Sequence record: NC_024793.1
Reading direction: 5' to 3' (one strand)
DNA: 46,847 nt
Source of the DNA: Escherichia phage vB_EcoS_AHP42
Shown here: in pieces, positions 1 through 46,847 of the stretch
Numbering within the stretch: position 1 is the first letter of the stretch
Layout of the letters: every line of letters begins with the position of its first letter
The notes under the pieces: generated by a model
The model's input: only the letters and a program-made list of their open reading frames with translations
Databases searched by the model: none
What the model was told of the DNA's origin: nothing
Program-made: the position numbers and the translations under genes

Positions 1-516
1 ATGTCAGAAGAGAAAAAGATTCACCAGAAGATTGGCAACTTCAAGGAGCTATACAATAAGAAGTATGGCGACATTGCCAATCTAAAGATTAACCACAGGT
101 ACACTCCTGAGCAGGTATTCGACATGGCCGTAAGGTATTTCAGCTGGGCTGAAGAGCAAGCGATTAAGGCCATTGAAACGGCGAGCTTTCAGGGTGTTGT
201 AACGGAAAACCTTGTTCATAAGCCACGAATATTTACGATAACTGGATTCCAACTTTTCTGCGGCGTTGGTCATAATGCCATCAGTAAATGGCGCTCTTCG
301 CCTGGATTTGATGAGGTGATGGAGTTTGTGGATTCGGTAATCTTTGAGCAGAAGTATCAGCTTGGCGTTAACAACATCGTCAACCCTGGACTGATTGGCA
401 AGGACTTAGGCATCGATAAGCCGCAAGAGGTTAACATCAACAATGCTTCCAATGCAGTAGTGAACGATGAGGAAGCTATGAAGGCTGCGCTTGAATCAAT
501 AGTTGATAAACTTTGA
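1..516 (+). CDS. putative terminase small subunit
   Basis: 171-aa ORF directly upstream of the large terminase; RBS AGGAGG is supplied by the window 3' end if the genome is circular. Function is from position and size only. Confidence 0.5.
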   Translation: MSEEKKIHQKIGNFKELYNKKYGDIANLKINHRYTPEQVFDMAVRYFSWAEEQAIKAIETASFQGVVTENLVHKPRIFTITGFQLFCGVGHNAISKWRSSPGFDEVMEFVDSVIFEQKYQLGVNNIVNPGLIGKDLGIDKPQEVNINNASNAVVNDEEAMKAALESIVDKL

Positions 517-531
517 TATGTTGATATAATT

Positions 532-560
532 ACCCCATTCAATAAACGAGTGGGGTTTTT
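532..560 (+). terminator. rho-independent terminator
   Basis: Hairpin ACCCCATTCAATAAACGAGTGGGGT followed by a T-run. Confidence 0.55.
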
Positions 561-561
561 T

Positions 562-1077
562 ATGTTAGATAGAGCGAAGCCTATGCCGCCTCTGGATTTT
601 CTTAGAGGAATTCTGAGTTACAATCCTGAAACGGGAAAGCTAACGTGGACATCAAAAGTAAGTAGCAAAACCATAATCGGATCCGAGGCTGGGACTTTGC
701 ACAAAGCTAGCGGTCGATATCAAGTACAGATACAAGGGAAGATATACAAGAGCTCAAGGATTGCATTTTATTTGTATTATGGCTTTGAGCCAGTTGGCGC
801 GGTTGACCACATAAATCGTGACCCATCAGACGATAGGATTTCTAATCTTAGGGATGCATCGCTTAGCCAAAACGGAATGAATAAGTCTATGATGAGCAAT
901 AATACATCTGGCTACAAAGGTGTTAGCTACTCAAAGAGAAGGAATGAGTATATTGCATATGTGAAAATAAATGGAAAAATGATGTTTGGAGGTTGGTTTA
1001 AGAAAAAAGAAGAAGCAGCAAAGGTGGCGGCATCAATGAGGGAGAGTATACATGGGGAGTTCTGCAATCATGAGTGA
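562..1077 (+). CDS. HNH endonuclease with AP2-like domain
   Basis: HNH motif DHINRDPSDDRISNLRDAS plus AP2-like GYKGVSYSKRRNEYIAYVKINGKMMFGGWF. The track start at 550 is a GTG inside the upstream terminator hairpin, so the ATG at 562 is used. Confidence 0.7.
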   Translation: MLDRAKPMPPLDFLRGILSYNPETGKLTWTSKVSSKTIIGSEAGTLHKASGRYQVQIQGKIYKSSRIAFYLYYGFEPVGAVDHINRDPSDDRISNLRDASLSQNGMNKSMMSNNTSGYKGVSYSKRRNEYIAYVKINGKMMFGGWFKKKEEAAKVAASMRESIHGEFCNHE

Positions 1078-2641
1078 AATAATTGTATGGGAAGACTTAA
1101 CATACCCAGAAAAGCTAGCTATAAAGGCACTATCAACTCATAGCTTCGAGGGTTTCTTAAGGGTGTGGTTTCAAATAAGTCAATCTGAGCGTTATATTCC
1201 TAACTGGCACCATAAGTACCTCTGTAGAATCATCGATGAGGTTATTAGCGGTCAACGCAGAGATACAATCATTAACGTAGCTCCCGGGGCCGGAAAAACC
1301 GAGATTACATCCATTCACTTCCCAGTATACTCAATGCTTAAACTAAAGAAGGTTCGCAATCTTAGCCTGTCATTCTCAGATAGCCTCGTGAAGCGTAACT
1401 CTAAACGGGTTCGTGACCTTATCAAATCGACAGAATTCCAGGAGTTGTGGCCCTGCAAGTTTGGCACATGTAAGGATGATGAGATTCAGGTTCTTGATGA
1501 TTCTGGTAAGGTTAAGTTTGAATCAATATCAAAAGCAATTGGCGGTCAGATTACAGGCGCTCGCGGTGGATATATTACAGATAACTATAGCGGCTGTTTG
1601 ATGCTTGATGATGTAGACAAAGCGGATGATATGTTCAGCAAAGTCAGGCGAGAGGCCGTGCACACTCTTCTCAAAAACACCATTCGCTCACGTAGGGCGA
1701 GTAGCGTTAAAGGTAAAGCTACGCCAATTCTGTCAATTCAGCAAAGGCTTCATACTCAGGATTCAACGTGGTTCATGACTTCTGGTGGTATGGGTATCGA
1801 CTTTGATGTAGTGAAGATACCGGCGCTGGTCACTGAAGAATATGTGAATGAACTCCCTGACTGGATTCGTGAGCAGTTCGAGAAGGACGTGCTTTCATCC
1901 GAGTACGTCGAGCGAGATGGTGTTAAGTATTACAGCTACTTCCCGCAGAAGGAATCTGTGCATGACTTGATGGCAATGTGGGACTCAGATCCGTACACAT
2001 TCCTAAGCCAGTACCAACAATCTCCAGTAGCTCTGGGTGGAAACCTGATCAACGTAGATTGGTTTGCTCGCCTCGATGAGAATAACAGGCCGCCAGTCAA
2101 GTATGACTACCGTTTCATTACGGCTGATACTGCCATGACCACTAAGAGTTATAGCGACTACTCAGTATTCCAGCTATGGGGGCGCAAAGATAACAGGCTT
2201 TATCTTCTGGATATGGTAAGGGGTAAATGGGAAGCACCTGAACTTGAGCAAACTCTTCTGGACTTTGAGGGTAAGCATAGAGCAGCTAGTAAGACAGATG
2301 GTATATTGCGCAAGGTTATTATCGAGAAGAAAGCGTCTGGAATAGGACTTATCCAGTCGGCGGGTCGGGTAATGCGAACTCCTATCGAGCCTTTCGTTCC
2401 AGATACAGATAAGTTAACCAGGGTGATGAGCGCACTGCCACAGATTAAAGCTGGTAACGTAGTTCTGCCTGACTCTGCGCCATGGCTTACCTCGCTATTA
2501 ACCGAGTTCTCGGCGTTCACTGCTGACGATTCTCATCCCCATGATGACATTGTGGATACGACAACAATGGCCATCAACTGTGAATTGAACTTGAGTGACG
2601 ATCCGAGAGCCCGCTTAATGAGGCTAGCTGGCGTTAAGTAA
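1052..2641 (+). CDS. terminase large subunit
   Basis: 529 aa with ATPase P-loop-like VAPGAGKTE and a C-terminal nuclease-like region; followed by a terminator. Start may be 1070, where ATGA overlaps the HNH stop. Confidence 0.85.
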   Translation: MGSSAIMSEIIVWEDLTYPEKLAIKALSTHSFEGFLRVWFQISQSERYIPNWHHKYLCRIIDEVISGQRRDTIINVAPGAGKTEITSIHFPVYSMLKLKKVRNLSLSFSDSLVKRNSKRVRDLIKSTEFQELWPCKFGTCKDDEIQVLDDSGKVKFESISKAIGGQITGARGGYITDNYSGCLMLDDVDKADDMFSKVRREAVHTLLKNTIRSRRASSVKGKATPILSIQQRLHTQDSTWFMTSGGMGIDFDVVKIPALVTEEYVNELPDWIREQFEKDVLSSEYVERDGVKYYSYFPQKESVHDLMAMWDSDPYTFLSQYQQSPVALGGNLINVDWFARLDENNRPPVKYDYRFITADTAMTTKSYSDYSVFQLWGRKDNRLYLLDMVRGKWEAPELEQTLLDFEGKHRAASKTDGILRKVIIEKKASGIGLIQSAGRVMRTPIEPFVPDTDKLTRVMSALPQIKAGNVVLPDSAPWLTSLLTEFSAFTADDSHPHDDIVDTTTMAINCELNLSDDPRARLMRLAGVK

Positions 2642-2653
2642 TCATGATAAACT

Positions 2654-2677
2654 GCCCCTTACTCAGGGGCTTTTTTA
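2654..2677 (+). terminator. rho-independent terminator
   Basis: GCCCCTT-ACTC-AGGGGC followed by TTTTTT. Confidence 0.7.
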
Positions 2678-2690
2678 TTGGAGAAATTAC

Positions 2691-3965
2691 ATGGTAAAAG
2701 CAGACAGCTACGCAAACATCTTTCTTAGCGGGAGTGATGGTAGTGAGGTTTACGGAAAGTTTGGCAGCCTTGGCCTAACAGCGCCAGCGCAGCTTGAGCA
2801 ACTTTATGTCAGCAGCGCTCTGGTTCGTCGAATTATTGATATCGTTCCAGAGGTCGCACTTGGCGCAGGCTTTAGTATTGAAGGTATCGACGACGAAGGT
2901 GCTTTCTGGTCGCGATGGGATGATTTAGGCCTTTCAGATAACGTAATCGACGCACTAGCCTGGGCGAGACTATACGGTGGCGCTGCTGTAGTGGCAATTG
3001 TGAAGGATGGAAGGGCGCTAACCAGCCCGGTTCGTGAAGGTGCGGAACTTGAAACAGTTCGCGTATACGACCGTCAGCAAATTAAGGTCCAGACTCGCGA
3101 GGAGAATCCACGTAACGCGCGTTTTGGTAAGCCATTAACTTACCGCATCACGCCAAACGGGTCGGCAACGTTCTACGATGTGCACTATACACGCTGTCAC
3201 ATCATTGATGGCGAGCGAGTACCTAACAACCTACGTCGTAATAACGATGGCTGGGGCGCAAGCGTACTAACTGGTGACTTAATTGACGCGATTGACGACT
3301 ATCAGAACTGTGAGCGACTGGCTACTCAGTTACTTCGTCGTAAACAGCAGGCGGTGTGGAAAGCAAAAGGCCTTGCTGACTTATGTGATGATTCAGATGG
3401 ATTTGGAGCAGCTCGTTTACGTCTGGCTCAGGTGGATAATAACAGTGGCGTTGGTCAGGCTATCGGGATTGACGCGGATAGTGAAGAGTACAACGTTCTC
3501 AACTCAGATATTGGCGGTATTGATACATTTCTGAGTCAGAAGTTCGATCGAATCGTTGCTCTGAGCGGTATTCATGAGATTATCCTTAAGGGTAAGAATG
3601 TTGGTGGTGTGTCAGCAAGCCAGAACACTGCTCTAGAGACTTTCTACGGTTATGTTGACCGTAAGCGCAAGGCTGAATTATTGCCTCTGCTTGAGTTCCT
3701 GCTGCCGTTCATCGTAACCGAGCAAGAGTGGTCAGTAGAATTTAACCCTCTATCGCAGGTTAGTGACAAGGATAAATCTGAGATTCTTGAGAAGAACGTC
3801 AATTCAGTTGCCGCATTGATTGCAGCTGGAATCATTGACGCAGACGAAGCAAGAGATACGTTGCGCGCAATTTCAACTGAGGTTAAGATTGGCGAAGGCT
3901 CAATTCAAACGGAGGTTGTAATTAATGAATCAGAAGACCCGCTGGATGTATCCGCAAATAATTGA
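2691..3965 (+). CDS. portal protein
   Basis: 424 aa directly after the large terminase; size and order are typical of a siphovirus portal. Confidence 0.75.
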   Translation: MVKADSYANIFLSGSDGSEVYGKFGSLGLTAPAQLEQLYVSSALVRRIIDIVPEVALGAGFSIEGIDDEGAFWSRWDDLGLSDNVIDALAWARLYGGAAVVAIVKDGRALTSPVREGAELETVRVYDRQQIKVQTREENPRNARFGKPLTYRITPNGSATFYDVHYTRCHIIDGERVPNNLRRNNDGWGASVLTGDLIDAIDDYQNCERLATQLLRRKQQAVWKAKGLADLCDDSDGFGAARLRLAQVDNNSGVGQAIGIDADSEEYNVLNSDIGGIDTFLSQKFDRIVALSGIHEIILKGKNVGGVSASQNTALETFYGYVDRKRKAELLPLLEFLLPFIVTEQEWSVEFNPLSQVSDKDKSEILEKNVNSVAALIAAGIIDADEARDTLRAISTEVKIGEGSIQTEVVINESEDPLDVSANN

Positions 3966-4689
3966 GAGCCAGATTAACCGCAGCCTTTTGGTTGCGGTAT
4001 CTGAACTTATTGAGCAAATGAAGTTATCTGCAAAGAGGCTAAAAATTGACACAGCGCAGGAGATTGAAGAGGAAGATTCAGACCTTTCAGATGTAATCTC
4101 AGCGCTGCTATCTGGTTTTGTTTCCACTCTGCCTGCGCTGGCACTAGCAATATATCGTTATAACTCGGCGCAATTCCTTAAGGTGGCCAACAACTCCGGA
4201 GGTAAGAATAATCCTGTAGTTCTTGCGCTAGGATTGTATGGTATTAACGCGGATGAACCATGGTGGCTCGACACCAGGAACTCCTGGATTGTTGGCACGC
4301 AGTTAAGTGCATCAAAGCTGCTAAACAACATCAAGGATGATTTCATAAACAACGCCATTACTGCGCAGGCTGGTAACACTGTTGACCTTGATGATAGATA
4401 CCGAATCTACAGAAAGAGAACAGCAAATATCGCTGCTGGAATTACAGGGTCTCTAAACTCAAACCTTATGCGGAGAAGGCTTGAAGATGCCGGTGTATCT
4501 CAGTATGTTTGGCGTGGTAGACTTGACGACAAAGAGCGACCATCTCACGTTCTGCGTGAGGGGGTTAGCTTTAAATCAGATGGTTCGGACGCTGGAAAAC
4601 TTGACGGCCTTGCGATATTCCCCGGTCAGCAATACGGGTGTCGTTGCTGGGCTGTTCCTAAATGGGAGAATTTAATTAATGAAGAGTAA
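3925..4689 (+). CDS. head morphogenesis protein (Mu F / SPP1 gp7-like)
   Basis: Overlaps the portal end; C-terminal GQQYGCRCWAV resembles the Mu-F-like minor head protein signature. Confidence 0.65.
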   Translation: MNQKTRWMYPQIIESQINRSLLVAVSELIEQMKLSAKRLKIDTAQEIEEEDSDLSDVISALLSGFVSTLPALALAIYRYNSAQFLKVANNSGGKNNPVVLALGLYGINADEPWWLDTRNSWIVGTQLSASKLLNNIKDDFINNAITAQAGNTVDLDDRYRIYRKRTANIAAGITGSLNSNLMRRRLEDAGVSQYVWRGRLDDKERPSHVLREGVSFKSDGSDAGKLDGLAIFPGQQYGCRCWAVPKWENLINEE

Positions 4690-5800
4690 AATGCGTTATG
4701 ATAGCGCCAAGGTAAAAGCCCGTTTCGATGAGAACGGTTTTCTCGTGGACACACCAGTGGTTGCTCGCGTAGGTGTACAAACCTACTATATGCCAGATGG
4801 TTCAGAGCGCCGAGAGTTCCGTCCGGCTTCAGAGGTTTTTAAAGCCGATTCGCTGCAAAGTTACCAGGGTAAGCCGCTTACTCTTGGTCACGTGGTTGTA
4901 AACTCTGAAAATGCTAAAGAGGTGGTTGTTGGTTCTGTATCTGGGTCAGCAATGCGTCAGGACTCGGCAGTGATTGTTCCTCTTACCGTTTACGACAAGG
5001 AAGCAATTGAGAAGGCCAAGTCTGGCGTTGCTGGTGAGCTCTCTGTTGGCTACAACACTGTTGACATTGAGTCTCCTGGCTGGGGTAGTAATGAAACGGG
5101 TGAGTACAAGCTTGATGGAGAGTACGCAAGCCAGGATGAGATTCCTGCTGATTGGGTACGCTTTGATGCGCTACAGACGAATATCGTTGTTAATCATATC
5201 GCACTCGTATATAAAGGTCGCGCAGGTATTGCTAAACTCAATCTGGACGCGGAACAGGAAAACCCGTATACTGATACCGTTCAATCAAATAAAGAGGATA
5301 AATTGATGATTAAGATTAAACTCGATGGCGAACAGGAGTTCGAAATCGCCCCGGAAGTTGCTAACCACATCGAAGCTGTTAAGGCAGATGCGGAGCAGGC
5401 TAAAGCCAAAGCTGACACTCTGGAAGCTGAGCGCGATGCACTGAAAGCTAAAGTTGATGGCATTCCTGCCGAAATCGAAGCTGCCGTAGCCAAAGCTAAA
5501 GCTGACGCTGATGAGCTGGCAACTCTGGTTGCAGTTGCCGCAGAAGCTGGCGTTAAATGTGACGGCCTGGATGCTAAAGCAATCAAAGTTGCTTACGTTA
5601 AAGAAGTCTCTGGCCTGGATGTTTCTGAGAAATCTGACGCGTATATTGACGCAGCGTTCGACATTGCCAAAGAATCTGATAAAATGGCTGAAGTTCGTAA
5701 GGCTACCGTAGCCTCTGATAAATCTGACAGCAAAGAAGAGTTGACGCTTATTGATCCGCGCGCTCGAATTGCTAAAGCTAAATCCAATAAGGAGAAATAA
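4679..5800 (+). CDS. putative prohead protease / scaffold protein
   Basis: N-terminal globular half followed by an Ala/Lys/Glu-rich coiled-coil-like half (AKAKADTLEAERDALKAKVD); sits between the portal/head genes and the capsid gene. Confidence 0.5.
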   Translation: MKSKMRYDSAKVKARFDENGFLVDTPVVARVGVQTYYMPDGSERREFRPASEVFKADSLQSYQGKPLTLGHVVVNSENAKEVVVGSVSGSAMRQDSAVIVPLTVYDKEAIEKAKSGVAGELSVGYNTVDIESPGWGSNETGEYKLDGEYASQDEIPADWVRFDALQTNIVVNHIALVYKGRAGIAKLNLDAEQENPYTDTVQSNKEDKLMIKIKLDGEQEFEIAPEVANHIEAVKADAEQAKAKADTLEAERDALKAKVDGIPAEIEAAVAKAKADADELATLVAVAAEAGVKCDGLDAKAIKVAYVKEVSGLDVSEKSDAYIDAAFDIAKESDKMAEVRKATVASDKSDSKEELTLIDPRARIAKAKSNKEK

Positions 5801-5802
5801 TA

Positions 5803-6297
5803 ATGGCATTTCGTCAAGCAGCATTAGCGGGTATGGTATCTGATACCTCTCTTTACAATATCGATGGCGCGTGCGTTCTAGGTGGCACCGATCAGGTGCA
5901 GGTTGGTCAGGCAGTTGGTGTTAGCGAAGTTGAAGTTACTGGAACTAGCTCATCTGGTGCAGGTCATAAAACTGTAGTTGGTTCTGGCATTACGACCGCT
6001 AACGTTTATGGTGTTGCTGTTCGCTCGCATTATGAAGCTGTTGATGGCTTCTATCGACCGCAAGAGGCAATTAACGTAATGACGGCTGGTAGAATCTGGA
6101 TGAAAACCACACTGTCAGCAGCGCCTGCATTCGGAACTGCAATCACTCTTGATGCGACTGGAATTGTTGTTTCTAGCGGCGCTGTTGAGCCAGCTGGTTG
6201 GACTTTCGCAGGTGGCTTCATTGCTGGCACTGCGGTGCAGGGTCAGCCAGAACCTTATGATGGCGCACTGATTGAAGTTCAGGTTAAGCAGAAATAA
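5803..6297 (+). CDS. putative head decoration or capsid-associated protein
   Basis: 164 aa, Gly/Ala/Val/Thr-rich, coupled to the scaffold gene stop and followed by a strong terminator. Confidence 0.4.
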   Translation: MAFRQAALAGMVSDTSLYNIDGACVLGGTDQVQVGQAVGVSEVEVTGTSSSGAGHKTVVGSGITTANVYGVAVRSHYEAVDGFYRPQEAINVMTAGRIWMKTTLSAAPAFGTAITLDATGIVVSSGAVEPAGWTFAGGFIAGTAVQGQPEPYDGALIEVQVKQK

Positions 6298-6313
6298 TTA
6301 ACCGTGTAAATAT

Positions 6314-6336
6314 AACCCGCTTCGGCGGGTTTTTTA
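6314..6336 (+). terminator. rho-independent terminator
   Basis: CCCGC-TTCG-GCGGG tetraloop hairpin followed by TTTTTT. Confidence 0.75.
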
Positions 6337-6391
6337 TTGCCAAAATTCTGTTACAATCATTAAGACTATTAACCGATATGGAGTAAATGAA

Positions 6392-6865
6392 ATGGCTTTA
6401 GAGTTTATGGAAGTTGTAGCTAAGACTTACGGCGACCTGGAGAGGTTAGTAAAGGCAAAAATGCTGGAAGGATGGATGCCATTTGATAGCTTAATTAACA
6501 ATAGATTTACTATCGCAATTGTTATGGTTAAGGGTAGTGATGCGCAGCTTACCGACTTTAGGATTCTCGGTGATAGCACTAGAGTTAAATTAATAAGCAA
6601 GGCTAACAAATTAATTGCTGATGACCCTGAGTGGGAGGTTTTCGGTCACCCTCAAATATTTGGCGCTGACGATTACATAGTTTCATTATCAAAAGGCTTT
6701 AAGGGAACTACTGGTAGGGATGGCATGGCTGGCCCACAAGGACCGCAAGGACCGCGCGGCGAAGTTGGCCCACAAGGTCCGCAGGGTGAAAAAGGAGATA
6801 CTGGACCTCAGGGACTAAAAGGTGATAAAGGTGATAAGGGTGATCCAGGAGCGCTCGTAACATGA
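6392..6865 (+). CDS. collagen-like repeat protein
   Basis: C-terminal run of about 15 G-X-Y triplets ([40 protein letters not shown]). Ends at a TGA that is in frame with the next ORF. Confidence 0.6.
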
Positions 6866-6901
6866 AAAAAATTTAACCTAGTTAACACAGTTGGTTCAGG
6901 G

Positions 6902-7276
6902 GTGGACACTCAATTCCCTGGTATAGCTAACACTTGGTTTAGGGTGCAAGTAACATCATCATCAAGATTTACATTCTTTGCTCTAAAGGAAGGGTCTGGA
7001 ACAACAAGCATTGATGGCGACGTTAAGTACAACGATGAGGATGATACTTATCGCAGGGTTAAGTATTCTGGAGTGTTCACATCGGCATCGAACTACACAT
7101 TTATTAACACAGGATTCGGCGTGACCTCAGCTAGATGTGTAGAGTTTTACACCTATCTAAATGATGGCTCTAGTGGTTATTTTTACAGGGTTGAGGTTTT
7201 CATTGCTGGCAGGCCTGCATTTACCACAATTACACAACCAGACTTCACCGTTAGAATAACAAGACTTGATGCCTAA
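6902..7276 (+). CDS. hypothetical protein, possible readthrough extension of the collagen-like protein
   Basis: Same frame as 6392..6865 with only one TGA between them; GTG start and no clear Shine-Dalgarno; same AGG/AGA-rich codon usage as the upstream ORF. Confidence 0.4.
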   Translation: MDTQFPGIANTWFRVQVTSSSRFTFFALKEGSGTTSIDGDVKYNDEDDTYRRVKYSGVFTSASNYTFINTGFGVTSARCVEFYTYLNDGSSGYFYRVEVFIAGRPAFTTITQPDFTVRITRLDA

Positions 7277-7356
7277 ACTTTATCACCCGCCATTGCGCGG
7301 TCTTAAAACTCGTGTATAATGTCAACGTACACAGTTAACCAAAAGGATAAATAGGA

Positions 7357-8301
7357 ATGACTATTAAGCTAGATGCTTTCGAGCAGAACAAAATCACCGA
7401 ACACCTGCGTAACATGGGTGTTGAAAAAGCTGATGCAGCTGGCATTTGGACCATCAAACAGCTGACTCAGACGCTTAACCGTAACTACGATCGCGAATAT
7501 GCTGAAACGTCTGTAGTTAACCTGTTCCCGGTCACTAACGAAATTGGCGCTTACGCTAAATACTTCGAATACGGCGAAATGGATGGTGTTGGCTTAGCTC
7601 AGATTGTAGCTGATTATTCAGATGATTTGCCGACGGTTGATGCACTGATGCAAGAGAAGCAAGGTAAGGTGTTCCGTTTTGGTAATGCATTCCTGGTTTC
7701 CATCGATGAGATTGCGGCTGGCGCAGCTACTGGTCAATCACTGTCTTCTCGCAAACAGGCTCTTGCATTCGAAGCTCATGACAACCTGCTTGATAAGCTG
7801 GTTTGGAAAGGCTCCGCACCTCACGGCATTAAGTCTGTATTCGATTACGACAACGTAAACCAGGTAGTTCCAAGCGGCGCATGGACTACAGCACAGACTG
7901 CTTACGCTGACGTTAATAGCCTGCTGGATATTATCGAAACAGCAACCCAAGGCATCCATCGAGCTAACAGGCTGCTTCTTCCGGCATCCGCTCGTCGAGT
8001 AATGCAAACTCTGGTCCCGAATACTGGTATTAGCTACTTTGAGTTCTTTGCCCGTAACAACAATGGCGTACAGGTGGAGTTCCTGCAACTCCTTGACAAC
8101 TACGATGGCGCAAACGGCAAGGCTGCAATTGCTTATGAGTACGACCCATTGAACATGAGCATTGAGATTCCAGAAGCTACTCACGTCCTTCCAGCTCAAC
8201 CGAAGGATTTGCACTTCAAGTTTCCTGTAACCTCCAAGTCTACTGGCCTGGTTATCTACCGACCTCTGACCGTTGCAGTAATGAAAGGTATCACCTTCTA
8301 A
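7357..8301 (+). CDS. major capsid protein
   Basis: 314 aa with its own TATAAT-containing upstream region and a strong terminator after it; position is typical of the major capsid gene. Confidence 0.65.
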   Translation: MTIKLDAFEQNKITEHLRNMGVEKADAAGIWTIKQLTQTLNRNYDREYAETSVVNLFPVTNEIGAYAKYFEYGEMDGVGLAQIVADYSDDLPTVDALMQEKQGKVFRFGNAFLVSIDEIAAGAATGQSLSSRKQALAFEAHDNLLDKLVWKGSAPHGIKSVFDYDNVNQVVPSGAWTTAQTAYADVNSLLDIIETATQGIHRANRLLLPASARRVMQTLVPNTGISYFEFFARNNNGVQVEFLQLLDNYDGANGKAAIAYEYDPLNMSIEIPEATHVLPAQPKDLHFKFPVTSKSTGLVIYRPLTVAVMKGITF

Positions 8302-8306
8302 TAAAT

Positions 8307-8331
8307 AGCCCTCTTCGGAGGGCTTTTTTAC
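8307..8331 (+). terminator. rho-independent terminator after the major capsid gene
   Basis: AGCCCTC-TTCG-GAGGGCT followed by TTTTTT. Confidence 0.8.
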
Positions 8332-8391
8332 GTCTGTACTAAATGAATCATAAAGTATATAATTCATTTATAGACTAAACAGGAGGAAAGA

Positions 8392-8640
8392 ATGATTAAG
8401 TTAGAACACGTTGGTGCTTGCCTTATTCGATTTGCTGGAAATGATTACCTGCCAGGACAAGTCATTGAAGTAGAAGAGTTGAATGACGGTTTTAAGCGAT
8501 TGATTGCTGAGGGTCGACTTGAGGTAATGGAAGACCGCAAGGCAACCAAGAAAGTAATTGAAGAAATTGAAAGCAAGAAGGTTAAAAAGAAAGAACCAAA
8601 GACTGTAGACGAAGCTGAAAACGGCGGCGAGTACAAGTAA
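8392..8640 (+). CDS. hypothetical head-associated protein
   Basis: 82 aa with good RBS (AGGAGGAAAGA-ATG) and Lys/Glu-rich C-terminus; bounded by terminators. Confidence 0.5.
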   Translation: MIKLEHVGACLIRFAGNDYLPGQVIEVEELNDGFKRLIAEGRLEVMEDRKATKKVIEEIESKKVKKKEPKTVDEAENGGEYK

Positions 8641-8686
8641 CCAACACGGACGCTTTAGAGCGTCCTTTTTTGTATGGAGATATAAA

Positions 8687-9088
8687 ATGAATGAAGAAGT
8701 AATCGCATATATAAGGCAGCTGTACCCCCCACTTAACAATCAGCCTGATGATGTTCTTAATGCATGGATTGAGGTAGCTAAGCTGTTTATCTGCCTGGAT
8801 AAGTTTGGTGACAAGCAGGTTCAGGCATTAGCTTTCTACACTCTTCACTTGCTTAGTCAGGATATTGCGCTTAAGACTGAGAATGATTCAAGCCAGACAT
8901 CCTCTGACCGGGTTAAGTCCTACTCACTTTCAGGAGAGTACACGATTAGCTATGATACCAGCACTGCTGCCGCGAGCTCATCTAACCTTGAAGCATCCTC
9001 ATGGGGTAAGCTTTACATTGATTTGATGCGTCGCAAGGTTGGCCGCTGGGGTTTGATTACTTCTGGTGGGTCGAGGTGCTGCCGATGA
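8687..9088 (+). CDS. putative head-tail connector (gp6-like)
   Basis: 133 aa, first gene of the neck cluster after the capsid gene. Confidence 0.45.
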   Translation: MNEEVIAYIRQLYPPLNNQPDDVLNAWIEVAKLFICLDKFGDKQVQALAFYTLHLLSQDIALKTENDSSQTSSDRVKSYSLSGEYTISYDTSTAAASSSNLEASSWGKLYIDLMRRKVGRWGLITSGGSRCCR

Positions 9089-9453
9089 ATCATGCATTTT
9101 TGCAGCAGCAAATTAAGGCTGGTATTAATCTCCTGTCAGATGGCGATGGCGTTTTCGAAGCCACGACACAGCCAACCATCTCTATCGTGAATGGCTACGA
9201 AGTGCGCACGCCTGGCACTTCATATACAGTGCGAGGTGTTATACGTGAATTCAAGGCGCGAGACATTGACGGTGACATCATCAAATTCGGTGACCGTCGC
9301 GGAATTTTTACTACTGATTCAGTTGTATCGGAAGGTGACCGCATTTACATTGACCAGGAAGCATACACAGTAATAGACCCGCGACCAGTGAAGCCAACCG
9401 GTACGGTAATCGCCTACAGGCCAGTGCTACGGAGGGCTGCAACTTATGGCTAA
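9076..9453 (+). CDS. putative head-tail joining protein
   Basis: 125 aa, overlaps neighbours on both sides in the neck gene cluster. Confidence 0.4.
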   Translation: MLPMNHAFLQQQIKAGINLLSDGDGVFEATTQPTISIVNGYEVRTPGTSYTVRGVIREFKARDIDGDIIKFGDRRGIFTTDSVVSEGDRIYIDQEAYTVIDPRPVKPTGTVIAYRPVLRRAATYG

Positions 9454-9874
9454 TGATAACCTGCTATTTAAGCTAAAGATTAATGATTGGGCCGATTCAG
9501 TAATGGAGGCGATTCCTGAGATTATTGATGATGCCCTTGATAACGCAGCTAGGGATATCGTTAAGTTGTCTCCTGTTGATACTGGAAGGTTTAGAGGTAA
9601 CTGGCAAGCTACAGGAAACAGGCCATCACTGATTGGTTTGAACAACTATGACAAGGATGGGGCTGATACAATTAAGTCACTAAGAAGGCAAATCCACGCT
9701 CTAGCTAGAGATAAGGCTACGCATACAATCTATATCACCAATGCGCTAACGTATGCGTTACCATTGGAGTTCGGTTATTCTGGTCAGGCACCAAACGGGG
9801 TACTTGGTATCGTCACTAAGAGGCTTGGTTTTTACTTTAATGACGCTATAAGGAAAAAGTCCAATGCACTATGA
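9446..9874 (+). CDS. putative neck/tail component (HK97 gp10-like)
   Basis: 142 aa containing SPVDTGRFRGNW, reminiscent of the HK97 gp10 family. Confidence 0.5.
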   Translation: MANDNLLFKLKINDWADSVMEAIPEIIDDALDNAARDIVKLSPVDTGRFRGNWQATGNRPSLIGLNNYDKDGADTIKSLRRQIHALARDKATHTIYITNALTYALPLEFGYSGQAPNGVLGIVTKRLGFYFNDAIRKKSNAL

Positions 9875-17803: not shown

Positions 17804-20800
17804 ATGGCACAAATGGTTAAACAAACAACGAGGTTATATGATATGGCCGATTTGCCAAAGATTTATGGAAGCAAGGGTGGTAGCAAGAAGCCGCACACGC
17901 CTGTAGAGCAAGAAGATAACCTGATTTCACTTAACAAGATTAAGGTGCTACTGGCTGTAGCTGATGGCGAAGTTGATTCTAGCTTCTCACTTAAGGATGT
18001 TTACCTTGCTGACGTTCCAGTACAGAACCAGGATAACTCATTCAACTATGAAGGTGTGACAGCTGAGTTTCGCGCCGGCACTCAATCCCAAGATTACATC
18101 GCAGGACTAGATGGCGCGGCATCAGAGATTCAGGTTAGTCGTGAAATTAACAACGACACACCTTACATCATCGCAGTTAACAACAGTCAGCTATCAGCAA
18201 TCCGCGTTAAACTGTTCTGGCCTCGGCTCGTTAAGCAAGAAGAGAATGGAGATTTAAATGGAACAACATGTGAATATGCAATCGATTTATCAGTTAATGG
18301 CGCAGCGTACACGGAATATACCAGAGGCGTGGCTAACGGTAAAACTACAACAGGTTACGACCGCAGCATCAGGGTTAACCTACCAGCCGAGTTTAGCAGC
18401 GCTCTTGTTCGTATTAGGAAGTTAACGCCAGACTCAACAAGTAGCACTCTGGTTAACGGAATGCAGATTACAACCTATCAGGAAGTAATCGACGCTAAGT
18501 TCCGCTACCCTCTTACGGCACTTGTTTATGTGGAGTTCAGTTCTGACCTGTTCCCTAATGGCATCCCAACGATAGCCATTAAGAAAAAGTGGAAGCTTAT
18601 CCGTGTGCCGACAAACTACAATCCAGAGACAAGGACTTATAGCGGCACATGGGATGGCACCTTTAAGATGGCATGGTCTGACAATCCTGCCTGGGTTTTA
18701 TATGACCTGGTGGTTAGTCAGCGTTATGGTTTAGATCAGCGTGAACTTGGTGTAGAGATTGATAAGTGGGGTCTGTATGAAGCTGCGCAATTCTGTGACC
18801 AAATGGTGCCAGATGGGAAGGGTGGAATGGAGCCGCGTTACACTTGCAACGTTGTTATACAGCAGAAGGTTGAGGCGTACCAACTGATACGTGATATATG
18901 CTCTATCTTTCGCGGATTGACTTTCTATGACGGCGAGCAAATCGGGATTGTAGTGGACAGGCCACGCCAACCTAGCTACGTATTCACTAATGATAACGTT
19001 GTTAATGGATTGTTTAACAGGACATTCTCTAGTGACAAGAGCCTGTACACGACAGCAAACGTTCAGTTTGATGACGTAGAGAACAACTATCAGCAAGATG
19101 TTGAGCCAGTATTTGACCTTGAGGCAACTCGGCGATTTGGTTACAACCCGGTAGACCTTACTGCAATTGGTTGCGTAAGGCGAAGCGAGGCTAACCGCCG
19201 TGGTCGTTGGTTGCTGAAAACAAACCTTCGAAGTGAAACGGTAACATTCACAACTGGCCTTGAGGGGATGATTCCGATGATTGGTGATGTAATTGCCGTT
19301 AATGACCAGGCTTGGTCAAGCAACTACACATTAAACCTTTCGGGTCGAATTGTTGAAGCTACAGGTTTGCAGGTGTTCGTGCCATTCGCTATTGATGCTG
19401 ACCCTGGCGACAGGATTTTAATCAACAAGCCAGATGGGAGCCCAGAGTACAGGACTATAGCTTCAGTATCTGCCGATAAGTTGACGCTTGAACTGAATAC
19501 AGCATTCAGCTTCACACCTCAGCCGGATACGGTATTTGCAATCGACAAGCAGAATCTGGCGTTGCAGCAATACGTTGTGACAGGAATTCAAAAAGCAAAC
19601 ACGGACGGCGAGGATTCATTCCAGTACAGCATCACTGCGGTGCAGTATGACCCGAACAAGTATGACGAGATTGACTATGGTGTGAATATTGACGACAGGC
19701 CAACAAGTATCGTTGACCCTGACAGGATTTTACCACCTGAAAATATCACCGTTACTAGTTACAGCAAGGTAGTTCAGGGTTTAAGCGTTGAGACGATGGT
19801 TATTGGTTACGACAAGGTGCAGTATGCGAAAACATACAACGTACAATGGCGTAAGAACAATGGTAACTGGATTAACGTACCAGAGACGGCTAACACCGAG
19901 GTTGATATTGAAGGAATTTACGCTGGCATCTACGACGTAAGGGTTCGTGCCGTAACTGACCAGAAATCAGTATCTGCCTGGTCTGATATAACGACAGTTA
20001 GCCTGACCGGCAAGATTGGGGAACCTTCGGCACCGCCTGTAATTACCGCATCTGATGATGAGGTTTTCGGGATTAGGGTTAAGTGGGGTTTTCCTACTGA
20101 TTCAGCTGACACTGCGTACACTGAGCTTCAGCATGTTCCTGATAATGGTGACGGTACATACAATCCAGAGAGCGCATCGCTGCTTACACTGGTTCCGTAT
20201 CCTCAGTACGAATACTGGCACACCACTTTACCAGCAGGTAACGTGAGGTGGTACAGAGCGAGGATTATTGACAGGATAGGTAACGTATCGCCATGGACTG
20301 ATTTTGTAAGGGGCATGGCATCTGACGACGTAAGTGCAATAATTGGTGATATCAAGGTTGATATCGAAAACTCTGATGGTTACAAGTACCTACTTCAGAA
20401 CGCCATTGATGCAAACACGGATATCCAGAATCAGGCTGAGGCAATTATAGAGAACGCCCTGGCAAACGATACTGACGTTCGCGTTATGAAGCGCGAGAAT
20501 GGCGCAAGGAAGGCTGAATATCGTCAGGCTGTAAGTTTGATTGCTGATGAAACTCAGGCACGTGTGGACGCTCTCACGCAGCTTAAAGCGCAGATTGATG
20601 ATGAGATTGTTGGTCAGATTACGACAATTGAAACCGCGCTTGCTACGGAGACCGAAGCCAGGGCTACAGCTGATACTCAATTAAGCGCAAGGCTTGGTGA
20701 TAACGAGGCGGCTTTGAATCAGAAGCTTGACTCTTACGCTACGGTTGAAGGGGTTGGTGTTCAGTACGGCGTTAAGCTTGGCCTGAAGTACAATGGAGTT

Positions 20801-21229
20801 GAGTACGGCGCTGGAATGAGCATGGAGTTAACTGGTAGTGGTGGAAATGTTTGTAGTCAGTTTATTTTTGATGCTAACAGGTTCGCAATCAGTAACGGCA
20901 TTAGTTCTGGTTCCGGTCAGTGGTCGTTACCTTTCGTTGTCGAGAATAACCAAGTATTCATCCAAAGCGCGGTGATTCAGGACGGTTCAATCACTAACGC
21001 GAAGATTGGAAACCGCATTCAATCAAACAACTATGTTCAGGGTAGTCAAGGTTGGGCTATTGATAAGGCAGGGAGCGCAGAACTAAACAACGCGACAGTA
21101 AGGGGGAGCTTGTACGCAAGTAACGGTAACTTCGCCTTTAACGGAACCAACAATACTGTCGTTATAAACAACAACGGAATCACGGTTAACTTGCCAAATG
21201 GAGGTAGGGTAGTGGTTGGAGTATGGTAA
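17804..21229 (+). CDS. central tail fiber / host specificity protein (lambda J-like)
   Basis: 1141 aa, last gene of the tail operon, followed by a bidirectional terminator. Confidence 0.85.
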   Translation: MAQMVKQTTRLYDMADLPKIYGSKGGSKKPHTPVEQEDNLISLNKIKVLLAVADGEVDSSFSLKDVYLADVPVQNQDNSFNYEGVTAEFRAGTQSQDYIAGLDGAASEIQVSREINNDTPYIIAVNNSQLSAIRVKLFWPRLVKQEENGDLNGTTCEYAIDLSVNGAAYTEYTRGVANGKTTTGYDRSIRVNLPAEFSSALVRIRKLTPDSTSSTLVNGMQITTYQEVIDAKFRYPLTALVYVEFSSDLFPNGIPTIAIKKKWKLIRVPTNYNPETRTYSGTWDGTFKMAWSDNPAWVLYDLVVSQRYGLDQRELGVEIDKWGLYEAAQFCDQMVPDGKGGMEPRYTCNVVIQQKVEAYQLIRDICSIFRGLTFYDGEQIGIVVDRPRQPSYVFTNDNVVNGLFNRTFSSDKSLYTTANVQFDDVENNYQQDVEPVFDLEATRRFGYNPVDLTAIGCVRRSEANRRGRWLLKTNLRSETVTFTTGLEGMIPMIGDVIAVNDQAWSSNYTLNLSGRIVEATGLQVFVPFAIDADPGDRILINKPDGSPEYRTIASVSADKLTLELNTAFSFTPQPDTVFAIDKQNLALQQYVVTGIQKANTDGEDSFQYSITAVQYDPNKYDEIDYGVNIDDRPTSIVDPDRILPPENITVTSYSKVVQGLSVETMVIGYDKVQYAKTYNVQWRKNNGNWINVPETANTEVDIEGIYAGIYDVRVRAVTDQKSVSAWSDITTVSLTGKIGEPSAPPVITASDDEVFGIRVKWGFPTDSADTAYTELQHVPDNGDGTYNPESASLLTLVPYPQYEYWHTTLPAGNVRWYRARIIDRIGNVSPWTDFVRGMASDDVSAIIGDIKVDIENSDGYKYLLQNAIDANTDIQNQAEAIIENALANDTDVRVMKRENGARKAEYRQAVSLIADETQARVDALTQLKAQIDDEIVGQITTIETALATETEARATADTQLSARLGDNEAALNQKLDSYATVEGVGVQYGVKLGLKYNGVEYGAGMSMELTGSGGNVCSQFIFDANRFAISNGISSGSGQWSLPFVVENNQVFIQSAVIQDGSITNAKIGNRIQSNNYVQGSQGWAIDKAGSAELNNATVRGSLYASNGNFAFNGTNNTVVINNNGITVNLPNGGRVVVGVW

Positions 21230-21234
21230 ATGAT

Positions 21235-21260
21235 CAAGCCCCTTTCGGGGGCTTTTTCTT
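21235..21260. terminator. bidirectional terminator between convergent J-like and minus-strand genes
   Basis: AGCCCC-TTTCG-GGGGCT flanked by A/T runs on both sides. Confidence 0.75.
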
Positions 21261-22223
21261 TTAGTAGAAGCTAGGAATAAATGGGAGTGCCATTGATATG
21301 TTTGTATCAAATGGGAATTGTGCGCCAGTTTGAGTTGAATAGTTACCTATAACAGTACCAGGAACAGCTCTAACTGAACCGCCAGACATGCAAATACCCT
21401 TGTATCGTAAGTTATTATATCCACCAGTGACTCTAGTTGTCGCTCCACATCTAAGTATTGGGAAGAACCCACCATTCACTGACTGGTAACCATTATTAAT
21501 CTGCATAAATCCACTTAGAACAAATGGCCTCCTGACGCTAGAGAAAACTATCTGCCCAGCGCTGTTTGATATCGTTAAACCCGGACCAGCTACTGGAGGT
21601 GTATTATTGAAAATAACTAACTGAACGTAAGTACTTGCAGCAACATCATCAATCCCATTGTATGTTATATCCCTACACCATATCGTACTACCATCACTTT
21701 CAAGGGATACGTTTGGGTTATCCCATTTACCAAAAGGAATGCCGCCAACTGGCAATGATGCAGAGCCATTAACCTGGATGCCACCAACCCAAGCAGCAGT
21801 CATTAATCTGGAATTGCTTGATATCGCTGTAAAGTCAGTCGAGTTCTCAACAAGGACACCGGGGCTTGATTGTGATGATGCTGGTAAAATCTCAAAGCAC
21901 TGACCGCCAAACTGCAATATGCGACCATTAGCGCCGTTAAAGTTACTTAATGTAATCCTTCCAACCCCATCATTAACCTTCGAGAACCCATTCATGTAAT
22001 AAACTTCTGGTATAACATCATATGCATCAACATAAACAGCCTGAGTTGGCAGGCAGAATGCTGTTGAGCCAGGAGTCATAGTCAGACCGAAATCCCATGA
22101 TGATGCTGGTGAGCTTAACCCGCTAGTGTTTATTGAACCAGTCACGGCTGGAACTCTCAAGCCAGCTGTGATTTCCATTGCTGGCCTTCCGTCATTCAAA
22201 TCTATCAAGATACCTTGAGGCAT
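21261..22223 (-). CDS. hypothetical Ser/Gly/Asn-rich protein (possible receptor-binding or exclusion partner)
   Basis: 320 aa from the ATG at 22223 (AAGGAG RBS); overlaps the upstream lipoprotein stop by 1 nt (TAATG); convergent with the J-like gene. Confidence 0.45.
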   Translation of the reverse strand: MPQGILIDLNDGRPAMEITAGLRVPAVTGSINTSGLSSPASSWDFGLTMTPGSTAFCLPTQAVYVDAYDVIPEVYYMNGFSKVNDGVGRITLSNFNGANGRILQFGGQCFEILPASSQSSPGVLVENSTDFTAISSNSRLMTAAWVGGIQVNGSASLPVGGIPFGKWDNPNVSLESDGSTIWCRDITYNGIDDVAASTYVQLVIFNNTPPVAGPGLTISNSAGQIVFSSVRRPFVLSGFMQINNGYQSVNGGFFPILRCGATTRVTGGYNNLRYKGICMSGGSVRAVPGTVIGNYSTQTGAQFPFDTNISMALPFIPSFY

Positions 22224-22468
22224 TATTTCCACTCCTTTGAGCCGTGATCTGCAACTGAGCCGCCGTAGCCTCCGCCAACCTTTGACTCAATGCCAGCATA
22301 ACGAATATCAACCTCTCCAGCTGCAACAATAACACCACCTTTCCACTTAGCTACGCAAACATCACCCGCCTGAGTCGCACACCATCCGTCAGGGCGCGGA
22401 CCAGAAGAACAACCTACCGTCATGATTACTGCTGCTGCGATGATTGCTGATTTGATGAAGTTAGTCAT
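22223..22468 (-). CDS. small lipoprotein, Cor-like superinfection exclusion candidate
   Basis: 81 aa with lipoprotein signal [22 protein letters not shown]; first gene of a minus-strand unit driven by a palindrome-associated promoter; next to tail-tip genes as cor is in T1/phi80-like phages. Confidence 0.5.
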
Positions 22469-22508
22469 TTTGTATTCCTTAGTAAGTATGTTTCGTTTCG
22501 ATGGAGTA

Positions 22509-22553
22509 ACTATAGCAAAGGCTTCTGCTGGAGTCTTTAGCAAATCGTGCTAT
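22509..22553 (-). promoter_or_regulatory. dyad-associated promoter (minus strand) for the Cor-like operon
   Basis: Minus strand: TAGCAC-gat-TTGCTA, 22 nt, TGcTATAGT, then TCCATCGAAACGAAAC leader. Confidence 0.55.
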
Positions 22554-22650
22554 TTGATATACGCGTAACCGATGTAACTCGATGTATACAATCTCATACG
22601 CGGAAAATTGTATACGCTTTTTACGCGAAGATACGCATTATTTACACTAT

Positions 22651-22730
22651 AGAATCCTTATATAATAAGGGTTTAGAGTAATTATTATTATTACTATATT
22701 TGTTTGTATATAGTGTAACTACTCTCTATA
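22651..22730. repeat. AT-rich repeat block A, homologous to 42346..42440
   Basis: TCCTTATATAATAAGGGTTTAGAGTAATTATTATTATTACTATAT...TGTATATAGTGTA; preceded by four ATACGC repeats at 22558..22636. Confidence 0.6.
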
Positions 22731-23016
22731 GCTATGTTGGTGTGTTTTTCTAAAAGACTATGTTTGATTTCCTGTTAAGGAGGAAATGCATATAGATATA
22801 GATAGGGTGCAAAAGTGGTGGATACATTGGTTACAAGAGTTACACTCAGTATCCATGCGGCGTACAGAGTCGCAAGACGTATTCAGGTGCGTTTTACGTA
22901 GATATACAGATAGCACGAATAATCAAAACTGATGCTTCCTGATTGGTTATAGTGCACTCACCGGCAGCAGTGGTGCTGCTTTTGATGCAAAAAAAACTGC
23001 ACCACAAAATCCGGGA

Positions 23017-23766
23017 GTGAAAATAATTCAACCCCAAAAACTAGAGATGATAGATATGAATCTGATTAATATTGATGAAAACGTAACCATGAGCAGCCTT
23101 GAGATTGCTGAATTGACCGGGAAGCGTCACGATAACGTAGTAAGGGATACTAGAGAAATGCTGAATGATAATGAGATATGCTCAGGATTTAGCCAATCTC
23201 ACTCCTCAAATTTGAGGAGTGAAATTCAAAATGAATCTCGCGGCTCAAATGTGGACCGCCAGATTAAACACCCATTTGAATCTGAGTACAAAAACTCAAG
23301 AGGCCAAACTCAGCCATGCTTCAACTTACCATATCGTGAAACCATGATTTTGATGGTTGGTTACAACAGAAAGGTAGCCGCAAAGATTGTTGACCGCTGG
23401 CTACACCTTGAGCTGGAAAACAAGCTCCTTAAAGAGCACATGAAGAAGATGGTTTCACTTGATGAGGTTAAGGTTTACAAAGTTGAGACGGCATCAGCAA
23501 AGGCTGCACAGCACAGAGCTGAGGATAACTATTACGCAATTGAGAAGTTCATGTTTAAGAACATGGATAAGTGCGAAAATCCTGCAGAACTTGATGAGCA
23601 ATACTTCGATGTTAAATTCGAGTCAAATCGTTACCATGACTCTCAAGAGTTGGTTTACAAGTACCAGGCTCAGCTTGAGGTTGCTTGCGAGAAGTTAAAG
23701 GCTAAAGATGATCTGATTGCCAATCTGGTGCATAAAGGCGAACCGCTTAAGCTTGGTAAAAAGTAA
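23017..23766 (+). CDS. Rha-family phage regulatory protein
   Basis: N-terminal TMSSLEIAELTGKRHDNVVRDTREML and LPYRETMILMVGYNRKVAAKIVDRW resemble the Rha domain. True start may be an internal ATG at 23047 or 23056. Confidence 0.65.
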   Translation: MKIIQPQKLEMIDMNLINIDENVTMSSLEIAELTGKRHDNVVRDTREMLNDNEICSGFSQSHSSNLRSEIQNESRGSNVDRQIKHPFESEYKNSRGQTQPCFNLPYRETMILMVGYNRKVAAKIVDRWLHLELENKLLKEHMKKMVSLDEVKVYKVETASAKAAQHRAEDNYYAIEKFMFKNMDKCENPAELDEQYFDVKFESNRYHDSQELVYKYQAQLEVACEKLKAKDDLIANLVHKGEPLKLGKK

Positions 23767-23918
23767 TCAGTAAACAAAAACGCTTCCAGTACAGGAAACA
23801 AAAATGTTGACTGTACGGTCAATAAAAATGTTGACCGTTAACTAATAGGCAAAACCAATTGGATAAACTTAGCTACGGATGTCATAGTTAAACCACATAA
23901 ACAGAGAGAGATAGAAAA

Positions 23919-24113
23919 ATGGCATACTTCATTATTCAAGAGCGAAATAACCCTATTTTCGGAACATGTTACTACTGTGTAGATGGCTCAGGTTACACAA
24001 GCAATAAATCAGAGGCAGCAAGATTTGAGACAAAGCAGGAAGCTATTGAATACGCCCACGTGACAGATGAGGAGCTTGGTTCAGTAATGAAGATTATTAA
24101 GGTGAAGGAATAA
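23919..24113 (+). CDS. hypothetical protein
   Basis: 64 aa with RBS; stop closely precedes the exonuclease start. Confidence 0.45.
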   Translation: MAYFIIQERNNPIFGTCYYCVDGSGYTSNKSEAARFETKQEAIEYAHVTDEELGSVMKIIKVKE

Positions 24114-24116
24114 ATC

Positions 24117-25085
24117 ATGAGCTTCAAGGTTTACACTAGCGACGAGTTAACCAACGAAGCCTACCACAAGGAGTCAGACCATGTGTCTGGCTCTGGTCTG
24201 GCTCACATCTTCTCAACTTGCCCCGCTGCTTATAAGTTTGCAGAGCATGATGATAGCAATAAGGCGTTAAAGTTCGGTACATTAGCCCACACGGTTATTC
24301 TTGAAAACTATGTATTCGATGCGACTTACTATCGCCAGCCAGCGCAAGAAGAGTTTGAGGATCTGATTACTAGCAAGACTGCTTTGGCAACTCGGTTGAA
24401 GTCGATGGGTATTGCTGGAACATCTGGTAAGGATTATCCAGAATTAATGGAGATTCTGGCGCTGAGCGGTGAATCACTTAACGTATGGTGGGATATTCAG
24501 CGCTCTAGCGAGGTTAAAGCGAACGGTCGCGAGATTGTATCAGCTAAAGACTTTGACACAGTACATGCGATGCGAGAGGTGCTGTGCGGCATTCCTGCAT
24601 ACAATGCGATAGTGAACAGTAAAACCGCTCAGCGAGAGTTATCAATCTTCGGTGAGATTAACGAGTGCGGCGTTAAGGTTCGTCTTGACCATGTCGATGT
24701 CGTTGATGATGTAGTTTATATCCGTGACTACAAGACGACTAGCGACGCATCTCCATCTGGATTTGGGAGATTGGCCTTCAAGCATGGTTACTTGCTAAAA
24801 ATGGCGCTTCAGCATGATTTGTTTGTTCGCGCCTTTAATGAGAAGCGTCGAGTTGTTGTTCAGCTTCTTTGCCAGGAAAAGAAAAGCCCATTCCTTCCAA
24901 TGTGCTACACGATAACAAAAGAGCACTTAAAGGTTGGTAGATTGCAATACATGAGCGCCCTATCCACATACAAGCAATGCAAGAAACTTGATATTTGGCC
25001 TGGTTACGGATTTGGCGAAACAGAGATGGAACTGCAAGTTCCTGAGTATGAGATGAAGAAGTACGAAGATAGCACGAATAGCTAA
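24117..25085 (+). CDS. putative PD-(D/E)XK recombination exonuclease
   Basis: 322 aa with a D...D-x-K-like core (DHVDVVDDVVYIRDYKTT); immediately upstream of the Erf-like and SSB genes. Confidence 0.55.
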   Translation: MSFKVYTSDELTNEAYHKESDHVSGSGLAHIFSTCPAAYKFAEHDDSNKALKFGTLAHTVILENYVFDATYYRQPAQEEFEDLITSKTALATRLKSMGIAGTSGKDYPELMEILALSGESLNVWWDIQRSSEVKANGREIVSAKDFDTVHAMREVLCGIPAYNAIVNSKTAQRELSIFGEINECGVKVRLDHVDVVDDVVYIRDYKTTSDASPSGFGRLAFKHGYLLKMALQHDLFVRAFNEKRRVVVQLLCQEKKSPFLPMCYTITKEHLKVGRLQYMSALSTYKQCKKLDIWPGYGFGETEMELQVPEYEMKKYEDSTNS

Positions 25086-25112
25086 AACGGTATTAAATCG
25101 ATGGGGTATAGT
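25070..25112 (+). promoter_or_regulatory. dyad-associated promoter upstream of the Erf-like gene
   Basis: TAGCAC-gaa-TAGCTA overlapping the exonuclease stop, 22 nt, TATAGT at 25107..25112, then CTCATCGACAACAAAGAGAG. Confidence 0.55.
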
Positions 25113-25141
25113 TACCTCATCGACAACAAAGAGAGATAGAA

Positions 25142-25789
25142 ATGAAGACTTCAGAGAGTAACAAAACAGTTTTACAGGCACTATTTAAAGCTCGCACAGG
25201 ATTTGCGAAGGCAGCAAGAGACAAGCAGAACAGTCACCTAAAGAATAGATACGCAACACTTGATTCCATGCTGGAGGCTGTAATCCCAGCACTTGATGAT
25301 AACGACTTAATGATTATGCAGAGCATGTTAGAAACATCAACTGCTGACAATCTTAACGTAGAGACGACTCTCTATCACGTTTCTGGCGAGTGGGTTAGCT
25401 TCTTCATGATTATGCCAATCGTTAAGAAAGACCCGCAAGGAGTAGGATCTGCATTTACATACGCTCGGCGTTACTCACTAGCGGCGGCTTTGGGAATTAG
25501 TCAGTCTGACGATGATGCGCAGATGGCAGTTAAGAGCGTCAAGGACTGGAAGCGCGATATTGAGAAGGCAGAAACTCGAGAAGAGCTTATCGAAATCTAC
25601 AAATCATGCAAATCACAAGCTGACACGGCAACGTGGGGTATAGTAGAGAAAGCGATAATAGATAAACAAGCAGAGATCAAAATGGCTTCCGCAAGTGGCT
25701 TCAACCCAGCTAAGCCAAAGGAAGTTGCTAAAAAAGTTGCAAACGCAACTAATGAAGTAGTAGAATCACAATCAATCGAGCAGTTCTAA
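25142..25789 (+). CDS. Erf-like single-strand annealing protein
   Basis: 215 aa; N-terminal region (KNRYATLDSMLEAVIPALDDNDL) resembles the ERF family; sits between the exonuclease and SSB. Confidence 0.55.
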   Translation: MKTSESNKTVLQALFKARTGFAKAARDKQNSHLKNRYATLDSMLEAVIPALDDNDLMIMQSMLETSTADNLNVETTLYHVSGEWVSFFMIMPIVKKDPQGVGSAFTYARRYSLAAALGISQSDDDAQMAVKSVKDWKRDIEKAETREELIEIYKSCKSQADTATWGIVEKAIIDKQAEIKMASASGFNPAKPKEVAKKVANATNEVVESQSIEQF

Positions 25790-25836
25790 ACTAAACGGGG
25801 CTTCGGCCCCAAAATCAAACGAGAAGAGAATATAAA

Positions 25837-26259
25837 ATGCATACTTTAACAGGCGTAATTCGTAAGGCTCCTTTCACTAAAGATGGTCAGAACGCCAAGG
25901 GTAACTGGAAGATGTACGCTATCGAAATGAGCGAATCTTATAAAACACGAGATGGAGAGCGTAAGTATAGTAATTATCGAGCTACCTTCTTTGCTAGCGA
26001 GGCGCAAATTAGCTGGTATGACGAAGCATTTCAGGAAGGAAAAGTTATCTCTGTGAGCGGCGATTCATTAGCGGTTAATGAGCGCGAACATAATGGCAAG
26101 ACATATATTACGCTTGAGTTGCAGAATCCTCGATTGATGTTTAGTCAGCGAGGAGGTGAATCAGAACAGCAGCAGCAGCGACAACAAGCTCAACAGCAAC
26201 AGAGACAGCAGCCGCAGCAACAAAGCCGATTTAGTGATGAAGATGATATTCCGTTTTAA
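25837..26259 (+). CDS. ssb: single-stranded DNA-binding protein
   Basis: 140 aa with OB-fold-like N-terminus, Gln-rich linker and the canonical acidic tail DEDDIPF. Confidence 0.85.
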   Translation: MHTLTGVIRKAPFTKDGQNAKGNWKMYAIEMSESYKTRDGERKYSNYRATFFASEAQISWYDEAFQEGKVISVSGDSLAVNEREHNGKTYITLELQNPRLMFSQRGGESEQQQQRQQAQQQQRQQPQQQSRFSDEDDIPF

Positions 26260-26267
26260 TGCAAAAG

Positions 26268-26293
26268 ATAAAGCCCCTTTCGGGGCTTTTTTA
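26268..26293. terminator. bidirectional terminator between SSB and the tailspike gene
   Basis: AAGCCCC-TTTCG-GGGCTTTTTT with an A-run on the other side. Confidence 0.75.
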
Positions 26294-29008
26294 TTGTGAC
26301 GTTACATCACCATTCAAACTCAAAAATACTGATTGTTTTGTCAAATCAACACCACCTTTAAGCGAATAGTATCTTGAAGCGCAATAATCAGACTCATCTG
26401 AATAGCTGCCAACGTAAACACCAAAGCCATATCCAGAGCAAGCTACATCACCAGCGCCTTGACCTGAATACATGGTTACATAGTTACCAGCTGTTGTTAG
26501 TATAGGCCTGACATCAATATCTATATACTGAGAATCAAATGACCTTCTAACTCTAAATCCAGTATTCAGGTTTAAGATGCTCCACCAAACCTTACCAGAT
26601 ACATCAAAACCAAGAGCAATATTGTAAGTACCACCGTTGACCATTCTTGATGAGACTGGCAACACACCTGATAAAACTCTTGTTTCACCTGATGCTGATA
26701 TTAACAATGAGACACTGTGTTCTCCTGATGCCATCACGTTATACTGCAAGTAAAGAGCATTACTATTAACTCCAAAACCAGTCCCTATAGCCATAAGGTT
26801 AAAGTCTTCAGCAACAGTTATGGTCGGCGATATATTGCATGTAGCGGTGAAACCTAGTGACGGGTCAAATCCAGTGCATATAATCTTATCTTTATTTGCC
26901 TGTGAAAGCCTTAGCCAATATTGCTGCCCAACTGATGATGCCGCTGCGGCGAATACTGGTGTATTAGAGACCCCATCAAAAGCTGAAGTGTCGTTTGCTG
27001 GCTTAATTCTTGTCTTCCTTTTGTCTATAAGTCCGTTTATCTTCAGGTTTCCTGAATACTCAGCAACATAGTTAGTGTCCCCTGAGAAATTTGGGCCAAA
27101 GTAACCAGATTCAACAACCCCATCGATCACAACATCAGATCTTGAGTCAAGGAATCTGAAGTTGCCAGCGGAAGTTGGCCTTCCATCGCCATTGTTAGAT
27201 ACATAGTTAAGCCCAACAAAACCATAGATTCTTACAGAGCTATTTGAAAACGAAACGTTATAATCTCTGTAGTTTGAGTTTATGCTGTTCCTGTTACTAT
27301 TTAATCCATTAAATACCACATTTCTAGAGTTTACAATTCTAACACCGTCACCACCGCAATCCTGCGCCTCTATAGCTGACATGGTGATGTTTTGGCAGTT
27401 ATCAATCAGGATGCCATAAGCATCATCAAGCTCATTATAAGCCGACCAACCCGACCAAATAAACTTACCGCCAACAATCCTACAGTTTCCGGCATTCCTA
27501 AGTATTAGACAATTTCTTCCACAGGTGTTTACCTGTATGTTATTCCATGTGAAGTCTGTTGTTTCGTTAATCAATCCGTCTTTTTTTATGTGCTGAATAA
27601 GAACATCATCAAGAACAGGAGAGTAGTTACCAGCAGCAACGAAAATTCCGTAAACATCAAACCCAGCAATGTGAGTGTTTCTTATCGTTAAGTCCCTTCT
27701 AGGGTCAGCACCAGTGTTGAATGGGTAATTGGTTGATAACCCAGTCGGAGTAGGGATGTAAATCCCAGCAGTACCATCAGTAAACGCCGTGTCTTGCTGG
27801 GCTCCAGTGCCGTAAAGAGCAATACCTTCAATATGAATGAGCGAGCAAGAATCAGAAACCTCAATTAAAGAGCCAATTGATGAACTAAGCTGAGTTATTC
27901 TTGACTTGTGCTTGCCAAAACCAATTATAGAGCAAGATTTATTTCTCATTACCAGGTTTGATGCCATGTAGTCGCTATCAAGCTTTAATGCCAGCCCGGA
28001 GTCTAGGATTTGCTGTATCTGTTTCGTTGAGTCTGATGTCGATGACTTAATGGCCCCAAGTTCGCAAGGCGACAGCTCCCCGCTACAGATTCTTTCCCAG
28101 TAATAACCGGTACTTGATTCAAAAACCAATCCTGAAGATAATCCATATGATAAAGATGACTCCGGCTTACAAACAAAGAACCCACCACCATAACCAAGAC
28201 CACCAATGTAAGAATCACAATAGACAACCTCTAAGTCATAAATTCTGGCAGAGTTTGTCATTGCTGATACTGATTCAAACCTTCTTGTGTAATCCTGTTG
28301 AATCCAAAAACCAACTCCAATACCACCTGTAGACTGTGGTGATGAGTTTTGTGGTATGGATTTTGGAACGCTACCAGACCAGTAATAAACCGAAACATGA
28401 TTGTCATTAAAGTAAATTGCAGGCTGAGTTCTTGAGTTTATTTCTCCACCATTTGAGAAATCAACTACAAGAGCAGATGACACAGAAGCCGCAGCAGAGC
28501 TTGCTATTGTAGCTGAAGAGGAAGCCGAGTTAGCGCTACTTTCAGCTAACTGCCTATCAGAAGATACCTGATCTTTGTCAGAAGAAACTTGAGCAGCATC
28601 AACAGCAACTTGCTGAGATTGCATGTTGACATTATTTACGCTTTGCTGGAAAGAATCAGAATCAAATTGATTAAAAGCATCAACTGCCGCTGCAACCTCT
28701 GTTTCACGGGACTGATAATAACGAAGTGTCTCAGCAACGTCCTGAGCAAGACCTTGGACAGTAATTCCGTCATGAGCAAGGATTGAGTACTGAGTCCCAG
28801 CTGGCGCAGTAAAACCTTTATCATTGAATACACGAATCTCTGTATCGCTTAAAATCTCAGCGATAGTAACAATGCTTGTCGGGGTGGTGTTAAAAATCAT
28901 TGTTGCGCCAACTCGGATTAGTGTTAGTGGTTGCCTCCACGTGGTGCCAACACCAGTTACAGTTCCGTCAGCTGCAAGCGATGCAGTTCCAGCGTCATAA
29001 ATTGCCAT
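26291..29008 (-). CDS. tail fiber / tailspike with beta-helix (putative depolymerase) domain
   Basis: 905 aa: tail-fiber-like N-terminus, Ser/Ala/Gln-rich linker, central parallel beta-helix-like repeats (NTHIAGFDVYGIFVAAGN...ILRNAGNCRIVGG...RIVNSRNVVFNG), C-terminal domain; AGGAGA RBS. Confidence 0.7.
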   Translation of the reverse strand: MAIYDAGTASLAADGTVTGVGTTWRQPLTLIRVGATMIFNTTPTSIVTIAEILSDTEIRVFNDKGFTAPAGTQYSILAHDGITVQGLAQDVAETLRYYQSRETEVAAAVDAFNQFDSDSFQQSVNNVNMQSQQVAVDAAQVSSDKDQVSSDRQLAESSANSASSSATIASSAAASVSSALVVDFSNGGEINSRTQPAIYFNDNHVSVYYWSGSVPKSIPQNSSPQSTGGIGVGFWIQQDYTRRFESVSAMTNSARIYDLEVVYCDSYIGGLGYGGGFFVCKPESSLSYGLSSGLVFESSTGYYWERICSGELSPCELGAIKSSTSDSTKQIQQILDSGLALKLDSDYMASNLVMRNKSCSIIGFGKHKSRITQLSSSIGSLIEVSDSCSLIHIEGIALYGTGAQQDTAFTDGTAGIYIPTPTGLSTNYPFNTGADPRRDLTIRNTHIAGFDVYGIFVAAGNYSPVLDDVLIQHIKKDGLINETTDFTWNNIQVNTCGRNCLILRNAGNCRIVGGKFIWSGWSAYNELDDAYGILIDNCQNITMSAIEAQDCGGDGVRIVNSRNVVFNGLNSNRNSINSNYRDYNVSFSNSSVRIYGFVGLNYVSNNGDGRPTSAGNFRFLDSRSDVVIDGVVESGYFGPNFSGDTNYVAEYSGNLKINGLIDKRKTRIKPANDTSAFDGVSNTPVFAAAASSVGQQYWLRLSQANKDKIICTGFDPSLGFTATCNISPTITVAEDFNLMAIGTGFGVNSNALYLQYNVMASGEHSVSLLISASGETRVLSGVLPVSSRMVNGGTYNIALGFDVSGKVWWSILNLNTGFRVRRSFDSQYIDIDVRPILTTAGNYVTMYSGQGAGDVACSGYGFGVYVGSYSDESDYCASRYYSLKGGVDLTKQSVFLSLNGDVTSQ

Positions 29009-29060
29009 GTTATTTCTCCTATTTGATAGATGAAACCTATTGTATCAGATTAAATGCAAT

Positions 29061-29081
29061 AAAAAACCCTCCGAAGAGGGT
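29061..29081 (-). terminator. rho-independent terminator (minus strand) after the primase gene
   Basis: Minus strand reads ACCCTC-TTCG-GAGGGTTTTTT. Confidence 0.7.
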
Positions 29082-29086
29082 GATTG

Positions 29087-30010
29087 CTATGAATGCTTAT
29101 CTATCAGATCTTGCGGGTTATATAACCTTCTTTCAAGCCCCATCTTGAAATTGCCACCTTTAGGTATTACGACTTTTAGACCTCTATCATCAGCAACATA
29201 AAGCGACTCCTTTTCATCAGCTAAGCAAGCTATCCTGCACTCTTTATTCCTGAGTTCATAAGCAACCATTTCTAAGTTGTGGTGAGTTAGGCAGTCGTAA
29301 GTTGTCCTTTTTGTGCATGCCGATACATGTAGTGCGTTAATCCAGCCAACAGTGAGGTAGATAGCTCCATCACTACATTTACTTACCGGAACAACCGAGC
29401 CGCGAGTGTAGTCTTTTGCGAGATATGACTCATTACCCTCTTCATCTATAAACTTTACGTTACAAGGCTCATCTGATAAACCATCCTCGTAAACCATAAA
29501 GCATTGCTCGGCTATAATTTCTTCTCCAGACCCCTTTATTCCTATTTTGTATTCCCGTTCAGTAATAATTGCTTCAAATCTCGTAAGCTGTGTCATTTCT
29601 ACAGACTTGGTGCGAGATATTACCTTCTCGATTGATTCAATGGATGCCTGAGCGCCAAAGTTATATCTCTGAACTCGGCTCGCTGCTTTGTTTGCCTTCA
29701 CTATGATTTCGACGGGAGTCAAATTAAGCCAGTCGCCAAGTAAATTTATAGCTTCCGCAAATCTAAGGCCGGAACATTTCATAACCCATCCTATTCCTGA
29801 GTCACTGCCGCACTTAGAGCAAACTGCGGCCCCATTACCTTTTTCGCTTCCTATTTCGTCTGTAAACCTGAATCTGTCAGTACCAAAGCAATAAGGGCAC
29901 GGCCCGTGCTTCTTGCTAAGGTGTCTATCATTCCAACCAAGCTCCTTTGCATAAAATGATTTCCACAATCCAGCCATTTTAGGTATTACTTCATTCTTGT
30001 CGTAATTCAT
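29087..30010 (-). CDS. putative DNA primase (zinc ribbon + TOPRIM-like)
   Basis: Zinc ribbon CPYCFG...CSKCG near the N-terminus and an acidic TOPRIM-like region; followed by a minus-strand terminator. Confidence 0.5.
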   Translation of the reverse strand: MNYDKNEVIPKMAGLWKSFYAKELGWNDRHLSKKHGPCPYCFGTDRFRFTDEIGSEKGNGAAVCSKCGSDSGIGWVMKCSGLRFAEAINLLGDWLNLTPVEIIVKANKAASRVQRYNFGAQASIESIEKVISRTKSVEMTQLTRFEAIITEREYKIGIKGSGEEIIAEQCFMVYEDGLSDEPCNVKFIDEEGNESYLAKDYTRGSVVPVSKCSDGAIYLTVGWINALHVSACTKRTTYDCLTHHNLEMVAYELRNKECRIACLADEKESLYVADDRGLKVVIPKGGNFKMGLERRLYNPQDLIDKHS

Positions 30011-30062
30011 TTTTATTTAATCCAATAAAAAGGTTGTACCGATTATGGCACAACCTTAATTT

Positions 30063-30536
30063 TTACTCTTTAGCTTTTCGTGCTTCTTCTCTTTCTTTCT
30101 TAACCTTTCGCCATGATTTACGCTGCGGCTTGGTTGCTAACTCAGCTTCTGTAACAACTCGAAGCATCTGACGCTTCTTGCATCGCAGTGTTAGAGGCTT
30201 GCCGTTACCGTCGAACTGTAAATCAGGTCGGCAGAATGTAGCCCTGAACCCCTCGCCAGTTCGCTTATATCGATTATGCGCAAGCTGTGCGCCGCGAGCT
30301 GAAATCATTCCCCGCTTACACCATTCTTCTACAGCCTGGCGCGTAACCTTTAGCTGCTTAGCTAGATTGGCCTTGCTGCCGTAGAAGTCCAATACAATCT
30401 CAAGGCGCGCCCTTAATCCTGCTCTCACTTCATCCTTTAGTACATAGTAACCTGATGGACGCTTACGCGGCTTCTTGTCTTCTGTGCGAATTGTTCCGTT
30501 GTTACCATTAAGAGTACGCTTGTCAATTGAATCCAT
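30063..30536 (-). CDS. basic HTH DNA-binding protein (candidate transcription regulator)
   Basis: 157 aa, very basic, with HTH-like SKANLAKQLKVTRQAVEEWCKRGMIS; divergent from the helicase gene, with the dyad element between the two starts. Confidence 0.5.
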   Translation of the reverse strand: MDSIDKRTLNGNNGTIRTEDKKPRKRPSGYYVLKDEVRAGLRARLEIVLDFYGSKANLAKQLKVTRQAVEEWCKRGMISARGAQLAHNRYKRTGEGFRATFCRPDLQFDGNGKPLTLRCKKRQMLRVVTEAELATKPQRKSWRKVKKEREEARKAKE

Positions 30537-30549
30537 TTTCTCACCTCAA

Positions 30550-30591
30550 TAGCACTTTTTGTTAAACATTGGTTTAGATGGCTGTTATTAT
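30550..30591 (+). promoter_or_regulatory. dyad-associated promoter upstream of the helicase gene
   Basis: TAGCAC-ttt-TTGTTA, 21 nt, TATTAT, then CAATCGAACGAAC; overlaps the divergent HTH gene upstream region. Confidence 0.55.
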
Positions 30592-30628
30592 ATCGTCAAT
30601 CGAACGAACATTAAAGGCATTTGATATT

Positions 30629-32572
30629 ATGGAAAACCGATTGAAAACAATACAAAAACAGATTGAAGAATTGGGCGAAGATAAGATTAAAGAGATTCAA
30701 ACTAAATTCACCTCTTCTAACGGCATGGTTCCGTATAGCTATCAGTGTGTTATGTACAATGAGATTGCAAAGCGCATTAGTCGCTATGAGCATCCATTTA
30801 TCGCAATGGCTTCAGTTTCTGCTGGTAAGACTCTGGTTTTTGGTATGGTTGCTAAGCGTTGCTCTGAGCTTGGCTTGCCTATGCTTGTTCTTGCTCGTCA
30901 GGCAGAGCTGGTTAGCCAGAATGCTTCTGAGATTTCTGATTACGGGGTTCCTAACTCCATTTATTGCTCTGGGCTTGGAATAAAATCATCTTATTTCCCT
31001 GTGGTGGTTGGCTCTGAGGGCACAGTAGTTGGCGGGCTTAAGAAGTCACTTGGCGATTTCTGTCCTGCGGTAGTTGCTATTGATGAGTGTCACCATATTG
31101 ATGACCAGGACATAGCGGAGGCAATTGATAACAATGAGACTGCGCAACAGGCATCAGATAAGGGGCGTAGCCAGTATACGGTCATCATCCTGACTTTAAT
31201 GGAGCGCTGCCGTGCTAAGTATGGCAAGAATCTTCGTATCTTTGGACTGACTGGTTCTCCTTTCCGTGGAACTACGCCAATAGTTGTTGAAAACAAAAAG
31301 GAGTTGGGATTTTGGCGTGAGACGGTCACAAATATCGATACAAACTACCTGGTCGAGTTCGGTTCCGTGGTTCCGACAAACTTTGGTGCTACTGATGGCG
31401 TTGGTTACGACCTGTCAGAGTTTGATGCATCATCTGAAGATGGTGTTCAGGATTACACTAAAGCCCAGCTTGAAGCCATGGATAAAAAGATTCAGGCATC
31501 TGGAACAATGACAGCGGAGATAATGAAGAAAGTATGGCTTGCCGCGAAAAACAGGAATGGAGTTCTGGTAACATGCGCAGGTGAGCGCCATTGCCACGAA
31601 GCCGCAAGTTACCTTCCTGAAGGTGAAAAGTTCTGCATTATAACTGGAAAGACTGGCGAGAAGCAGCGCAAGGAGTTGCTTGATAAGTGCTTTAGCGGGG
31701 AGATTAAATATTGCTTTCAGGTTCAGGCGCTAACCACTGGCGTAAATGTGCCTACATGGGATACAAGCGTTATTCTGCGTAAGATTGGTAGCCTTACGCT
31801 CCTGGTTCAGCTACTTGGTCGAGGAATGCGTAAGCTTAAGAAGCTCCATGAAGATAAAGGAATGGTCAAGAATGACCATTTGGTACTGGACTTCGCAGGA
31901 ACGATGGACTCTATGGCATCATTGTACTTCAATCCAATTCTTGAGCAGGCTCAATATCAGCTACGAAAGAGTAATGGCAAGGAGACTAAGCAGTGTCCAG
32001 TATGCGGAACAGAGAACAGCTTCTTTGCTCGACGTTGCATGCATATTGATGAGAATAATAATCGCTGCGAATATTTCTGGGTTAGTCGCACATGTGAAGA
32101 CCAGAAAGACCCACGAACCGGAAAGGTTATCGTTAAAGGCTGCGGAGTTCAGAATGACGTTGCAGCTAAGATTTGTAGGGGTTGCGATTGCACTTTGCTT
32201 GATCCAAATCTCAACTTAAGCGGCAAACATTACCGCAAGAACGACTGGTTTGATGTTGTTGACTTTAAGGTTGGGCTAACAAAGAACCAATCAGGAATCA
32301 TCTACAACTACATCCTTGATGATGGCATGGGTGGGACATTCAAAGCTCATGAGGTTTTCTTTGTAGAGTCTGACCATCGAGTATGTAAAACGCTCTGGTT
32401 GAACAATGGAATTAAAGGTCACGTAGTCGACATGAACGCTAAGCGATATATGGCTGCATATCGCAATGCTCGCAAGATTATGGAGTATGCGCAGTACATC
32501 CATGCCCCTAAGAGGGTAACTCACCGCAAGACCGCTAAAGGTGGCGATAATATTGCTAATAAGGAGTTCTAA
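30629..32572 (+). CDS. SF2 helicase (DEAH-type) with C-terminal zinc ribbons
   Basis: Walker A SAGKT, DECH box (VAIDECHH) and C-terminal Cys clusters. The track start at 30578 lies inside the conserved promoter/leader, so the ATG at 30629 is used. Confidence 0.75.
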   Translation: MENRLKTIQKQIEELGEDKIKEIQTKFTSSNGMVPYSYQCVMYNEIAKRISRYEHPFIAMASVSAGKTLVFGMVAKRCSELGLPMLVLARQAELVSQNASEISDYGVPNSIYCSGLGIKSSYFPVVVGSEGTVVGGLKKSLGDFCPAVVAIDECHHIDDQDIAEAIDNNETAQQASDKGRSQYTVIILTLMERCRAKYGKNLRIFGLTGSPFRGTTPIVVENKKELGFWRETVTNIDTNYLVEFGSVVPTNFGATDGVGYDLSEFDASSEDGVQDYTKAQLEAMDKKIQASGTMTAEIMKKVWLAAKNRNGVLVTCAGERHCHEAASYLPEGEKFCIITGKTGEKQRKELLDKCFSGEIKYCFQVQALTTGVNVPTWDTSVILRKIGSLTLLVQLLGRGMRKLKKLHEDKGMVKNDHLVLDFAGTMDSMASLYFNPILEQAQYQLRKSNGKETKQCPVCGTENSFFARRCMHIDENNNRCEYFWVSRTCEDQKDPRTGKVIVKGCGVQNDVAAKICRGCDCTLLDPNLNLSGKHYRKNDWFDVVDFKVGLTKNQSGIIYNYILDDGMGGTFKAHEVFFVESDHRVCKTLWLNNGIKGHVVDMNAKRYMAAYRNARKIMEYAQYIHAPKRVTHRKTAKGGDNIANKEF

Positions 32573-32961
32573 TGGTTAAGGTTTTTCACGACAAAACAAG
32601 CACGGACAAGGCTAAAGAGGTTGTTCACCAAATAAATTCAATAGCTTGGGTTCGCCACAACCATCCAGAGATATTTGCTTTTCACGTGAAGAATGAAGGT
32701 CTCAAGTCTATCGGCACAGCAATGAAGGACAAGCAGGAGGGAGTAATTAAGGGTGTATCAGATATTCTACTGATTGGACCAAATGGCTTTGCCGCAATAG
32801 AGCTTAAGCGAGCAATAAAATCAGATAGCAAGGTTTCAAAGGAGCAAAAGGAGTTCCTGGAAAAGGTATCAGAAACAGGAGGTTACGCGGCAATCTGTTA
32901 TGGGTTTGAAATGTTTAAGTTGGCAATTACAGATTATCTATCAAATGGCACGAATTGCTAA
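32572..32961 (+). CDS. putative VRR-NUC nuclease
   Basis: 129 aa with GVSDILLIGPNGFAAIELKRA...SKEQKEFLEKVSETGGYAAICYG, resembling the VRR-NUC D-E-K core; ATGG overlap with the helicase stop. Confidence 0.55.
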   Translation: MVKVFHDKTSTDKAKEVVHQINSIAWVRHNHPEIFAFHVKNEGLKSIGTAMKDKQEGVIKGVSDILLIGPNGFAAIELKRAIKSDSKVSKEQKEFLEKVSETGGYAAICYGFEMFKLAITDYLSNGTNC

Positions 32962-32988
32962 AGAGATTTCGCAAGGATGCGATATAGT
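32946..32988 (+). promoter_or_regulatory. dyad-associated promoter
   Basis: TGGCAC-gaa-TTGCTA overlapping the VRR-NUC stop, 22 nt, TATAGT, then TTCATCGAAACGAAGAGAG. Confidence 0.55.
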
Positions 32989-33019
32989 TACTTCATCGAA
33001 ACGAAGAGAGAGAAACAAA

Positions 33020-33214
33020 ATGACTACTACCTACACTGAAAAGCTGTACAAGTCACGCAAAACTGGTTATGAATATGAATTAGCAATCACCCCTGAGGGT
33101 TATATTCTTGATGATGGAGACGGTTACTCATTCGAAGTTAGCCCAACATACAAAGATGATTTAGAGACTGTTAAAAACGCATTCGGCGAAAAATTTGATG
33201 AGGTGTCAGAATAA
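33020..33214 (+). CDS. hypothetical protein
   Basis: 64 aa from the ATG at 33020, downstream of a palindrome-associated promoter and RBS; the track start at 32900 overlaps the promoter. Confidence 0.5.
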   Translation: MTTTYTEKLYKSRKTGYEYELAITPEGYILDDGDGYSFEVSPTYKDDLETVKNAFGEKFDEVSE

Positions 33215-33432
33215 TGAAATTAACCTTTGATAAGCAATGGGAACTCTTTCAGGCAATGGTGGCGCAGGAGTTGAGTAAAGCTGGATATAAAAATGATGTT
33301 TGGGATTTAGCTTGGTGTCTTGATTATAGTTTCGAAGAGGATTATCTGAACACTGATATCGAAACATGGCGCGACCGAATGATTGCTGATATCGAAGAAA
33401 TGAAGAAAGATTGCCCGGAGGATTTTTCATGA
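33214..33432 (+). CDS. hypothetical protein
   Basis: 72 aa, start overlaps the upstream stop. Confidence 0.45.
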   Translation: MKLTFDKQWELFQAMVAQELSKAGYKNDVWDLAWCLDYSFEEDYLNTDIETWRDRMIADIEEMKKDCPEDFS

Positions 33433-33629
33433 TTACTGCGACTTGCGTAATGACGAACGGCTCATTCACCCTGCTCAATGAGTATGAATTCAAACTTGAC
33501 CCGATTAATGACCAGGTTGAAATAGTTAGCGATGACGGATTTGCATGGAAGTTACATAATGAATTTGATGGGTACTACGGGTGTAATGATGCGAAAGGTA
33601 AGCATGTAAGTTTTCTTGTTTATGAGTAA
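33411..33629 (+). CDS. hypothetical protein
   Basis: 72 aa overlapping the upstream gene by 22 nt. Confidence 0.4.
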   Translation: MPGGFFMITATCVMTNGSFTLLNEYEFKLDPINDQVEIVSDDGFAWKLHNEFDGYYGCNDAKGKHVSFLVYE

Positions 33630-33630
33630 A

Positions 33631-33673
33631 TAGCACTTTTTGTTAAAACTAAAATACAAGGATGGATTATATT
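33631..33673 (+). promoter_or_regulatory. dyad-associated promoter
   Basis: TAGCAC-ttt-TTGTTA, 22 nt, TATATT. Confidence 0.5.
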
Positions 33674-33703
33674 AATTACATCAGCAAATGAGAGGGTTAA
33701 GAG

Positions 33704-33829
33704 ATGAAAATTGTAGACAAAGAGATGTTCGAGATTGCGCAGTCTTTCGCAAATGACGCAGTTAAGACTGGATCTGAATATTGCTGGATGTGCGCTCGAG
33801 AATATTTAAAAATGGCTTACGGCCTATGA
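33704..33829 (+). CDS. hypothetical small protein (41 aa)
   Basis: Not in the track (under 60 aa); good RBS GAGAGGGTTAAGAG-ATG after a palindrome-associated promoter; stop overlaps the next ATG as ATGA. Confidence 0.45.
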   Translation: MKIVDKEMFEIAQSFANDAVKTGSEYCWMCAREYLKMAYGL

Positions 33830-34065
33830 TAGTTGAAAGCGGACGCGCCGCTGTATGGGCGCATTGTGGAGAGGCGGGATTGCAGGATGACATCAAGATG
33901 ATAGGTAAATACTTTGATATTGATGACATATCTGTAGTTTTCAATGGGAAGTTTAGTTATATGAACCAGCGGCCACGCAAGTATGTAAGAGTTCCAGCAA
34001 CGCCTAGCCTCGCAATGTATCGCGAGGAAGGTAAGAAGATATTTAAGAAAGGTGCGAAGAAATGA
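33826..34065 (+). CDS. hypothetical protein
   Basis: ATG at 33826 is coupled to the upstream small ORF; the track start at 33781 is a TTG with no RBS. Confidence 0.45.
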   Translation: MIVESGRAAVWAHCGEAGLQDDIKMIGKYFDIDDISVVFNGKFSYMNQRPRKYVRVPATPSLAMYREEGKKIFKKGAKK

Positions 34066-34319
34066 ATTTACCTGGTCTAGATTTTGCTGAGAGTAAGTAT
34101 CAGGTTGTGTTTTTTGGTGAGAAGCCTTATCGGAAGATTCCTTTCTCTGAGTGGATTCCTCCGGACTACCTCGATGTACTGGTGCAAATTGAGATTGGTA
34201 AAGCTGAGTTGATGTACTATTCGCCAGGTTGCAATATGATGATGCCTAGTGAGTATTCACCAGCAATTTCTGCTCTAGAAACTGAGTTTCTTGATTACTG
34301 GCTAAAAGAAGTAAAATAG
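34062..34319 (+). CDS. hypothetical protein
   Basis: 85 aa, ATGA overlap with the upstream gene; its TAG stop lies inside the next dyad element. Confidence 0.45.
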   Translation: MNLPGLDFAESKYQVVFFGEKPYRKIPFSEWIPPDYLDVLVQIEIGKAELMYYSPGCNMMMPSEYSPAISALETEFLDYWLKEVK

Positions 34320-34358
34320 CACTTTTTGTTAAAAACATCGCCACGGATGGCGTATAGT
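34317..34358 (+). promoter_or_regulatory. dyad-associated promoter upstream of the phosphoesterase unit
   Basis: TAGCAC-ttt-TTGTTA, 21 nt, TATAGT, then TTCATCGAAACGAGAG. Confidence 0.55.
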
Positions 34359-34386
34359 GTGTTCATCGAAACGAGAGACGCTTCAG

Positions 34387-34455
34387 ATGAAAACATTACT
34401 ACCGTTGCTGGCGGTACCAGTAACCTTTATAATCATGTACTTCATAATCTGCTAA
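34387..34455 (+). CDS. hydrophobic mini-ORF (22 aa, MKTLLPLLAVPVTFIIMYFIIC)
   Basis: Sits between a palindrome-associated promoter and the metallophosphoesterase gene; RBS-like GAGAG upstream. Confidence 0.3.
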   Translation: MKTLLPLLAVPVTFIIMYFIIC

Positions 34456-34469
34456 TAGGAAATTAAATA

Positions 34470-35606
34470 ATGGCTATCGCTAAAATCACCAACGAAGAGT
34501 TAAAGCAAGAACTGGCTAACGGTATGACTAACAAGGCAATCGCAGAGAAGTACGGTATGAATATTCGTAACGTAGAGCTGCGTCGCAGCAAGCTGGCTAA
34601 GGCTGGGGATGGTCACGGTCGCGATGTGAGTAACCTAATTCCTCAGGGCTACATGGTTAAAGGTGTATCTAGCCTTGTTGATAATGATGGCAATGTGAAG
34701 TTGCAATGGGTTAAGTCCTCTATTGATGCAGAGAAGCTTGAGGAGATGATGAATCAAGCGCGAGAGGCATTCTCTAGCGAGCTACCAAAAGAAAAAGCAG
34801 TTAAATCTGAAGGTCTGAATTTTGATGAAGATACTTTAGCTATGTATCCAGTATTTGACCTTCACATTGGCGCAATGGCCCACAAGCATGAGTGCGGAGA
34901 AAACTACGACACAGCAACGGCAGAGAAAGTAATGAACGATTATTTTGACTACGCCGTACAGAAATCTCCAAATTCAAAGAATGCTGTACTAGTGCTAGGA
35001 GGTGATCTGCTTCATTATGATTCCTTGGAAGCCAAAACTCCAGCCAGTGGTCACATCCTGGACAGTGACAGTCGCTACGCCAAGATTGTTTATGTTTGCA
35101 TTCGAGCGGTTCGCCGCGCAATTCGAAACATGCTTAGCAAACATGAAAACGTAGAGGTTAAAGTTATATCTGGTAATCATGATGAAAGTGGTATGGTTTG
35201 GTTGCGGGCTGCGCTTGCTGCATTTTATGAGGAAGAGCCACGCGTTAGTATTGATGTTAGTCCCGCGGCAATGATGGTAACTAAGTTTGGTTCTACAATG
35301 CTTGGTTTCACTCACGGGCATCAAATGCGTAAAGCTGATACTCGCCTTTCGGTTATGGCTACTGACTGGCGACGTGACTTTGGTTTAAGTGATTATGTAT
35401 ACACCCACTCAGGCCACTGGCATTCACAGAAGATTACAGAGACAAATCTTGGTATTGATGAGGTTCATGGTCAGCTTGGTTCACCAGATGCATATAGTGC
35501 GAATGGCGGGTGGCGCTCACAAAGGCAGGCTGCGGTAATCATATATCATAAAGAGTTTGGTGAGGTTGGTCGTTTTATCTGTCGCCCAGAAATGTTTAAT
35601 AAATAG
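34470..35606 (+). CDS. HTH-domain metallophosphoesterase (calcineurin-like, Mre11/SbcD-type motif order)
   Basis: N-terminal HTH-like MTNKAIAEKYGMNIRNVELRR, then DLHIG, GGDLLHYD, GNHDE and GHWH in the canonical metallophosphoesterase order. Confidence 0.6.
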   Translation: MAIAKITNEELKQELANGMTNKAIAEKYGMNIRNVELRRSKLAKAGDGHGRDVSNLIPQGYMVKGVSSLVDNDGNVKLQWVKSSIDAEKLEEMMNQAREAFSSELPKEKAVKSEGLNFDEDTLAMYPVFDLHIGAMAHKHECGENYDTATAEKVMNDYFDYAVQKSPNSKNAVLVLGGDLLHYDSLEAKTPASGHILDSDSRYAKIVYVCIRAVRRAIRNMLSKHENVEVKVISGNHDESGMVWLRAALAAFYEEEPRVSIDVSPAAMMVTKFGSTMLGFTHGHQMRKADTRLSVMATDWRRDFGLSDYVYTHSGHWHSQKITETNLGIDEVHGQLGSPDAYSANGGWRSQRQAAVIIYHKEFGEVGRFICRPEMFNK

Positions 35607-35671
35607 CACAAATAGTCAAGAAACTACCCGCGAAAGCGGGTATTTTTGTTTCACACAACTGAGGAGGTAAT

Positions 35672-36163
35672 ATGAATTGGAATGATTTTCTCGAATATAG
35701 AGATGGAAAGCTTTACTGGACAGATCCACACTCAACAAAATTTAAGCCAGGGGATGAGGCTGGATGTAGGCATCATAGGGGTTATCATTATATAAGGAGA
35801 TATAACACCGCGATGTCAAGGCATAGGATAGTATTGACAATGTTTAATGGAGAGATACCGGAAGGCATGGAGATTGATCACATAGACCATGACGTTGATA
35901 ATGATCGGATTGAAAACCTAAGAATGGTTACAAGGAGGCAGAACAATCAAAACAAAAAGCTAGATGAAAGAAATACTAGCGGACATGTTGGGGTTAGTTG
36001 GAACAAGAAGACAAACAAATGGAGAGCAATGATAGGTATAAAGGATAATGACGGGAAGCGGAAAACGGTATATGTTTATTATGGTGACTCTTTCGACGAC
36101 GCGGTATTGGCAAGGAAGAAAGCTGAAGCTGAATACTCATTTCATGAAAATCACGGAAAATAG
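35672..36163 (+). CDS. HNH homing endonuclease (AP2-type), paralog of 15979..16467
   Basis: MNWNDFLEYRDGKLYW N-terminus plus HNH core; strong GAGGAGG RBS; AGG/AGA-rich codon usage. Confidence 0.75.
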   Translation: MNWNDFLEYRDGKLYWTDPHSTKFKPGDEAGCRHHRGYHYIRRYNTAMSRHRIVLTMFNGEIPEGMEIDHIDHDVDNDRIENLRMVTRRQNNQNKKLDERNTSGHVGVSWNKKTNKWRAMIGIKDNDGKRKTVYVYYGDSFDDAVLARKKAEAEYSFHENHGK

Positions 36164-36203
36164 CACTAATTGCTAAAACACAAATCAAAAGATGGGGTAT
36201 ATT
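36161..36203 (+). promoter_or_regulatory. dyad-associated promoter
   Basis: TAGCAC-taa-TTGCTA overlapping the HNH stop, 22 nt, TATATT, then CTCCATCAAAACAAAACGAGAGG. Confidence 0.55.
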
Positions 36204-36236
36204 TACTCCATCAAAACAAAACGAGAGGATACAAAG

Positions 36237-36422
36237 ATGCCTAAGTTCACACAATCAGATGCACAGATTGAAGTTAAAGATGTTGGTTTTGGTAAGACGT
36301 TTCGCATTGCACAAGCTTATGGCTCTAGCGAAGAAGATGTAAAAGTTGACACTATCAATCTTACTGCTAAGAATGCTCGTGAAATTGCCTACGCAATCCT
36401 AGCGGCACTTGGAGAGCGCTAA
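36237..36422 (+). CDS. hypothetical protein
   Basis: 61 aa from the ATG at 36237 (RBS GAGAGG), downstream of a palindrome-associated promoter; the track start at 36192 overlaps the -10 element. Confidence 0.45.
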   Translation: MPKFTQSDAQIEVKDVGFGKTFRIAQAYGSSEEDVKVDTINLTAKNAREIAYAILAALGER

Positions 36423-36610
36423 TGCTTCAAACAATTAAAGCCGACATGGTTAAGGTGGGTGATGAAGTTTTGTTCTTAAACTGCCCACCGCAGGTAGTTA
36501 AGGCTACAAGCCTTGAGTATTACCCTGGCTGTACGTTCGTAATGATTAAGACCATGGGCGGTAACTGCTTCCCAATTAATGTAAACACACTTATTTGCGT
36601 AAACCGTTAA
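36422..36610 (+). CDS. hypothetical protein
   Basis: 62 aa, start overlaps the upstream stop. Confidence 0.4.
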   Translation: MLQTIKADMVKVGDEVLFLNCPPQVVKATSLEYYPGCTFVMIKTMGGNCFPINVNTLICVNR

Positions 36611-36622
36611 GAGATTATCAAA

Positions 36623-36796
36623 ATGACTAAATTATTCTGCGTTAGCAACAAATCAAAATCACTGCCTTTCACTGTAAACAACCCTTATAGTGGTGAGTAC
36701 CAGGGGGATGGTAATTACAAGATTTATGGAGATGACATGACTTGGATCTTCGCCCCGATTGATGGAGAATTGGTGGAATTCATTATCGCAGACTAA
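36623..36796 (+). CDS. hypothetical small protein (57 aa)
   Basis: Not in the track; RBS AAGAG upstream; followed by a terminator at 36822..36850. Confidence 0.35.
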   Translation: MTKLFCVSNKSKSLPFTVNNPYSGEYQGDGNYKIYGDDMTWIFAPIDGELVEFIIAD

Positions 36797-36911
36797 CTTA
36801 TAAGAAACATCAACTTGAAAACAGGCGGCCTTTAAGGCTGCCTTTTTTTCGTTTATGTCAAAGTTTAATATCTGGTATTATTTAATCAAATCAACTTAAA
36901 GAGGCCGCAAC

Positions 36912-37127
36912 ATGAAGCATTTCTATGACGCAGCCGCCTTGTCCGGTAGCGGAGTAGCTATGGGCGGCGGCTTATCTGACAATACAATCATCGGCATTAT
37001 TGGCTTAATCGTAGCCGTGTGCTTTGGTATCTTTGGGGCATGGCTGCGCTGGAGGGACAGTAAGGCGCTACACAAAGCACTTGAGGATGGAGATATCCGT
37101 GAGGCAATGAGAATCAGGAGTAAGTGA
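36912..37127 (+). CDS. putative holin (pinholin-like)
   Basis: 71 aa with a transmembrane segment IIGIIGLIVAVCFGIFGAW and a charged C-terminus; directly upstream of the SAR endolysin. Confidence 0.55.
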   Translation: MKHFYDAAALSGSGVAMGGGLSDNTIIGIIGLIVAVCFGIFGAWLRWRDSKALHKALEDGDIREAMRIRSK

Positions 37128-37609
37128 TGAGTATAAAGAATAAAGTTATTGGCGGGGTCTTAGGCTCCGCTATTGCTATAGCTGTACCATTCCTGAACAA
37201 GCATGAGGGCGTTGAGTATAGTCCATACAAAGATGTAGCTGGGGTGTGGACTATTTGCGCAGGGATTACTGGCCCTGACGTTATTCGTGGCAAGGTTTAC
37301 ACTCAGCGAGATTGCGATGCACTCCTTATGAAGCACCTGTCAATTCATCGCTCCGCTGTTGATAAAGCCCTGAAGGTTGATGTTCCAGTTAGCACCAGGG
37401 CGGCGCTGTACAGTTTTTCATTTAATGTTGGGACCAATGCAATGCGCAACTCAACTGTTATCAGACTCATGAATCGCGGCGATATTCGTGGTGGATGTGA
37501 GGCGCTATCAATGTGGAATAAAATTAGCGTTGGTGGCAAGAAGGTTGTGAGCAAAGGCCTGGTTAACAGGCGAAACGCGGAGATTAGGTTATGCGTGTCG
37601 GAATTATAA
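37124..37609 (+). CDS. SAR endolysin (T4-type lysozyme)
   Basis: N-terminal signal-anchor-release segment VIGGVLGSAIAIAVPFL followed by the canonical E-x8-D-x5-T catalytic triad (HEGVEYSPYKDVAGVWTICAG). Confidence 0.8.
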   Translation: MMSIKNKVIGGVLGSAIAIAVPFLNKHEGVEYSPYKDVAGVWTICAGITGPDVIRGKVYTQRDCDALLMKHLSIHRSAVDKALKVDVPVSTRAALYSFSFNVGTNAMRNSTVIRLMNRGDIRGGCEALSMWNKISVGGKKVVSKGLVNRRNAEIRLCVSEL

Positions 37610-37995
37610 TTATTGCAATCACATTGCTGACCGGCTGCTCTGTTATGTCAGCTATTTCTGATTTATTACCGAGCAAGGATGGCATTGAAGCAACAGCGCA
37701 GGTTGGTGAGTCTAACCAGAAAACTGGCGTTGGATTATCCAACCAGACAGACAAATCTAGCTCAACAGAGAGCGATATGCGCAACTCAACTAACAGAGAT
37801 GTAGATTCATCAAGCCAGAAAAAGACTGCTGCTACGGGTCTCTCAGCTAACACAATAACAGCTGAAAAGATTGAAATTCATAGCACTGAAAACTCTGGGG
37901 TTGACTCATTAGTCTGGGGTGTTTTGGCTGGATTGGTTTCGGGCATGATAACTTACTTCGCTTTAAGATTTGCAAGAAATAAAAAAGGAGCCTAA
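37591..37995 (+). CDS. unimolecular spanin (T1 gp11-like)
   Basis: N-terminal lipobox LLTGC plus a C-terminal transmembrane segment VWGVLAGLVSGMITYFAL; overlaps the endolysin end. Confidence 0.6.
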   Translation: MRVGIIIIAITLLTGCSVMSAISDLLPSKDGIEATAQVGESNQKTGVGLSNQTDKSSSTESDMRNSTNRDVDSSSQKKTAATGLSANTITAEKIEIHSTENSGVDSLVWGVLAGLVSGMITYFALRFARNKKGA

Positions 37996-38010
37996 TGGCT
38001 CCTTTCTTTT
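37981..38010. terminator. bidirectional terminator at the end of the lysis cassette
   Basis: AGGAGCC-TAAT-GGCTCCT flanked by A-run and T-run; convergent genes on both sides. Confidence 0.7.
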
Positions 38011-38344
38011 ATGCGAACAATTGGTCGTCCGTCATTTCTTTTATGGTCATCATCTCATTAGTGTACTTATCGCTCTCACCCCCAAGGCATCTGAAGCTAA
38101 ATTCGAAAGGTCGCTTCGTGCTTCCTTTGCTCCAGTAACTGCCATTAACTCCATCGATGTAACCTTCAGTCATGCATCTTGCCAGAAACTCCTTTGACGC
38201 AGATGATGCAAAGTAACGCGCATTAACTCCAGCTGCCTTAGCCATTCTTTCACATTCTTTGTGGCGGTAAATGAATACCGCCAGGTGCTGCCTGTTAAAC
38301 TTTTCGTAGCTCTCGCAGAACTTGAACACATCAAGGATGAACAT
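38009..38344 (-). CDS. hypothetical protein
   Basis: 111 aa, last gene of a minus-strand unit, coupled to the 529-aa gene upstream. Confidence 0.45.
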   Translation of the reverse strand: MFILDVFKFCESYEKFNRQHLAVFIYRHKECERMAKAAGVNARYFASSASKEFLARCMTEGYIDGVNGSYWSKGSTKRPFEFSFRCLGGESDKYTNEMMTIKEMTDDQLFA

Positions 38345-38348
38345 TTAA

Positions 38349-39938
38349 TTACCCCAACAGCCGTGGATTGATATATACCTTGTCACCAATCAGGCAGGTA
38401 TAGTTTTTATCATCAAGCATCGGCAATAAGTGGTCTTTAATTTTAGCCATAACACCAGCCTGTGACTCGAAAGGTCGAACCTTACGCGCAGCTTCATAAA
38501 GTGAACGCAAACCCACAACTCCTTTACTGTTCTTGCCTTGCTTGATAAGGATATCAATTAACTTGTTCATCTCAGCGTTATCGCCAGCATGACCAGCTGC
38601 GTTAGCTGAGGATAAGTAAGTCTTACTAAGTTCTCCAAACATCAACAAAGCCTCTTGCATGGTTTCCAGTTCAATCTCCCTGGACTTCTGCGGACTACCG
38701 CCATTTGGGTTAAACCAGTTACGGATAGTGTGAAGAACTGCAGCAATGCGAATTACCTGTTTATCCATTTTACCTAACGCGCCGCGCAGCATTGTGTGTG
38801 AATACTTACCGCCATCTGCAAGGTGTGGCTCCATTTCCTGTCGAGCACGGTTAAGGTGCTTCATTGCTGAGTTACTAATAGTCAACTTAACATCTTGCTC
38901 ACTCATAATTTCATGAACAAGACGGAAGTAATCAGCCTTCAACGCTCCGTCAATCGGCTCATATGTTGACTCGCCATTATCATCGACGAAAACACGCTCA
39001 CCAAGGAATGACTTTTCACGCACAAGCAAGAAACGTTCGGATACACCAATACCGCGAGCACCAGCATTCATGATTGCGACTATTGTTTCATCCTGCGCAA
39101 TTACAGAAATACACCCCATAGCAATAAAGCTCATGTTGTTCTCTGCGTTCGCACGCGCGATAGATACGTTACCAGCATCCCAGGCCTTAAGCACCAGTTC
39201 GCTGTTTGTTTTCTTTGTTCCATCACCATAGGTCATGCCCAGCAGTGAGTTGACGCTCGTCGCCTCATCCGAGATGACAGCGAAGCTACCCTGACGATGG
39301 TTAATGCGTGCCAGACCTTCGGGAGTAGTATCAGATACAGGGAATACGATGTCGCAAAGTTTCTCGAGCTTATCTTCCAGCTCCTCCTTCTCCTCAAACA
39401 AACCAGCCATCTCAGAAGGCGACTTCTCCTGCTTCATTTCTTTAGCCAGAGCCGACAGCTTGGCCATAATCTTTTTACGGTCACGCTTACGGAGCTCGTT
39501 TAGTCGCTCAGTCTCTGCAATCATTGGAGCCAGAGACAGCGAGTTAATGGCAGATTTACCAGTTGATGGAGGCTGGCTGGTCACTACATACAGTGATGTT
39601 GGTTGTTGAGTTCCGTGATACTCAACCGTAAAGCGACCTAACATAGCTGCCGAGATGCAACCAAGGAAGTGCATATAAGCAGATGATTCAGGAAACTGAA
39701 CAGAACGAGCAATGTTGCTTGATAGTTTGCCAACTACATCATAGTCGTTACCAAGCGAGATAACAGGATACTTGTCGCCAGTAGAATCAATCTCAACCGG
39801 AGCTTTCCAGAATGATGCGCTCTGGCGATAACCGTTCGCATTAATAGCAACACGTAAAGGAGGTAATCCATCCTGAGCGGCAACAGCCATTACTTGTTCA
39901 ACAGTCAATTTGTCATCATTAAAATCAAACATTATCAT
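38349..39938 (-). CDS. large conserved hypothetical protein (possible replication-associated; full-length paralog of 43251..43811)
   Basis: 529 aa; its N-terminal about 40 aa and C-terminal about 55 aa are paralogous to the 186-aa protein at 43251..43811. Confidence 0.55.
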   Translation of the reverse strand: MIMFDFNDDKLTVEQVMAVAAQDGLPPLRVAINANGYRQSASFWKAPVEIDSTGDKYPVISLGNDYDVVGKLSSNIARSVQFPESSAYMHFLGCISAAMLGRFTVEYHGTQQPTSLYVVTSQPPSTGKSAINSLSLAPMIAETERLNELRKRDRKKIMAKLSALAKEMKQEKSPSEMAGLFEEKEELEDKLEKLCDIVFPVSDTTPEGLARINHRQGSFAVISDEATSVNSLLGMTYGDGTKKTNSELVLKAWDAGNVSIARANAENNMSFIAMGCISVIAQDETIVAIMNAGARGIGVSERFLLVREKSFLGERVFVDDNGESTYEPIDGALKADYFRLVHEIMSEQDVKLTISNSAMKHLNRARQEMEPHLADGGKYSHTMLRGALGKMDKQVIRIAAVLHTIRNWFNPNGGSPQKSREIELETMQEALLMFGELSKTYLSSANAAGHAGDNAEMNKLIDILIKQGKNSKGVVGLRSLYEAARKVRPFESQAGVMAKIKDHLLPMLDDKNYTCLIGDKVYINPRLLG

Positions 39939-39972
39939 CTCTCTCTAAATGCCCCCGAAGGGGCTTGATTAT

Positions 39973-40152
39973 TTACTTGATACGAACTTCAATCATCTGA
40001 CCTTTATGAGGAAGATACAGCTTTGCGCGACCTCTAATCATTACGGTGATGATATTCTCCTTAAGGTCAACGTGAAGTACTTTGCGGAACAGAGGCCCCA
40101 TTTTTACCATCATGCCAGGTTTGATGTTTTCGATAGTAGTCATGATATCCAT
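39973..40152 (-). CDS. hypothetical small protein (59 aa)
   Basis: Not in the track; first ORF after a palindrome-associated promoter, with RBS AAGGG; followed by a UUCG hairpin before the 529-aa gene. Confidence 0.4.
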   Translation of the reverse strand: MDIMTTIENIKPGMMVKMGPLFRKVLHVDLKENIITVMIRGRAKLYLPHKGQMIEVRIK

Positions 40153-40190
40153 TTTTTAGCCCTTTTAATTTATTTCGTTTCGATGAAGAG

Positions 40191-40235
40191 AATATATCAA
40201 TTTTTGTTGTTAAGTTCTTTAGCAAAAAGTGCTAT
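40191..40235 (-). promoter_or_regulatory. dyad-associated promoter (minus strand)
   Basis: Minus strand: TAGCAC-ttt-TTGCTA, 22 nt, TATATT, then TCTTCATCGAAACGAAA; drives 39973..40152 and downstream genes. Confidence 0.55.
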
Positions 40236-40351
40236 TAAAGACCAACCAGACATTTGCCAACTACAACAGCGATTGCGCCCATGAAGCCAAAGAAACCAAA
40301 CTTAATTACTTGTTCCATTACCGCATCAACTGCTTTAGAGATGTTTTTCAT
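40235..40351 (-). CDS. small membrane protein (38 aa)
   Basis: From the internal ATG at 40351 with RBS AAGGTG; C-terminal hydrophobic segment FGFFGFMGAIAVVVGKCLVGL; the longer track ORF lacks an RBS. Confidence 0.4.
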   Translation of the reverse strand: MKNISKAVDAVMEQVIKFGFFGFMGAIAVVVGKCLVGL

Positions 40352-40388
40352 TTTGTTCACCTTAGTTTTTGTCTTCTTGATGGAAACA

Positions 40389-40434
40389 AATATACCCGCC
40401 GAAGCGGGTACTGTCATTAGCAAAAAGTGCTATT
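40389..40434 (-). promoter_or_regulatory. dyad-associated promoter (minus strand) with embedded UUCG hairpin
   Basis: Minus strand: TAGCAC-ttt-TTGCTA, a spacer containing hairpin ACCCGC-TTCG-GCGGGT, then TATATT and TTCCATCAAG. Confidence 0.5.
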
Positions 40435-40639
40435 TTTTTAAGTGCCCTGGCGCATAGCATTTTCCATCCTTCTTATGCAAAACCCACCCAGCATATTTAA
40501 GTTGCCTTGCACAATCAGAAAAGTTCTCGCCCGCAGCGTCCGTATAGTGTGGCATAAAATAAGAACCATCATCATTTGACTCAGTTGAGCACTTCTTACA
40601 GTCGCAATAAACAGCGATGGAATAACCTGAAACAATCAT
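40430..40639 (-). CDS. small cysteine-rich protein
   Basis: 69 aa with a CDCKKC cluster plus further Cys/His residues, a possible zinc-binding protein. Confidence 0.45.
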   Translation of the reverse strand: MIVSGYSIAVYCDCKKCSTESNDDGSYFMPHYTDAAGENFSDCARQLKYAGWVLHKKDGKCYAPGHLKK

Positions 40640-40989
40640 TTGTAAGCCGCCTCAAACTTATACATCCCATAACCCACATCAAAGCCAACTTCTTCATCAC
40701 GCGTCAACTGCCAGCCCTCGCCGTCTTCATCATAAATATACCCAGCGTTACGACCAAGTGATGAAGTCATTGATACCTGGTAACGCTTACCCTTACTGAA
40801 ACTCTTCTTGAGTGGTGACTTGTGGTTCACGAAAGTGCAAAGCAAAGTCTTGGTCTTGACGTAACGACCCCGGCCAGTGAGATTTTGCCATTTACCATGA
40901 ATCTTGATTTGCTCAATACCATCTTTAACGCGAGCTTTAAACATATTGTTATCTGAGCTGATCCAGTTTTTAGTGATAGTGGTAGCCAT
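40636..40989 (-). CDS. hypothetical protein
   Basis: 117 aa, coupled to the downstream Cys-rich gene by overlap. Confidence 0.45.
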   Translation of the reverse strand: MATTITKNWISSDNNMFKARVKDGIEQIKIHGKWQNLTGRGRYVKTKTLLCTFVNHKSPLKKSFSKGKRYQVSMTSSLGRNAGYIYDEDGEGWQLTRDEEVGFDVGYGMYKFEAAYK

Positions 40990-41014
40990 TACTATTTTCC
41001 TTTTTGGTTTGTTA

Positions 41015-41317
41015 TTAGTTAGCGTTATGACGTTCGATATAGTCGCGGATTGTTTCGCCTACGCTTTTAGCGGCACCAAAAGTGCCCTTTGCGTGGCGTG
41101 AATCGCGGTACGTCTGGAAGAATTTACGAGCGATGTTTGCGAACATTGAACCAGTCACGCGAGCATCACCGAAATTTGTTTCGATAGCGTTGCTAATGCC
41201 ATCCTTGAACTCATTTTCAGTCATGAACATCTCTGCCATGCCAGCAGTCTCGAAAAGGTTAGCTAATTCATTCATGTTGTTATGGTCTTCGGCTGTAAAC
41301 AGGTTCATGTTAATCAT
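41015..41317 (-). CDS. hypothetical protein
   Basis: 100 aa downstream of a minus-strand palindrome-associated promoter. Confidence 0.45.
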   Translation of the reverse strand: MINMNLFTAEDHNNMNELANLFETAGMAEMFMTENEFKDGISNAIETNFGDARVTGSMFANIARKFFQTYRDSRHAKGTFGAAKSVGETIRDYIERHNAN

Positions 41318-41351
41318 CTTCGTGATTCCTTAGTTTCGTTTCGATGAGATG

Positions 41352-41395
41352 AATATACAATAAAAGCCCCGAAGGGCTTTAGCAATTCGTGCTAT
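41352..41395 (-). promoter_or_regulatory. dyad-associated promoter (minus strand) with embedded hairpin
   Basis: Minus strand: TAGCAC-gaa-TTGCTA, a spacer containing AGCCC-TTCG-GGGCT, then TGtATATT and CATCTCATCGAAACGAAAC. Confidence 0.5.
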
Positions 41396-41544
41396 TTCTT
41401 TGCTGCTTTTGCAATTGCCTTCTGGACGATGTTGAAGCTCTCAATCAAATCTTCTTTGAAGTAGTCACCAACAGGCCAACCCTTACCGCTGTACTTGGCT
41501 ATGGTTTCTAGATCGTAATAGTTCAAGTCAGATGGCTTTAGCAT
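41392..41544 (-). CDS. hypothetical small protein (50 aa)
   Basis: Not in the track; RBS GAGGT; start abuts the upstream gene stop (TAAATG). Confidence 0.35.
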   Translation of the reverse strand: MLKPSDLNYYDLETIAKYSGKGWPVGDYFKEDLIESFNIVQKAIAKAAKK

Positions 41545-41784
41545 TTACTTAACCTCATCAAAAGTTGCAACACCAGGGATAAACATTCCAACCTTCCAGC
41601 CAGAGATAGCAATCCATCCAGAATCGTGCTTGTGCGGTCGCTCAGAGCCATTAATCACCCACTCATTCGGGATTGTTTTACCATTAATGATTAGAGGCTC
41701 AGCGTCGTATACGGAGCCTTTTATGAATGGTGTTAATACATTCTTATCCGTGCTTTGGATAACGTTGGTGCAGCGAATCTTCAT
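41545..41784 (-). CDS. hypothetical protein
   Basis: 79 aa, overlaps the upstream gene by 4 nt. Confidence 0.45.
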   Translation of the reverse strand: MKIRCTNVIQSTDKNVLTPFIKGSVYDAEPLIINGKTIPNEWVINGSERPHKHDSGWIAISGWKVGMFIPGVATFDEVK

Positions 41785-41999
41785 GCTACCACCTCAATTT
41801 CTTCATTACTAACAACAAACTTTTCACCTTGAAAGATTGCAAGAGTACCATCAACATATACATGATCCTTTAAACTCATCATGTAGAAGCCTTCAATCTC
41901 GTAAACTTCCACCTCCTCACCAATCTGATAGCCAAGTTCGGCAAGGCTCATTGAATCTTCGTCGTACCTAATTTCGTTGTTGATAATAATCGCTTTCAT
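41781..41999 (-). CDS. hypothetical protein
   Basis: 72 aa, first gene after the minus-strand promoter at 42028..42072; RBS GAGGAG. Confidence 0.45.
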   Translation of the reverse strand: MKAIIINNEIRYDEDSMSLAELGYQIGEEVEVYEIEGFYMMSLKDHVYVDGTLAIFQGEKFVVSNEEIEVVA

Positions 42000-42027
42000 G
42001 TTTCTTCTCCTCTCTGTTGATTAGCAA

Positions 42028-42072
42028 ACTATAGCCAGTCATGGTGGATTTGTCTTTAGCAAAAAGTGCTAT
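42028..42072 (-). promoter_or_regulatory. dyad-associated promoter (minus strand)
   Basis: Minus strand: TAGCAC-ttt-TTGCTA, 22 nt, TATAGT, then RBS GAGGAG for 41781..41999. Confidence 0.55.
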
Positions 42073-42345
42073 TCGTCAGATTTATGGATTGTTGCAGGCA
42101 TTGCGATGATTAGCATGACTATTACACATAAAGCAATATTTCATCGAGTGCAACAGGTTTATTGATTGTTGCCAGTTTGGCAATGATGGATGGATGGATT
42201 GAATGAAAGGAGGTCTGGATCAAATAGTTGGTTGGTTTTATCGCTCGCGGAGAGACTTCTTTTATATACGCGTAGTCCGCTGTCTACCGATTGTCGACCG
42301 TATCCACATTTACAATTTATACGCCTTGATATAATCCATATACAC

Positions 42346-42440
42346 TAAAATATCCTTATATATAAAGGACTTAGACTATTATTATTATTATATATAGTAT
42401 TATGTATATATAGCGTATCATCTGTACGCCACTATATAGG
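42346..42440. repeat. AT-rich repeat block B, homologous to 22651..22730
   Basis: TCCTTATATATAAAGGACTTAGACTATTATTATTATTATATAT...TGTATATATAGCGTA; flanked by TATACGC repeats, a (GATG)x3 run and the palindrome TTCCTACAcTGTAGGAA. Confidence 0.6.
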
Positions 42441-42630
42441 TTGGTTTGCTTAAATTTCTATTTTTATTCCTACACTGTAGGAATTGTACTACCTTGTAGG
42501 AAAATATAGGAGGATATAGCTAGAACCACCTCATCTATATGTAGACGCACGTAGACGCCTGTACACACCCAGCAACGATGCGGCATGCAGGGCAAAAAGC
42601 GTATCAATTTTAAAATAAACAAAAAATACA

Positions 42631-42659
42631 TTTATATACACGTAAATCTTTGCTATAGT
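42631..42659 (+). promoter_or_regulatory. putative early promoter without dyad (extended -10 TGcTATAGT, AT-rich UP-like region)
   Basis: TTTATA, 17 bp, TGC-TATAGT, followed by the conserved TTTCATCGAAACGAGG leader; AT-rich upstream; first promoter after the long noncoding region. Confidence 0.45.
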
Positions 42660-42708
42660 CATTTCATCGAAACGAGGCAACAAACAACAATCAACGAGAG
42701 GAATTATC

Positions 42709-43251
42709 ATGAGCAAAACGACCTTAGGTGAAGTAATTCGATTCATGGCTAAAAAGGCACTCCAGTCAGAAGATAAGGAGTTCAAGGTTCCAGTTCGAGA
42801 TATTTACCGACAAATTAGAGGTCATGATTACCCGGAAATGGAGACTGATGATAAAACCGGGGATATTATCAACCTTGGAGAGCGGAAGTTGAGTGAGTTA
42901 AAGAACTCATACATTCATAATACATTGTCACGAATGAGAGAGTTGCGTGAGGCTAAGTATATCGCCCGTTATCAATTCATCTGGATTGATGCGGATGGTG
43001 AAGATACCACGCCCCGCCAGTATGATGGCGATGGTGCTGATAAATACCTGCTAATCCATCTCACCGAGGGGGTTAAGGAGCCAAAAGCAAAACAAAGAGA
43101 GAAAGAAGAAAAGGAGCGGGCTGTTATTGAGAAGTTCAAATCTCGCTTGCTTAAGTTATCACCTAACGTACTGGATTTTGAAGGTGATGAGCTGACTGGC
43201 GCAGTTAAGGCTATCCGCATGTATCAAGAGATGATCAAGGAGTTTAACTAA
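42709..43251 (+). CDS. hypothetical early protein
   Basis: 180 aa, first gene after a long AT-rich regulatory region; promoter is extended -10 TGcTATAGT without the dyad. Confidence 0.5.
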   Translation: MSKTTLGEVIRFMAKKALQSEDKEFKVPVRDIYRQIRGHDYPEMETDDKTGDIINLGERKLSELKNSYIHNTLSRMRELREAKYIARYQFIWIDADGEDTTPRQYDGDGADKYLLIHLTEGVKEPKAKQREKEEKERAVIEKFKSRLLKLSPNVLDFEGDELTGAVKAIRMYQEMIKEFN

Positions 43252-43811
43252 TGTTTGATTTCGACGAAGATAAGTTAACTGATGACCAGGTGATGGAAGT
43301 CGCCAGGCAAGATAACCTGCCGCCACTTCGTGTGGCAATCAATACTAATGGATACCGCCAATCATTCAATTTCTGGCCCAGCGCCGAAGAGATGCTGTGC
43401 GTCAAGTTGAGCTACAAATACGGCGTAGTAGTGAGCAGGATTAGCCGCCAGGGCTGGAATGGAGTGGTTGGCATTCGATCTCTATACGAGGCAATCCGAA
43501 AGGTCCAGCCATTCGTCGGGCGCGAAGGGATTATGCATGACCTGACAAATAACATCATCCCAGAACTACAGGAGGCGGGAATTGTTTGCCTCATTGGCGA
43601 TAAGATTTATGTTCATCCGGCCCTGGTTGGGATGGATAAGGACGACGTGCAAAACTGGTGCAGCCAGTACCGATCCGACGCGCCACGCTCACACTACGTG
43701 CCACCGCAAACAACAATCCATGGCTATGATGCCGATGAGGTGGAGAAGGCCATACAGTTCTACCGGAAAGCGAAAGCTCTCCTGAATGGTGAATATAGCA
43801 CAAATTGCTAA
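43251..43811 (+). CDS. hypothetical protein, minimised paralog of the 529-aa protein
   Basis: N-terminus MFDFDEDKLTDDQVMEVARQDNLPPLRVAINTNGYRQS and C-terminal block GVVGIRSLYEAIRKVQPF...CLIGDKIYVHPALVG match the termini of 38349..39938; the central domain is absent. Confidence 0.55.
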   Translation: MFDFDEDKLTDDQVMEVARQDNLPPLRVAINTNGYRQSFNFWPSAEEMLCVKLSYKYGVVVSRISRQGWNGVVGIRSLYEAIRKVQPFVGREGIMHDLTNNIIPELQEAGIVCLIGDKIYVHPALVGMDKDDVQNWCSQYRSDAPRSHYVPPQTTIHGYDADEVEKAIQFYRKAKALLNGEYSTNC

Positions 43812-43838
43812 ACAATAAATTGGGTAGTCAGCTATGAT
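43796..43838 (+). promoter_or_regulatory. dyad-associated promoter
   Basis: TAGCAC-aaa-TTGCTA (codes the C-terminus of the upstream protein), 22 nt, TATGAT. Confidence 0.5.
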
Positions 43839-43868
43839 TACCCTATCAACAACAAAGAGGAAATAACC

Positions 43869-44099
43869 ATGAAAGCTGTAATTATTGAAGATTTCGCAGG
43901 CGCTCGCACAGAGGTGTCAACCTCAGTACATTACGAAGGCATCGTTAGTATTGATATCAACTTCGGTAACCATGGCGACGGATGTGCGCTTGCTCACTAT
44001 ACTGCCTACCAAGCGCGCAAACTGGCGGCGGCGCTTATTCAGGCGGCTGAGGGGATTGAGAATGGTAAGGGTTACACTGGTCGGCGTAGGAGCGAGTAA
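43869..44099 (+). CDS. hypothetical protein
   Basis: 76 aa with RBS AAGAGGAAATAACC-ATG, downstream of a palindrome-associated promoter. Confidence 0.45.
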   Translation: MKAVIIEDFAGARTEVSTSVHYEGIVSIDINFGNHGDGCALAHYTAYQARKLAAALIQAAEGIENGKGYTGRRRSE

Positions 44100-44149
44100 A
44101 TTCAGTATCATAATTGAAGCAAATGACAACTAAACGATAGGAAGCTAAC

Positions 44150-44383
44150 ATGATTACCATTAACCTTTCAGAAGAGCATGCTGCCGAGATTAGGGCTATA
44201 CTAATGCATTGCCTTAGCCGCAAGATGTTTAGCGCGTCAGAATCGCTTACAGAGGTTGTAAATCAGATTCGAAATCAGGAGTTTGAAGATATACTGCCGT
44301 GGGAAGAGGACTTGGCCTGGCTTGAGTACGAGCAGATTTGCACGGCACTATCAGGCTGCCAACTGGCTAGCCAATACAAGTGA
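44150..44383 (+). CDS. hypothetical protein
   Basis: 77 aa with RBS TAGGAAG. Confidence 0.45.
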   Translation: MITINLSEEHAAEIRAILMHCLSRKMFSASESLTEVVNQIRNQEFEDILPWEEDLAWLEYEQICTALSGCQLASQYK

Positions 44384-44621
44384 CAATCTACGAACACACA
44401 TTCAGCAGCAGGGGTATCGATATGCTCCTGCATTACGTAGACGAACAATACGCCATGTTGATGCAGAGGACGCACGGCGGCACTATAACGAGGATTGAGA
44501 TATGTACTACTATATGATTCCTATTGAAGATTTAATGCTTGATTACAGTCATGGCTACATTGCGGTATGCGACGCTGATACAATGACTGCATATGTTGAC
44601 TTTGAATTTGAGGATTGAGAT

Positions 44622-44921
44622 ATGAGTAAGTACGAAAAAGAGATTATTGGCCTGGACGGCACCAAGACTACGGTTGATGTATATCGCGTCATCGCAGCAT
44701 TTGGCGTAACGGACCCGGCACTACAGCATGCCATCAAAAAGGTACTGTGCAGCGGCATTCGAACACGACATAAGGATTACCCTACCGACATCAATGAGGC
44801 CATTGTATCGCTTCAGAAGGCCATAGAATTCCATGATCAAAGGGGTGCACATGTCCAGGAACTTATAGACAAGTATCGCAACGGACCTAAACATTATCTT
44901 GATAGCTGGAGCAACAAATAG
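44622..44921 (+). CDS. hypothetical protein
   Basis: 99 aa with RBS GAGGATTGAGAT-ATG; its TAG stop lies in the next dyad element. Confidence 0.45.
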   Translation: MSKYEKEIIGLDGTKTTVDVYRVIAAFGVTDPALQHAIKKVLCSGIRTRHKDYPTDINEAIVSLQKAIEFHDQRGAHVQELIDKYRNGPKHYLDSWSNK

Positions 44922-44961
44922 CACAAATTGCTAAACATCCATCGCAAGGATGCGTTACCAT
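44919..44961 (+). promoter_or_regulatory. dyad-associated promoter
   Basis: TAGCAC-aaa-TTGCTA overlapping the upstream stop, 22 nt, TACCAT, then TTTATCGAAATGAGACGAGG. Confidence 0.45.
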
Positions 44962-44993
44962 TACTTTATCGAAATGAGACGAGGAAAGATTAA

Positions 44994-45122
44994 ATGTGTG
45001 GATATGATGAGTTGCCAAGTGAATGGTGTAAAAAGATGATGGATGAGGCTAAAGATGGGGATGAAGTAATGGCGTACTTTGAGTTGATGAACATGTGGCA
45101 TGAGCGCGAGGAGAAGAAATGA
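44994..45122 (+). CDS. hypothetical small protein (42 aa)
   Basis: Not in the track; RBS GAGGAAAG; stop overlaps the next start as ATGA. Confidence 0.35.
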   Translation: MCGYDELPSEWCKKMMDEAKDGDEVMAYFELMNMWHEREEKK

Positions 45123-45412
45123 AGATTTACGTATTCACTGGCAACTTATTGGCAGCCAACGATTCTGAGGGTGGAGACGGCAAGCGAGCAATTCATATGG
45201 GGAGTAAGAAACAAACAATGAGGCGCATATCTATTGATGAAGCAATTAAAATTGGTAGCTTCGTTTGCTTGTGGGTATGTGATGGTGAGCTTCAAGCGGA
45301 ACAGGTTAGGAATGGTTACGTATATACTGGATATGATGAATATGACGATGATAGAGAGTTGTTTCAGCCTGCATTTTATCTCGACGCTGAATTTTACATC
45401 GCTGGAGAATAA
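45119..45412 (+). CDS. hypothetical protein
   Basis: 97 aa, coupled to the upstream small ORF. Confidence 0.45.
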   Translation: MKIYVFTGNLLAANDSEGGDGKRAIHMGSKKQTMRRISIDEAIKIGSFVCLWVCDGELQAEQVRNGYVYTGYDEYDDDRELFQPAFYLDAEFYIAGE

Positions 45413-45415
45413 CCC

Positions 45416-45550
45416 ATGATATGGATTCACACGTACTACACTGGCAAGTTCAATAGCGTAATGCACAAACGAATGTATGACAGCTATGAATCAGCAAAGG
45501 CACAGCAGGCAGTCCTAGGTGGCGATATTCAATCTTACAAGAAGGCTTAA
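45416..45550 (+). CDS. hypothetical small protein (44 aa)
   Basis: Not in the track; fills the gap between neighbouring genes; weak RBS. Confidence 0.3.
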   Translation: MIWIHTYYTGKFNSVMHKRMYDSYESAKAQQAVLGGDIQSYKKA

Positions 45551-45552
45551 TC

Positions 45553-45792
45553 ATGTTCGGACTTACTCAACCACAATTTAATGCAGTTCGCGCCCAAGCT
45601 AAGAAACTTAACGAGGCGGTGGATAAGCTGACAAGCAAGCAGAAGCAGGATAATGACATCATGAAGGCGATTATCTGTGAGTTTCATAGCCCAGTCAGTA
45701 CAATCATCGAGAAGATGAAGTTTGTTTGGGTTGCAGGCTATCTTGCTGGTCGCGTAGGTAAGCGTGAAGATGGGGAGCAGATTTATGACTAA
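45553..45792 (+). CDS. hypothetical protein
   Basis: 79 aa, starts 2 nt after the upstream stop. Confidence 0.45.
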   Translation: MFGLTQPQFNAVRAQAKKLNEAVDKLTSKQKQDNDIMKAIICEFHSPVSTIIEKMKFVWVAGYLAGRVGKREDGEQIYD

Positions 45793-45979
45793 ATCACTAG
45801 GGAAAGTCAGATGTGTTGGGTCTTACAATGATAAGAAGTTCAAAACTGGTAAATCTTACAGCATTTTGTCATCACCCGCATATGGTTGGGTTAAATGTGA
45901 GTCAGAAGATGGGTGTATAGAGATGGTTAAAGATGGCAATGACATTGAGTTTGGTTACTTTGAGGTATTTTATGACTGA
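45785..45979 (+). CDS. hypothetical protein
   Basis: ATG at 45785 with upstream GGGGAG overlaps the upstream stop; the track GTG start at 45764 is less likely. Confidence 0.4.
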   Translation: MTKSLGKVRCVGSYNDKKFKTGKSYSILSSPAYGWVKCESEDGCIEMVKDGNDIEFGYFEVFYD

Positions 45980-46265
45980 GCTATCAATCTGGTTCCTGGC
46001 TGGCATGTTGACGTGGATTTATTTCGTCGTCATGGCTTGACGAAAATGTTAAAAGTGGTTAGTATTAACCACGTAGACGGCAATGACCGTAACGCTCATC
46101 GCGGAGATGCAAGCCGATAGCCGGGCTGGATAAAGATACGAGGCAAATAAAACCGCAGTTAGACATTGAGTGCTTAGCATAGCGCACGCCTTAATGCAGT
46201 AAGTCGGACTTGACCTTCCGAGGATTGTGAAACCTCCCCGCATTCGGTAAGCGGGACTCATTCTA

Positions 46266-46341
46266 GTTCTGCTGGCGTAACAGGATAACGCAGAGACCTC
46301 CTAAGTCTCAGTTGCTGGTTCGAGTCCAGCGCAGAACGCCA
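46266..46341 (+). tRNA. tRNA-Arg (anticodon CCT, reads AGG)
   Basis: Hand-folded 76-nt cloverleaf: 7-bp acceptor stem GTTCTGC/GCAGAAC, U8, D-stem GCGT/ACGC with GG in the D-loop, anticodon stem GAGAC/GTCTC, loop CTCCTAA, T-stem GCTGG/CCAGC, T-loop TTCGAGT, discriminator G and encoded CCA. Confidence 0.85.
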
Positions 46342-46354
46342 ATCAACCAGCACC

Positions 46355-46570
46355 ATGTGCATTGAGGTAAATATGAAAATTGTAACCATCATCGTTAAAG
46401 ACACAAATACAGGCAGCATCGCTAAGTACAATATCAAACTTAAAGAAGGTGAAAAGAGAGAGCACCTTGGTTTAATGAATGGTGTTTACACATGCATTAA
46501 TCTTGAACATGACAAATCGCTTGATAAGCATGTATTTGACAAGATGCTAGAGAGCGCAATGGATGAATAA
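46355..46570 (+). CDS. hypothetical protein
   Basis: 71 aa starting 14 nt after the tRNA. Confidence 0.45.
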   Translation: MCIEVNMKIVTIIVKDTNTGSIAKYNIKLKEGEKREHLGLMNGVYTCINLEHDKSLDKHVFDKMLESAMDE

Positions 46571-46748
46571 CTACGAAGTCCGTTTAACTTCCCGCCTAAT
46601 GGGCAGGCAATGCAAATCTTGCCAGCAATCCTACGAAGGTAGGTTTCTTGCTAACGGCCCTGAAGAAGCAGTTGCAGCCGCAAAGGCAGCATTTAAGATT
46701 GACCTGACAGTTCACAAAGTCAGCGTTGATAAAGTATCCCTCGTTTGA
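46563..46748 (+). CDS. hypothetical protein
   Basis: 61 aa overlapping the upstream gene by 8 nt; followed by a strong terminator. Confidence 0.45.
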   Translation: MNNYEVRLTSRLMGRQCKSCQQSYEGRFLANGPEEAVAAAKAAFKIDLTVHKVSVDKVSLV

Positions 46749-46775
46749 GATTGGTCATCTCGCAATGCAGTACTT

Positions 46776-46800
46776 CGCCCTCCTTGTGAGGGCTTTTTTT
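46776..46800 (+). terminator. rho-independent terminator
   Basis: GCCCTC-CTTGT-GAGGGC followed by seven T. Confidence 0.75.
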
Positions 46801-46847
46801 CGTCCATAGTCATGGTACAATGACTTTTAAAACAGGAGGAATATCAA

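Follow-up and report, generated by a model that had tools for sequence, protein, structure and literature searches.

MicroProteins, or dominant-negative truncated paralogues, include the Id proteins and the plant LITTLE ZIPPER. To our knowledge, this concept has not been described for a phage replicative helicase. T1-like phages are thought to depend on the host polymerase, and no annotated replicative DNA polymerase was found in them. Proteins of the DUF3987 family are replicative helicases of SF6; they carry a wHTH at the C terminus and are associated with primase (PMC4889955). Within the group, ATP-dependent unwinding has been proved biochemically in one distant member only, a PriCT-DUF3987 protein that unwinds in the 5'-3' direction and interacts with its primase (PMC11724360).

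The DNA analysed here (the window) is a stretch of 46,847 nucleotides from Escherichia phage vB_EcoS_AHP42 (NC_024793.1), a T1-like phage (Drexlerviridae, Rogunavirus) that is about 99% identical to JK06. It encodes a predicted helicase of this family together with a short paralogue that keeps both ends of the helicase and has no motor.

Organization of the locus

Both open reading frames were found where the sequence-only reading had placed them, and their strands, which it did not give, can be added. The long one (38349..39938) runs on the minus strand, the short one (43251..43811) on the plus strand, which makes the copies inverted relative to each other. The gap of about 3.3 kb between them holds a leftward operon of small genes and an AT-rich intergenic region of about 700 bp (42000..42708). 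This region separates the leftward operon, which ends in the helicase gene, from a rightward operon with a DUF7174 gene followed by the short gene. It contains direct and inverted repeats (D1, D8, I5 and I14) and weak promoter-like sites, one of them at 42631-42659. In the linear record of phage Rogue1, the cut falls inside the homologous region. The short gene is the second of the rightward operon, which begins at this large divergent intergenic region. Around it lie small genes without assigned function, with the terminase genes further downstream.

The DUF7174 gene (42709..43251, plus strand; 180 aa; Pfam PF23796, E 2e-44) is an invariable upstream neighbour of the short gene and adjoins it in every locus where the short form occurs. 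Its stop codon overlaps the start of the short gene (TAATG), and an AAGGAG Shine-Dalgarno sequence lies 9 nt upstream of that start; the short form is predicted to be translationally coupled to DUF7174. Near-identical phages carry swapped DUF7174 alleles. Regarding the function of DUF7174, no PDB relative, no NCBIfam or PADLOC match and nothing in the literature searched was found. An origin of DUF7174 from the deleted helicase core was ruled out (hhalign probability 0.4%).

The long protein is a predicted MCM-like helicase

The long reading frame encodes 529 aa from its first ATG. The second ATG, at 39932, is the likely start, since it gives a protein of 527 aa (MFDF...), as in homologues, and is preceded by a GAGAG Shine-Dalgarno sequence about 8 nt upstream. 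With this start, helicase and short form open on the same MFDF peptide. The profile search that had been suggested for the central domain retrieved Pfam PF13148 (DUF3987) at residues 83-432, with 147.3 bits against a cut-off of 27 (E 9e-43); a sequence search of the long protein against the PDB gave no match. Residues 83-432 (38643..39692, minus strand) make up the AAA+ motor, which is missing from the short form. Both Walker A (PPSTGKS) and Walker B (ISDE, within VISDE) are present, and G127, K128, S129, S223 and E225 are invariant in an alignment of 39 helicase homologues.

On either side of the motor lies a smaller module. The N module (residues 3-50 in the 529-aa numbering; 39789..39932, minus strand) comprises the conserved MFDF..KL peptide and three short helices, located at 13-23, 27-35 and 38-43 in the AF2 model. 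The C module (residues 438-529; 38352..38627, minus strand) comprises the last lid helices and the C-terminal winged helix, modelled with strands at 474-476, 514-517 and 520-523 and helices at 477-484 and 496-510. The predicted fold is that of an MCM-like AAA+ domain followed by a C-terminal winged helix. Judging from its sequence, the long protein is a DUF3987/SF6 MCM-like replicative helicase, for which unwinding activity is predicted.

The short form is an old, motor-less paralogue

The resemblance of the short protein (186 aa; 43251..43811, plus strand) to both ends of the long one, first noticed in the sequence-only reading, is significant in pairwise alignment. BLASTP aligned helicase residues 3-50 with short-form residues 1-48 (33/48 identical, 69%; E 4e-20) and residues 466-529 with 66-127 (32/64 identical, 50%; E 1e-19). 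Profile–profile alignment (hhalign) widened the C-terminal match to helicase 438-529 against short form 38-127, with a probability of 99.4%. Since this match begins at helicase residue 438, the part absent from the short form is residues ~46-437, which takes in the complete Pfam DUF3987 domain. The central domain is indeed gone, as had been proposed, but its size is about 390 aa rather than 430 aa. Neither BLASTP nor hhalign found a match between the helicase motor and the short form; only helicase residues 3-50 and 438-529 have homologous sequence in it. Searches of the short form for DUF3987 and Walker motifs gave no Pfam match at E up to 0.1, and none were found in 38 family members. On sequence comparison, the short form is a helicase derivative and not a helicase.

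Nucleotide identity between the copies is 61% in the N module and 54-55% in the C module, and identical residues share the same codon in 13 of 33 cases (N module) and 10 of 29 (C module). The divergence at synonymous sites seen by the sequence-only reading was borne out by a pS of 0.74-0.99 between the two copies of this phage, which is saturated. Comparison of short forms with the helicase of their own phage gave a pS of 0.66-1.0, saturated in 9/9 genomes tested. Because synonymous sites are saturated, the duplication is old. Of the two origins initially offered in place of an assembly artefact, old duplication holds in these nine genomes; import is not needed as an explanation, since the helicase termini closest to the short form are those of its own Rogunavirus lineage. 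A recent gene conversion, or evolution in step with the helicase, was ruled out: N modules of short forms reach at most 84% identity to any of 120 helicase clusters, pS is saturated in the nine genomes and short-form divergence does not track helicase divergence.

Anatomy and predicted fold of the short form

The short form aligned with the PHROG 7327 profile (E 7.6e-99, residues 1-181 on positions 1-179 of 179). It belongs to no Pfam, NCBIfam or PADLOC family; the NCBIfam search gave no match and the PADLOC models only a chance-level one (E 0.037). In the AF2 model, residues 10-135 form a single compact unit with pLDDT >90, and the predicted fold consists of three helices, a lid helix and a winged helix. 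The N module (residues 1-48; 43251..43394, plus strand, as are all parts of the short gene) contains the MFDFDEDKL peptide and the three helices and is acidic (pI 4.1). The following linker, or residual lid helix (residues 49-70; 43395..43460), is basic, fast-evolving and homologous by hhalign to the helicase lid at about 450-470; its helix spans 55-67 in the model, and helicase-like versions of it occur in Opt-79, L012 and L014. The winged helix occupies residues 71-127 (43461..43631), and residues 55-127 are predicted to have the winged-helix topology helix-strand-helix-helix-two-stranded wing.

The last 59 aa (128-186) agree with the new C-terminal extension of about 60 aa described earlier. 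They consist of a variable extension (residues 128-158; 43632..43724), partly disordered in the model (pLDDT ~50 at 140-160), and a conserved tail helix (YDADEVEKAIQFYRKAKALLNGE...; 43725..43811 including the stop codon) without helicase counterpart, placed at 161-178 in the model. The tail helix is amphipathic and conserved, with Y159, E163, V164 and R172 invariant. Candidate sources for these residues were rejected. A tblastn alignment suggesting that the extension came from sequence past the helicase stop codon is spurious, as it contains stops and gaps, and neither helicase lid helix 423-436 (hhalign E 0.2) nor the C-terminal helix of DUF7174 (E 0.075) resembles the tail helix significantly (probability <1%).

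The overall pI of the short form is 5.4. Its winged helix has a net charge of -1 (family mean +0.8), against +3 in the helicase, and there are zero basic residues in the putative recognition helix (residues 94-108). In character, the overall pI and the charge of the winged helix would suit protein binding over DNA binding.

Conservation, selection and repeated loss

More than 120 clusters at 90% identity, with proteins of 175-190 aa, constitute the short-form family. At 50% identity there are about 10 clusters, and distant members (P0245, P0248 and P0271) keep the N module, the winged helix and the tail. Members from two subfamilies, with identities as low as 30-50%, still share the length and the three-part layout. 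The dN/dS of the short form is about 0.3 (range 0.15-0.5) versus 0.02-0.05 for the helicase; between lineages, at saturated dS, it is 0.15-0.3. By part, it amounts to 0.10 for residues 1-10, 0.27 for residues 11-44, 0.38 for the linker, 0.58 for the variable extension and 0.26 for the tail; N module, winged helix and tail all lie near 0.25. The tail helix is constrained as strongly as the helicase-derived modules, and it is on these parts, rather than on the linkers, that constraint is concentrated. Considering the many clusters, the low dN/dS, the strong ribosome-binding site and the confident predicted fold, the short form is evidently a gene under purifying selection and not debris. Conserved length and architecture, together with this selection, also set aside the alternative of a recent pseudogene fragment. 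The protein changes about 5-10 times faster than the helicase: across the same genomes, helicases are 88-99% identical and short forms 40-98%. Short-form modules are mosaic among alleles.

Whether relatives carry one or both forms, a check proposed at the outset, can be answered from 760 phage records with helicase termini: a full-length short form is present in 105 and absent from 655. Relatives show nonsense mutations, frameshifts and in-frame deletions, with products of 94, 82, 72, 51 and 28 aa. Nonsense and frameshift alleles were found in L008, L011, L013 and L018, short vestiges (19-28 aa) in Rogue1 and in RTP-like phages, and tail-only relics in T145P1 and AN_ECEAS; metagenomes contain many N-only fragments. 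In Rogue1, the helicase region is 97.7% identical in DNA and the short gene is a 28-aa vestige. Given the many truncated alleles, the short gene is predicted to be dispensable in the laboratory. ACG-M12 (94 aa), P0254, P0261 and P0263 retain the N part and the tail without the winged helix, so the latter may not be the key element, and the tail helix is kept in most in-frame micro derivatives. A Foldseek search against BFVD retrieved only the family of the short form itself and T1-like helicases, with no analogous motor-less paralogue in other phage groups.

Origin and possible roles

The short form goes back to an ancestor shared by the T1-like phages of the Rogunavirinae and Braunvirinae, in which the phage's own MCM-like (DUF3987) helicase gene was duplicated. 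The copy then lost the entire AAA+ motor (helicase ~46-437) by in-frame deletion, leaving the N-terminal peptide and three-helix module and the last lid helix with the C-terminal winged helix, to which the new 59-aa extension ending in the conserved amphipathic helix is joined. Such a protein would neither bind nor hydrolyse ATP, nor unwind DNA. As for binding, competition and the identity of the partner, we infer that it may occupy contacts normally made by the N peptide or module and the winged helix of the helicase, the partner possibly being a replisome protein of phage or host, the ring of the helicase or some sensor of the host. By occupying the contact, it would work as competitor, decoy or adaptor. 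This reading of the short form as an accessory, non-catalytic mimic of the helicase docking modules, encoded by a functional yet dispensable gene, is our best explanation, and we put its chances at about even. With no catalytic residues left, an adaptor or competitor, which the sequence-only reading had named as a possibility, is the most economical reading, and an accessory, fast-evolving, mosaic and repeatedly lost gene is as expected for a modulator or an arms-race gene. Against docking mimicry speaks the lack of covariation between short form and helicase, which is not an obvious expectation if a single fixed surface is strictly imitated. The relatives without the winged helix and the many truncated alleles also count against it.

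The mimicry idea also has a more specific form, which we consider rather unlikely, in which T1-like phages use the motor-less helicase mimic as an anti-defence decoy or inter-phage weapon, guarding their own replication or sabotaging that of a rival. The protein, made from the first operon beside the divergent control region, would show its N-terminal docking peptide or module and winged helix to a host immune sensor, a replisome factor or the helicase rings of competing phages, thereby titrating a sensor of the helicase's exposed termini or poisoning the rings of a co-infecting T1-like phage. The nested in-frame deletions (~180, 94, 82, 72, 51 and 28 aa) would then mark the N peptide and the tail helix as the minimal active elements. 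Defence systems are often triggered by replication proteins (10.1101/2022.08.27.505566), and the accessory status, fast evolution, mosaic alleles and repeated loss of the short form are all compatible with such a role, as are the swapped DUF7174 alleles next door and the location in a stretch of small, functionally unassigned genes ahead of the terminase genes. However, the short form matches no PADLOC model and no known anti-defence family. Neither this helicase nor the short form turned up in the literature searched on defence triggers, and the paper on a 'helicase trigger' of Retron-Eco11 deals with UvsW/D10, not DUF3987. It is improbable that the short form is instead a DNA-binding regulator whose winged helix reads sites (promoters, origin or pac) in the intergenic region and controls early transcription or replication initiation without a helicase partner. 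Its gene does lie close to the repeat-rich, AT-rich 700-bp region, and for DUF3987 helicases DNA binding by the C-terminal wHTH is the general assumption (PMC4889955). Nevertheless, the protein is acidic, its winged helix lacks the net positive charge of the helicase counterpart and its putative recognition helix lacks basic residues; winged-helix sequences differ widely among phages, some lineages have only N module and tail, and losses are too frequent for an essential regulator.

The same losses, from the nonsense and frameshift alleles to the 19-28 aa vestiges, the tail-only remnants and the many N-only metagenome fragments, could be taken as signs of a decaying, functionless relic of the duplicated helicase gene that is nearing loss, its conservation reflecting recent common ancestry only. 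We regard this as highly improbable in view of the dN/dS of 0.15-0.3 between lineages at saturated dS, the length and architecture kept to 30-50% identity in two subfamilies, the constraint in modules and tail and not in linkers, the strong ribosome-binding site and the confident fold prediction. The distribution weighs heavily on the idea of an obligatory helicase cofactor, namely a loader or assembly chaperone docking via the shared modules. An MCM-like phage helicase without known loader leaves room for one, hetero-oligomerisation could run through the shared modules, and in eukaryotes the MCM winged helices contact loading factors. Yet the near-identical helicase region of Rogue1 is accompanied by no more than the 28-aa vestige, and 655 of the 760 records have the helicase without a full-length short form. 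On these sequence records the cofactor reading is largely refuted, and we give it almost no credence.

As a mimic of docking modules, the short paralogue would amount to a natural 'domain dissection' of the helicase, in which the N-terminal peptide or module can be separated from the lid/winged helix and each part is of use by itself, and hence to a ready-made probe for helicase partners. If it does act as decoy or competitor, the phage would have turned a truncated core replication protein into a tool for regulation or counter-defence. With the series of natural deletions and the presence/absence pairs (AHS24 and JK06 versus Rogue1), the role of the short form is directly testable.

Comparison with known systems

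The short form is a full-length member of PHROG 7327, a family of unknown function annotated as hypothetical only, which corresponds to JK_46 of JK06, LA65_gp70 of AHS24 and bas03_0065 of JulesPiccard. The phage description paper does not mention a helicase relationship for it (PMC4070988), and no description of one was found in the literature searched. Its parent family is that of the DUF3987 (PF13148) SF6/MCM-like helicases, such as AgaPH and the SCCmec Cch: the 48 N-terminal residues of the short form and the last 92 residues of the helicase have homologous counterparts, and the family-typical C-terminal winged helix (PMC4889955) is kept. In contrast to these helicases, the short form has no AAA+ core, Walker A/B motifs or Pfam DUF3987 match, and is set apart by its 59-aa tail without counterpart, its 5-10 times faster evolution and its dispensability.

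The likeness to the lid and winged helix of Orc1/Cdc6/ORC and to the C-terminal winged helix of MCM is one of fold only, with 8-16% sequence identity. Unlike Orc1/Cdc6-type initiators, the short form has no AAA+ ATPase domain before the lid/winged helix and is acidic, not basic; an origin-binding function is not implied. The closest conceptual parallel is with microProteins, whose structural definition it shares in being derived, keeping putative interaction modules and lacking the functional domain. Like them, it comes from a larger multidomain protein, keeps non-catalytic modules without the motor and is encoded by a separate gene in the same genome; it differs from them in having gained a conserved tail and in sitting in a fixed gene pair with DUF7174.

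The short form derives from the helicase and lacks its motor

The 186-aa short form (43251..43811, + strand) had been read as matching only the two termini of the 529-aa helicase (38349..39938, − strand). BLASTP bears this out with two independent significant segments, one N-terminal (helicase 3–50 vs short form 1–48, 69% identity, E 4e-20) and one C-terminal (helicase 466–529 vs short form 66–127, 50% identity, E 1e-19). The sizes first proposed need revision: profile–profile comparison of the two families widened the C-terminal block to helicase 438–529 and short form 38–127 (probability 99.4%), and the extension comprises 59 rather than 60 residues. The two aligned blocks therefore define the short form as helicase residues 3 to ~45, helicase residues ~438–529 and 59 new residues. 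DNA identity of the shared blocks is 61% and 54–55%, and most identical residues are encoded by different codons. As the sequence-only reading had proposed, synonymous sites are diverged: when each short form is compared with the helicase of its own genome, pS is 0.66–1.0 (Nei–Gojobori, nine genomes). This saturation indicates an old duplication, and nothing points to recent gene conversion. The anatomy of the short form and its origin from the phage's own helicase, by loss of the motor, are well supported.

In the helicase, Pfam DUF3987 covers residues 83–432 (E 9e-43), and the protein matches PHROG 2373 'DNA helicase' (E 2e-255). Its predicted AF2 structure is confident (pLDDT 89.5, pTM 0.87). 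The second ATG (39932) is the most likely translation start, since homologues are 527 aa long, beginning MFDF, and the GAGAG Shine–Dalgarno sequence is correctly spaced for this codon. Kazlauskas et al. (PMC4889955) place DUF3987 proteins in SF6 as replicative helicases related to MCM, which carry a C-terminal wHTH and are usually primase-associated; a PriCT-DUF3987 protein is a 5'-3' helicase that binds its primase-polymerase (PMC11724360). In the JK06 record (NC_007291.1, 3350–4941), the helicase is split into three overlapping ORFs (JK_52, JK_54 and JK_55), to which the single intact ORF of the window is 98–100% identical; frameshift errors in this old record are the likely cause.

The short form belongs, as a full-length member, to PHROG 7327, a family of unknown function (E 8e-99), and searches of Pfam, NCBIfam and PADLOC returned no family. 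In an AF2 model built on a 38-sequence alignment, residues 10–135 form one compact unit (pLDDT >90). The predicted elements are an N module (helices 11–21, 25–33 and 36–41), a short helix (45–49), a lid-like helix (55–67), a winged helix (E72–74, H75–82, H94–108, E112–115 and E118–121), helices at 123–138, a low-confidence stretch (140–160) and a tail helix (161–178). The protein is acidic (pI 5.4; N module, pI 4.1), and the net charge of its winged helix is −1 (family mean +0.8) vs +3 in the helicase.

Genomic context

Megablast of window 38000–44200 gave Escherichia phage JK06 (98.8% identity) and other Rogunavirus (Drexlerviridae) phages, namely AHS24, AHP24, phiKP26 and Rogue1. Judging from annotated relatives, the lysis genes are followed by a bidirectional terminator; next come a leftward operon, made up of small genes and terminating in 'DNA helicase' and a YdbL-like gene, an AT-rich intergenic region, and a rightward operon, again of small genes, running through tRNA-Arg into the terminase genes. 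The strong terminator hairpin AAAGGAGCC...GGCTCCTTT (37981–38008) lies where the rightward lysis and leftward helicase operons converge. The tRNA-Arg (anticodon CCT, 46266–46341) precedes the terminase genes within the operon of small genes, as it does in AHS24 and Rogue1. A separate primase, SSB and SNF2-type helicase are also encoded, and the sole 'DNA polymerase' annotation in AHS24 is an ORF of ~150 aa among head genes. A 163-aa ORF (35672–36163) carries, by eye, an HNH-type motif, HIDHDVDNDRIENL...RRQNNQN, followed by a C-terminal part resembling AP2; lying between the exonuclease gene and the lysis module, it is probably an inserted homing endonuclease.

The short form occurs in a fixed pair with the DUF7174 gene (42709–43251), whose stop its ATG overlaps (TAATG), and has an AAGGAG Shine–Dalgarno sequence 9 nt upstream. 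Almost all loci examined have a 1- or 4-nt overlap; in the distant cluster P0271 the short form is again downstream of DUF7174, with a gap of ~220 nt instead. DUF7174 was found in 188 records, and the pair in both Rogunavirinae and Braunvirinae. DUF7174 alleles are swapped among otherwise near-identical phages (compare L003, a related locus, 9486–10001): between the window and AHS24, DUF7174 is 38% identical in amino acids vs 99% for the helicase and 97% for the short form. The recombination boundary lies where the short gene begins with MFDF. For DUF7174 itself, PDB, NCBIfam, PADLOC and literature searches gave no hit that would indicate a function.

The intergenic region (42000–42708) is an AT-rich non-coding stretch of ~700 bp between two divergent operons. 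It contains a 34-nt direct repeat with copies 77 nt apart (42077/42154), a palindrome (42466–42502) built from paired CTAC..TGTAGGAA motifs and TATATA-rich palindromes, and the linear Rogue1 record has its ends within the homologous region. The stretch is a candidate for a control region, an origin or a packaging site; promoter scans performed no better than chance.

Selection and loss

A search of 5.8 billion proteins retrieved more than 120 short-form clusters of 175–190 aa, with identities from 96% down to 48%. Invariant positions cluster in the N module, winged helix and tail (YDADEVEKAIEFYRKAKSLLNGE); the distant members P0245, P0248 and P0271 still have these three parts. Among 1.84 billion representatives, an exhaustive profile search matched only 50 proteins, comprising full-length short forms (about ten clusters), clusters of T1-like helicases and fragments, so the modules are specific to the T1-like helicase lineage. 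Across nine genomes, dN/dS was 0.15–0.5 for the short form vs 0.02–0.05 for the helicase; the former evolves ~5–10 times faster, and its modules are mosaic. Pooled over 25 unsaturated pairs among 14 intact genes, dN/dS was 0.10 for the N peptide (1–10), 0.27 for the N module (11–44), 0.38 for the linker (45–70), 0.25 for the winged helix (71–127), 0.58 for the extension (128–158) and 0.26 for the tail (159–180). Such values, together with the conserved length of the clusters, argue against a recent pseudogene fragment.

As for whether relatives carry one or both forms, tblastn found the helicase termini in 760 phage records and a near full-length short form in only 105. In ~30 genomes and the database clusters, a whole series of decay and minimisation is found in the slot that follows DUF7174. 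Intact genes (174–190 aa) occur in the window, JK06, AHS24, phiKP26, e4/1c, BEK1-1, RobRod40, FP, Opt-79 and others. Loci L008 (8671–9192, YEG*HAS) and L013 (10001–10528, YE*EHPS), from two different phage lineages, have an in-frame stop directly before the tail at nearly the same place, and the tail sequence behind it is conserved perfectly and in frame. The two truncations may be very recent and independent of each other; otherwise the tail would somehow still be made. L011 and L018 have an early stop or frameshift. The 94-aa form of ACG-M12 (1025–1309), in the same slot, combines a diverged N-like part with a tail-like helix and lacks the winged helix, which suggests that an N-plus-tail version can stay stable over long evolutionary time. 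In the in-frame micro forms, the N part is fused to the tail (clusters P0254, 82 aa; P0263, 72 aa; P0261, 51 aa). A deletion between the two DEQI motifs of an Opt-79-type allele (tail ...IDEQIERLKRKKKYLLTGK) accounts for the 28-aa ORF of Rogue1, MFDFSEDKLTDEQIEKLKRKKKYLLTGK. Further along, an RTP-like genome keeps a 19-aa stub, T145P1 and AN_ECEAS have tail-only relics without a start codon, and in L030 and LF82-11 another ORF replaces the short form. The helicase region of Rogue1 shares 97.7% DNA identity with the window; the helicase clearly works without the short form. Purifying selection on a gene that is nevertheless conditionally dispensable is well supported.

The metagenomic protein P0275 (114 aa) is a chimera of a helicase-type N-terminal stretch (~60–70 first residues) and the C-terminal part of a homologue of the 117-aa ORF of the window (40636..40989, − strand); either a genuine fusion or an artefact of assembly could account for it.

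Possible role

Without catalytic residues, the short form can act only by binding. It does keep the most conserved non-catalytic pieces of a ring helicase, namely the acidic-aromatic N peptide, the small module of helices and the lid/winged helix, and may thereby mimic helicase docking surfaces as a competitor, decoy or adaptor. This is the most economical mechanism, although we put its chances at roughly even. An anti-defence or inter-phage role would fit as a variant of such mimicry, given the accessory, fast-evolving and often-lost pattern of the gene.

A DNA-binding regulator of the adjoining control region is a reasonable rival that ranks lower; the acidic character and the lost positive charge on the winged helix make us lean towards a protein rather than DNA as the partner. 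The distribution of the short form all but excludes an obligatory helicase loader, and the selection data contradict a pure relic, which also ranks below docking-surface mimicry.

Short-form sequences are already public, with 'hypothetical' as their annotation. The helicase relationship is not mentioned in the paper that described these phages (PMC4070988), and literature searches found no paper describing it. Truncated paralogues that retain only interaction modules are a type of object known in other systems; a version derived from the MCM-like replicative helicase of a phage, and accompanied by nested deletions arisen in nature, appears to be new.

Follow-up and report, generated by a model that had tools for sequence, protein, structure and literature searches.

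A probable mosaic leftward early operon in the Rogunavirus AHP42 with a helicase-linked core gene and exchangeable small genes

The small minus-strand genes ahead of the DUF3987 helicase in Escherichia phage vB_EcoS_AHP42 probably constitute the leftward early operon of a Rogunavirus, a mosaic of a core gene (E), two conserved genes (B and C), and exchangeable cargo (A, D, F, G, and H). The operon would span the minus strand from the divergent intergenic region (42000–42708) to the helicase in the window analyzed here (the whole 46,847-nucleotide stretch, NC_024793.1), and it would correspond to T1 genes 1–7 and Bas11 gp47–gp55. Host RNA polymerase would read it from stacked, family-specific promoter modules, each composed of TAGCACnnnTTGCTAA centered near −43, a −35 element that is weak or missing, a good −10 box, and a leader rich in A. 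Terminator hairpins inside two of the promoter spacers would divide it into the units A-B-C, D-E-F, G, and H-helicase, and the core protein E would be a two-domain beta protein serving as a replication partner on the helicase side. The early timing is proposed from the position of the operon and by analogy with T1.

AHP42 is assigned by sequence to Rogunavirus (Drexlerviridae, T1-like), and phage AKS96 is about 98% identical to the window. Seven minus-strand ORFs of 38–117 aa (A–G) listed in a first-pass annotation were all present at the positions claimed (Table 1), each with a Shine–Dalgarno sequence (GGAG, GAGG, or AAGG) ahead of it and a PHROG match with an E value of 1e-26 to 3e-68. All seven are genuine, and an eighth small gene, H, which that list omitted, extends the cluster. 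Their counterparts in AKS96 are gp55–gp61, all labeled "hypothetical", and the cluster ORFs are also annotated in AKS96, Rogue1, AHS24, e4/1c, and C119, near-identical E. coli O157 phages included. ATGA overlaps occur at A/B and E/F, and the stop codon of B lies directly against the start codon of C (TAAATG); B is predicted to be translationally coupled to A via their overlap.

The absence of a visible catalytic motif, noted in the same annotation, was borne out by the kind of profile search it had proposed. Pfam, NCBIfam, and PADLOC scans of A–H returned nothing above threshold, only noise below it (DUF7878, SepSecS, Reprolysin_2, and YqzM). PADLOC (defense proteins) and PDB searches of the cluster proteins yielded no match, searching the PDB by sequence with F, E, H, A, B, and D gave nothing meaningful, and the sole Rfam match on 39800–42800, to rsmX, scored far below threshold and is attributable to chance. 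The cluster is not mentioned in the RAZR paper or the daunorubicin preprint. It is an ordinary cluster, annotated already, and not a new kind of system.

Table 1. Genes and promoter modules of the leftward cluster in AHP42
Feature	Position	Strand	Length or elements	Remarks
ORF A	41781..41999	−	72 aa	acidic; phrog_5684; variable slot
ORF B	41545..41784	−	79 aa	phrog_4448; ATGA overlap with A
ORF C	41392..41544	−	50 aa	phrog_4548; TAG stop doubles as the opening triplet of the P2 repeat
ORF D	41015..41317	−	100 aa	phrog_12926
ORF E	40636..40989	−	117 aa	phrog_2684; classed as a Drexlerviridae core gene
ORF F	40430..40639	−	69 aa	phrog_926; YCDCKKC; stand-alone predicted zinc-binding protein
ORF G	40235..40351	−	38 aa	phrog_11986; polar N-terminus, then C-terminal hydrophobic helix (predicted)
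ORF H	39973..40152	−	59 aa	phrog_8121; eighth small gene
DUF3987 helicase	38349..39938	−		T1 gp9 homologue; conserved downstream end of operon
P1	42056..42071 (repeat)	−	repeat TAGCACTTTTTGCTAA, 22-nt spacer, −10 TATAGT 42028–42033	ahead of A-B-C
P2	41352..41394	−	repeat 41379–41394, hairpin 41363–41380 in spacer, −10 TATATT 41352–41357	
P3	40389..40432	−	repeat 40417–40432, terminator hairpin 40392–40411, −10 TATATT 40389–40394	ahead of G
P4	40191..40234	−	repeat 40219–40234, −10 TATATT 40191–40196, leader CATCGAAACGAAA	

Promoter modules and transcription units

Thirteen copies of TAGCACnnnTTGCTAA with at most one mismatch were found in the window, compared with 0.1 expected by chance, and all 13 sites are co-oriented with local transcription. 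At P1–P4, a −10 box (TATAGT or TATATT) follows 21–22 nt after the repeat and is succeeded by a conserved leader, and the repeats are located 72, 77, 81, and 82 nt upstream of the ATG. Three stacked dyad promoters had been described previously, and the copies ahead of A-B-C, D-E-F, and G agree with that description, whereas a fourth copy, belonging to H and the helicase, had not been counted. The predicted target of this fourth module, P4, is H and probably the helicase as well. P2 is predicted to form both the end of the A-B-C unit, through its intrinsic-terminator hairpin, and the start of D-E-F. A further hairpin (39951–39964) is located upstream of the helicase. The P1 repeat falls just outside the interval of 40235–41999 to which the cluster had originally been confined.

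What had been seen as a dyad corresponds to a direct repeat of 21 nt already reported for the T1-like phages TLS, T1, Rtp, and Rogue1 (PMC11447400). In TLS, the repeat has the consensus aaATAGCACnnnTTGnTAAAA and lies in intergenic DNA, separated from the start codon downstream by about 76 nt and oriented with transcription; a stoperator, an enhancer site, or an UP-like element were the roles considered by the authors (PMC11447400). The 13 sites of AHP42 agree with this consensus, the flanking A residues being visible, and likewise with the orientation and the intergenic location; the distance from the start codon at P1–P4 (72–82 nt) is similar as well. In AHP42, the repeat is always trailed after 20–22 nt by a −10 box and a conserved leader, and a predicted role as a promoter-proximal activator site or UP-type element is therefore favored. 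The same promoter stacking was found in the T1 and Bas11 clusters.

Core and exchangeable genes

By its distribution, E qualifies as a core gene throughout the Drexlerviridae. Its homologues include T1 gp7 (ST7, 48% identity), Bas11 gp48 (42%), and phiEB49 gp4, and it was detected in 822 phage records (421 protein clusters), about 90% of the number carrying the DUF3987 helicase (905 records). In ten other phages inspected, from seven named genera, E always precedes the helicase at a distance of no more than about 900 bp, and the triad of E, helicase, and YdbL is conserved among the relatives inspected. Since E is fixed beside the helicase, this synteny suggests that it acts as a replication-associated partner. 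B and C are conserved across the Rogunavirinae, B in 140 records at mostly 80–97% identity and C in 131 records at 60–100%.

The neighborhood of the helicase could also be taken to mean that the whole cluster supplies replication accessory factors for it, such as a loader, an origin binder, or inhibitors of host replication proteins. The cluster genes point in the same direction as the helicase and are predicted to be transcribed together with it, the triad is conserved as described, and on the far side of the divergent region there is a 186-aa helicase paralogue devoid of the ATPase core. Such a role for every gene is nevertheless quite improbable: homologues of F reside in unrelated contexts, A, D, and G are limited to few phages, and A, B, C, and E suffice in phiEB49, as the counterpart operon of that phage comprises only these four.

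In close relatives, the slots that hold A, D, F, G, and H here are taken by other genes or left vacant. A is present in just 13 phage records, and other small ORFs fill its slot in AHS24, C119, and UDF157lw; D is confined to 26 phage records, and the homologues of H (175 records) belong to Klebsiella weberviruses, with 44–48% identity. GenBank labels in UDF157lw, "chemotaxis protein" for D and DUF2693 for E, were set aside, no Pfam or NCBIfam match being obtained even at an E value of 1.

The first-pass annotation had viewed all seven genes as a reservoir of host-takeover, exclusion, or anti-defense functions. That the entire set is dispensable cargo of this kind seems unlikely. The genes are small and carry no catalytic motif or family assignment, the A and F slots vary among relatives, and the same operon of the related phage Bas11 encodes Gp54, a small, non-essential protein that the immunity protein CapRel-SJ46 recognizes (Zhang et al., Nature 2024, PMC11578894). 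Against this, E accompanies the helicase in about 90% of records and always adjoins it, and the identities of B and C across the subfamily are likewise the behavior of core genes. The reservoir claim is supported for the slots of A, D, F, and G, along with that of H, but not for E, B, and C. Homologues with structural roles, which the annotation had named as contrary evidence, were looked for, and no virion role was found among the homologues of the cluster genes. Because the Bas11 operon holds the immune-sensed, non-essential Gp54, "reservoir of accessory or host-interaction genes" is a fitting description, and an anti-defense or takeover function is plausible for the cargo genes only. Host or defense proteins are the most likely targets of the cargo early in infection, as proposed by analogy with Gp54 from the corresponding operon of Bas11; the analogy points to no particular mechanism.

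The Cys-rich protein and the membrane peptide

The Cys-rich cluster originally seen in the 69-aa protein F was confirmed as YCDCKKC, with four conserved predicted metal ligands, C12, C14, and C17 plus H66. Among 218 diverse family members, C12 is retained in 96%, C14 in 71% (20% gaps), and C17 in 86% (11% gaps), and position 66 is occupied by His in 70% and Cys in 23%. This is a clear signature of a small structural-zinc protein, with a predicted CxCxxC...(H/C) site conserved across the family; comparison with known zinc-finger folds (PHD, treble clef, and zinc ribbon) gave no match to a solved fold. The family search with a five-sequence alignment as the query returned 112 matches, and the family comprises at least 1000 clusters in phages and prophages. 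Cys-rich proteins of the F type occur in lambdoid phages, Ackermannviridae, and other enterobacterial phages. A DNA-binding function was considered and set aside, given that a single HTH_17 fusion (P0349) among ten long matches is too thin a basis and may be a gene-call merge.

F is a member of the family of VT2-Sakai orf7 (VT2-Sap07) and phiV10 p52, with 31–47% identity over the full length and the YCDCxxC...GW...APGH signature in common, but the genes of these relatives are placed in other accessory regions. Homologues were located in the early-left region of Stx phages near ea22 and, in Ackermannviridae, close to genes for dCMP deaminase and the baseplate, and only about 12 Drexlerviridae records contain F. 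In AHP42, the cassette has the stop codon of E at one boundary and the P3 repeat at the other; F is missing in e4/1c, and an unrelated 64-aa ORF takes the same slot in C119.

G, reported earlier as a tail-anchored membrane peptide of 38 aa, indeed has a predicted C-terminal helix (residues 18–38, mean Kyte–Doolittle hydropathy 2.0), and TMHMM and Phobius calls are on record in the AKS96 GenBank entry. It is accordingly a predicted single-pass membrane peptide. When compared with characterized membrane toxins, holins, and exclusion proteins, only the sub-threshold YqzM was hit in Pfam. A tblastn search recovered 19 copies, 100% identical, and nothing else; as the ORF has no substitutions, it offers no dN/dS pattern. 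The start of a long form annotated in some records (62 aa, TTG start) would precede G's own promoter.

It is rather improbable that G is no gene but an ORF that arose by chance in a spacer rich in promoters and terminators. The ORF is very short, its invariance in 19 of 19 records leaves no substitution pattern to judge by, and the annotated starts disagree (38 aa, 41 aa in AHS24, or 60 aa). However, an AAGGTG Shine–Dalgarno sequence stands 7 nt ahead of the ATG, G has its own promoter of repeat and −10 box, spaced at the standard 81 nt, and the hydrophobic stretch extends over 21 residues. Moreover, all five variable positions found among five relatives in 40153–40640 fall within about 160 nt of intergenic DNA, and none lies within F or the 117-nt G ORF.

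Relation to T1, Bas11, and Gp54

Two proteins escape the earlier description of this cluster as the least characterizable part of the genome, F through its zinc-site signature and E through a confident predicted model with a structural match. The model of E is all-beta with two domains, and its C-terminal six-stranded barrel (about residues 47–113), which has a prominent β1–β2 loop, matches 9AXB, the structure of Gp54 of Bas11. The modeled C-terminal domain of E thus resembles the Gp54 fold. Sequence comparison gave no corresponding homology: the hhalign profile comparison was not significant (P 0.085), identity is 13%, and neither BLAST nor a PDB sequence search produced a match; tblastn for Gp54 likewise found no homologue in the window or in T1. 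E further differs in its extra N-terminal beta domain and in being core; Gp54, by contrast, is non-essential and was detected in 215 phage records. The authors of the Gp54 study suggested that it possibly inhibits another defense. CapRel is not activated even by close homologues of Gp54 (PMC11578894).

B may, on slender grounds, be a distant paralogue of the E barrel. The hhalign comparison of B with the C-terminal domain of E gave a P value of 0.0098 over just 26 columns, with a CT..F.KG..Y motif in both, and an iterated barrel profile reached HazelMika gp49, a true distant homologue of B, at an E value of 0.001 and B itself only at 0.07; hhalign of B against Gp54 displayed no similarity.

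A broader possibility is that the early regions of Drexlerviridae carry an expanded superfamily of Gp54-like six-stranded β-barrels, whose candidate members are the C-terminal domain of E, B, tonn gp37-like proteins, Gp54, and the plus-strand ORF at 45764–45979. The founding member E may be the core partner of the DUF3987 helicase, and the single-domain copies may be diversifying decoys or adaptors for host or immune proteins. In addition, TAGCACnnnTTGCTAA may be a class-II-type activator site for the phage Cro-like protein encoded at 30063–30536, governing nearly every transcription unit. Taken jointly, the superfamily, its decoy or adaptor copies, and the Cro-like activator form a speculative and on the whole doubtful proposal; if it is true, sensors such as CapRel in effect aim at a fold that the phage cannot lose.

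T1-like phages often contaminate laboratories, are candidates for phage therapy, and serve as standard phages in tests of bacterial immunity; about half of their genes have no assignment. The present analysis separates the cluster into a helicase-linked core gene, whose protein is predicted to share a rare fold with a protein known to trigger immunity, and exchangeable cargo that includes F as a representative of a very large family with a predicted zinc site and no known fold. Its practical value lies in annotation and in the choice of targets.

As an operon, the cluster resembles T1 genes 1–7 (ST1–ST7) and Bas11 gp47–gp55 in its location, flanked by the divergent intergenic region on one side and the helicase-YdbL pair on the other, and the strand logic, the stacked repeat promoters, and the E homologue are shared as well. 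The helicase-YdbL pair adjoins the lysis genes. In contrast, E alone of this cluster has BLAST-detectable homologues in T1 and Bas11. T1 and Tlsvirus SP-126 have HNH genes in the operon, and Bas11, Vilniusvirus, and others a Dcm methylase, all of which are lacking in AHP42. In Bas11, the gene for the immune-sensed Gp54 lies inside the equivalent operon behind its own copy of the repeat.

Gene content and synteny of the small-gene cluster

The best megablast match of 39900-42400 was Escherichia phage vB_EcoS_AKS96 (98% identity, 94% query coverage), followed by Rogue1, AHS24, JK06, e4/1c, and C119 at 91-98%, and judged by these matches the window is a Rogunavirus (Drexlerviridae, T1-like) genome. 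All seven small minus-strand ORFs described in the first-pass annotation (A-G) were found where it had placed them (Table), each preceded by a Shine-Dalgarno sequence, with ATGA overlaps joining A to B and E to F and the stop of B directly abutting the start of C (TAAATG). They correspond to AKS96 gp55-gp61, deposited there without exception as 'hypothetical protein', and each matched its own PHROG of unknown function (E 1e-26 to 3e-68). The cluster also includes an eighth small gene, H. Searches of protein families, the PDB, and PADLOC gave no match for A, C, D, or H. A plus-strand ORF antisense to H, the fourth promoter module, and part of G is carried as a CDS in the UDF157lw annotation and is most likely spurious.

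Table. Features of the cluster and of related loci (phage records carrying each protein, by tblastn)
Feature	Coordinates	Strand	Length	Phage records	Remark
ORF A	41781-41999	minus	72 aa	13	
ORF B	41545-41784	minus	79 aa	140	
ORF C	41392-41544	minus	50 aa	131	
ORF D	41015-41317	minus	100 aa	26	
ORF E	40636-40989	minus	117 aa	822	
ORF F	40430-40639	minus	69 aa	415	only about 12 Drexlerviridae
ORF G	40235-40351	minus	38 aa	19	
ORF H	39973-40152	minus	59 aa	175	between G and helicase
DUF3987 helicase	38349-39938	minus		905	downstream neighbour of H
Repeat copy, first	42056-42071	minus			upstream of A-B-C
Repeat copy, second	41379-41394	minus			upstream of D-E-F
Repeat copy, third	40417-40432	minus			upstream of G
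Repeat copy, fourth	40219-40234	minus			upstream of H and helicase
Terminator-like hairpin	41363-41380				in spacer of second module
Terminator-like hairpin	40392-40411				in spacer of third module
Antisense ORF	39949-40284	plus	111 aa		
Candidate helix-turn-helix protein	30063-30536	minus	157 aa		
Divergent intergenic region	42000-42708		700 bp		
Direct repeat	42077-42110, 42154-42187		34 nt		
Protein with helicase-like ends	43251-43811	plus	186 aa		phrog_7327
Barrel candidate	45764-45979	plus	71 aa		

At the same place, T1 carries seven small genes (ST1-ST7), an HNH gene, and then the helicase ST9, ST10; E is the only cluster gene with a T1 homologue (ST7, 48% identity). The order in phiEB49 is A, B, C, E, then helicase. 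Other small ORFs replace A in AHS24 and UDF157lw, and in C119 its slot holds two others. The F slot is occupied by an unrelated, unannotated 64-aa ORF in C119 and is empty in e4/1c, where the repeat directly abuts the E stop, and this marks a gene-exchange hotspot. Together with the record counts, the slot comparison shows a mosaic cluster, in which E is a family-wide core gene, B and C are subfamily-conserved, and A, D, F, G, and H are exchangeable cargo. The C119 ORF (MNETVRIYITKDSIYCKSIQHG...; 1338-1532 of the C119 locus, minus strand) has an ATGA overlap onto the E stop, as does F.

Repeat promoters and the divergent region

The window contains 13 copies of the repeat TAGCACnnnTTGCTAA against 0.1 expected (22537, 32946, 34317, 40219, and 41379 are examples), every one oriented with local transcription. 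Alignment of the sites showed a constant module of repeat, 20-22-nt spacer often containing a small hairpin, TATAgT or TATATT, a leader resembling CATCGAAACGAAA, ribosome-binding site, and ATG. The distance from repeat to start codon in the cluster region is 72-82 nt. Three copies precede A-B-C, D-E-F, and G, so the earlier proposal of three promoters for the seven ORFs is correct. H and the helicase have a fourth copy upstream. The terminator-like hairpins inside the spacers of the second and third modules bring the termination of one unit and the initiation of the next within about 45 nt.

At 21-23 nt from the -10 box, the TTGCTA of the repeat is too distant for a -35 role, and the repeat is centred near -43; we infer from this geometry that the element is of an activator or UP type. 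The motif is already published: the TLS re-annotation described a 21-nt direct repeat, aaATAGCACnnnTTGnTAAAA, that runs with transcription, precedes start codons by about 76 nt, and also occurs in T1, Rtp, and Rogue1, with proposed roles as stoperator, enhancer site, or UP-like element (PMC11447400). That paper mentions neither the transcribed leader close to CATCGAAACGAAA, conserved at most repeat promoters 6-7 nt past the -10 box, nor the short GGAUG-loop hairpin in the spacer of many. Repeats are stacked in the same way in the corresponding T1 and Bas11 clusters. A speculative candidate for binding the repeat is a protein at the same position as T1 ST23, which is annotated 'transcriptional regulator'; the candidate's match to a Cro/YdaS-like helix-turn-helix is weak and falls short of the Pfam cutoff (E 2.6e-5).

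The AT-rich divergent intergenic region contains several short inverted repeats and a direct repeat that closely precedes the first repeat promoter, its copies being 76% identical and 77 nt apart; iteron-like or regulatory functions are possible for these sites. The AKS96 annotation of this region includes a 40-aa plus-strand ORF. Across it from the cluster lies a 186-aa protein resembling the ends of the DUF3987 helicase: its first ~50 residues match the helicase N-terminus (69% identity), residues 66-127 (~60 residues) match the C-terminus (50% identity), and the last ~60 have no match in the helicase. This protein, which lacks the ATPase core, could be a regulator or competitor of the helicase.

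The predicted barrel of E and Gp54 of Bas11

Homologues of E, of which the C-terminal 75 residues are the conserved portion, are located directly upstream of the helicase or with at most two short genes between in seven genera (Tunavirus, Webervirus, Henuseptimavirus, Tlsvirus, Warwickvirus, Vilniusvirus, and Lindendrivevirus); the two-gene case is Tlsvirus SP-126, with an HNH endonuclease gene and a small ORF. The Drexlerviridae phage Bas11 shares the cluster layout, its minus-strand operon running from the divergent intergenic region through gp55, gp54, gp53-gp50, a Dcm methylase, gp48, and gp47 to the helicase gp46, with gp48 as the E homologue (42% identity) and gp54 behind its own repeat promoter. 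Gp54, a small non-essential protein sensed by CapRel-SJ46, is a six-stranded beta-barrel (PDB 9AXB), which the C-terminal domain of E resembles in a predicted model. Because sequence methods gave no link between the two (hhalign P 0.085; no PDB sequence match), we claim a predicted fold resemblance and a common genomic context rather than homology. Foldseek against BFVD retrieved many uncharacterised 62-79 aa proteins with the predicted E barrel fold (TM-score 0.57-0.77, normalised to target). Nearly all came from Drexlerviridae phages; one of them, a 73-aa tonn protein that is probably gp42, has its gene between those of the E homologue and the helicase.

The motif K-x-x-C-T...F-x-K-G-x-x-Y is common to B and the E barrel, and hhalign paired residues 3-30 of B with residues 49-74 of E (P 0.0098), with a low database-calibrated probability. 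When 1760 ORFs from Drexlerviridae loci were searched, the iterated E C-terminal profile recruited the tonn gp37-like family first (E 0.002) and HazelMika gp49, a true B homologue (38% identity, BLAST E 6e-14), next (E 0.001), B itself reaching only E 0.07. It is a reasonable but unproven hypothesis that B is a barrel paralogue of E. The same profile found a 71-aa ORF (KVRCVGSYNDKKFKTGKSYSI..., E 0.0098) in the opposite arm of the early region, possibly another paralogue of the barrel.

Cargo genes and comparison with known operons

The F family extends to Ackermannviridae, Stx2 phages (VT2-Sakai orf7), phiV10 (p52), and temperate phages of Klebsiella and Acinetobacter. A profile search gave 112 clusters and an exhaustive one at least 1000 at 50% identity, the members being nearly all stand-alone proteins of 60-80 aa. 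Among the Cys and His residues that had marked F as Cys-rich, C12 (96%), C14 (71% plus 20% gaps), and C17 (86% plus 11% gaps) were conserved across 218 diverse members, but C43, C61, H31, and H55 were not; G51 (98%), W52 (95%), and P64 (91%) were also conserved. Position 66 is His in 70% and Cys in 23%, an exchange that a structural zinc site would show.

For G, residues 18-38 form a plausible predicted single transmembrane helix, in keeping with its earlier description as a membrane peptide. The peptide is identical in 19 of 19 records, and all five variable positions of 40153-40640 in five relatives are intergenic, none being in G or F, which is suggestive and without statistical weight. We prefer the 38-aa start: the TTG start of some records (60-62 aa) would place the first codon inside the terminator hairpin and upstream of the gene's own -10 box, and the ATG has an AAGGTG ribosome-binding site. 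The searches found no relative of G whose role is known.

Databases and literature already contain the ORFs and the repeat; new are the partition into core and cargo, the predicted E-Gp54 fold link together with the common operon context, and, for the F family, a putative zinc site and a large membership with no fold match. The cluster is a phage early accessory operon, which would be expressed early by the host polymerase from four stacked modules, with a possible replication-linked role for E and, by analogy with Gp54, host-interaction or defence-interaction roles for the cargo. The first-pass view of a plausible host-takeover, exclusion or anti-defence reservoir is thus partly supported, fitting A, D, F, G, and H but not the conserved E, B, and C. 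Comparison with T1 genes 1-7 and Bas11 gp47-55 shows the operon to be homologous to them in position and control elements, and to consist of a core and a cargo portion.

Follow-up and report, generated by a model that had tools for sequence, protein, structure and literature searches.

Iteron-type origins that combine repeats and an AT-rich stretch with a helicase-type initiator include the staphylococcal pathogenicity island ori with its Rep helicase and the lambda ori with its O protein; in such systems the repeat differs between related elements and matches the self-encoded initiator, and an initiator-dependent origin is classically marked by short lineage-specific repeats that flank the DNA that melts most easily. 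The satellite phage P4 has two separated cis sites, ori and crr, with common octamer repeats that are bound by the alpha primase-helicase. A further class is made up of transcription-activated origins, i.e., the T7 primary origin and oriF and oriG of T4, where a promoter is followed by an AT-rich unwinding element. For phage T1, our literature searches found no experimentally defined origin, and the genome papers of SU57 and TLS, which both looked for an origin, reported none, with the TLS paper also reporting no iterons (TLS: PMC11447400). The TLS paper described a 21-nt intergenic repeat with the consensus aaATAGCACnnnTTGnTAAAA, the function of which was left unexplained there, and which lies ~76 nt upstream of a start codon, oriented with transcription (PMC11447400).

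The window analyzed here is the complete genome (46,847 bp) of Escherichia phage vB_EcoS_AHP42, a T1-like Rogunavirus. Its gene order begins with the terminase, head and tail genes and two leftward membrane-protein genes, which lead into a first gap (region A, 22544-23016); after region A come a Rha-like gene, the exonuclease, Erf and SSB genes, and the tail fiber, primase, HTH protein and SF2 helicase genes, followed by the lysis genes, a leftward operon containing a DUF3987 helicase, a second gap (gap B, 42000-42708), and the rightward small early genes. The segment at 41500-43300 shares 98.5% identity with Escherichia phage Jk06 (Drexlerviridae, Rogunavirus), and gap B is annotated without genes in both Jk06 and e4/1c. 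The first-pass annotation had described gap B as the largest noncoding stretch, which fits the list of open reading frames, where gap B (709 bp) is the largest and 22544-23016 (473 bp) the second largest. Small ORFs in gap B, i.e., a 52-aa ORF at 42190-42348 and the gp01 and gp02 annotated in Rogue1, were examined and rejected; their lengths vary among relatives, and the 52-aa ORF is disrupted in e4/1c by a 2-nt indel.

We dissected gap B by comparing it with its counterparts in T1, TLS, Rtp, Rogue1, SU57, AKS96 and Kilian, and the coordinates of the resulting features are given in Table 1. All of the features listed in the first-pass annotation are present, but the single 700-bp region that it had proposed is not one element, and instead is a mosaic of promoters, a cluster specific to this locus, and a module that is paired with a second copy in region A. 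We read gap B as the genome-end control region of a T1-like phage, with four cis-acting parts, and we lean toward an interpretation in which these parts include both an origin and a packaging start (pac).

Table 1. Features of gap B, its paralogous copy and the candidate trans-acting proteins in AHP42
Feature	Position	Strand	Basis or remark
Leftward promoter and upstream repeat	42028..42074	-	Promoter scan; homologous to 22508-22554
Repeat cluster, probable pac region	42075..42254	+	Repeats; missing from region A; record starts of relatives
Left repeat array of module	42255..42331	+	Colinear with 22553-22636
AT-rich core, candidate DNA unwinding element	42332..42415	.	GC 0.16; 84 bp
Right half of module	42413..42610	+	Inverted TACGC sites, palindrome, tandem array
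Rightward early promoter and leader	42611..42708	+	Promoter scan
Paralogous module copy, region A	22553..22890	+	Upstream of Rha-like gene and exonuclease/Erf/SSB genes
DUF3987 helicase, candidate initiator	38349..39938	-	Pfam DUF3987 E 9e-43; 529 aa
Stand-alone paralog of helicase C-terminal winged-helix region	43251..43811	+	PHROG 7327
Cro/YdaS-like HTH protein, 157 aa, alternative binder	30063..30536	-	PHROG 'transcriptional regulator'

Our promoter scan recovered promoter-like sites at both of the outward-facing positions, 42028 and 42631, where divergent promoters had been noted. The leftward promoter (minus strand, 42056->42028) has a -10 hexamer TATAGT at 42033-42028 and a -35-like AAGACA at 42056-42051, with a spacing of 17, and serves the operon of small genes and the helicase gene that runs from 41999 down to 38009. 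Directly upstream, the T1-family upstream repeat ATAGCACTTTTTGCTAAA is found on the minus strand at 42072-42055, i.e., an exact AHP42 copy of the T1-like 21-nt repeat, oriented with transcription and 56-75 nt from the ATG at 41999. Genome-wide, the pattern ATAGCACNNNTTGNTAAA has 21 matches at <=3 mismatches vs 7.2 expected, with 10 of these being exact, and the 21-nt family repeat in the form ATAGCACnnnTTGnTAAA is present in ~14 copies; this repeat explains only ~20 bp of gap B. The rightward early promoter, which is graded strong, has a -35 hexamer TTTATA at 42631-42636, a spacing of 17, and an extended -10 TGcTATAGT at 42651-42659, with an A/T-rich UP-like tract (42607-42630) ahead of the -35, and is followed by a conserved leader, CATCGAAACGA, then by a ribosome binding site and the ATG at 42709. 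Exact matches to TGCTATAGT occur only at 22509 (-) and 42651 (+), and the 28 nt at 42648-42675 share 89% identity with the leftward promoter and leader of region A.

To the right of the leftward promoter is a repeat cluster of ~190 bp that is confined to locus B; in region A, the 21-nt repeat abuts the TACGCGTA box. This cluster contains AGATTTAT at 42078-42085 and a 34-nt direct repeat (42077-42110 and 42154-42187), with GATTGTTGC within each copy, and both of the genome's copies of GATTGTTGC (at 42087 and 42164) are located here, as part of two GATTGTTGC-n-GCAATGAT units that lie 77 bp apart. An inverted repeat, TTGCCA-gtt-TGGCAA, is present at 42169-42183, and a GATG-rich purine run, GATGGATGGATGGATTGAATGAAAGGAGG, at 42185-42213; the (GATG)x3-4 run noted earlier is found there as (GATG)x3 plus GATT at 42185-42200 (Tandem Repeats Finder: period 4, 3.8 copies). 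Comparable cluster units are present in Rogue1, AKS96, SU57, Rtp and T1, whereas the units of Kilian and TLS are looser and of a GATTG type.

The sequence records of T1, TLS, Rtp, Rogue1 and SU57 begin 137-470 bp to the right of the leftward gene, at or near the cluster where aligned, with several of these starts probably having been set by analogy to T1 or Rtp and not measured. The T1 record is linear, with an annotated terminal repeat of 2.8 kb (1..2800), and its position 1 is 162 bp to the right of the last leftward gene and within a GATTGTTGC unit. The TLS record starts 195 bp to the right of the last leftward gene, and the TLS pac was mapped using a submolar pac-HindIII fragment (HindIII at 5876, pac ~5,882 bp away). 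For SU57, the record begins 239 bp into the gap, and PhageTerm supports this end, while the Rtp and Rogue1 records start within the equivalent cluster. The ends of AHP42 itself are described only as circularly permuted (PMC4070988). The small terminase subunit of AHP42 belongs to Pfam GP3_package, the P22 gp3 family (33.1 bits vs a cut-off of 29.4). Because the records of relatives begin in this region, and because of the P22 gp3-family small terminase, we consider 42075-42254 to be the probable start region of rightward headful packaging, and we infer that the terminase would make its packaging cut in AHP42, and start the series, at this repeat cluster.

AHP42 resembles phages with P22/Sf6-type pac sites in its small terminase subunit, in the fact that the packaging series of T1 and TLS begin in the equivalent region, and in the 8-nt identity of AGATTTAT to the P22 pac core. 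However, the P22 pac sits inside the small terminase gene, whereas the AHP42 cluster is intergenic and 4.1 kb upstream of the terminase gene (1-516), and although 8 contiguous bases of the 22-bp P22 pac match in the cluster, only 11 of the 22 positions match overall. The left cluster is therefore not a P22-type pac by definition, in either location or sequence. In addition, the P22-pac-like 8-mer AGATTTAT is not specific to this region, with 8 copies in the genome, so that this motif alone cannot define a pac site; the repeated GATTGTTGC...GCAATGAT units are more likely than AGATTTAT to take part in packaging recognition.

The module occupies ~350 bp of gap B, with an AT-rich core between two sets of short repeats. 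In the left array, the box TATATACGCGTA, containing the palindrome TACGCGTA at 42267-42274, is followed by three phased units (GTAGTC, GTCTAC and GTCGAC, at 42272, 42282 and 42293) and by ATACGC at 42319-42324; the TATACGC repeats previously placed at 42266 and 42319 are present, with a small offset, at 42265-42271 and 42318-42324. The core holds CCTTATATATAAAGG, TTAGAC, (ATT)4, TATATAG and TGTATATATAG. The right half contains inverted TACGC sites at 42413-42418 and 42599-42604, and GTACGC at 42424-42429, together with the near-perfect palindrome of the first-pass annotation, TTCCTACAcTGTAGGAA, at 42467-42483 (noted at about 42463-42480), and the half-copy near it, CTACCTTGTAGGAAAA, at 42489-42504. 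All three genome copies of TGTAGGAA lie within 42467-42502, one of them at 42495-42502. The tandem repeats that had been seen further right are GTAGACGC at 42541-42548 and 42551-42558, and these are part of a 10-bp tandem array (42541-42568) with a degenerate third unit, GTACACAC, at 42561-42568. This right array varies even among close relatives, with GATACGG/GTACGCC in e4/1c and Rogue1, and ATAACG/ATAACA units in AKS96.

The short repeats are strongly concentrated in the two regions, which together make up 2.1% of the genome: 8 of the 18 genome copies of ATACGC (p 1.4e-9) and 13 of the 80 copies of TACGC (p 1.3e-8) are found there. The AHP42 repeats are on the plus strand to the left of the core and mostly on the minus strand to the right, and the TACGC repeats are shorter and less regular than classical 17-22-bp iterons.

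Our comparison confirmed that gap B shares sequence with the other strand-switch region, as an alignment of 42260-42486 to 22553-22788 runs colinear over 241 columns at 64% (E 8e-17), and the homology of the two gaps exceeds the extent noted before, with flanking matches of 42027-42073 to 22508-22554 and of 42565-42604 to 22842-22882. A profile built from the core has exactly two matches per genome, both on the plus strand, in AHP42, AKS96, Rtp, TLS and T1, and two module copies were identified by eye in the Webervirus Kilian. Region A matches 144 phage records at 231 places. The core can be aligned across subfamilies and is the best conserved part of gap B among close relatives; for example, in the Jk06 group (four phages), 96% of core columns are invariant vs 84-88% in the left array. 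Within a genome, the A core resembles the B core to the same degree as either resembles its positional counterparts in other genera. The B module of AKS96 has diverged, with blastn finding only 42201-42274 conserved and the core having ~68% identity to AHP42, and the left-side TACGC sites are kept.

The flanking repeats differ by lineage and are common to both copies of a genome. They are ATACGC/TACGCGT in AHP42 and AKS96; TGTAACA in T1, with 6 of 6 genome copies in the modules (p 8e-11); TACGC plus TCCGCGG in Rtp, again with 6 of 6 copies of TCCGCGG in the modules (p 3e-11); GTGAACA/TGGAACA in TLS, with 4 of 8 copies of GTGAACA in the modules; and GTAAGAT in Kilian, with 12 of 16 copies in the modules (p 1.5e-18). 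A comparable module is absent from the available 20 kb of a distant phage contig that encodes a DUF3987 helicase (36% identity). A scan of IMG/VR with TTAGN{2,5}ATTATTATTATTA was uninformative, as most of the contigs that it picked up were AT-rich and unrelated, and single-protein locus searches of IMG/VR returned 1 and 8 close relatives only.

Using a genome-wide nearest-neighbor scan in 80-bp windows, we observed that the core (42332-42411) is the least stable duplex window of the AHP42 genome (dG -77.2 vs a mean of -107.6, sd 5.5), and that the paralogous core at 22637-22716 is the second least stable. The same holds in all six genomes scanned (AHP42, AKS96, Rtp, TLS, T1 and Kilian, representing five Drexlerviridae lineages): the two cores are the two least stable windows in each, exceeding the mean by 4.8-6.3 sd and standing well apart from the window ranked third. 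The first-pass annotation had suggested paired origin-like or regulatory elements. The pairing stands, with two copies in the same orientation being found family-wide, while origin and regulatory roles are inseparable by sequence alone; we favor the origin-like reading because the repeats flank an AT-rich core, because the cores are the melting minima, and because the lineage-specific repeats are common to both copies. The module is thus most likely a replication origin, and its two copies would be paired origins beside pac and the early promoters. GC skew across the genome tracks the direction of transcription and is uninformative on replication. The module is not oriC-like, i.e., DnaA-dependent, since DnaA boxes form no cluster there: a single 8-of-9 box is present at 42300-42308, and the genome as a whole, with 16 matches vs 12.6 expected, is not enriched.

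One close likeness is to iteron-type origins, where clusters of short repeats border an AT-rich stretch of 80-100 bp on one or both sides and the helicase carries a C-terminal DNA-binding domain; in AHP42 we found both local enrichment of the repeat and an adjacent AT-rich candidate unwinding element. AHP42 differs in having two copies per genome, repeats that are 5-8 bp long and loosely phased, and an SF6/MCM-related DUF3987 helicase, and, unlike in iteron-type systems, neither module copy is inside the helicase gene or immediately next to it, with 2-4 kb separating this gene from B. As with ori and crr of P4, two distant cis regions of the AHP42 genome carry the same short repeat, and the annotation of the T1-type primase notes a similarity to the alpha protein of the P4 family; the TLS repeat GTTCAC/GTGAACA presumably resembles the P4 octamer as well. 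However, P4 alpha combines a primase, an SF3 helicase and a C-terminal repeat-binding domain, and in the T1-like phages the type of primase does not follow the type of repeat (42% identity between AHP42 and Rtp, which have the same repeat family). We do not count the module as part of the P4 system, since AHP42 encodes its primase (307 aa) and its helicase (529 aa) in two genes, and the latter enzyme does not belong to SF3. An AT-rich melting segment with promoter-like hexamers inside or beside it is also reminiscent of the T7 and T4 origins, but these lack flanking iteron arrays, and the promoter-like sites in the AHP42 core are predicted only. The kind of element is well known, and the paired module is the best candidate so far for the origin of the T1-like family.

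Several proteins could act on the module. The DUF3987 helicase gene is part of the leftward operon driven from gap B, and the AF2 model of its product (pLDDT 88) has a winged-helix (wHTH) topology at the C terminus (residues 453-523), with MCM proteins being the top Foldseek matches (E 2.5e-6). DUF3987 has been assigned to SF6, MCM-related replicative helicases with a C-terminal wHTH (PMC4889955), and helicase activity has been shown for one member of the family (PMC11724360). More than 900 sequenced T1-like relatives carry the same helicase. PHROG 7327 matches both residues 441-528 of the helicase and the product of the second gene of the rightward operon, a stand-alone paralog of this region. 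An alternative binder is the Cro-like HTH protein, which all members examined possess and the gene for which, in AHP42, is flanked by those of the primase and the SF2 helicase; its Pfam matches (P22_Cro and YdaS, E 3e-5) do not reach the curated cut-offs. Its putative recognition helix differs by repeat group (TRQAVEEW in AHP42, SNQTVQGW in T1 and NLKTVWGW in TLS). The helicase, primase and HTH protein are 99.8-100% identical between AHP42 and AKS96; between AHP42 and Rtp, which share the TACGC family, the helicases are 91%, the HTH proteins 85% and the primases 42% identical. Since the primases differ to this extent with the same repeat family, the primase was excluded as the specificity factor. 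Neither the helicase C terminus nor the HTH protein stands out as co-varying with the lineage-specific repeats, as both simply follow the overall divergence. AHP42 further encodes a Zn ribbon in its primase, the gene for which is 8 kb from that of the DUF3987 helicase, and an SF2 helicase. The product of the first rightward gene (DUF7174, 42709-43251) was considered as a DNA-binding partner of the right array and rejected; its AF2 model (pLDDT 77) has no fold match in the PDB, and its co-variation with the right array is indistinguishable from plain linkage. This product is AHP42 gp63 (100% identity).

Based on these findings, we infer that a phage-encoded initiator would bind the TACGC-type repeats on both sides of the core, with the best candidate being the DUF3987 helicase, whose C-terminal winged helix would make the contact, and the alternative being the Cro-like HTH protein. 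For the origin to fire, the 84-bp AT-rich core would melt, letting the MCM-like helicase and the primase load, and the host polymerase would then copy the DNA, a role assigned to the host because the T1 and TLS annotation tables show no polymerase gene. The second module in region A would provide either a second origin or an auxiliary site to a single one.

The main rival to the origin reading is that the module is a transcriptional control region, i.e., an operator or enhancer region where the repeats are operators for a protein such as the Cro-like HTH protein, which would turn the divergent early operons of the two loci on or off, and where the core is promoter or UP-element DNA or a site for a host nucleoid protein. 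Both modules do lie between divergent promoters, minus-strand promoter-like hexamers (TATACA-16/18-AATAAT) are present inside both cores, among the promoter-like hexamers found there on both strands, and the distance from the right array to the rightward -35 downstream of it, ~65-90 bp, is typical of an activator site; the presence of the Cro-like protein in every member examined fits this view, as does the suspicion of the TLS authors that the T1-like family has unexplained regulatory repeats (PMC11447400). However, the left arrays are >200 bp from the leftward -10, with no overlap with either promoter, and promoter-like matches in gap B are no more numerous than in shuffled sequence. In addition, segments that are the easiest to melt in six genomes and that have flanking lineage-specific repeats show the usual signature of an origin and not of an operator. 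We consider this alternative unlikely, although it accounts for much of the same evidence and is a serious one.

Far less probable is that the module acts through transcription or RNA, with a transcript from a core promoter priming or activating replication, as in T7 and T4, or with a small regulatory RNA being made. The promoter-like sites in the cores would suit this, as would the annotation of region A in AKS96 with a promoter, a 48-codon ORF and a terminator downstream of the core, the terminator-like hairpin at 22959-22978 of AHP42, and a hairpin at 42455-42515 with a predicted fold stronger than that of shuffled controls (z -3.7 and -4.6). Against this, the folding of the core itself does not exceed that of such controls (z 0.75 and -0.25), Rfam has no match at E <=1 in 41500-43300 or 22300-23200, and region B contains no terminator-like site. 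The CCTTATATATAAAGG and TTCCTACA/TGTAGGAA hairpins are not retained as hairpins in Rtp or SU57, with TGTAGGAA being a direct repeat in SU57. The least probable reading, that the paired blocks are recombination substrates (hot spots for the exonuclease and Erf, or boundaries of module exchange) with no initiator binding, draws on the location of region A directly upstream of the recombination genes in all genomes examined, including Kilian with its inverted block, on an AHP42/AKS96 exchange breakpoint inside the gap near 42240, and on a similarity between the A and B cores, no different from that to other genera, that is compatible with gene conversion, but it leaves the lineage-specific flanking repeats and the extreme melting minimum unexplained, and general homologous recombination requires no specific site.

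Returning to the paired origins, we tentatively propose a fuller scheme, which is possible though short of probable, in which T1-like phages use two paralogous origins, each arranged as iterons, unwinding element and iterons, that are recognized by the winged helix of an MCM-related SF6 helicase. The recognition sequence would be re-specified in each lineage at both copies together, and one of the two origins would be fused to pac and the first early promoter in a 700-bp hub. If this is true, a single hub at the genome end serves the start of replication, the start of packaging and early transcription. Although T1 belongs to the original set of seven T phages, its replication origin has never been located; the paired module is a precise, family-wide candidate that is open to simple experiments. 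The DUF3987/MCM-like helicase may be an origin-recognizing initiator in viruses that infect bacteria. Members of the Drexlerviridae are common candidates for therapy, and are also contaminants of laboratories and fermentations, and the location of pac, ori and the early promoters helps in engineering or rebooting these phages.

Comparison of AHP42 with its sister phage AKS96 identified a mosaic exchange, in which a different allele occupies gap B (one of the two strand-switch intergenic regions) across its right-hand two thirds, together with the first two early genes. The proteins encoded by these two genes are 38% and 50% identical between the phages, and the remaining genes compared, outside the exchanged segment, show 98.7-100% identity. 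The breakpoint lies within gap B, immediately to the right of the pac-like cluster, i.e., the repeat cluster at the probable packaging start region. The 50% value belongs to the second early gene, and is found despite the MCM-like (DUF3987) helicases of the two phages being 99.8% identical; PHROG 7327 matches both the product of this gene and the helicase, and this stand-alone winged-helix protein could act as a competitor or regulator of the helicase at DNA.

The primase gene also appears to be an exchanged cassette, since its product shares only 42% identity with the Rtp primase, compared with 85% for the neighbouring HTH protein and 91% for the DUF3987 helicase. Elsewhere, an ORF separates the small and large terminase genes, and the corresponding ORF in AKS96 carries an HNH endonuclease annotation. 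Among the small early genes there is a tRNA-Arg gene (anticodon CCT).

The T1-family repeat ATAGCACnnnTTGnTAAA is present in approximately 14 copies, all pointing in the same direction as local transcription. The three copies inspected are those of gap A (22536, -; 22910, +) and gap B (42055, -); in each case a TATAGT -10 sits ~21-22 nt downstream, and this spacing suggests that the repeat serves as an upstream element in a phage-specific class of promoters. In addition, the -10 and first ~20 transcribed bases (CTTTGCTATAGT..CATCGAAACGA) of the gap B rightward and gap A leftward promoters share 89% identity, and this sequence is unchanged in Rogue1 and e4/1c, which suggests a conserved 5′ leader. 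Downstream of the gap A core, a 48-codon ORF is followed by a terminator-like hairpin, and AKS96 has counterparts of both, with the annotations gp26 and terminator, respectively; this region may produce a short transcript or micro-protein. Gap B contains no equivalent of this ORF and hairpin.

Coordinates of features in AHP42, AKS96 and Kilian
Feature	Coordinates	Strand	Remark
Exchanged segment, AHP42	~42240-43811
Exchanged segment, AKS96	41685-43176
Second early gene	43251-43811	+	stand-alone copy of helicase C-terminal winged-helix region
MCM-like helicase gene	38349-39938	-
Primase gene	29087-30010	-
ORF between terminase genes	550-1077	+
tRNA-Arg gene	46266-46341	+
ATAGCACnnnTTGnTAAA copy	22536-22553	-
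ATAGCACnnnTTGnTAAA copy	22910	+	gap A
ATAGCACnnnTTGnTAAA copies	25069, 30549, 32945, 33630, 34316, 36160	+
ATAGCACnnnTTGnTAAA copies	40218, 40416, 41378, 42055	-
ATAGCACnnnTTGnTAAA copies	43795, 44918	+
Promoter/leader	42648-42675	+	gap B
Promoter/leader	22493-22520	-	gap A
48-codon ORF	22788-22934	+	downstream of gap A core
Terminator-like hairpin	22959-22978		3′ of 48-codon ORF
Kilian modules	25793-26287; 40806-41467

In the Webervirus Klebsiella phage Kilian, the recombination block is inverted, and the module (the paired element with an AT-rich core, a candidate replication origin) is nonetheless located upstream of the exonuclease gene. Since the Kilian module repeat, GGTAAGAT/ATCTTACC, is very regular, and 12 of the 16 copies of GTAAGAT in this genome fall within the two modules, Kilian is a cleaner system than AHP42 for protein-binding tests.

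Follow-up and report, generated by a model that had tools for sequence, protein, structure and literature searches.

A covariation-supported, pseudoknotted leader RNA upstream of the tRNA-Arg(CCU) gene of Escherichia phage vB_EcoS_AHP42 and at the same locus of other T1-like phages

The tRNA gene that lies near the terminase genes of Escherichia phage vB_EcoS_AHP42 (NC_024793.1) is preceded by about 220 nt which a first-pass annotation described as structured noncoding sequence, possibly a processed leader, a degenerate tRNA or a small RNA. We asked which of these the stretch is, and whether it belongs to the tRNA at all. The window that was analyzed is the whole stretch of 46,847 nt, in which the ATG of TerS is position 1. 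Over the 801 bases around the tRNA and the leader, identity to AHP24 and AHS24, two Escherichia phages of the genus Rogunavirus (Drexlerviridae, Rogunavirinae), is 100%, and AHP42 is a Rogunavirus of the T1-like family Drexlerviridae.

The locus forms a unit in the order promoter, leader, optional tRNA, two or three tiny ORFs and terminator (Table 1), and the genes neighboring the leader, likewise the promoter, all lie on the + strand. The terminator-then-promoter order before TerS was also seen in T1, Webervirus, Tlsvirus, Tempevirinae, and Hanrivervirus. The phrog_2919 gene, a homologue of which is found in about 750 phage records, lies directly 5' of TerS in every locus inspected. On the upstream side, the 22-aa ORF is hydrophobic and shows synonymous changes and protein-level conservation in 12 relatives, and it gave a weak match to Pfam DUF6341, below the cut-off. 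This ORF is the upstream boundary marker and lies outside the RNA element.

Table 1. Features of the leader, the tRNA and their surroundings in the AHP42 window.
Feature	Positions	Strand	Sequence, basis or remark
Small ORF, 22 aa	45972-46040	+	MTELSIWFLAGMLTWIYFVVMA; stop codon overlaps the -35 hexamer
Sigma-70-type promoter (putative)	46037-46065	+	TTGACG, 17-nt spacer, TAGTAT; consensus scan
Start-proximal motif	46072-46078	+	CGTAGAC; 5-6 nt 3' of the -10 hexamer
Rogunavirinae-specific 5' block	46079-46137	+	about 57 extra nt between CGTAGAC and ACGAGGC
Hairpin H1 (predicted)	46072-46094	+	includes the start motif; RNAalifold
Hairpin H2 (predicted)	46096-46110	+	RNAalifold
Hairpin H3 (predicted)	46112-46127	+	RNAalifold
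Purine motif	46138-46144	+	ACGAGGC; AAGAGGC or AAGAGCG in other subfamilies
Variable region	46147-46214	+	hairpin CATTGAG...CTTAATG, 46164-46196; semi-conserved AAGTC, 46201-46205
3' module, 38 nt	46218-46255	+	two abutting hairpins and a pseudoknot
Hairpin A	46220-46236	+	GAGG, loop ATTGTGAAA, CCTC
Hairpin B	46237-46255	+	CCCGC, loop ATTCGGTAA, GCGGG
Pseudoknot	46218-46219 with 46246-46247	+	CC with GG of the hairpin B loop
Single-stranded tail	46256-46265	+	ACTCATTCTA; consensus A-N3-ATTCA
tRNA-Arg(CCU), 76 nt	46266-46341	+	CCA encoded; ARAGORN and Rfam RF00005
phrog_16862 ORF	46373-46570	+	downstream in the leader/tRNA transcription unit
phrog_2919 ORF	46563-46748	+	downstream in the leader/tRNA transcription unit
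Intrinsic terminator, end of unit	46777-46800	+	
Extended -10 promoter for TerS (putative)	46813-46821	+	TGGTACAAT; 3' of the terminator

For the tRNA, ARAGORN called tRNA-Arg(cct) at exactly these positions on the + strand, with the cct anticodon at position 35 in a 7-nt loop, and Rfam RF00005 scored 58.8 bits, compared to a gathering score of 29, over model positions 1-71 of 71. Read from the sequence, the tRNA has U8, G18G19-A20, a T-arm GGTTCGAGTCC, a T-loop GTTCGA, the discriminator G and a 3' CCA. A20 and C35, which are identity elements for ArgRS, are both present. These results bear out the first-pass reading of a canonical tRNA with encoded CCA and the U8, GG and T-loop invariants, as well as its isotype. 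The proposed link to AGG-rich genes also holds, because AGG is the commonest Arg codon of the phage (168 of 709 Arg codons, 12.0 per 1000, in a crude count over 65 ORFs that cover 89% of the genome) and is among the rarest codons in E. coli; the tape-measure ORF contains 30 AGG codons and the tail-fibre ORF 23. No match of the tRNA to E. coli genomes was found (blastn, E<=10). The gene is exactly of the kind of the phage-encoded tRNA genes (RF00005) known from JK06/Rogue1-like phages, with no difference. A tRNA-Arg is annotated in the GenBank relatives Rogue1, AHS24, AKS96, and AHP24, and one arginyl-tRNA per genome has been reported for the AHP42-group phages (Niu et al. 2014, PMC4070988). 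The tRNA itself is already published and annotated and is nothing new, whereas the leader carries an RNA or regulatory annotation in none of the records examined.

The leader contains no second tRNA, as had been stated at first: neither ARAGORN relaxed to 80% (+ strand) nor Rfam at E<=10 returned one in 46045-46265, and on the same searches the suggestion of a degenerate tRNA is rejected. The covariance-model search that had been proposed for the leader gave no family match either, when the window was searched with the 4227 families of Rfam 15 at E<=10, and the leaders of T1, Webervirus, Braunvirinae, Tlsvirus, and AAS23 gave none at E<=1. No match of the leader was found in E. coli genomes (blastn, E<=1), a search that excludes long matches only. 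The GC-rich hairpins noted earlier are present, but they are no evidence by themselves, as the folding energy of the whole leader, taken as a single sequence, is no better than that of shuffles (+ strand, z = -0.07). The statement that the stretch holds no ORF is true only loosely, since mechanical ORFs of 35 aa on the + strand and 70 aa on the - strand exist; neither belongs to a Pfam or PHROG family. The interval 46045-46265 is also not a leader throughout, as its first ~27 bases (46045-46071) are the spacer and the -10 hexamer of the putative promoter.

In the 14 Rogunavirinae variants across which the anatomy of the leader was compared, the promoter hexamers are invariant or nearly so, and the spacer is always 17 nt long while its sequence varies, which is the pattern expected of a promoter. 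From the spacing, transcription would start at about 46071-46073. The motif CGTAGAC lies 5-6 nt past the -10 hexamer in Rogunavirinae, T1, Braunvirinae, and Webervirus, and the Tempevirinae have the variants CGTAAAC, CGTGAAC, and CGTTTAC; this layout of promoter plus start motif was found in 72 of 85 Drexlerviridae loci.

In the 5' part of the leader, over ~75 nt from the predicted start, identity is 96-99% across genera; conservation is at least that of the tRNA and far above that of the flanking genes. In other subfamilies CGTAGAC and A(A/C)GAGGC are 2 nt apart, and the block that separates them in AHP42 is an insertion of ~57 nt in the Rogunavirinae. The sole paired change in the 5' block is one A-U to G-U; covariation was not seen there because almost nothing varies, and the three-hairpin fold is a prediction only. 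One metagenomic relative (L184) carries a 55-nt insertion inside the H1 loop. A candidate long-range pairing of the 5' AGAC with AAGUCU was rejected, being broken without compensation in L256 and L262. In the variable region, hairpins are replaced, shortened or partly duplicated among relatives, and in L096 the stem there has changed from G-U to G-C and from A-U to G-U, which fits a + strand RNA only; L096 is the one real new variant from the metagenome scan among the matches listed.

The evidence for structure is covariation and not stability, and the 3' module supplies it. In eight sequences of three types, the 11 pairs of the module were paired in 88 of 88 cells, and all eight variable module columns make up four compensated pairs, one of them in the pseudoknot, whereas pairing fell to 22-42% in a control with slid partners. 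The wider set of 24 distinct sequences, drawn from five lineages, had standard pairs in 259 of 259 cells, with double changes at 7 of the 11 pairs, although this alignment was fitted to the covariance model and its pairing is somewhat inflated. In the controls for this set, slid partners were 19-45% paired and none of 500 shuffles reached the covariation score. Several of the pairs are G-U on the + strand in some part of the family, which would be A-C on the other strand. Compensatory pairs in independent lineages, the generic mark of a structured RNA, were thus found, and the module is a real RNA structure upheld by compensatory changes. The description of the stretch as structured and noncoding is right.

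The loop of the second hairpin ends in C-S-G-U-A-A across lineages. In relatives that have no tRNA, the first gene's ribosome-binding site comes after the single-stranded tail. A mini-ORF in the module (GTG AAA CCT CCC CGC ATT CGG TAA) is incidental, because its peptide alters with each compensatory pair. The idea that hairpins A and B mimic a CRISPR repeat or an anticodon loop was also dropped: the likeness is confined to one sequence type and is absent from the Sd1 and T1 types.

A pattern scan found the module without any tRNA in Pantoea phage AAS23 (Sauletekiovirus) and in three metagenomic viral contigs (L020-L022). The AAS23-type module has its own putative promoter (TTGCGC, 17 nt, TAATAT), its 5' domain differs, and 8 nt separate its end from the ribosome-binding site of a phrog_2919 homologue; where no tRNA is present, the distance from the module to the first ribosome-binding site is 8-10 nt. 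A covariance model trained only on Rogunavirinae and AAS23 modules matches AHP42 at 46211-46264. When 110-156 kb of loci were searched with this model, T1, other Tunavirus, Braunvirinae, and Tlsvirus gave exactly one + strand match per locus, located where it was expected (E values 1e-7 to 6e-3; 1.7e-6 for T1), and no match was obtained in the Webervirus or Tempevirinae/Hanrivervirus-type loci included in the searches. In T1, the module lies in an unannotated 165-nt gap (7591-7754) before ST57, after which come ST56, ST55, an annotated terminator, and TerS. The module was confirmed in 38 loci of five lineages. The order shared by the other subfamilies is promoter, CGTAGAC, A(A/C)GAGGC, variable hairpins, two abutting hairpins, A-N3-ATTCA tail, and ribosome-binding site, with distances between the conserved blocks that vary from about 40 to 190 nt. 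Retrieval of loci with TerS or close homologues as queries gave only known isolates, and a diverse alignment was needed. Chance matches made up most of the output of a 16-mer scan, of scans of viral contigs with the loops only and, among the matches listed, of a metagenome scan.

The loci in which the model found no match have leaders of other forms. In the Tempevirinae/Hanrivervirus type, promoter and start motif are retained together with a CCGUAAGAC motif. A CAACAAC linker leads into the last hairpin, which is long, covaries at 7 of 16 pairs, and has a U-run after it directly before the first ribosome-binding site, so that it looks like an intrinsic terminator. No attenuator of this kind is seen in the AHP42 leader, where ACTCATTCTA and then the tRNA come after hairpin B and a U-run is missing. 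The Webervirus version is short, at ~75 nt. Both of these leader types may be homologous to the module or may merely resemble it by analogy.

A tRNA is present directly 3' of the module in some lineages only. It is Arg(CCU) in Rogunavirinae and Arg(UCU) in Braunvirinae-like phages; Sd1 has Trp and Arg, EB49 has Arg and Val, and three Logan contigs (L183-185) have a CGA-anticodon tRNA and Arg. No tRNA occupies the site in T1, Tlsvirus, AAS23, Webervirus, or phages of the Tempevirinae type. The Arg tRNAs of these phages are homologous to each other, with the Arg(UCU) of L185 differing by a single C-to-T anticodon change, and the extra tRNAs are inserted 3' of the module and do not replace it. 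In AAS23, T1, and Tlsvirus, the locus carries the module and the promoter/start motif but no tRNA; the tRNA is therefore a later insertion into an older, family-wide leader RNA. Given the presence of tRNAs in some lineages and their absence in others, the site acts as a landing pad for tRNAs inside a strongly promoted, terminated unit. The suggestion of a processed leader or small RNA therefore pointed in the right direction but was too narrow, in that the RNA has a conserved promoter and exists without the tRNA.

These relations bear on what the leader does. The reading that we prefer, and consider somewhat better than evenly supported, is that the leader regulates the small pre-terminase operon in cis. 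It is preferred because the position in the 5' UTR is constant, because the spacing to the first ribosome-binding site is fixed at 8-10 nt where no tRNA intervenes, because invariant loops are combined with covarying stems, and because one lineage has a terminator-type variant. Here, the host-type promoter would start a short self-contained unit, ending at the terminator before the terminase genes, and its first ~190 nt would fold into the start motif CGUAGAC...ACGAGGC, the three-hairpin block, the variable hairpin, and the 3' module. The pseudoknot between the bases 5' of hairpin A and the C-S-G of the hairpin B loop (...CSGUAA) would lock the module. The tRNA-Arg(CCU), inserted between the module and the first ORF, would use the strong promoter, and a presumed RNase P cut at 46265/46266 would free the ~190-nt leader with its structured, pseudoknotted 3' end. 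The leader would then set the expression of the operon, by attenuation, translation or stability, via a factor bound at the invariant loops. Of all this, the tRNA, the layout of the unit and its synteny, the RNA pairing and conservation, and the leader's independence of the tRNA are demonstrated, while we infer the promoter activity, the start site, the RNase P release, and the regulatory role.

The module of the Rogunavirinae and Braunvirinae is parted from the ORFs by the tRNA, and probably also by RNase P cleavage, and yet selection on it persists. This retention is awkward for a purely ribosome-binding-site-proximal operator, and a released RNA fits it as well or better. It is in favor of the view that the leader works mainly in trans, as a free small RNA with a host or phage target, which we regard as possible, though doubtful. 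Such an RNA would be released by RNase P in the phages with a tRNA, by the terminator in the Tempevirinae type, and elsewhere perhaps by RNase E at the AUU tail, and it would serve as a decoy or sponge for a protein or would base-pair through its invariant single-stranded stretches. The leader's own promoter, the invariance that extends even to predicted single strands, and a structured 3' end 10 nt before the RNase P site are all consistent with this, as are the Tempevirinae-type leaders, which end in the CAACAAC linker, hairpin and U-run as an independent sRNA gene would. However, the module runs into the ribosome-binding site in T1, Tlsvirus, and AAS23, with no terminator or known processing site between, and no antisense match of at least 12 nt was found within the phage genome.

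Two abutting hairpins shortly after a promoter, with a strong terminator directly before the late genes, also recall an antiterminator of the put type, in which the nascent two-hairpin RNA would drive read-through of 46777-46800 into the terminase and late genes. This is improbable, because TerS has its own promoter, of the -10 or extended -10 kind, between the terminator and the gene in every lineage examined, so that read-through would be unneeded. Furthermore, the Tempevirinae-type leader itself ends in a terminator, excision of the tRNA would sever the RNA from the polymerase, and the stems are only 4-5 bp long; those of HK022 put are longer. A role at the level of DNA, as a pac site, replication origin or operator near the terminase genes, we hold to be quite improbable. 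The leader does lie just upstream of TerS, and the start motif and, in other subfamilies, a promoter spacer motif CTGAnnGG are conserved and could be protein-binding DNA. Against this, the pairing is kept by compensatory changes and several of its G-U pairs suit the + strand only, the spacing of the conserved blocks varies as described above, and the composition and GC-skew profile, in itself uninformative, showed no origin signal at the leader. In T1, moreover, the annotated terminal repeat at 1-2800 places the packaging end about 7.6 kb from the leader, which by analogy speaks against a packaging role.

That the stretch is an ordinary 5' leader of a pre-tRNA, or a decayed second tRNA, without function, is very improbable, despite its position directly before the tRNA and the extra tRNAs that relatives have here (Trp in Sd1 and the CGA-anticodon tRNA in L183-185). 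This reading is already contradicted by the tRNA-less homologues, in which the leader is conserved as well. Also against it are a 5' block conserved at least as strongly as the tRNA, the place of the extra tRNAs, after the module and not instead of it, and the lack of any tRNA-like call at relaxed thresholds. Hardly credible is a small protein, encoded by the 70-aa ORF at 46049-46261 (-) or the 35-aa ORF at 46013-46120 (+). Such ORFs exist mechanically, the minus strand is nearly stop-free in all variants, and some GenBank relatives carry 'hypothetical protein' annotations here. But the stop-free minus strand follows from the purine-rich + strand, the open minus-strand frame changes register between phages, which differ by indels of 1, 4, 5, 11, and 33 nt, the substitutions follow RNA pairing and not codon position, neither ORF has a Pfam or PHROG family, and all neighboring genes are on the + strand. 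The GenBank 'hypothetical proteins' across the leader are probably spurious. An HNH-like look of the + strand ORF, which reads INHVDGNDRNAH, was considered and dropped, as the ORF had no Pfam or PHROG match.

Several known RNAs resemble the leader in part. The T4 species 1 and 2 RNAs (rnaC/rnaD) are small stable RNAs co-transcribed with phage tRNAs, and 3'ETS-leuZ of E. coli is a tRNA-precursor spacer that acts as an sRNA sponge. The likeness is that of a structured non-tRNA RNA from a tRNA precursor, freed by tRNA-processing nucleases; unlike them, the leader exists without a tRNA as the 5' UTR of protein genes, and kinship in sequence is not expected. With regulatory mRNA leaders, such as attenuators, ribosomal-protein leaders and riboswitches, the leader shares its promoter-proximal place, its covarying stems and invariant loops, and its apparent alternative expression platforms, adjacent to the ribosome-binding site in T1 and AAS23 and probably terminator-forming in the Tempevirinae. 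A pseudoknot just upstream of a ribosome-binding site is also the form of the T4 gene 32 operator. It differs from these leaders in having no Rfam match and, in AHP42, in the tRNA that stands between the leader and the ORFs. HK022 put, which carries no annotation in the HK022 record and is compared here by layout only, is alike in its two adjacent stem-loops soon after the promoter of a phage without a known protein antiterminator; the much shorter stems, the pseudoknot, and the separate late-gene promoter set AHP42 apart from it.

An exact-pattern search for the leader in 185,579 bacterial and archaeal genomes gave no match. In the searchable literature, to which subscription papers, including the 2004 T1 genome paper, mostly do not belong, no ncRNA, pseudoknot or leader of Drexlerviridae or T1-like phages was found. 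These results indicate that the leader is a structured phage leader or regulatory RNA that is annotated as an RNA in none of the records examined and lies outside Rfam.

Beyond the preferred cis-acting leader, we offer as speculation a wider view, which on present evidence is rather unlikely. The leader would belong to a new class of phage regulatory RNA in many T1-like phages, the invariant pseudoknot (...CSGUAA) of which senses one particular protein or small molecule. In that case the RNA would either time the pre-terminase operon, in the manner of a riboswitch or protein operator with interchangeable expression platforms, or, once released, decoy a host factor or defence system, with the 57-nt block as an added functional domain.

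Overall, the AHP42 leader brings a covariation-supported, pseudoknotted RNA at a fixed position to several T1-like lineages, including T1 itself and phages used in biocontrol and therapy, and it merits an entry in Rfam. It marks a small insulated transcription unit beside the packaging genes, and shows where T1-like phages repeatedly insert or swap tRNA genes. If it is indeed a regulatory or anti-host RNA, it would provide a tractable system in a very simple phage.

The slot directly 3' of the leader module (46218-46255) is occupied by different tRNA arrays in close relatives, and, judged from these arrangements, behaves as a hot spot for tRNA insertion. In addition, the tRNA scaffold of the window (46266-46341) recurs in one Rogunavirinae contig (L185:1200-1275) with UCU in place of CCU through a single C-to-T change, and a homologous tRNA-Arg(UCU) occupies the identical site in Braunvirinae-like phages (L199, L230, L258, L259, L265, and L279). 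The CCU/UCU difference looks like anticodon switching between the two rare AGR readers.

Within the leader, a tandem duplication of ~20 nt, GCCGGACCTT(T)CCGAGGATTG, was seen in Rogue1 (L004), e4/1c (L008), and Jk06 (L012), at a site homologous to window 46195-46225; the duplicated stretch is the 5' half of the module, as far as the first loop bases. Separately, a Logan contig (SRR23593250_207292; L184:~255-310) contains a 55-nt insertion exactly within the loop of the predicted hairpin H1, with the rest of the 5' block invariant; this insertion may reflect true variation or an error of assembly. Because the plus strand is purine-rich, stop codons are nearly absent from the minus strand of the leader (46049-46261) in all variants; as a result, some GenBank records place 'hypothetical protein' annotations over the RNA, and do so inconsistently.

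Upstream of the leader promoter lies a hydrophobic mini-ORF, MTELSIWFLAGMLTWIYFVVMA, whose Rogunavirinae copies show synonymous changes that keep the protein sequence. There is overlap between its stop codon and the promoter's -35 hexamer; most records leave the ORF unannotated, and its match to Pfam DUF6341 is weak and sub-threshold (E 0.0015). For the leader promoter in other subfamilies, the motif CTGA(C/T/G)(C/T)GG is conserved within the 17-nt spacer, just 5' of the -10 hexamer, and could be a regulator binding site; the spacer of the window's promoter is without this motif.

Features around the leader and the terminase genes (TerS, TerL); L-numbers denote loci or contigs of relatives
Feature	Location	Strand	Remarks
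Mini-ORF, 22 aa	45972-46040	+	Protein-level conservation in Rogunavirinae
Spacer motif	L216-L274 (Webervirus); L209-L281 (Tempevirinae type); L236 (T1)
'Hypothetical protein' annotations	L010:590-763 (OPT79_81); L004:1318-1440 (Rogue1_0013)		Over leader RNA
Trp(CCA) tRNA	L003:1293-1366 (Sd1)		5' of Arg tRNA
74-nt tRNA, CGA anticodon	L183/L184/L185		5' of Arg tRNA
Val tRNA	L009:881-957 (EB49)		3' of Arg tRNA
Odd 93-nt tRNA-like call	L182:1391-1483		3' of Arg tRNA
Terminator and (extended) -10 promoter	46777-46821; L283:1323-1396 (T1); L197, L200, L201, L202
175-aa ORF	550-1077	+	Between TerS and TerL

The 175-aa ORF contains the HNH-type motif VDHINRDPSDDRISNL; it probably encodes a homing endonuclease that has inserted between TerS and TerL. 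In every subfamily inspected, an intrinsic terminator lies ahead of TerS, and directly after it comes a promoter of the -10 or extended -10 type (TGGTACAAT, TGGTAAAAT, or TGTTATAAT); a clear -35 was not visible for these promoters in the subfamilies inspected. The element before TerS is likely a conserved late or packaging promoter.
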